DNA of 20,000 nucleotides from an uncultured virus (IMG/VR IMGVR_UViG_3300042890_000801) (taxonomy: Duplodnaviria > Heunggongvirae > Uroviricota > Caudoviricetes): IMG/VR virus record IMGVR_UViG_3300042890_000801. The stretch is one strand, 5' to 3'. The notes below the pieces were generated by a model that had not been told where the DNA came from, ran no database searches, and saw nothing but the letters and a program-made list of their open reading frames with translations. Every line of letters starts with the position of its first letter. The stretch's first letter is position 1. Shown here piece by piece: positions 1 to 20,000 of the stretch. Both the position numbers and the translations under genes were made by a program.

Positions 1-936
1 GTAGTATTTTAACGGTACGGGCAGTGCCCCTCCTGCCTCGTGGATGCTAATGAACCGCTCCGTCCTACTCTCCTCAATCGTGCTCTTCACCCCTAACCTA
101 GCTGCCACGATAGCTTGCACTCGCTCGTCTTCATGCTCTAACAATGCCTTGAATGCTTCATCACTCTTAGCAAAGGCATAGGCTTCCTTGTTGGTTCTGG
201 CGCTGATCTTTACGGGTGGCGCTACATCGAACGCTCTCAATACTTCTGCCAACTTGGGGTTGGACATCAGGTCGTCTTTCTGAATACCACACTCGTCCAG
301 CAATGTATCTTTTCTTGCTCTGACTTCTTCTAGGTGCTCATGCAGCAAATGCCCATCTAACATGAACTGCGGCATTGTGTGCATCTTGATCGTCATGTCG
401 ATCAAAGCAATCTCGGTCTTGTTGAAAGATGAAGCTAGTTGTCGAAACAACGCATAGGTCAGGTCCACATCGTTCTTGCAGTATTCCCCATACCGGGCCA
501 ATTCGACTTCACTGAAGTCTACTCTCCTCTTGCCCATTGCATCGACAACTTCAGTGCCCTTAACGCCAAGGCTGTACCGCTCAGCCAGCGTAGCCAGTGA
601 TCCTCCAGCATCTACACCATGCTTAGCACGGGCCATCGACAACGTATCAAGAATAACCTTGGGGAAGATACCAAACCGCCATGCCAGAATCGTGGCATCG
701 AACAGGGCATTGTGCATCAGAGCAAAAGAGTTATTCCAGTCAAACTGCTTCAACCAACTTCTTGTCTCTGTAGCGGTCCCACTGAACCATACCGTAGGTT
801 CATCGTTCTTCTTAACAGCTACCCCTATGGTTTCAAACCTTTCATCGTCAATATAGCTTTGCGTTGTTATATCTTTCTTGGAGAGGCTGTATTCCTTGGA
901 GTAGAAAGTCTCAAAATCCAACGTCAAAATGTCCAT
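1..936 (-). CDS. Phage family A DNA polymerase, N-terminal 3'-5' exonuclease region; runs off the window
   Basis: Manual translation from ATG 936: MDILTLDFETFYSKEYSLSK (ExoI DxE), HNALFDATIL (ExoII), YCKNDVDLT (ExoIII), ending LPVPLKYY at position 1. The start overlaps the VRR-NUC stop (TGATG). Absent from the ORF track because no stop lies in the window. Confidence 0.9.
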   Translation of the reverse strand, partial: MDILTLDFETFYSKEYSLSKKDITTQSYIDDERFETIGVAVKKNDEPTVWFSGTATETRSWLKQFDWNNSFALMHNALFDATILAWRFGIFPKVILDTLSMARAKHGVDAGGSLATLAERYSLGVKGTEVVDAMGKRRVDFSEVELARYGEYCKNDVDLTYALFRQLASSFNKTEIALIDMTIKMHTMPQFMLDGHLLHEHLEEVRARKDTLLDECGIQKDDLMSNPKLAEVLRAFDVAPPVKISARTNKEAYAFAKSDEAFKALLEHEDERVQAIVAARLGVKSTIEESRTERFISIHEAGGALPVPLKYY

Positions 937-1241
937 CACATCCTCTTTCTTATTTCTTCCATCAGCACAGTTTTTAGACTGTCTAAATTTTCCTCATTGA
1001 CTATCATAGCCACTCCACCAGCGTCCCTTATTCTTTGCAGTTCTCTGTCCTGTAGTGCTGTGGTCTTGCCCTTTCCTGCCTTTGCTTCGATACCGAAAAA
1101 AATGCCATGCAGACATCCGACGATATCGGGTACACCATTCTGTGAATAGGCACCGCCAATAGGGGAGAAACTGTAACATCCTAGCTCCTTGAGTATGTCT
1201 TTAATCTTTTTCTTGACTAATCCTTCTTTTGTTGTTGCCAT
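936..1241 (-). CDS. VRR-NUC domain nuclease (PD-(D/E)xK, Holliday-junction resolvase-like)
   Basis: E..VKKKI, GVPDIVGC, FFGIEAKA, TTALQ motifs; SD GAGGAGGT upstream. Confidence 0.9.
   Translation of the reverse strand: MATTKEGLVKKKIKDILKELGCYSFSPIGGAYSQNGVPDIVGCLHGIFFGIEAKAGKGKTTALQDRELQRIRDAGGVAMIVNEENLDSLKTVLMEEIRKRM
974..986. repeat. Palindrome TTAGAC-T-GTCTAA
   Basis: Inside the VRR-NUC 3' end, 37 nt upstream of the DNA polymerase start. Confidence 0.85.
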
Positions 1242-1369
1242 GACTTTACCTCCTCGATAAATTCTTTAAGCACTAATATCGTTGTTACAGCCAATAATAA
1301 GGATATAAAAATTCCTAGCATCATCACCATTACACAGAAAGCCCCGTCCACCAAAAATTCTAAATTCAT
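1217..1369 (-). CDS. Small single-pass membrane protein (50 aa)
   Basis: Manual translation MNLEFLVDGAFCVMVMMLGIFISLLLAVTTILVLKEFIEEVKSWQQQKKD; ATGA overlap with the upstream gene; fills the gap. Confidence 0.6.
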   Translation of the reverse strand: MNLEFLVDGAFCVMVMMLGIFISLLLAVTTILVLKEFIEEVKSWQQQKKD

Positions 1370-1593
1370 TGTAGTGTGACCCCTTGATTATCTCTGCACA
1401 TCATCGCCACGTTCTTTTGTATGCTCATGAGGACTCCATCCAACACCGTCTGCTGCTCATCCTCTGGAAACTCTGAGATAGTCAAAGCGGTAAGGTATCC
1501 CATTGCATTCAATGCTGTCTCTACAGAGGCATCGACTTTCTGAAACGTAGCATCTATAGCCTCCACTGCTGCGCTAAACTCTTCTTCAGTCAT
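1366..1593 (-). CDS. Hypothetical protein (75 aa)
   Basis: SD AGGAGAG; ATGA coupling at both ends. Confidence 0.7.
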   Translation of the reverse strand: MTEEEFSAAVEAIDATFQKVDASVETALNAMGYLTALTISEFPEDEQQTVLDGVLMSIQKNVAMMCRDNQGVTLQ

Positions 1594-2771
1594 TGCTGCT
1601 CTCCTAGCTTTTTAAGTTCTTCGCACACTTTCTCTATCACAGGCTCCCAGCGTCGATCCGCCCCCTGCCTGAACACACGGACAGACGGATACCACGGAGT
1701 CCTTTCCCCCTCAAACATCCACCGCCAATCACACACATAGGGCACCAGCACCCATGTCGGCACTCCCATCGCTCCAGCTAAGTTTGCTGTCAGTGTGTCC
1801 ACTGTGATGATGAGGTCTTGCCCCGTTATTGTTTCCGCTAGGTCTTCTACATCCTCAATATCTTCCTTCTCCATATCTGTGTACTGCATATAGTCAGCAT
1901 CGCCAGCGCGTATATCTTTCTGTACACAGGTAAAGGCGAAGGGAAGGTTAAGGATAGGATGAAAGAATGGTAACGGTATGGAACGGCGCTTGTCGTTTAA
2001 GTGGAGTATATTTCCTGACCATGCGAGTCCTATCCTCTGTAGGGGCTTATCCTCTTGCCAATGGCGCGATTTAGCAACATAAGGCGCAGTCGGAATCGTT
2101 CCTATACCGTCCTCGAAGATGTACCCCAGACTTCCTAGATTGGTATAGTAGTCTGTGTTGGGGTCTTCCCCTGAAAAAAATATGAAGTCCCTATCAAACT
2201 CTGCAAAAAACAATTCCCACAACGGCTCACTCACATTCAGATACACTCTCTCAGCATCCAACTCAGCTACTCTACGTAGCCACCGCGCAAAGAAAATCTG
2301 ATCTCCTAGCCCTTCAGTGCCTTCGATGAGGAGAGTTTTGCCGATCAAAGATTCCTTACCATCCCATGTGTTTTCTGGTTTGTTCTGAAAGCGGTCTTCA
2401 AAGTAGGTGAATCCTACACCGATGTCACCTTGGCCTAAACTTATCTGGCCTGATAGGGCATCGCACTCAGGGTTTTCTGCCTTACATAATGGTAGCTCTG
2501 CTTCATTAAACTTCTTCTGCTCTATACGCGACGTACCTAGCATAGCCCATGCCTCTGTGTAACCCCCATCCAACTTCACCGCCTTCTTAAAGCACTCCTC
2601 GGCTTCCTCAAACATGTCCTGCCTGAACTTGGCTAGCCCTAGGTTGTACCAAAGCTGGGGACTCTTATCGTCGTGTTTCAAGCATTCAAGGAACACATCC
2701 TCTGCTTGTACGTTATCACCTAGCTGTAGGGCTAGGAGTCCTTCATTGTTCTTCTCTTGTATGTTCATCAT
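1590..2771 (-). CDS. TPR-repeat protein with C-terminal GT-B (glycosyltransferase family 9-like) domain
   Basis: N-terminal TPRs (WYNLGLA..EEAEECFKKAVKL, AWAMLG); C-terminal EGLGDQIFFARW, IGLAWSGN, RRSIPL, DLIITVDT..LAGAMGVPTWVL, DWRW, TPWYPSVRVFRQ. Start placed at 2771/2768 after SD GAGGAGG. Confidence 0.85.
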   Translation of the reverse strand: MMNIQEKNNEGLLALQLGDNVQAEDVFLECLKHDDKSPQLWYNLGLAKFRQDMFEEAEECFKKAVKLDGGYTEAWAMLGTSRIEQKKFNEAELPLCKAENPECDALSGQISLGQGDIGVGFTYFEDRFQNKPENTWDGKESLIGKTLLIEGTEGLGDQIFFARWLRRVAELDAERVYLNVSEPLWELFFAEFDRDFIFFSGEDPNTDYYTNLGSLGYIFEDGIGTIPTAPYVAKSRHWQEDKPLQRIGLAWSGNILHLNDKRRSIPLPFFHPILNLPFAFTCVQKDIRAGDADYMQYTDMEKEDIEDVEDLAETITGQDLIITVDTLTANLAGAMGVPTWVLVPYVCDWRWMFEGERTPWYPSVRVFRQGADRRWEPVIEKVCEELKKLGEQQ

Positions 2772-2895
2772 CTTCTTCCTCCTCTTCCCATCCACCATCA
2801 AAAAACATATCGTCGCTCATGGCCCACTGCATGAAACAGTACACAAGCCACAACACAGCAATGGCTCCTAAACCCAATAGCAATACTTCAGTCAC
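2743..2895 (-). CDS. Small membrane protein with acidic tail (50 aa)
   Basis: Manual translation from GTG: MTEVLLLGLGAIAVLWLVYCFMQWAMSDDMFFDGGWEEEEEDDEHTREEQ; SD AAGGAG. Confidence 0.6.
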   Translation of the reverse strand: MTEVLLLGLGAIAVLWLVYCFMQWAMSDDMFFDGGWEEEEEDDEHTREEQ

Positions 2896-3037
2896 TCTCT
2901 TTCTCCTTAACTACCAAATACACTCTCTCACTCTCAGGGCAGTAGTAATATCTAACACCCCGCCACTCATCTATTGAGTGAGGCATACCACATACCTTAC
3001 AGATAGCCTCGCCTTCACGGGGGATAAAGTCTGTCAT
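2888..3037 (-). CDS. Small Cys-containing, possibly Zn-ribbon protein (49 aa)
   Basis: Manual translation MTDFIPREGEAICKVCGMPHSIDEWRGVRYYYCPESERVYLVVKEKESD; ATGA overlap with the upstream stop; SD GGAGG. Confidence 0.6.
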   Translation of the reverse strand: MTDFIPREGEAICKVCGMPHSIDEWRGVRYYYCPESERVYLVVKEKESD

Positions 3038-3417
3038 TCCTTTTCCTCCCATTCAACATACGCAATCACTCCGCCAACTGAAAACCCTTCTGCGATCTCT
3101 TTGCTCGGATGGATGTTTCCTAACCACCTTTCTTTACCCTGCCCATAAATATTAGCCCACCCCTCACGCTTCACAGTGCGCGGCTCAACGCGGTACTCCC
3201 AGTCTTGATACCATCCGGGGTTCATTTCGCGCAACCATTCCATATTAGCGTCGGCCCTTCCTTGAATTGTTGCGCCCTCTGCCCATTCGTGGATAAGGTC
3301 TGCGTGTTTATGTTGTTTGCTCATTGCTGTATCTCCTTTCATCTTTTGATTTACTCCGTTGGCCAATTGCATAAGGTGTTCACGAAGTTCATCTTTCGTA
3401 AGCACTTTATTGCTCAC
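3034..3417 (-). CDS. Hypothetical phage protein (HKHAxLIxxWAxG..EYRVxP type); strong internal start at 3324
   Basis: GTG 3417 overlaps the upstream stop; second in-frame ATG at 3324 with SD AAAGGAGA. Confidence 0.7.
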   Translation of the reverse strand: MSNKVLTKDELREHLMQLANGVNQKMKGDTAMSKQHKHADLIHEWAEGATIQGRADANMEWLREMNPGWYQDWEYRVEPRTVKREGWANIYGQGKERWLGNIHPSKEIAEGFSVGGVIAYVEWEEKE

Positions 3418-3617
3418 GGTAAAGCCTCCCTTCCCATGCAGTCATAAGCATCGTTGCTGATGTATTCGTGTTTTCTTTCTGCGTCTTCTGCAAACCGTAC
3501 CTCAATCAATGCTTGTGCGAAGTCTAGGATTTCTTCTTTGCTAAAGAACCAAATAGTTTCACCATGATAAAAACTGTTATAGCGGTGGAGTATTTCGATA
3601 ATCTTTTCTTCAGTCAT
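3414..3617 (-). CDS. Hypothetical protein (67 aa), MTEEKIIE..FAQALI module
   Basis: Coupled stop/start overlaps; N-terminus shared with 4050..4436. Confidence 0.7.
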   Translation of the reverse strand: MTEEKIIEILHRYNSFYHGETIWFFSKEEILDFAQALIEVRFAEDAERKHEYISNDAYDCMGREALP

Positions 3618-3847
3618 TGCTCAATCCTCTCCACGAGAGCATCTACACAGTCAAACCACTTATCATGATCGCCTTGCCACGAGACCTCCTCAATGATCTG
3701 CTTAATCCGCTCCCGCTCGGCTTTTTGTCCAAGCTGGTACATCTCGCGTGCAAATAACATCGCGCTTGTATAAGTAACATGGTATCTATCATCTGACGGC
3801 CATTCAAACCATGTCCCCGCTATTGACTTGATTTCTTCAATAGTCAT
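3614..3847 (-). CDS. Hypothetical protein (77 aa)
   Basis: SD GGAGGT; ATGA overlaps; GQKAERERI motif of a kind frequent in small phage proteins. Confidence 0.7.
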   Translation of the reverse strand: MTIEEIKSIAGTWFEWPSDDRYHVTYTSAMLFAREMYQLGQKAERERIKQIIEEVSWQGDHDKWFDCVDALVERIEQ

Positions 3848-4053
3848 TGATCAACCTCCTTTACCCTCTCAACCACCGCTTTCAGATACACCATTTGGCG
3901 ATCTGCGCAGCCAACATTTCCGTGTCTTTCCGCCGCTTCAATCACCGCTTCAGCCTTCTCGATTAGCTCGGCTAATTCCGTCTCCAGCCGGTCAACTCTC
4001 TCGTTTAATTCACCGCCGCAGCAGTCTTTGCTGCCGCAGATTGGGCATCTCAT
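3844..4053 (-). CDS. Hypothetical protein, CxxC..CC plus coiled coil (69 aa)
   Basis: MRCPICGSKDCCGG then heptad-like helix; ATG 4053 overlaps the upstream stop. Confidence 0.65.
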   Translation of the reverse strand: MRCPICGSKDCCGGELNERVDRLETELAELIEKAEAVIEAAERHGNVGCADRQMVYLKAVVERVKEVDQ

Positions 4054-4436
4054 TCCGCTTTCCCCCATATTTTCCGTTCGATGGCGAGGGCAAAAGTATA
4101 AGCACTAGCGTCTATGCCATAAGAAAATCGATGGTTCTTAATCACGTCATCTATCTCCTCACCCGTCAGCCGCGCTTTGGGTTGTGGGCGGCGATAAAGT
4201 GGGATGGGGCGCCCAGCTAAAAATGCTGGGCTATCTGAAAACGTACAAGTAACATCCCAGTTCAGTTTGCCATTCTCGTCAGTCTCAACCCATAAGAATG
4301 GCTCATCGCCATCCTCTGCAGGTCGTGCATCAATCAATGCTTGCGCGAAGGCAATTACTGCCTCTGTCGACATTGCAAACTCCGGCGAATCGTCGTCAAA
4401 CTGAGCGGCCAGCTCGATAATCTTTTCTTCAGTCAT
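4050..4436 (-). CDS. Hypothetical modular phage protein (128 aa)
   Basis: SD GGAGGGG; modules MTEEKIIE..FAQALI, EPFLW..PLYR, LTGEEI..FALAIE. Confidence 0.75.
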   Translation of the reverse strand: MTEEKIIELAAQFDDDSPEFAMSTEAVIAFAQALIDARPAEDGDEPFLWVETDENGKLNWDVTCTFSDSPAFLAGRPIPLYRRPQPKARLTGEEIDDVIKNHRFSYGIDASAYTFALAIERKIWGKAE

Positions 4437-4861
4437 TGATCTTCCCCTCCATCTATAGCGTTATAAAGAAAGGCAAAAGCAGACTCCGCTCTTGGCCCCC
4501 ACTCTGACTCTCTACCGCCTGCCATGTCGATACAATTCTGTATTGCGTCTTTGTATTTCGACTCACTATTCTGCGGTGGGCAGCGATAAAGCGGCTGAAC
4601 CCAATCTCTATAAGTCGAAGATGGATTTCCTTCCAGAAATTCTTTCTGGAAACCCTCGTTGCCGCGATACATATAAAAGTCATGACCGCCTTCGCCATCG
4701 AACTCCATCCAGGCCACCGGCTCATCGTCATCCTCTGCAAGACGTGACTTTAGCAGGTCAATGGTTTGCTCAACTTGGAATAACTCAGCGTCGTTATCCC
4801 CTCGGTAATTGAAGAAGCTCAAAGCATCAAGCGATTGTTGGAATAATTCTCTGTCTGTCAT
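4433..4861 (-). CDS. Hypothetical modular phage protein with EPVAW..PLY motif (142 aa)
   Basis: Start MTDRELFQQ at 4861 with SD GGAGA; EPVAW and QPLYR motifs. Confidence 0.75.
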   Translation of the reverse strand: MTDRELFQQSLDALSFFNYRGDNDAELFQVEQTIDLLKSRLAEDDDEPVAWMEFDGEGGHDFYMYRGNEGFQKEFLEGNPSSTYRDWVQPLYRCPPQNSESKYKDAIQNCIDMAGGRESEWGPRAESAFAFLYNAIDGGEDQ

Positions 4862-5127
4862 TGCTTTCTCCGATTTATACAAGGTTTTGTTAACCTATAT
4901 TAACTTTGCTATAAAGGGTGACTCCCGTGATTTTTGACCGACCTCCCATCCAGTGAATGAAAAGTAAGTGCCGGGAGTCATTGGACTCTTTACCTGCTTG
5001 TATCAATTCTCAGTTTTCTGATACAAATTGATGAAAGGGTGAAGCGGGCGGGGTCGGCACTCCCGTTAACAGCCGTTTGCCTATGGGCTGGCCAGCCCCG
5101 GCTGATCCTGATGCGCTTCATTGTTCT

Positions 5128-5406
5128 TTATCTACGCCTATCTCGGTTCTTCACCGTCGCATATCCGTTTCCGTTTCCGTATGCGTACCCATATCCGTTT
5201 CCGTATCCATCTCCTCTTCCCCATACGTCTCCATATCCCTGTCCATTCCCGTATCCCTGTCCAGTCCCATAGCCATTTCCATATCCATGTTGATATCCAT
5301 ATCCACATCCATCTCCACATCCATCTCCATATCCGTTTTCGTATCCGTATCCATCTCCACCCCCGTCTCCATCCCCGTCTCCATTTCCTTCGCCAACGGT
5401 GCGCAT
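5128..5406 (-). CDS. Gly-rich (G[DNY])n repeat protein (92 aa)
   Basis: GDGDGDGGGDGYGYENGYGDG...; ATG 5406 coupled to the upstream stop (TGATG). The hexamer repeat keeps several other frames open, so the frame choice is inferred. Confidence 0.6.
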   Translation of the reverse strand: MRTVGEGNGDGDGDGGGDGYGYENGYGDGCGDGCGYGYQHGYGNGYGTGQGYGNGQGYGDVWGRGDGYGNGYGYAYGNGNGYATVKNRDRRR

Positions 5407-5693
5407 CACAGCCCCCACGATTCGTTCACCGGGATGCAAAAAATCTCCGATACTTCGGGTAATTCGACATCATCTATCGGCCTGATATCTGCTTTTGATG
5501 GGTCTGTTATAACGGCTGCAAATCCGCACGACTCCCATTTGAATACCCAAACAGCGCGAGTGAGATAGATTCGGCCATCCTTGCGCTCCACATCTCCAGC
5601 GAAAATCCATCCCCTATCTACGACTATGACAGCACGATTGCCTTCGTGCTTTACGGGTGCGTATTCAACGCCGTCGATTGTTACATTGTCCAT
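5406..5693 (-). CDS. Hypothetical small beta-barrel-like phage protein (DUF6948-like)
   Basis: VIVVDRGWIFAG..LTRAVWVFKW pattern; SD AGGAGA; lies directly before the Gly-rich gene. Confidence 0.7.
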   Translation of the reverse strand: MDNVTIDGVEYAPVKHEGNRAVIVVDRGWIFAGDVERKDGRIYLTRAVWVFKWESCGFAAVITDPSKADIRPIDDVELPEVSEIFCIPVNESWGL

Positions 5694-5748
5694 TTCATTC
5701 TCCTATTATTGATGCCAGCTACCGGCTGGCTCGGGGTAACTACAAACC

Positions 5749-6417
5749 TTAACTCATCAGAACATTCCAACTCTCCGGGAATAGCTCGCCCATTATGCTG
5801 CTTATTCTCTCCGCTACATCGCGGGTTTCTTTCTGTGCATGAGGGTCGAGCCTTAGTCTGCATACTCTAGCGAAAAAATAAAGGCTCCCCGTCCATATCC
5901 ATGTGGTTTCCGAGCAGACAGGCAATACAGCACGTGCCTGTTCAGGGCATACCCCCATGAGTAGCAAATCCTCATACAGCAGCGTAGTCATCTGCGCCCA
6001 CTTATCTATCTGATCCTGCATAGACGGGTCGATCTTCACTAACTCATCGCTACTCCCTTGCTTTACGTTCTCTGCGGCTTTGCGCCATTGAGTAGGCATG
6101 TCGATCTTGGGTACGTATTTTACATACCTTCTGCTTACCTCGTTCTCTGTGCCCCCTACCTTGTGCTTGAACAACTGAGAACGAATATAAAGAGGCGCGG
6201 TAACGCGAAGCGTTATCTGAGGATGACTGAAAGGTGTCCAGTGGTTGTGCTCTGCTAGGTACTTTATGAGCCTAGCGTCCTTGTTGTGCAGCACATGCTT
6301 CGTTGTGCCATCATTGTCCTTGATCGTATCCCACTCGCTCTTCCTATCGAACGACACTCGTGCGTTATTCACTACAGACAGATCGCTTCCCATGTAATCA
6401 ATCAGTTCTACGTTCAT
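5749..6417 (-). CDS. thyX: Flavin-dependent thymidylate synthase ThyX
   Basis: VELIDYMGSDLSVVNNARVSF, HNHWTPFSH, QLFKHKVG..NEVSRRY, PEQARAVLP, RLRLDPHAQKETR. Confidence 0.93.
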   Translation of the reverse strand: MNVELIDYMGSDLSVVNNARVSFDRKSEWDTIKDNDGTTKHVLHNKDARLIKYLAEHNHWTPFSHPQITLRVTAPLYIRSQLFKHKVGGTENEVSRRYVKYVPKIDMPTQWRKAAENVKQGSSDELVKIDPSMQDQIDKWAQMTTLLYEDLLLMGVCPEQARAVLPVCSETTWIWTGSLYFFARVCRLRLDPHAQKETRDVAERISSIMGELFPESWNVLMS

Positions 6418-6652
6418 CCCGTTCTCCTATTATGTTCGCAGCATCCATAGCGAGGAGCCTGCGTTTCTGTTCTGGTGTTAGCTTAGGTAGCGGGCACCAT
6501 GCGTAGATTGTCGTGTCGTTCTTGTCCCACATGCCTGCATAGCCGTTACCATACTTAGTGATGAGCCAAATCTTGGTCGCTAATGGTGGCTTCTCGTCTT
6601 CAATCAAGCGTGGTATCGGACCAAGCTCCGCAAGGTACTTATGCTGCTCCAT
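6398..6652 (-). CDS. Hypothetical protein (84 aa), PP..KIWL..AWCPLP (DUF551-like fold possible)
   Basis: ORF with SD GAGGA; C-terminal W.PLP motif. Confidence 0.65.
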   Translation of the reverse strand: MEQHKYLAELGPIPRLIEDEKPPLATKIWLITKYGNGYAGMWDKNDTTIYAWCPLPKLTPEQKRRLLAMDAANIIGERDERRTD

Positions 6653-6800
6653 CAGGTATTTCCTCTTCGCTCTCTGGGTTCAACGCCTTCCTGATCTTAT
6701 CCACGCATGTCATAAAAATCCTATAAGGGTGGGAACACCACGGCTCGTTATATTGAACCCGTGAATTGGATTAAATACCGCAGTGCCCCCATAACTCATC

Positions 6801-7109
6801 TTAAACTACGTCTTTCACGAAAATCCCATTAACCATTCTTCCTTCTCTTTTCCTAATCACTTCATAGGCTTCAGACAAGCAGTCAGTCAGGTCGGTCTTC
6901 AACAGGTCAGCAAGGATAATCAATGTCACGAGGACATCGCCCAGTGCGTCGTTTACTTCATCCATGTTACCGACTGCTACTGCGTCGGCTAGCTCTCCCA
7001 CTTCAGACACACATTTCAGGCATTGGGTCTTGGGATCAGACTTAGCGATAATGCCCCTATCCGAAGCCCAGTCTAACACTTTTCCTTCTAATACAGCGTA
7101 ATCATCCAT
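6801..7109 (-). CDS. MazG-like nucleotide pyrophosphohydrolase
   Basis: WASDRG, QCLKCVSEVGELADA, DALGDVLVTL, AYEVIRKREGRMVNGIFVK; SD AGGAGA. Confidence 0.88.
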   Translation of the reverse strand: MDDYAVLEGKVLDWASDRGIIAKSDPKTQCLKCVSEVGELADAVAVGNMDEVNDALGDVLVTLIILADLLKTDLTDCLSEAYEVIRKREGRMVNGIFVKDVV

Positions 7110-7118
7110 AGCATTCTC

Positions 7119-7418
7119 CTAAAATTTGTCGTCGTCAAGGATAGTTGGGAGGATGATGCTCTCTTCTACCGTATCTCTGCCTAAGCCTTCTTTCTCCATC
7201 GGGGACATGTTGATAAAGGTGGAGGGTTCTCCTTGTGGCGTAACCACATACCCACTAGCCGTTTCATTCACTGTTGTAATCTCATGCGTCCTCATGTCGA
7301 TCACATTGAAGCCATGTCCAGTCGGCTGCACATCAACAAGCCCGTCAGGGTGGAGCACAGTAAAAGCAGAAGCCAGTTGTCCGTAAACAAACAGCGAAGC
7401 AAGCATTAAAATTTTCAT
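7119..7418 (-). CDS. Hypothetical exported protein (99 aa)
   Basis: Signal-peptide-like N-terminus MKILMLASLFVYGQLASA/F followed by a beta-rich segment. Confidence 0.65.
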   Translation of the reverse strand: MKILMLASLFVYGQLASAFTVLHPDGLVDVQPTGHGFNVIDMRTHEITTVNETASGYVVTPQGEPSTFINMSPMEKEGLGRDTVEESIILPTILDDDKF

Positions 7419-7954
7419 GACATCAACACCTTTGCATCTATTTTAAGAAGTTTCATTAGCCCTTCGACTACAACCTTTCGTCCTGCATTGTACGCATCCC
7501 TGTGTGAGTGGAACATAGCATCGTTGTAGCCCTGACTATACCCCTGCTGGAACATGAAGCTCTTGGCGTTCTCTCCCTGCCTATCAATGTCGGATTCCTT
7601 GAGTGGCTGGCGCTTGGGGGTTACTACCGCTGCTTCCTCTTCAACTACTTCCTCTTCAACTACTTGCTCTTCAACTACTTGCTCTGCTGCCCCTGCAATT
7701 CGTACTACATAATGCTGGTTGTATTTTGTAAGGTAGGCATCAGGATGTAATACATAGCGAAGAATGCCATTACCTGATTCGTCCTCGATGATGCTTACCG
7801 TTTTATTATCTAGGAAAGTTTTTACGGCTTTGCGTACTTGTTCTCTGTTAAGTTTTGCTCCATTGGCAATCTCTTCTCGAGTAAGTTCTACTCCTCGCTT
7901 CTTCATATATTCAAAAACTTTAACGGCATTTGTTTTTGGCTTTGCCTTACTCAT
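7415..7954 (-). CDS. Hypothetical protein with N-terminal winged-HTH-like region and acidic repeat linker
   Basis: VFEYMKK..LTREEIANGAKLNREQVRKAVKTFL resembles an HTH; (EEQVV)n linker; start 7954 overlaps the upstream stop, SD GAGGA. Confidence 0.7.
   Translation of the reverse strand: MSKAKPKTNAVKVFEYMKKRGVELTREEIANGAKLNREQVRKAVKTFLDNKTVSIIEDESGNGILRYVLHPDAYLTKYNQHYVVRIAGAAEQVVEEQVVEEEVVEEEAAVVTPKRQPLKESDIDRQGENAKSFMFQQGYSQGYNDAMFHSHRDAYNAGRKVVVEGLMKLLKIDAKVLMS
7633..7685. repeat. 15-bp in-frame tandem repeat, about 3.5 copies
   Basis: CTTCCTCTTCAACTA x2, CTTGCTCTTCAACTA, CTTGCTCT; encodes EQVVEEQVVEEEVVEEE. Confidence 0.9.
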
Positions 7955-8148
7955 TGTTCTATCCTCATTTCGCATGTGTCTGTGTCTTTATCTATCAGGG
8001 TTTCGCAATACGAAGGTTTCCTCGTACTCATTGCCTCTATGTCTAACTCAATCTGGGTGTGCCTCCTGCATCCTTCTTTCTCATTGCATCCCTTACCGTG
8101 GCACCGTGTTACATCGTAAGGCAGGAATCGGAAGCTTCTCGTAACCAT
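7951..8148 (-). CDS. Small Cys-rich phage protein (DVTRC..C..C.R)
   Basis: LPYDVTRCHGKGCNEKEGCRRH; ATGA overlap with the next gene. Confidence 0.7.
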   Translation of the reverse strand: MVTRSFRFLPYDVTRCHGKGCNEKEGCRRHTQIELDIEAMSTRKPSYCETLIDKDTDTCEMRIEQ

Positions 8149-8241
8149 AATGATCTCGCCCTTGTGGTTTCCTGTTTGGGTAGTAGCGTTCTGCTTTGAT
8201 TAACCAACCGCACTTTGCGGTCACTCTGTAGAATATGTTGC

Positions 8242-8264
8242 GATTTTTAGACGGTCTAAAAATC
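8242..8264. repeat. Palindrome GATTTTTAGAC-G-GTCTAAAAATC (11-bp arms)
   Basis: Core 8247-8259; overlaps the stop of 8256..8465. Confidence 0.95.
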
Positions 8265-8465
8265 TGTGCGTCCTGCAAGTTCTTCCTCAGAAAATACCTT
8301 GTCATTATCTTGTCCTCCGTTTTCATGCCACTCTATACACGCCTGCCACCCAGCATAGAAAGCCTCCCATCTGTTTGGCATTTTGGTTACATCCCTCATG
8401 GCATCTTTGTGCCACTCGTCGTATGCTGTTGTTATCTCATCCCTACTCATCTGCTGCTCCTTCAC
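8256..8465 (-). CDS. Hypothetical protein (69 aa or less)
   Basis: AYDEW..WEAFYAGWQA motif; likely start MSRDE after SD AAGGAG; its stop codon lies inside a TTAGAC palindrome. Confidence 0.65.
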   Translation of the reverse strand: MKEQQMSRDEITTAYDEWHKDAMRDVTKMPNRWEAFYAGWQACIEWHENGGQDNDKVFSEEELAGRTDF

Positions 8466-8751
8466 CTAAGTCTCCTTTAATAGTTAAGTAGTAAACATCC
8501 TCGCCCCAAAATATACCCACATCGGTTACATCCACTTGTACTCCTGCTATGTTTATCAGAGCTATCGAAGTTTGCATCCAGTTGGGCAGGGTGCGATAGT
8601 GGTGCTGTGTTCCCGTATTAAAATCATAGATGTCTCCCCCCTCCCCTCGCGATGCTACTCGAACCCGCGCTTGCTTCACAACTCCAGATGAATCGTAGTC
8701 CCAATAGGGGCTGTAATATGCTTCTCCGTTATTACCCACAATGTTGGACAT
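8443..8751 (-). CDS. Hypothetical protein (102 aa)
   Basis: SD AAAGGAGA before ATG 8751; overlaps the VWA gene end by about 76 nt; C-terminus resembles 10194..10523. Confidence 0.65.
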   Translation of the reverse strand: MSNIVGNNGEAYYSPYWDYDSSGVVKQARVRVASRGEGGDIYDFNTGTQHHYRTLPNWMQTSIALINIAGVQVDVTDVGIFWGEDVYYLTIKGDLGEGAADE

Positions 8752-9812
8752 GGTATCTCCTTTGGCCAAGGGGTATATCCGTCTGTCAATATCACAATCG
8801 CTTCCGGCTTGAGGTTGTTCTTCACAACGTAATCAAAGATCACACGCATGTCCGTACCGCCACCACCATGCAACTCTGTTATAGCCCCTAGCTGGTCTAG
8901 GGAACCTTGGTCGAAGACCTTGTGTGACTGTATGGTAGCGTCACACTCGATCAAATGCAACACCTCTGGCATAACAATGTTGCATATAGCCACAAACTCT
9001 GAGACGAAAGCAGATGCCACCGGCCCATTCACGCTGCCACTTGTATCCATCCCATTCACCAAAGACCCCATGCTCTCGCTGATGCTCGACGGCATGTACA
9101 AGTCCTCTCCCAACCATCTGCGGTTAGGCCTTCTCCATGTGCTGTCGTCATGCCCCTGAGATACAGAAGACATGAACTCACGCATCTGCTCACGCCAGTC
9201 GATCTTAGGAGCGGTTAACTCACCAATCAGCTTGCTCTCTTCGCCTCCCATCTTGCCAGCCATGAGAGCACCTTGACGAATAGCTTGGTCGATCTCTGCC
9301 GCAACTGCCTCCTTCTCCTCATCAGTTAGCTCATCGAAGTTATGTTCGTCAAAGCCCCCTCCTCCTTCCTCCCCCTGATCCTTCAGCCTACGGTACACTT
9401 CGCCTGTGTCCATCCCTCTGTACTGCTCGTCCACTAAGGCACAGTCAGGGAGTTTGGTGAAGTCTTTGTGCTTTTTAGACAGGTCTAAAATTTCGAGGTT
9501 GATAACGTAGTCTGCTGCCATGTTCGCTAGCTTAGCGTCCTCTTTCCACAGGTGCTTCCAGAGCCATGCGTGAGAGTATGCCTTATGAAGATTCTCGTGT
9601 AGTACCACGGCAGTGAGTTCAGCATCACTCAGCCCCTCTACAAACCCACGGCCATACATAACATCACGCCCATTAGTACATGCTGTAGGAATGTCATCCT
9701 GCACCGTACTTTCCCCCACCATGACCAGACCACTGAATGCCATCGTAGCCTGATGTGACATTAACCTTACGTGACTCTTCTGTATCCGTTGTTCTGCTGT
9801 TAAGTTCATCAC
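8676..9812 (-). CDS. Putative metallopeptidase plus VWA-like protein (DUF2201-like)
   Basis: TACTNG, HENLH (HExxH), NMAADYVIN, WRRPNRR, MIDAS DTSGS, HGGGGTD, ILTDGY. Confidence 0.9.
   Translation of the reverse strand: MMNLTAEQRIQKSHVRLMSHQATMAFSGLVMVGESTVQDDIPTACTNGRDVMYGRGFVEGLSDAELTAVVLHENLHKAYSHAWLWKHLWKEDAKLANMAADYVINLEILDLSKKHKDFTKLPDCALVDEQYRGMDTGEVYRRLKDQGEEGGGGFDEHNFDELTDEEKEAVAAEIDQAIRQGALMAGKMGGEESKLIGELTAPKIDWREQMREFMSSVSQGHDDSTWRRPNRRWLGEDLYMPSSISESMGSLVNGMDTSGSVNGPVASAFVSEFVAICNIVMPEVLHLIECDATIQSHKVFDQGSLDQLGAITELHGGGGTDMRVIFDYVVKNNLKPEAIVILTDGYTPWPKEIPCPTLWVITEKHITAPIGTTIHLEL
9473..9490. repeat. Palindrome variant TTTTAGAC-AG-GTCTAAAA (2-nt spacer)
   Basis: Inside the VWA gene. 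Confidence 0.8.
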
Positions 9813-10135
9813 TCTTCTCCTTTGATCTTGGCAAAATCTTGTGGACTCATCACTGTATCGTCCTCCTCTCTATCTTTTATCGCACATGCCCATGCTGTAT
9901 AGGTATCGTTGTCCACTCCTCGTGCATCGAAGGTAATATCTTTCACTACCTCGACGTTTCCGACTTCGTACTCCCTTAATGCGCTAAGCGTCCCTGCTCT
10001 ATGGTTCGCCGGGTATTGCATGTCTATTCTATGGGCATGTTCAGCTAACAATGCCTGCACCTTATGCGCCACTTCCAATGGCATGACTAGATCGTAGTAC
10101 CCGAAACTTATCTTACCCAGTATTTTCTTGTTCAT
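9809..10135 (-). CDS. Hypothetical protein (108 aa)
   Basis: Start MNKKILG at 10135 with SD GAGGAG; stop overlaps the VWA start. Confidence 0.7.
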   Translation of the reverse strand: MNKKILGKISFGYYDLVMPLEVAHKVQALLAEHAHRIDMQYPANHRAGTLSALREYEVGNVEVVKDITFDARGVDNDTYTAWACAIKDREEDDTVMSPQDFAKIKGEE

Positions 10136-10177
10136 TCTCGTACTCCTCGCCATGTAATAGGTCATCAACACATGTTT

Positions 10178-10190
10178 TTAGACCGTCTAA
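10178..10190. repeat. Palindrome TTAGAC-C-GTCTAA
   Basis: Intergenic, 3 nt after the stop at 10194. Confidence 0.95.
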
Positions 10191-10193
10191 TTT

Positions 10194-10523
10194 TTAGCAA
10201 TCAATAATATAAACCTTTCTGGCGGGGTCTACAGCGTTTACCCAAGCCCCCACCCCCTCGACATACCTATACTCTGGCAACATACGGATAAATATAAGCG
10301 CCTCTCTTTGCTTATCAGTTAACGTGTCTACATATTTCTCGGTGGCGGAGTAGGCTAAACTGATAAGCGCTGAATATGTACTGAATATTTCTTCCCTAGA
10401 AACCTCTTTTATTCTCAGAGTGTACATATCGACCACTTCCTTACCAATAATACCTATCCACAACAACTCCCGCTCTTCCATAGCCCACCTCAACTGAAAA
10501 GGAAAGAATTTTTTGAAGCCCAC
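10194..10523 (-). CDS. Hypothetical protein (start uncertain)
   Basis: Fills the gap after the AAA ATPase; alternative starts at 10481 and 10427. Confidence 0.6.
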   Translation of the reverse strand: MGFKKFFPFQLRWAMEERELLWIGIIGKEVVDMYTLRIKEVSREEIFSTYSALISLAYSATEKYVDTLTDKQREALIFIRMLPEYRYVEGVGAWVNAVDPARKVYIIDC

Positions 10524-11557
10524 GAAGTAAATCCCTTATGTGTCGTAGCAATACCTACCTTAGCTGACCGCATAATAGACCTAGCAAACAGCGCCTGCAC
10601 CTCCTTACCCATTCTCTGTACGTACACCATCCACGCATCGAACGTACCACGCTCAATCCTCTGCACTGCCTTGGCTACCATCATGCAACACGCCGCTGCA
10701 CCCTTGGGAATCTTGGTGTCCTCTGGGTTTTTAATCACAGCTTCCCACGATGGAAGCGTATCGTTAAGTTTTACAAGAGTGAGGATGTCCATCGCTGCGG
10801 CTTCGCCTACCACACCCATCAGTGCATGAATACGAACGTCATCGGGCAGGTTCTCGGTAGCTTTGAGCACATCGCTGGCCTTTTCCATGCCTCTATGCGT
10901 AACGAACGCTGTCCTCGGTGACTTAGGATGGTTGATGTAATGATTGGTATTCGGGTCTTCCACATTCTCAAAGCTCTCAAACATCTGAGGGAACTCAATA
11001 GCCGTACCAAGAATAGTAGGATGAATACCCGCATTGATGCCGTACACCTCTACCCACTCCATGCCTGTGTACTTTCTGATCTTTGCTTGGCACATTCTAC
11101 TTCTGGCATGTGCTGGTATGTTATCGCCCAGCCCTTCTATTGCTAGGTTTGTCGTAGCAAAGACAATGCTTCCTTCAGGCAAGGCGTACTTGCCAAGCTT
11201 TCTCTCGTGGATAATCCTAAGCAATGTGTTCATCACTGCCTTACTGCACTTGCCTAGCTCGTCAATCATCAATAGCACAGGCTGAGTCAAATGGAACCCA
11301 AGGTACTCATTAGGTAGGAATGACACAGAATCAGTACCTACCTTGGGCATCATGATGTCACCGACATCTAACAAAGGCGCATCCAAATATACCGGATGAT
11401 GCTCTGGGAATCTTTGCTTCAGCATACCCAGCATGGCGCTCTTGCCGATGCCCATTTCCCCACTGAAGAGGCATGTCACCTTATCACCCACAGCAGCTAC
11501 CAAGTCAGATGCCTGTGCCAGTGTGAGTGAACCGTAAGTCTTGTTAATCTTGCTCAT
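10490..11557 (-). CDS. AAA+ ATPase (MoxR/dynein-related type, VWA partner)
   Basis: Walker A GEMGIGKS, Walker B LLMIDELGK, sensor ATTN, ARSRM. Start placed at 11557 because a promoter (11616-11645) lies just upstream of the longer ORF start. Confidence 0.9.
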   Translation of the reverse strand: MSKINKTYGSLTLAQASDLVAAVGDKVTCLFSGEMGIGKSAMLGMLKQRFPEHHPVYLDAPLLDVGDIMMPKVGTDSVSFLPNEYLGFHLTQPVLLMIDELGKCSKAVMNTLLRIIHERKLGKYALPEGSIVFATTNLAIEGLGDNIPAHARSRMCQAKIRKYTGMEWVEVYGINAGIHPTILGTAIEFPQMFESFENVEDPNTNHYINHPKSPRTAFVTHRGMEKASDVLKATENLPDDVRIHALMGVVGEAAAMDILTLVKLNDTLPSWEAVIKNPEDTKIPKGAAACCMMVAKAVQRIERGTFDAWMVYVQRMGKEVQALFARSIMRSAKVGIATTHKGFTSWASKNSFLFS

Positions 11558-11561
11558 GTTT

Positions 11562-11574
11562 TTAGACCGTCTAA
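11562..11574. repeat. Palindrome TTAGAC-C-GTCTAA
   Basis: 4 nt before the AAA ATPase ATG. Confidence 0.95.
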
Positions 11575-11615
11575 ATATCCACCAAGTAAGGCTTGGCTCC
11601 TTCAACTGAGTATAT

Positions 11616-11645
11616 ATTATACTACGTTTTTTCTATCTTTGTCAA
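11616..11645 (-). promoter_or_regulatory. sigma70 consensus promoter TTGACA-N18-TATAAT (AAA ATPase operon)
   Basis: Plus strand ATTATA 11616-11621 and TGTCAA 11640-11645, intergenic. Confidence 0.85.
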
Positions 11646-11650
11646 TGCCC

Positions 11651-12523
11651 TCATACCAGACTGAACTTCTCCAGCAAATGATCCAGTTCCTTCTTCGTCT
11701 GCATACGAGAGCCTTCGTCTTTCCTCAAGTCCTTGGCATCACAATACTCGACGGTATTTCTCAACTCCCTTCTCATCTGCTCAATCTCTGGATCACCTGT
11801 TAGATTCAAGTCACCCATTGCATCGCATAGTTCAAGGCAAGTCTCAATCGTGCTCTCATGAACTCTTCCTTTTGTGCCATCAGGCTCGATGCGTAACTGA
11901 TTCGATAGCTTTGACACAGCATCCTTCACTCGATCTCTAACGTCCTGCATCGCGTCAGCTATGCGCTTCTCCTGCGCCTGCTCGAACTCCCAGCGTAACT
12001 GCTCCAGTCCTTCGTTACCAATATCAATGCGGAAATCACCCGACTCAGGCAATGGATAGATGTTGTAGTGCATCTGAAATTTGTGGCGAATCTCCGACAC
12101 GTCTGGGTAGTCGTCTACGTTGAACAACGCACCCAACTCGAACTGTGCCGACTGGATAATTGTTTTGTACTCTTTCTCGAACTCATCGACCAGTGCATCT
12201 CGAATACTCTGATGCTGTTGTAGCTCTTGCATGTAATCGAAGTAGCCTTTGGTGGGCAGCAAGCGCGGCCCCCGATCAGACCAAGGTAGAGTACGCGAGG
12301 CGTGCCATTGGCGAACCAACACATCCTGGCTCTGAATAGAAGCTAGTTCCTTGCAGTTAGCGAAGAGGTTCTTCTGATACGTCCCAGCACGGGACTTGGC
12401 GTGCTTGGCTCCTGCTACCTCATCGGACACAGCCCTATCTTGTTTCTTGCCTTGATACCCTTTTATGGTTAGATCGACCAGCATGGCACTGGATGAAATG
12501 GTTACGTTGTTTGCGTTGCTCAT
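11651..12523 (-). CDS. DUF3150-like phage protein (290 aa)
   Basis: SSSAMLVDL..KKQD, KNLFA, TLPWSDRGPRLLP, LGALFN..DYP, PESGDFR, LNLTGDP; SD GGAGA before ATG 12523. Confidence 0.75.
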   Translation of the reverse strand: MSNANNVTISSSAMLVDLTIKGYQGKKQDRAVSDEVAGAKHAKSRAGTYQKNLFANCKELASIQSQDVLVRQWHASRTLPWSDRGPRLLPTKGYFDYMQELQQHQSIRDALVDEFEKEYKTIIQSAQFELGALFNVDDYPDVSEIRHKFQMHYNIYPLPESGDFRIDIGNEGLEQLRWEFEQAQEKRIADAMQDVRDRVKDAVSKLSNQLRIEPDGTKGRVHESTIETCLELCDAMGDLNLTGDPEIEQMRRELRNTVEYCDAKDLRKDEGSRMQTKKELDHLLEKFSLV

Positions 12524-12540
12524 TGTGTTTCTCCAAAAAA

Positions 12541-12553
12541 TTAGACCGTCTAA
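12541..12553. repeat. Palindrome TTAGAC-C-GTCTAA
   Basis: Intergenic between the DenV-like and DUF3150-like genes. Confidence 0.95.
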
Positions 12554-12557
12554 AAAA

Positions 12558-13037
12558 TCACCACCAGTATGGTGGTGGCACACCTTTGCTCCACTGAGCG
12601 AAGTCTTTGGTGTGGTAGTAGGCACGGTATGCCTTCACTGGGTTTGGGTTACGAAACTCTTCCGGCATTGCCTGAGCAAATGACGTTGGGCCTATGTCTG
12701 GCAGTGTGCCGATCCACTCTTTACACTCTCTCACTATATCTTTGATGACCTCCCACGATTTGTGGTTGTGTTGCTTGCCGTACCTGATTCTGTACTGTGT
12801 GTTTAATTCTTTCGCATGTTCTGTCAGCCACCAGAAGTTGTCGATGCTGGCACGAGTCCAGATGGTACATGGATGGTTGAGGTGCGCTGTCTTATAAGGA
12901 GTGACTTGCTCTCCTGCCTTGTAGTTGAGTGCACTGCACAGCATTTGTGCCGACTCCAGTATCATCTTGTTGACGTGCTTATCGCACATCATGATTGCAG
13001 ATAGCCTAGGGTCGTAGTCGAGTACGAAGATGTTCAT
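12558..13037 (-). CDS. Pyrimidine-dimer DNA glycosylase / endonuclease V (DenV-like) family protein
   Basis: MNIFVLD..P, CDKHVNKMILESAQMLC, YKTAHLNHPCTIW, YRIRYGKQH, FAQAMPE, AYRAYY. Confidence 0.8.
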   Translation of the reverse strand: MNIFVLDYDPRLSAIMMCDKHVNKMILESAQMLCSALNYKAGEQVTPYKTAHLNHPCTIWTRASIDNFWWLTEHAKELNTQYRIRYGKQHNHKSWEVIKDIVRECKEWIGTLPDIGPTSFAQAMPEEFRNPNPVKAYRAYYHTKDFAQWSKGVPPPYWW

Positions 13038-13041
13038 AAAA

Positions 13042-13054
13042 TTAGACCGTCTAA
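13042..13054. repeat. Palindrome TTAGAC-C-GTCTAA
   Basis: 4 nt before the DenV-like ATG. Confidence 0.95.
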
Positions 13055-13097
13055 AAAGCCACTGCGTAAGGCGCAGCACCCTTGTCTCTTGGTATAT

Positions 13098-13127
13098 ATT
13101 ATATACCTTTTCTGTATCTTTTGTCAA
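13098..13127 (-). promoter_or_regulatory. sigma70 consensus promoter TTGACA-N18-TATAAT (DenV-like gene)
   Basis: ATTATA 13098-13103, TGTCAA 13122-13127. Confidence 0.85.
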
Positions 13128-13253
13128 GTGGGGTTAGCCTCCACCCCAAGGTCTACGGCATCGGGTGAGAGAGGGGCATGGAGCCGCAAAGTCCCAATCC
13201 GTAGATGACGTGGTTATTCAGCAAGTGGGCCACTCACGCCTTACGCCCTTTTG

Positions 13254-13445
13254 TTATTCTACGCTATCTTCTTCCTGTGCCAAGGCCCAGTCGCTTGCCA
13301 GCCTATCCAGCACAGCAACGTCTAAGTAGCCGCGTATGTCCTGCATGGTTTTCATGTCTACCACCTTTATTATGTACGGCTCCCCATAGATGAACTCGCC
13401 CTTCACATAGCACTCCTTCTCTTCTATGCCTATGTATGCTCGCAT
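13254..13445 (-). CDS. Hypothetical protein (63 aa)
   Basis: SD GAGGAG; TAATG coupling. Confidence 0.65.
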   Translation of the reverse strand: MRAYIGIEEKECYVKGEFIYGEPYIIKVVDMKTMQDIRGYLDVAVLDRLASDWALAQEEDSVE

Positions 13446-13669
13446 TACAATTCTCCTCTTTTCTCTGCCTCGGTCATTATGTAGTCTGCGTGGTCAGCCC
13501 AAATGCCAGCGTACACTTCCATTACTTCCTCGTCTGCATTGCCCGCTTCAACCAGCATACGAATGGTAGGATGATCGGGTTCGCCCTGCTCCTCCTCAAT
13601 GTCCAGATAGTCTGGGTCGCGTGGGTCGAGCCGAGAATAAAAACGTACTTCTGCTCTTGTCATGTTCAT
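13445..13669 (-). CDS. Hypothetical acidic protein (74 aa)
   Basis: SD GGAGGAGG; ATGA coupling. Confidence 0.65.
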   Translation of the reverse strand: MNMTRAEVRFYSRLDPRDPDYLDIEEEQGEPDHPTIRMLVEAGNADEEVMEVYAGIWADHADYIMTEAEKRGEL

Positions 13670-13944
13670 TGTGCCTCCTCCATTTTTAGACCGTCTAATT
13701 TTTGAAGCCAGTTGTTAAGCTCTTCCTGTGGCACACGCGCCGTCAATGGATAGCCCATCCTCTTCTTCCACTGGGTGATGTGCTTACTCGTTGTGACGCT
13801 CCACTTTCTATCTGTCTCAATGAACCCCAAGCCGGGGATATAGCCTGCCACAGGTGTGCTATATGATTGAAGGAACTGTGCGCCGTTCTCATAGGTCACT
13901 TCCCAAGCACTTTGTTTGTTTATTCTTTTCATTGTGTGTTTCAT
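13666..13944 (-). CDS. Hypothetical phage early protein (SYxTxVA..SxTTSKH motif)
   Basis: FLQSYSTPVAG..WSVTTSKHI; SD AGGAGA. Confidence 0.75.
   Translation of the reverse strand: MKHTMKRINKQSAWEVTYENGAQFLQSYSTPVAGYIPGLGFIETDRKWSVTTSKHITQWKKRMGYPLTARVPQEELNNWLQKLDGLKMEEAQ
13686..13698. repeat. Palindrome TTAGAC-C-GTCTAA
   Basis: In the 3' end of 13666..13944, just upstream of the next SD. Confidence 0.95.
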
Positions 13945-13954
13945 TGTTCTTCTC

Positions 13955-14161
13955 CTATAGTTCTACTACGATCCAGTCCTTGCCCTGCTCTATATAGCAT
14001 GTGCAGGCATTGCCAAAGCACGGGGCATACACACGCCGCAGTCTATTGTTGTGTTTCACCATGTACCGTGTTGGGATTCTTCTACCATAGCCGGAGGCGT
14101 TGGCATACCGCACGGGCTTTTCAACACAAAAAGGGAAATAAATTCTGTCTACAATAGCCAT
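13955..14161 (-). CDS. Hypothetical phage early protein (SGYG..IPT..RRVY motif, 68 aa)
   Basis: Start MAIVDR at 14161 after SD GAGGAG. Confidence 0.7.
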   Translation of the reverse strand: MAIVDRIYFPFCVEKPVRYANASGYGRRIPTRYMVKHNNRLRRVYAPCFGNACTCYIEQGKDWIVVEL

Positions 14162-14165
14162 TGCC

Positions 14166-14471
14166 TTACTCCTCAAACCCAAAGTTCTGTTTCTCTTCAT
14201 CACTCATAAGCTCGTCGCACAGCGCCCACAAGTCGCCATCTTGGTACAGCCTCCAGACGTACTCGCCCTCTCTATACTCCGCCTTATTGAGTATCTGGTC
14301 CCATGCTTCCCAATAGTCATGGTTGTCTGGTCCTTCTGCACAGGTGTTAGCCGCCCAAGACTCAGGGTCTATGCTCCACTCGGTAATGTCACAATTAGCA
14401 ACAAAGTCACGGGGGATATACTGCCCACGCGCATCGCTCAACAGGCACTCAACTGCATCTAACTTGCTCAT
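14166..14471 (-). CDS. Hypothetical phage early protein (101 aa)
   Basis: SDARGQYIPRDF..YWEAWDQIL..LYQDGDLW; SD GGAGAG; downstream of tandem promoters. Confidence 0.75.
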   Translation of the reverse strand: MSKLDAVECLLSDARGQYIPRDFVANCDITEWSIDPESWAANTCAEGPDNHDYWEAWDQILNKAEYREGEYVWRLYQDGDLWALCDELMSDEEKQNFGFEE

Positions 14472-14486
14472 CTTATCTCTCCGTTT

Positions 14487-14499
14487 TTAGACCGTCTAA
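14487..14499. repeat. Palindrome TTAGAC-C-GTCTAA
   Basis: In the 5' UTR of 14166..14471. Confidence 0.95.
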
Positions 14500-14558
14500 T
14501 TTGTCGGTCTGTGTCTACTGCATGGGGTGCAGCGCCCTGTCTTCTCGACTTGGTATAT

Positions 14559-14588
14559 ATTATATACCTTTTTTCTACCTTTTGTCAA
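14559..14588 (-). promoter_or_regulatory. sigma70 consensus promoter TTGACA-N18-TATAAT
   Basis: ATTATA 14559-14564, TGTCAA 14583-14588. Confidence 0.85.
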
Positions 14589-14600
14589 GCCAACGGCTTT

Positions 14601-14613
14601 TTAGACCGTCTAA
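14601..14613. repeat. Palindrome TTAGAC-C-GTCTAA
   Basis: Between tandem promoters, 12 nt upstream of a -35 box. Confidence 0.95.
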
Positions 14614-14657
14614 ATATGTGCCGTCCTTGGCCTTTCTTCCTTCACTTCATGGTATAT

Positions 14658-14686
14658 ATTATATATGTTTTTCCTATCTTTGTCAA
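14658..14686 (-). promoter_or_regulatory. sigma70 consensus promoter TTGACA-N17-TATAAT (tandem with the previous one)
   Basis: ATTATA 14658-14663, TGTCAA 14681-14686. Confidence 0.85.
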
Positions 14687-14687
14687 G

Positions 14688-14987
14688 TCACCAGTCGTAG
14701 CCGCTGGCGTCTAAGTTATTTATGCGATTGTCATAAGGTATTTTGTTTATGTGCGTGATTCGTTTTGGCACAGGGGCTCCGTAGTACCATAGCCATGCCA
14801 GCTTGTGTGCGGCATGTGTTCCTCCACACAAATTTATAAAGACACCCCCTTTGGCATTCTCCTTACCTGCGATATCCCCGCGCTCTCTACCGTGACTTCT
14901 GTCGTCCTGTGCCCAGCGGAACTCTCCGGTGTACTCGTCATAGTCCAGCACTGAATGTAGATACGCCTGTGTTAGCTCTTTCTTCAT
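14688..14987 (-). CDS. HNH endonuclease-like protein, C-terminally shortened
   Basis: LTQAYLHSVLDYD..TGEFRW, AHKLAWLWYYG, THINK..DNRINNL, then a stop 7 residues later. Confidence 0.75.
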   Translation of the reverse strand: MKKELTQAYLHSVLDYDEYTGEFRWAQDDRSHGRERGDIAGKENAKGGVFINLCGGTHAAHKLAWLWYYGAPVPKRITHINKIPYDNRINNLDASGYDW

Positions 14988-14988
14988 A

Positions 14989-15771
14989 TCATACTCCTTT
15001 CATCAAACTTATTTTCATGGGTTGGTATAAATCCGTTGTCTCTACGCTGTACATGCTTCGTTCTATATGTGCTCCTGTTTGTGTTACGTCTATCTTCCAC
15101 GGCACTTGCCCCGGTATTAGTATCCCCGCCTCGAACTTGTCCAGCACCTCCATCATGGTTGTCTTTGTTACGATATGGCTCCCCCCATCCTCTGGCATGG
15201 TGCCCCAATAAGCACGGGTATTGTCTATGATGGCTTGTGGCAGGGGGGTTAGCCCGTTGCTGTCTCTCCACCCAATGTCTCGCACTCGGAGATTGTTTTT
15301 TGCTGGGGCATTGCCCCTCGCCGCGTCGATAACGCCCGCCATGTACCGAGAGTATGACTCTTTGTAAACTCTGTAGTCCCACGTATATTTGACATCGTAA
15401 GGTGCGTTCACCCACTTTTTGAGCGATGGGCAGGGGACAATGTAATACTGAAGGGCGTCATTGTTGCTACCTTCTACGAACAATCCAACAGGACTCACTC
15501 CACGCGGTACAGCTTCCAAATTTAGCTTCTTTGTACGCGAAAAACCACAACGCCTGAAATCCCCGTTCAACATACCGGCATGGATGAACATGTCTATTTC
15601 TGGTAGGTACAAACTATGATTGATAGGAGTTGTGGTTTTTGGGTGCTTTTCCTCATTTTTAGACGCGTCTAAAAATTTCAACATCGCCGCTTCTATATAA
15701 GGAGTGAGGAGGGGCACAAGGGCTTGTGCGAGGGTGTGGAGTTTGGCATTTTCGTCTGGTTGGTGGGTCAT
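14989..15771 (-). CDS. Hypothetical protein (260 aa)
   Basis: Long ORF, SD GGAG, own candidate promoter; no family recognised. Confidence 0.7.
   Translation of the reverse strand: MTHQPDENAKLHTLAQALVPLLTPYIEAAMLKFLDASKNEEKHPKTTTPINHSLYLPEIDMFIHAGMLNGDFRRCGFSRTKKLNLEAVPRGVSPVGLFVEGSNNDALQYYIVPCPSLKKWVNAPYDVKYTWDYRVYKESYSRYMAGVIDAARGNAPAKNNLRVRDIGWRDSNGLTPLPQAIIDNTRAYWGTMPEDGGSHIVTKTTMMEVLDKFEAGILIPGQVPWKIDVTQTGAHIERSMYSVETTDLYQPMKISLMKGV
15655..15676. repeat. Perfect 22-bp palindrome ATTTTTAGAC-GC-GTCTAAAAAT (2-nt spacer variant)
   Basis: Inside the 260-aa gene. Confidence 0.85.
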
Positions 15772-15863
15772 TGTTAGCTCCGTTATTTGTGTTGAAAAAT
15801 GGGTGTAATAATCATAATGTTATGAAAGTGTTTTGGGCCTCCTGTTTGTTTGAAGGTTGGGGA

Positions 15864-15892
15864 AGGGTACAGCAAAAAAATTGGAGTGTCAA
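15864..15892 (-). promoter_or_regulatory. Candidate promoter TTGACA-N17-TACCCT
   Basis: TGTCAA 15887-15892, AGGGTA 15864-15869; upstream of the 260-aa gene. Confidence 0.45.
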
Positions 15893-16020
15893 GGAAAATA
15901 ACAAACAAGAAGCGCAAAACACAATCATAACATATTATGAAAGTGAGGAGGAAAATTGGGGCGGGATTGGTGTATTAGGAAAGGCTAATGTCAGGAGCGA
16001 CGCGGGTTGTGGAGAGAGCG

Positions 16021-16149
16021 TTATGTTAGTTAGTATTATTACGTTAGTTATACCAGATTTAACTCTAATAGTATAGAACGCTACGAAAAATGGACACCCG
16101 AGGAATCATCACTTGGGGAGCTAATCCTGACATAACTAACATAATAATA
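16021..16149. repeat. AT-rich inverted/direct repeat cluster (TTAYGTTAGTTA x3)
   Basis: 16034-16051 versus 16132-16149 inverted 17/18; further copy at 16021-16032. Confidence 0.8.
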
Positions 16150-16319
16150 ATAATAACAATAACAAAAGAAAAATTAGAAAATAAAAATCCCCAACCAAAA
16201 AACCAATTAAGATTTTTTCTCCTCCCCCTCCCGACCCGTGCCCCTCCCCAGCCCTTCGGCCTAGTTCCGTAGAAAGAAAACTGGCTTCAAAAATTTAGAC
16301 GTCGAAAACCTTCGGGCGC

Positions 16320-16345
16320 AAAAAAGCCCCGCTCCAGCGGGGCTT
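16320..16345 (-). terminator. Rho-independent terminator
   Basis: Minus strand AAGCCCCGCT-GG-AGCGGGGCTTTTTT, downstream of 16411..17181. Confidence 0.85.
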
Positions 16346-16351
16346 GATGGG

Positions 16352-16414
16352 TTACAGACCTGATGCTAGCAACAGCAACAGGAAAACTAGATATGCCTTG
16401 ACTTCATCGCTCAT
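16352..16414 (-). CDS. Possible 20-aa hydrophobic peptide
   Basis: MSDEVKAYLVFLLLLLASGL; ATGA-coupled to the upstream gene and ending just before the terminator. Confidence 0.4.
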   Translation of the reverse strand: MSDEVKAYLVFLLLLLASGL

Positions 16415-17181
16415 GCCTTGCCCCCCTTGCCGTTTAACATCACGTCGCGGGCCTCAACCAAACAACGTGTCACTATGGCGACGCTAGAATCTAAGCACAT
16501 TGCCAGAATAGGCGCGAACTCACTACGAAAAGCGTCGTTCTTGAAGAGCTGATCTAGCAAAATGGTGCAGTGCTCCCTAGGGCTAATGGGAGGCTCACTA
16601 TCGCCCGCTACATTGGGCCTCACTATCTCACCCTTGACCGCATCCTTTTGCGCCGCTACGGGCTTTGCAGAGGCCGCTTTGGAGGGTTCTTGTACGATGG
16701 GTGGGATTAGACTATCCACAGCCTTTTGAAAGGCCTCCAACTTTGCCGGTGGTGTGGGTGCCGCATCCGTCTGTGGGCTAGGAGTTTCTTCTTTAGGTTT
16801 ATGCACCTTTCCATAGGTGTTAGGCACGACAACCCCGGACCATGAAATCCACGTCTCACGCTTGCGCAGTCTGTCAGCGTTTTGCTCAGTAGGTAGAATT
16901 TTGTACTCGAAACTTGTTTTCAGTACGCCAAGCAGTCCATCAACATCTTTCACCTCAGCGGCGATAATCGCCGCCTTTATATCCTTGCCCAACTTTGTCC
17001 ATTTGTCATCCTTGTGTTCCTTGAAGAACGGCACGATAGCCTTTCTCAATTCACTGTTTGCCGATACTAAACCCGCCTGTTCCTCCTTGAGCGCGGCAAT
17101 CCTTACAGCATTGCCAGAGTATGCGAGACAATCGGTAACGAAAGCCTCAACGGGGGAAAGTTCTTTTACTTGTGCGTTCAT
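16411..17181 (-). CDS. Hypothetical protein (256 aa), first gene of the leftward arm
   Basis: Helical N-terminus, Pro/Ala-rich linker; preceded by two sigma70-like promoters and followed by a terminator. Confidence 0.75.
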   Translation of the reverse strand: MNAQVKELSPVEAFVTDCLAYSGNAVRIAALKEEQAGLVSANSELRKAIVPFFKEHKDDKWTKLGKDIKAAIIAAEVKDVDGLLGVLKTSFEYKILPTEQNADRLRKRETWISWSGVVVPNTYGKVHKPKEETPSPQTDAAPTPPAKLEAFQKAVDSLIPPIVQEPSKAASAKPVAAQKDAVKGEIVRPNVAGDSEPPISPREHCTILLDQLFKNDAFRSEFAPILAMCLDSSVAIVTRCLVEARDVMLNGKGGKA

Positions 17182-17249
17182 GCTTGTGTCTCTCAATCAA
17201 AACCCGCGTAACCGACGCGGTTCGGTGGCTGGTTTTCCAGCGTGGCCAT

Positions 17250-17279
17250 AGAATATCACTAACTTTTTTCGATTGTCAA
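17250..17279 (-). promoter_or_regulatory. Promoter TTGACA-N18-TATTCT with extended -10 TG
   Basis: TGTCAA 17274-17279; minus strand TGATATTCT. Confidence 0.7.
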
Positions 17280-17290
17280 CCCAGTATTTT

Positions 17291-17303
17291 CTAGACCGTC
17301 CAA
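17291..17303. repeat. Degenerate palindrome CTAGAC-C-GTCCAA
   Basis: 2 mismatches, T/A-tract flanks; between tandem promoters, 11 nt upstream of a -35 box. Confidence 0.65.
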
Positions 17304-17338
17304 AAATCGAAGCGCCTTTAAAGGTATTTAATACTTAT

Positions 17339-17368
17339 ATTATACCATACTTCTAGCGATGAAGTCAA
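17339..17368 (-). promoter_or_regulatory. Promoter TTGACT-N18-TATAAT with extended -10 TG
   Basis: AGTCAA 17363-17368; minus strand TGGTATAAT. Confidence 0.7.
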
Positions 17369-17580
17369 CGTAAGTGATTGATTTACAAGGGAATAGGGCT
17401 GAACAAAGTCGCAAACGATACCCCACCGTACCCGGAGCCCCCGCTGTGTGGATAGGAGTCCCGTGGTGTATGTAGACTATGTTCCATAGCCGCAAATGCC
17501 AAAATTTTTGCAAAAAGTGACATCGAATAACCCCACCCCCTGAAGGGAAATTTTTCTAGCGTAGGAGTCCCTACCTCCCC

Positions 17581-17609
17581 TTGCCTTTATTTTTTTGTTG
17601 TGATATTTT
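17581..17609 (+). promoter_or_regulatory. Candidate rightward promoter TTGCCT-N17-TATTTT with extended -10
   Basis: TTGCCT 17581-17586, TGATATTTT 17601-17609, 30 nt before the small terminase ATG. Confidence 0.5.
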
Positions 17610-17639
17610 AGCGCCTCTGGTTCTCATACCTGCTGATAT

Positions 17640-18182
17640 ATGGAAGATTTTGATCTACTGCGTGACCATCCCGAGGCAGATGCCTATCTGCTGTCGTTTG
17701 ATATTATCTTAGAGTTCTTGGACGTTCCGCCAAGTGCCGCTCTGTTCTTGCCCCCTGAACCAGATCGCGTGTTAACACGCCAAGAGAAAGAGTGGGTGCG
17801 AGAGGCAAAGAAAAACCCGGACAATGCAGATATCATCAACAATCCACCTTCGGCTCCAGCGCTTCGTGCCATACAAAAACAACTCGAAACGTACAATGGC
17901 CCCATGCCGGTCACGAAGGAGCAATGGCAGAATTACATCATGAAGCAATATTTCACGATGACCAAAGATGCCGATCCAAAGGTAAGTAAGCCCGCGTTAG
18001 ACGCACTGGCAAGAACCAATATCGTGGGCCTGCACACAGACGTGCAGGAGATAAATATCAACACACACTCCACCATCGAACTCGAAGCAACGCTAGCGCA
18101 GAAACTGCAGCAGATAATAAGTAAGAAGAACCTACCCGTCGAAGAAGAGCCTATCGAAGCAGAGTGGAGCGAAGCCGAGTGA
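17640..18182 (+). CDS. Probable terminase small subunit
   Basis: Position immediately before and coupled (GTGA) to the large terminase; D.DPKV..ALD.LA..VGL.T..EINI pattern. Confidence 0.65.
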   Translation: MEDFDLLRDHPEADAYLLSFDIILEFLDVPPSAALFLPPEPDRVLTRQEKEWVREAKKNPDNADIINNPPSAPALRAIQKQLETYNGPMPVTKEQWQNYIMKQYFTMTKDADPKVSKPALDALARTNIVGLHTDVQEININTHSTIELEATLAQKLQQIISKKNLPVEEEPIEAEWSEAE

Positions 18183-19684
18183 TAGACGAGACAGAAATGC
18201 AGGAAGCCTTGGCGCTCGCCAGCCCCGCAGAAAAAATCGAGCTACTACGGCTTGTAGAGGAGATAGAGAAGAGGAAGACAAGGGACACCGCACAAGGAGA
18301 TTTTCTTTTTTTCGTCAAAACGCAGTGGCCAGACTTTATCGAAGGTGCTCATCACAGAAGAATTGCCAAGCTGTTTAATGACATTGCCGAAGGTAAGAAG
18401 AAGCGAATCATCATCAACCTCGCTCCGCGTCATACCAAATCTGAGTTTGCGTCTTATCTGTTCCCGGCATGGTTCCTAGGTAAGTTTCCTAAGAAGAAGA
18501 TCATGCAGGTGTCGAACACGGGGGAGTTGGCGGAAGGATTTGGTAGAAAAGTGCGAAATCTGCTGGATACTGAAGAGTATCGTTCCATATTTCCCGAAGT
18601 GGAGCTTCGCTCAGATTCCAAGGCAGCAGGGCGATGGAATACAAATTACAACGGGGAATACTACGCTTGCGGTATCGGTGCAGCGCTAGCAGGGCGAGGT
18701 GCTGACATTGCCATTATTGACGACCCACATACTGAAGCCGAAGCGCTAACAGCTATTTTTAATCCCGGTGTGTACGATAAAGTTTACGATTGGTATACAT
18801 CAGGTGTTCGGCAGCGTCTGCAGCCGGGTGGGGCCATCATCATCGTACAAACTCGCTGGTCACTCCGTGACCTCACAGGGCAGATTCTGGAAAACTCACA
18901 GAACAAAAAAGGTACAGATCAGTGGGAGGTGTTTGAGTTTCCCGCGATTATGCCGTCAGGCAAATCTCTCTGGCCGGAGTTCTGGAGCATTAAAGAGTTA
19001 GAGGCAATTAAAGCGGAACTCCCTGCGGGCAAATGGCAGGCGCAGTACCAACAGAACCCCACCAGTGACGAAACCGCGATCATCAAGCGGGACATGTGGA
19101 ACACATGGAAAAAGGATAAGCCTCCAAAGTGCGAGTACACGTTGATGAGTTTCGACTGTGCCTTTGAAGCCAAGCAGACGGCAGACTATAGTGCTATGAC
19201 GCTGTGGGGAGTGTGGTACAACGAAGAAGAGATGGAAGAGTGCGTCATTCTTCTGGACGCGTGGCGAGGTAAGCTGGAGTTCCCAGAGTTGAAGGCAAAG
19301 GCATTGGAGCTATATAAAGAGCATGAGCCTGACAGCGTAATCATAGAAAAAAAGGCCAGTGGTGGACCCTTAATATACGAACTAAGAAAGATGGGTATCC
19401 CCGTGCAGGAGTTCACGCCCTCAAGAGGTAACGACAAAATAGCCCGCCTCAATGCTATCGTAGACGTATTCGCTTCCGGCAAGGTGTGGGCACCCGACAG
19501 GCGTTGGGCTGAGGACGTGATTGAAGAGACAGCGAGTTTTCCAAACGGACGCCACGACGACTACGTAGACACCCTGAGCCAAGCCCTCAATCGTATCCGA
19601 AAAGGAGGGATGGTAAGAACCAAACACGACGAAGATGATGAAGCCGACAGTTGGCGATATAGAAAATTAGCAGCTTATTACTAG
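18179..19684 (+). CDS. terL: Terminase large subunit (Terminase_6-type ATPase plus RNase H-like nuclease)
   Basis: Walker A NLAPRHTKSE, GRGAD, Walker B IAIIDDP, QTRW, YQQNP, nuclease SFDCA, IEKKASG, FPNGRHDDYVD; GTG 18179 with SD GGAG. Confidence 0.95.
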   Translation: MIDETEMQEALALASPAEKIELLRLVEEIEKRKTRDTAQGDFLFFVKTQWPDFIEGAHHRRIAKLFNDIAEGKKKRIIINLAPRHTKSEFASYLFPAWFLGKFPKKKIMQVSNTGELAEGFGRKVRNLLDTEEYRSIFPEVELRSDSKAAGRWNTNYNGEYYACGIGAALAGRGADIAIIDDPHTEAEALTAIFNPGVYDKVYDWYTSGVRQRLQPGGAIIIVQTRWSLRDLTGQILENSQNKKGTDQWEVFEFPAIMPSGKSLWPEFWSIKELEAIKAELPAGKWQAQYQQNPTSDETAIIKRDMWNTWKKDKPPKCEYTLMSFDCAFEAKQTADYSAMTLWGVWYNEEEMEECVILLDAWRGKLEFPELKAKALELYKEHEPDSVIIEKKASGGPLIYELRKMGIPVQEFTPSRGNDKIARLNAIVDVFASGKVWAPDRRWAEDVIEETASFPNGRHDDYVDTLSQALNRIRKGGMVRTKHDEDDEADSWRYRKLAAYY

Positions 19685-19693
19685 GAGGAGAGA

Positions 19694-20000
19694 ATGAATT
19701 TAGAAGAAGCCCTGTTGGAAGTACAAAAAATAACACGTCACATGGGAAAACCAAAAATGTCAGCAGCAGAATACAACGCATGGGAGAAGTACATTAAAGA
19801 AGAGTACGCCGATGCAGAGAACGAATTAGTAAAAGAAACAGAAAAAAGAGAAAGCGCAGAGAAAAAAGCTAACGACTACCAAGTAGGTGGGTCACACTAC
19901 AAAGACAAACGAGTGCAGCCGTGGGATGTGATCGACACTCTGCCTCATGCACAGGCTATCGGCTTTTACAAGGGCAATGCGATCAAGTATATAATGCGGG
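19694..20000 (+). CDS. DUF3310-like (T7 gp1.7-like nucleotide kinase domain) protein; runs off the window
   Basis: Manual translation ..ANDYQVGGSHYKDKRVQPWDVID..GFYKGNAIKYIMR; SD AGGAGG. Confidence 0.85.
   Translation, partial: MNLEEALLEVQKITRHMGKPKMSAAEYNAWEKYIKEEYADAENELVKETEKRESAEKKANDYQVGGSHYKDKRVQPWDVIDTLPHAQAIGFYKGNAIKYIMR

What the first reader, a model, noticed from the sequence alone, without database searches (positions are those of the whole stretch)
11555..14588. Repeated cassette: promoter, covarying CCYYA hairpin, palindrome, start codon
Seen: three leaders share one layout on the mRNA strand. AAGGAG-CCAAG-CCTTA-CTTGG-TGG (11582-11596), AGGGTG-CTGCG-CCTTA-CGCAG-TGG (13062-13076) and AGGGCG-CTGCA-CCCCA-TGCAG-TAG (14518-14532) each lie 19-26 nt downstream of a perfect TATAAT and are followed by TTAGACGGTCTAA. 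The stems differ at three pairs (copy 1 vs 2) and one pair (copy 2 vs 3), yet every change is compensatory. All extend by a G-U pair only on the transcribed strand, which favours an RNA structure. Established: the lambda nut boxB is a 5-bp stem/5-nt loop hairpin near the promoter, and promoter/stem-loop cassettes (PeSL) are described in T4-type phages. Inference: a possibly undescribed antitermination, translational-control or mRNA-protection element, which may also act as a gene-shuffling cassette. Best candidate for a new system in this window.
Basis: partly seen in the sequence, partly recalled or inferred. Interest (0 to 1): 0.9.

Follow-up and report, generated by a model that had tools for sequence, protein, structure and literature searches.

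The report
Phage early-gene cassette with conserved RNA hairpin
An uncultured phage drives several early genes from a repeated control cassette made of a strong promoter, a small conserved RNA hairpin and a 13-base palindrome; the hairpin matches no catalogued RNA family, and what the hairpin and the palindrome do is still unproven.

Summary
On the window's minus strand, three leaders (11555-11650, 13035-13132, 14469-14593) share one layout. A perfect TTGACA/TATAAT promoter is followed by a 6-bp hairpin with a CCYYA loop, then TTAGACGGTCTAA, then the ATG. A fourth copy (14595-14691) is decayed.

In relatives the hairpin keeps its loop while the stem changes: 12 distinct stems, 60 of 60 cells paired, and all 6 pairs changed on both sides. 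The sixth pair is G-U on the sense strand only, so the structure is RNA. An RGG tract just 5' of the stem complements the loop in 14 of 14 copies. This suggests a small pseudoknot.

The 13-mer is a separate element. It occurs 8 times exactly in the window and only in the early/replication region. Related phage lineages carry a different palindrome at the same position.

It is not a lambda nut site: the loop is pyrimidine-rich and no boxA is present. It is not a classical PeSL. No Rfam family matches.

Best reading: a promoter-linked cassette whose hairpin acts after transcription on the downstream start, plus a lineage-specific operator. Function is inferred; no expression data exist.

The parts
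11616..11645 (-). Promoter P6: TTGACA-N18-TATAAT, followed by the conserved ATATAC
   Evidence: 12 of 12 consensus positions. The spacer is conserved among cassette copies.
11599..11602 (-). AAGG tract of cassette a, complementary to loop CCUU
11581..11597 (-). Hairpin a: G-CCAAG / CCUUA / CUUGG-U
   Evidence: present in both the MFE and the centroid fold.
11562..11574 (-). 13-mer palindrome TTAGACGGTCTAA, 4 nt before the ATG
10490..11557 (-). MoxR-like AAA ATPase gene. ATG at 11555-11557; no Shine-Dalgarno sequence next to the ATG
   Evidence: The N-terminus is conserved in relatives.
13098..13127 (-). Promoter P5: TTGACA-N18-TATAAT
13130..13147 (-). Stem-loop GGGGU...ACCCC immediately upstream of the -35 of P5 (the PeSL-like part)
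   Evidence: Read. The same sequence is present in G001.
13061..13077 (-). Hairpin b: G-CUGCG / CCUUA / CGCAG-U, with tract AAGGG at 13079-13083
   Evidence: One search also flags it as terminator-like.
13042..13054 (-). 13-mer palindrome, 4 nt before the ATG at 13035-13037 (gene 12558-13037, phrog_624)
14559..14588 (-). Promoter P4: TTGACA-N18-TATAAT
14517..14533 (-). Hairpin c: G-CUGCA / CCCCA / UGCAG-U, with tract GGG at 14535-14537
14487..14499 (-). 13-mer palindrome, followed by GGAGAG (Shine-Dalgarno) and the ATG at 14469-14471 (gene 14166-14471)
14595..14691 (-). Decayed fourth cassette: promoter P3 (14658-14686), tract kept, stem lost, palindrome at 14601-14613 enclosed by GCCAAGGACGGC...GCCGUUGGC
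13686..13698 (-). 13-mer palindrome without promoter or hairpin, lying in the 3' end of ORF 13666-13944 and before the Shine-Dalgarno sequence of the next gene
12541..12553 (-). 13-mer palindrome after the terminator-like hairpin 12559-12580 and before the Shine-Dalgarno sequence of the 290-aa gene
10178..10190 (-). 13-mer palindrome before gene 9809-10171
8242..8264 (-). 13-mer with centre C on the sense strand, extended to a 23-bp perfect palindrome. The site is conserved in G001 and G005
974..986 (-). Near copy with centre A, before the DNA polymerase start. The G004 copy at this site is exact
17291..17303 (-). Near copy (2 mismatches) between the first two early promoters, 12 nt upstream of a TTGACA

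Best explanation
The region holds paralogous copies of a composite early-gene expression cassette. The phage is uncultured, about 60 kb long and probably virulent.

(1) Promoter. A consensus sigma-70-type promoter starts the transcript. This is shown only as sequence; the start site is inferred.

(2) Hairpin. The leader RNA carries a 6-bp hairpin. Its loop (CCYYA) and its 5' RGG tract are conserved while the stem is free to covary. The RGG tract complements the loop, so the element may fold as a compact H-type pseudoknot. I infer that it acts after transcription on the cistron downstream. It could be a translational operator or enhancer read by a phage or ribosomal factor. In the two Shine-Dalgarno-less leaders of the window it could help present the distal AAGGAG-like tract to the AUG.

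(3) Palindrome. The 13-bp TTAGACSGTCTAA is a separate element that is recognised by its sequence. Most likely it is an operator bound as double-stranded DNA by a lineage-specific dimeric phage regulator that times early and middle gene expression.

My odds:
- Real selected cassette and RNA hairpin: about 0.9.
- Hairpin acts on translation or mRNA fate rather than antitermination: about 0.55.
- Pseudoknot forms: about 0.4.
- Palindrome acts as DNA operator: about 0.45.
For: Anatomy and chance:
- Searches give the layout and the chance expectations.
- The cassettes are homologous. The invariant parts are the -35 box, the -10 box plus ATATA, the GG of the tract, the CC of the loop and the 13-mer. 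Stems and linkers have diverged. The identity of the 13-mer and the loop therefore reflects selection, not recent copying.

Hairpin:
- 60 of 60 cells pair and 6 of 6 pairs change on both sides. 0 of 500 shuffles and no slid register come close. RNAalifold predicts the same structure.
- The sixth pair is G-U in 6 copies, C-G in 2 and U-A in 2. The pairing therefore works only on the sense strand.
- Further stems come from three sources: the leader of the helicase gene of the same phage, a metagenome group and two distant lineages.
- In the metagenome scan, 48 distinct matches contained CCTTA-N9-20-13mer. Six had 6 or more flanking pairs, and all six follow a TTGAC-type promoter. One had 5 pairs and 41 had 2 or fewer.

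Tract and loop:
- At least 3 contiguous Watson-Crick pairs form in 14 of 14 copies. Random 10-mers give 1.5 of 14. Permuting the tracts among copies gives P = 0.007.
- CCU loops go with AGG and CCC loops go with GGG.

Position:
- Copies lie 15 to about 70 nt upstream of start codons.
- In L120, L121 and the helicase leader the hairpin ends 2 to 8 nt before the Shine-Dalgarno sequence.

Palindrome:
- The phage's remaining 23 kb has no copy, and neither does its structural module.
- Each related lineage has its own palindrome in the same region, including at one orthologous intergenic site with conserved flanks.
- The centre base is only G/C in some lineages and only A/T in others, in both orientations. 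This is what two-fold symmetric reading of duplex DNA predicts.
- Flanks are A/T-rich but usually do not extend the helix, so the RNA hairpin would be weak.

Precedents, as passages read in PMC3014915: the T4 gene 32 leader pseudoknot, the gp43 hairpin operator, and the split Shine-Dalgarno sites of genes 25 and 38 (spacing 27 reduced to 11 nt, and 22 reduced to 5 nt).
Against: - There are no expression data. Start sites, processing and translation effects are all inferred (searches gave nothing usable).
- Copies are paralogs or orthologs, so the counts are not independent events.
- Some copies were found by scans biased towards the result. L120 and L121 came from a scan that required pairing. 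L170 and L180 came from a scan that required tract-loop complementarity. The helicase copy came from the model built on the others.
- Pseudoknot sterics are doubtful. The connecting loop would be only 1-2 nt across a 3-4 bp stem, and the extra helix is weak.
- The whole leaders are not unusually stable (z from +0.85 to -2.25).
- The covariance model found no further copy in the other loci of the 654 kb searched. The motif is therefore confined to a few lineages or has diverged beyond the model.
- No regulator was identified. A weak winged-helix candidate (7415-7975) is absent from G002, which uses the same 13-mer.
- Evidence for an RNA-level or start-site role of the palindrome:
  - In 6 of 6 Shine-Dalgarno-less starts the AUG lies exactly 3-4 nt after the 13-mer.
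  - In G002 the 13-mer is flanked by covarying RNA hairpins on both sides.
- SD-like tracts also occur in leaders that have their own proximal Shine-Dalgarno sequence (L200 group and G001 c). The split-SD idea therefore cannot be the general function.
Confidence: 0.45

Rival explanations
1. The hairpin is a nut/boxB-like site for processive antitermination. A small phage protein binds the loop on the nascent RNA and makes RNA polymerase read through downstream terminators into the long replication operon.
For: - It is a small hairpin with a conserved pentaloop and a variable stem, just downstream of three strong early promoters.
- A terminator-like hairpin lies inside the operon at 12559-12580.
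- The replication genes downstream have no consensus promoter of their own.
Against: - The loop is pyrimidine-rich, not the purine-rich boxB type (boxB loop recalled).
- No boxA-like motif lies on the sense strand near any leader.
- Copies sit 2-8 nt before a Shine-Dalgarno sequence. The helicase leader has no evident promoter upstream, while L121 has a perfect TATAAT and L120 a weak candidate.
- No conserved arginine-rich early protein was found. The only Arg-rich candidate, the 82-aa ORF, is missing from G001 and G002.
Confidence: 0.12
2. The hairpin, with its SD-like tract, is an mRNA stabiliser or processing barrier. It protects the leader and downstream message from 5'-end-dependent decay and has no specific partner.
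For: - It lies in the 5' UTR.
- An SD-like purine tract sits near the inferred 5' end in the promoter-proximal copies.
- Stabilising 5' elements of this kind are known in bacteria and phages (recalled).
Against: - A conserved loop sequence and tract-loop covariation are not needed for a simple barrier.
- The hairpin starts about 12-20 nt from the inferred start site, not at the 5' end.
- Intercistronic copies exist.
Confidence: 0.15
3. The 13-mer is not an operator. It is either a phage-specific promoter or start-site element, or an RNA processing site. Either would yield leaderless or short-leader mRNAs.
For: - In 6 of 6 Shine-Dalgarno-less starts the AUG lies 3-4 nt after the 13-mer (G000 x2, G001 x3, G010 x1).
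- Where a Shine-Dalgarno sequence is present, it usually begins within about 10 nt of the 13-mer, further in the G002 leaders.
- The 13-mer plus 3-4 A/T bases has the length of a single-subunit polymerase promoter (recalled geometry).
- The sites precede many genes that lack a sigma-70 promoter.
Against: - No RNA polymerase was found in the phage or in five relatives. The searches were PF00940 (whose controls did not ring, so the test is weak), PHROGs and PDB for the 2480-aa virion protein.
- The site is a perfect palindrome used in both orientations with all genes on one strand. This is odd for a directional promoter.
- Some sites lie upstream of a -35 box.
Confidence: 0.2
4. The hairpin plus the following U-run is a leader attenuator, that is, an intrinsic terminator.
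For: - flags 13060-13078 as terminator-like.
- In five of the eight cassette copies that have the hairpin, a U-run begins 3-9 nt after the stem.
Against: - The U-run belongs to the flank of the palindrome and is separated from the stem.
- The c-type leaders and the L120, L121 and helicase copies have no U-run.
- The stem is only 6 bp.
- A conserved loop is not expected of a terminator.
Confidence: 0.05
5. The cassette is only a recombination linker of the PeSL type. Its conserved parts reflect concerted evolution, not a function of the hairpin.
For: - The same cassette fronts different genes in G000 and G001 and in four metagenome contigs.
- A related contig diverges from the window exactly upstream of the -35 of P6, at 11649.
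- PeSLs are described as composite terminator/promoter repeats linked to indels (PMC4122927: abstract and passages).
Against: - Concerted evolution would homogenise the stems. Instead the stems are the most variable part and always compensate.
- The hairpin also occurs without the promoter or the palindrome.
Confidence: 0.05

Closest known systems
Lambda nut site (boxA + boxB) and N-type antitermination
   Same: - A small leader RNA hairpin with a five-base loop.
- The loop is conserved and the stem varies.
- It is placed downstream of early promoters.
   Different: - The loop is CCYYA (pyrimidine-rich) instead of the purine-rich boxB loop (recalled).
- No boxA is present.
- The stem is 6 bp, with a sense-only G-U pair.
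- Copies lie directly before ribosome-binding sites.
- No N-like protein was found.
PeSL (promoter-early stem-loop) cassettes of T4-type phages (PMC2839356, PMC4122927)
   Same: - Repeated, promoter-linked modules in an early region.
- They are associated with gene replacement and indels.
- Two of the four window promoters are also preceded by a stem-loop (13130-13147, and the one around 14601-14613).
   Different: - In PeSLs the stem-loop is the terminator part of a composite terminator/promoter (passages read).
- Here the covarying hairpin lies downstream of the promoter in the leader.
- It has a conserved loop and a complementary 5' tract.
- It is joined to a lineage-specific palindrome.
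T4 translational leader elements: gene 32 pseudoknot, gp43 hairpin operator, split Shine-Dalgarno sites of genes 25 and 38 (PMC3014915, passages read)
   Same: - A compact pseudoknot or hairpin upstream of an A/U-rich stretch and the start codon.
- In two window leaders an SD-like tract lies 39 nt from the AUG with foldable RNA in between. About 11 nt remain once both helices are subtracted, the same figure as for T4 gene 25.
   Different: - There is no sequence relation.
- The element is repeated before several unrelated genes.
- The partner is unknown.
- The second intervening helix (the 13-mer) is weak as RNA.
Dispersed phage operators: mycobacteriophage stoperators (PMC9283540, PMC6550527, abstracts); P1 C1 operators and phiC31 conserved inverted repeats (recalled)
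   Same: - Many identical 13-17 bp sites in short intergenic regions of the transcribed early region.
- The site sequence changes between related phage lineages.
   Different: - Stoperators are asymmetric, orientation-bound and read by a monomeric repressor of temperate phages.
- Here the site is a perfect palindrome in both orientations.
- The phage has no detected integrase or prophage relatives.
- No repressor is known.
T7 promoter / RNase III site pairs (recalled)
   Same: The order is promoter, conserved hairpin, ribosome-binding site, repeated before several genes.
   Different: The helices here are 6-9 bp, far too short for RNase III substrates.

Membership tests
Lambda-type nut site | boxB hairpin with a purine-rich GNRA-like pentaloop | tested here: not met
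   The loops are CCUUA, CCCCA or CCCAA in all 12 five-base-loop copies. The boxB loop composition is recalled.
Lambda-type nut site | boxA (8-nt NusB/NusE site; PMC3177189 abstract) a few nt upstream of boxB | tested here: not met
   YGCTCTTWA with up to 1 mismatch gave 14 matches against 16.8 expected. None lies on the minus strand near a leader. The consensus typed was recalled.
Lambda-type nut site | A cognate N-like arginine-rich early protein | tested here: inconclusive
   No family hit. The Arg-rich 82-aa ORF is not conserved in G001 or G002.
PeSL cassette | Composite terminator stem-loop plus early promoter, repeated in the genome | tested here: inconclusive
   Stem-loops precede 2 of 4 promoters. 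The covarying hairpin of the finding lies downstream of the promoter, which is not the PeSL layout (PMC4122927 passages).
PeSL cassette | Indels and gene replacements bounded by the cassettes | tested here: met
   - There is an extra gene after cassette b in G001.
- The same cassette fronts four different starts in the L200 group.
- A related contig breaks away at 11649.
H-type RNA pseudoknot | Two helices with crossing strands, both supported by covariation | tested here: inconclusive
   - Stem 2 is strongly supported.
- Stem 1 (RGG with CCY) is complementary in 14 of 14 copies, and the AGG/CCU versus GGG/CCC match gives a permutation P of 0.007.
- However, stem 1 is only 3-4 bp and few independent events support it.
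H-type RNA pseudoknot | Loop lengths that can span the grooves | not testable with these tools
   L1 of 1-2 nt across a 6-bp stem is usual. L3 of 1-2 nt across 3-4 bp is at or below the usual minimum (recalled rule). No pseudoknot energy model or probing was available.
Dispersed operator / stoperator-like system | Many identical sites in the transcribed region, with lineage-specific sequence | tested here: met
Dispersed operator / stoperator-like system | A cognate DNA-binding regulator that binds the sites | not testable with these tools
   No regulator was identified.
Any Rfam family | A score at or above the gathering threshold | tested here: not met
   0 matches at gathering thresholds. 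The best sub-threshold match was SpR08 at 25 bits against an 80-bit cut-off.

The most novel reading that the evidence does not exclude
Hairpin and palindrome together form a phage-private translation-initiation code.
- The RGG/CCY pseudoknot alternately hides and presents a distal Shine-Dalgarno-like tract.
- The 13-mer sits at a fixed 3-4 nt from start codons that have no Shine-Dalgarno sequence. It stands in for that sequence in one of two ways: a lineage-specific phage factor bound to it recruits ribosomes, or cleavage or initiation there makes leaderless mRNAs.

The phage would thus switch a set of early and replication genes on or off independently of host signals.
Probability: 0.12. Interest if true: 0.85.

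Novelty: new variant of a known kind. Interest (0 to 1): 0.62.

Why it matters
- It adds a well-supported structured RNA motif to the short list of phage leader elements. The motif is uncatalogued and has 12 covarying stems, a fixed loop and a possible pseudoknot.
- It shows that a large family of uncultured phages of about 60-66 kb marks its early genes with palindromes that are swapped between lineages at the same genomic position. That pattern suggests that a regulator and its site evolve together, as in immunity systems, but here in phages with no sign of lysogeny.
- Both elements are short, portable and easy to test in reporters.
- The cassette could serve as a compact expression module.
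- It offers a handle on how such phages time early and middle genes without a recognisable RNA polymerase of their own.

Tried and rejected
- RNA evidence. No RNA holder was listed for 9800-17700. The two runs laid were contigs with small shares and gave no starts or ends.
- Rfam. There was no match at gathering thresholds, and only SpR08 far below its threshold.
- tRNA scan. None found.
- Named phage relatives. There was no near DNA match, and only one 100-nt distant match. The ATPase is at most 23% identical to proteins of cultured, mostly N4-like phages.
- Phage RNA polymerase:
  - PF00940 was absent from 5 relatives, but the control genomes did not ring either, so this is weak.
  - PHROGs gave no RNA polymerase hit.
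  - The 2480-aa virion protein matches only FtsK-gamma in PDB.
- Regulator hunt:
  - ESM Atlas was uninformative for the 261-aa and 260-aa early proteins.
  - The 186-aa protein gives only sub-threshold winged-helix hits and no PDB hit. It is absent from G002, so I rejected it as the common binder of the 13-mer.
- Prophage or host search in genome contigs found no relative.
- Covariance model R1 found no extra copy in other lineages.
- A wider alignment (A3) was misaligned by MAFFT and was not used for a second model.
- Near copies of the 13-mer are too few (4 hits, 3 distinct sites, over 8 sequences) to use wobble patterns for deciding between RNA and DNA.
- I rejected the split-SD idea as the general function. 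SD-like tracts also occur where a proximal Shine-Dalgarno sequence exists.
- I dropped two apparent Shine-Dalgarno-less starts in G002 (9008, 9618). The ATGs are not in frame with a long ORF.
- Earlier-findings look-ups by place, by sequence and by relatives returned nothing.

Full report
**Setting**

The window is the reverse strand of a 26,975-base viral contig that is about 43% complete.
- Early and replication genes lie on the window's minus strand. They include HNH endonucleases, a MoxR-like ATPase with a VWA partner, thymidylate synthase, MazG and DNA polymerase A.
- The terminase and downstream genes lie on the plus strand beyond 17640.
- No tRNA and no Rfam family is present.
- No cultured phage is close.
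- The ATPase defines a large family of uncultured phages, some with complete 64-66 kb genomes and terminal repeats.
- No relative was found in 185,579 bacterial species genomes, so the group is probably virulent.

- Four perfect TTGACA-N17/18-TATAAT promoters lie on the minus strand, against 0.01 expected.
Then come the 13-mer TTAGACGGTCTAA and the start codon.
- The stems are 6 bp long once the G-U pair is counted.
- An alignment of the cassettes shows that they are homologous copies.
  - The -35 box, the -10 box plus ATATA, the GG of a purine tract, the CC of the loop and the 13-mer are invariant.
  - Stems and linkers differ.
  - The fourth cassette (14595-14691) has lost its stem.

**The hairpin is a selected RNA structure**

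The 13-mer led to relatives G001 and G002 and to near-identical contigs.
- Of 9 leaders that run from a consensus promoter to the 13-mer, 8 carry a hairpin with a CCYYA loop. This listing was made without regard to pairing.
- Ten aligned copies give 60 of 60 paired cells. All 6 pairs change on both sides. No shuffle out of 500 and no slid register approaches this. RNAalifold predicts the same fold.
- The sixth pair is G-U, C-G or U-A, which pairs only on the sense strand.

More stems came from several sources:
- The leader of the helicase gene of the same phage.
- Two relatives that use a different palindrome (L120 and L121). There the hairpin ends just before the Shine-Dalgarno sequence.
- A metagenome scan. 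It held 48 distinct matches to CCTTA-N9-20-13mer. Six had at least 6 flanking pairs, and all six follow a promoter. 41 had 2 or fewer. This serves as a built-in negative control.
- A looser descriptor scan, which found two lineages with longer loops (CCUUUA and GCCUUUGACU).

Caveat: L120 and L121 were found by a scan that required pairing, and many copies are orthologs or paralogs.

**A possible pseudoknot**

An RGG tract lies 1-2 nt (4 in L170 and L180) upstream of the stem.
- It complements loop positions 1-3 in 14 of 14 copies. Random 10-mers do so in 1.5 of 14.
- CCU loops pair with AGG and CCC loops with GGG. Permuting the tracts gives P = 0.007.
- The strand order is that of an H-type pseudoknot with a 1-2-nt first loop.
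- The last loop would be only 1-2 nt, and the extra helix is short, so I treat this as a candidate only.

**Where the hairpin sits**

- All copies are on the sense strand, 15 to about 70 nt before a start codon.
- Three window copies are promoter-proximal. Others are intercistronic or directly abut the ribosome-binding site.
- Two window leaders (ATPase and the phrog_624 gene) have no Shine-Dalgarno sequence near the AUG. They do have AAGGAG or AAGGGUG 39 nt upstream, with the hairpin and the 13-mer in between.
- Subtracting both helices leaves about 11 nt. This is the figure reported for the split site of T4 gene 25 (PMC3014915, passage).
- SD-like tracts also occur in leaders that have their own Shine-Dalgarno sequence, so this cannot be the general role.

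**The palindrome is a second, independent element**

- It occurs 8 times exactly in the window, plus 2 near copies.
- It occurs 8, 8, 7, 2 and 2 times in five related contigs.
- It is absent from the remaining 23 kb of the same phage and from its structural genes.
- It also precedes genes that have neither promoter nor hairpin.
- Every related lineage has its own repeated palindrome in this region.
- At one orthologous intergenic site with conserved flanks, four lineages carry four different palindromes.
- The centre base is restricted to a complementary pair (G/C or A/T), in either orientation, while all genes share one strand.
- The flanks are A/T-rich but rarely extend the helix.

These features fit duplex DNA read by a symmetric dimer that co-evolves with its site. 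The pattern is comparable in kind to dispersed phage operators such as stoperators (PMC9283540 and PMC6550527, abstracts), although those are asymmetric.

Against a purely DNA-level role:
- In 6 of 6 Shine-Dalgarno-less starts the AUG lies 3-4 nt after the 13-mer.
- In G002 the 13-mer is flanked by covarying RNA hairpins.

A promoter or processing role therefore stays open. No phage RNA polymerase was detected, but those tests are weak.

**Comparison with known systems**

- It is not a nut site. The loop composition differs and boxA is absent (PMC2724277 and PMC3177189, abstracts).
- It resembles PeSLs as a repeated promoter-linked module that bounds gene replacements. The covarying hairpin, however, is downstream of the promoter, not the terminator part (PMC4122927, passages; PMC2839356, listing and abstract).
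- The exact 13-mer is in no paper of the searched library.
I did not test it.

**Verdict**

This is a real, selected, composite cassette. The RNA hairpin is a new motif. The lineage-specific palindromes are the broader finding. The mechanisms are inferred, with the odds given under the best explanation.

Noticed in passing
L195:6201-13643 (same phage as the window, contig G010): A 2480-aa virion-type protein. It has N-terminal tape-measure/lysin-like hits and an FtsK-gamma-like winged helix at about residues 940-999. No polymerase domain was detected.
   Followed up: partly
window 7951-8148 (minus): A 65-aa Cys/His-rich protein lies just downstream of the 23-bp extended palindrome. Homologs were detected only in the four lineages that use the TTAGAC palindrome (G000, G001 98%, G005 64%, G002 53%). 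In G002 no palindrome precedes it.
   Followed up: partly
L106 about 10890-10910, 11538-11558 and 13829-13849: In G002 a second hairpin follows the 13-mer directly. It is 7 bp with a triloop, shows compensatory and G-U changes among its three copies, and lies before the Shine-Dalgarno sequence.
   Followed up: no
window 12559-12580 (minus): A terminator-like hairpin with a U-run overlaps the stop codon of the phrog_624 gene and lies just before a 13-mer.
   Followed up: no
window 14500-14516 (minus): The c-type leader holds a degenerate second copy of the palindrome (AGACCG at 14505-14510). It can pair with the 3' half of the true 13-mer and is conserved in G001.
   Followed up: no
window 11649: A contig of a public run matches 11157-11649 and then runs on unlike the window. 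The break is exactly upstream of the -35 of P6 and looks like a mosaic joint at the cassette border.
   Followed up: no
loci L122-L129, L141, L145-L168: In many other lineages of the family the commonest repeated word is GTTTAAAC. In the ATPase leaders read (L145, L153) it lies between the Shine-Dalgarno sequence and the ATG (AGGAGTTTAAACACCATG). Start regions are highly uniform within a genome.
   Followed up: no
window 14688-14987 (minus): An HNH endonuclease gene sits immediately upstream of the tandem promoters P3 and P4. Two further HNH or Hjc-like nuclease genes are in the window.
   Followed up: no
window 17204-17220 (minus): The leader of the first early gene holds a GC-rich hairpin followed by GUUUUGAUUG, between promoter 17252-17279 and the ATG at 17181. 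This is a possible attenuator.
   Followed up: no
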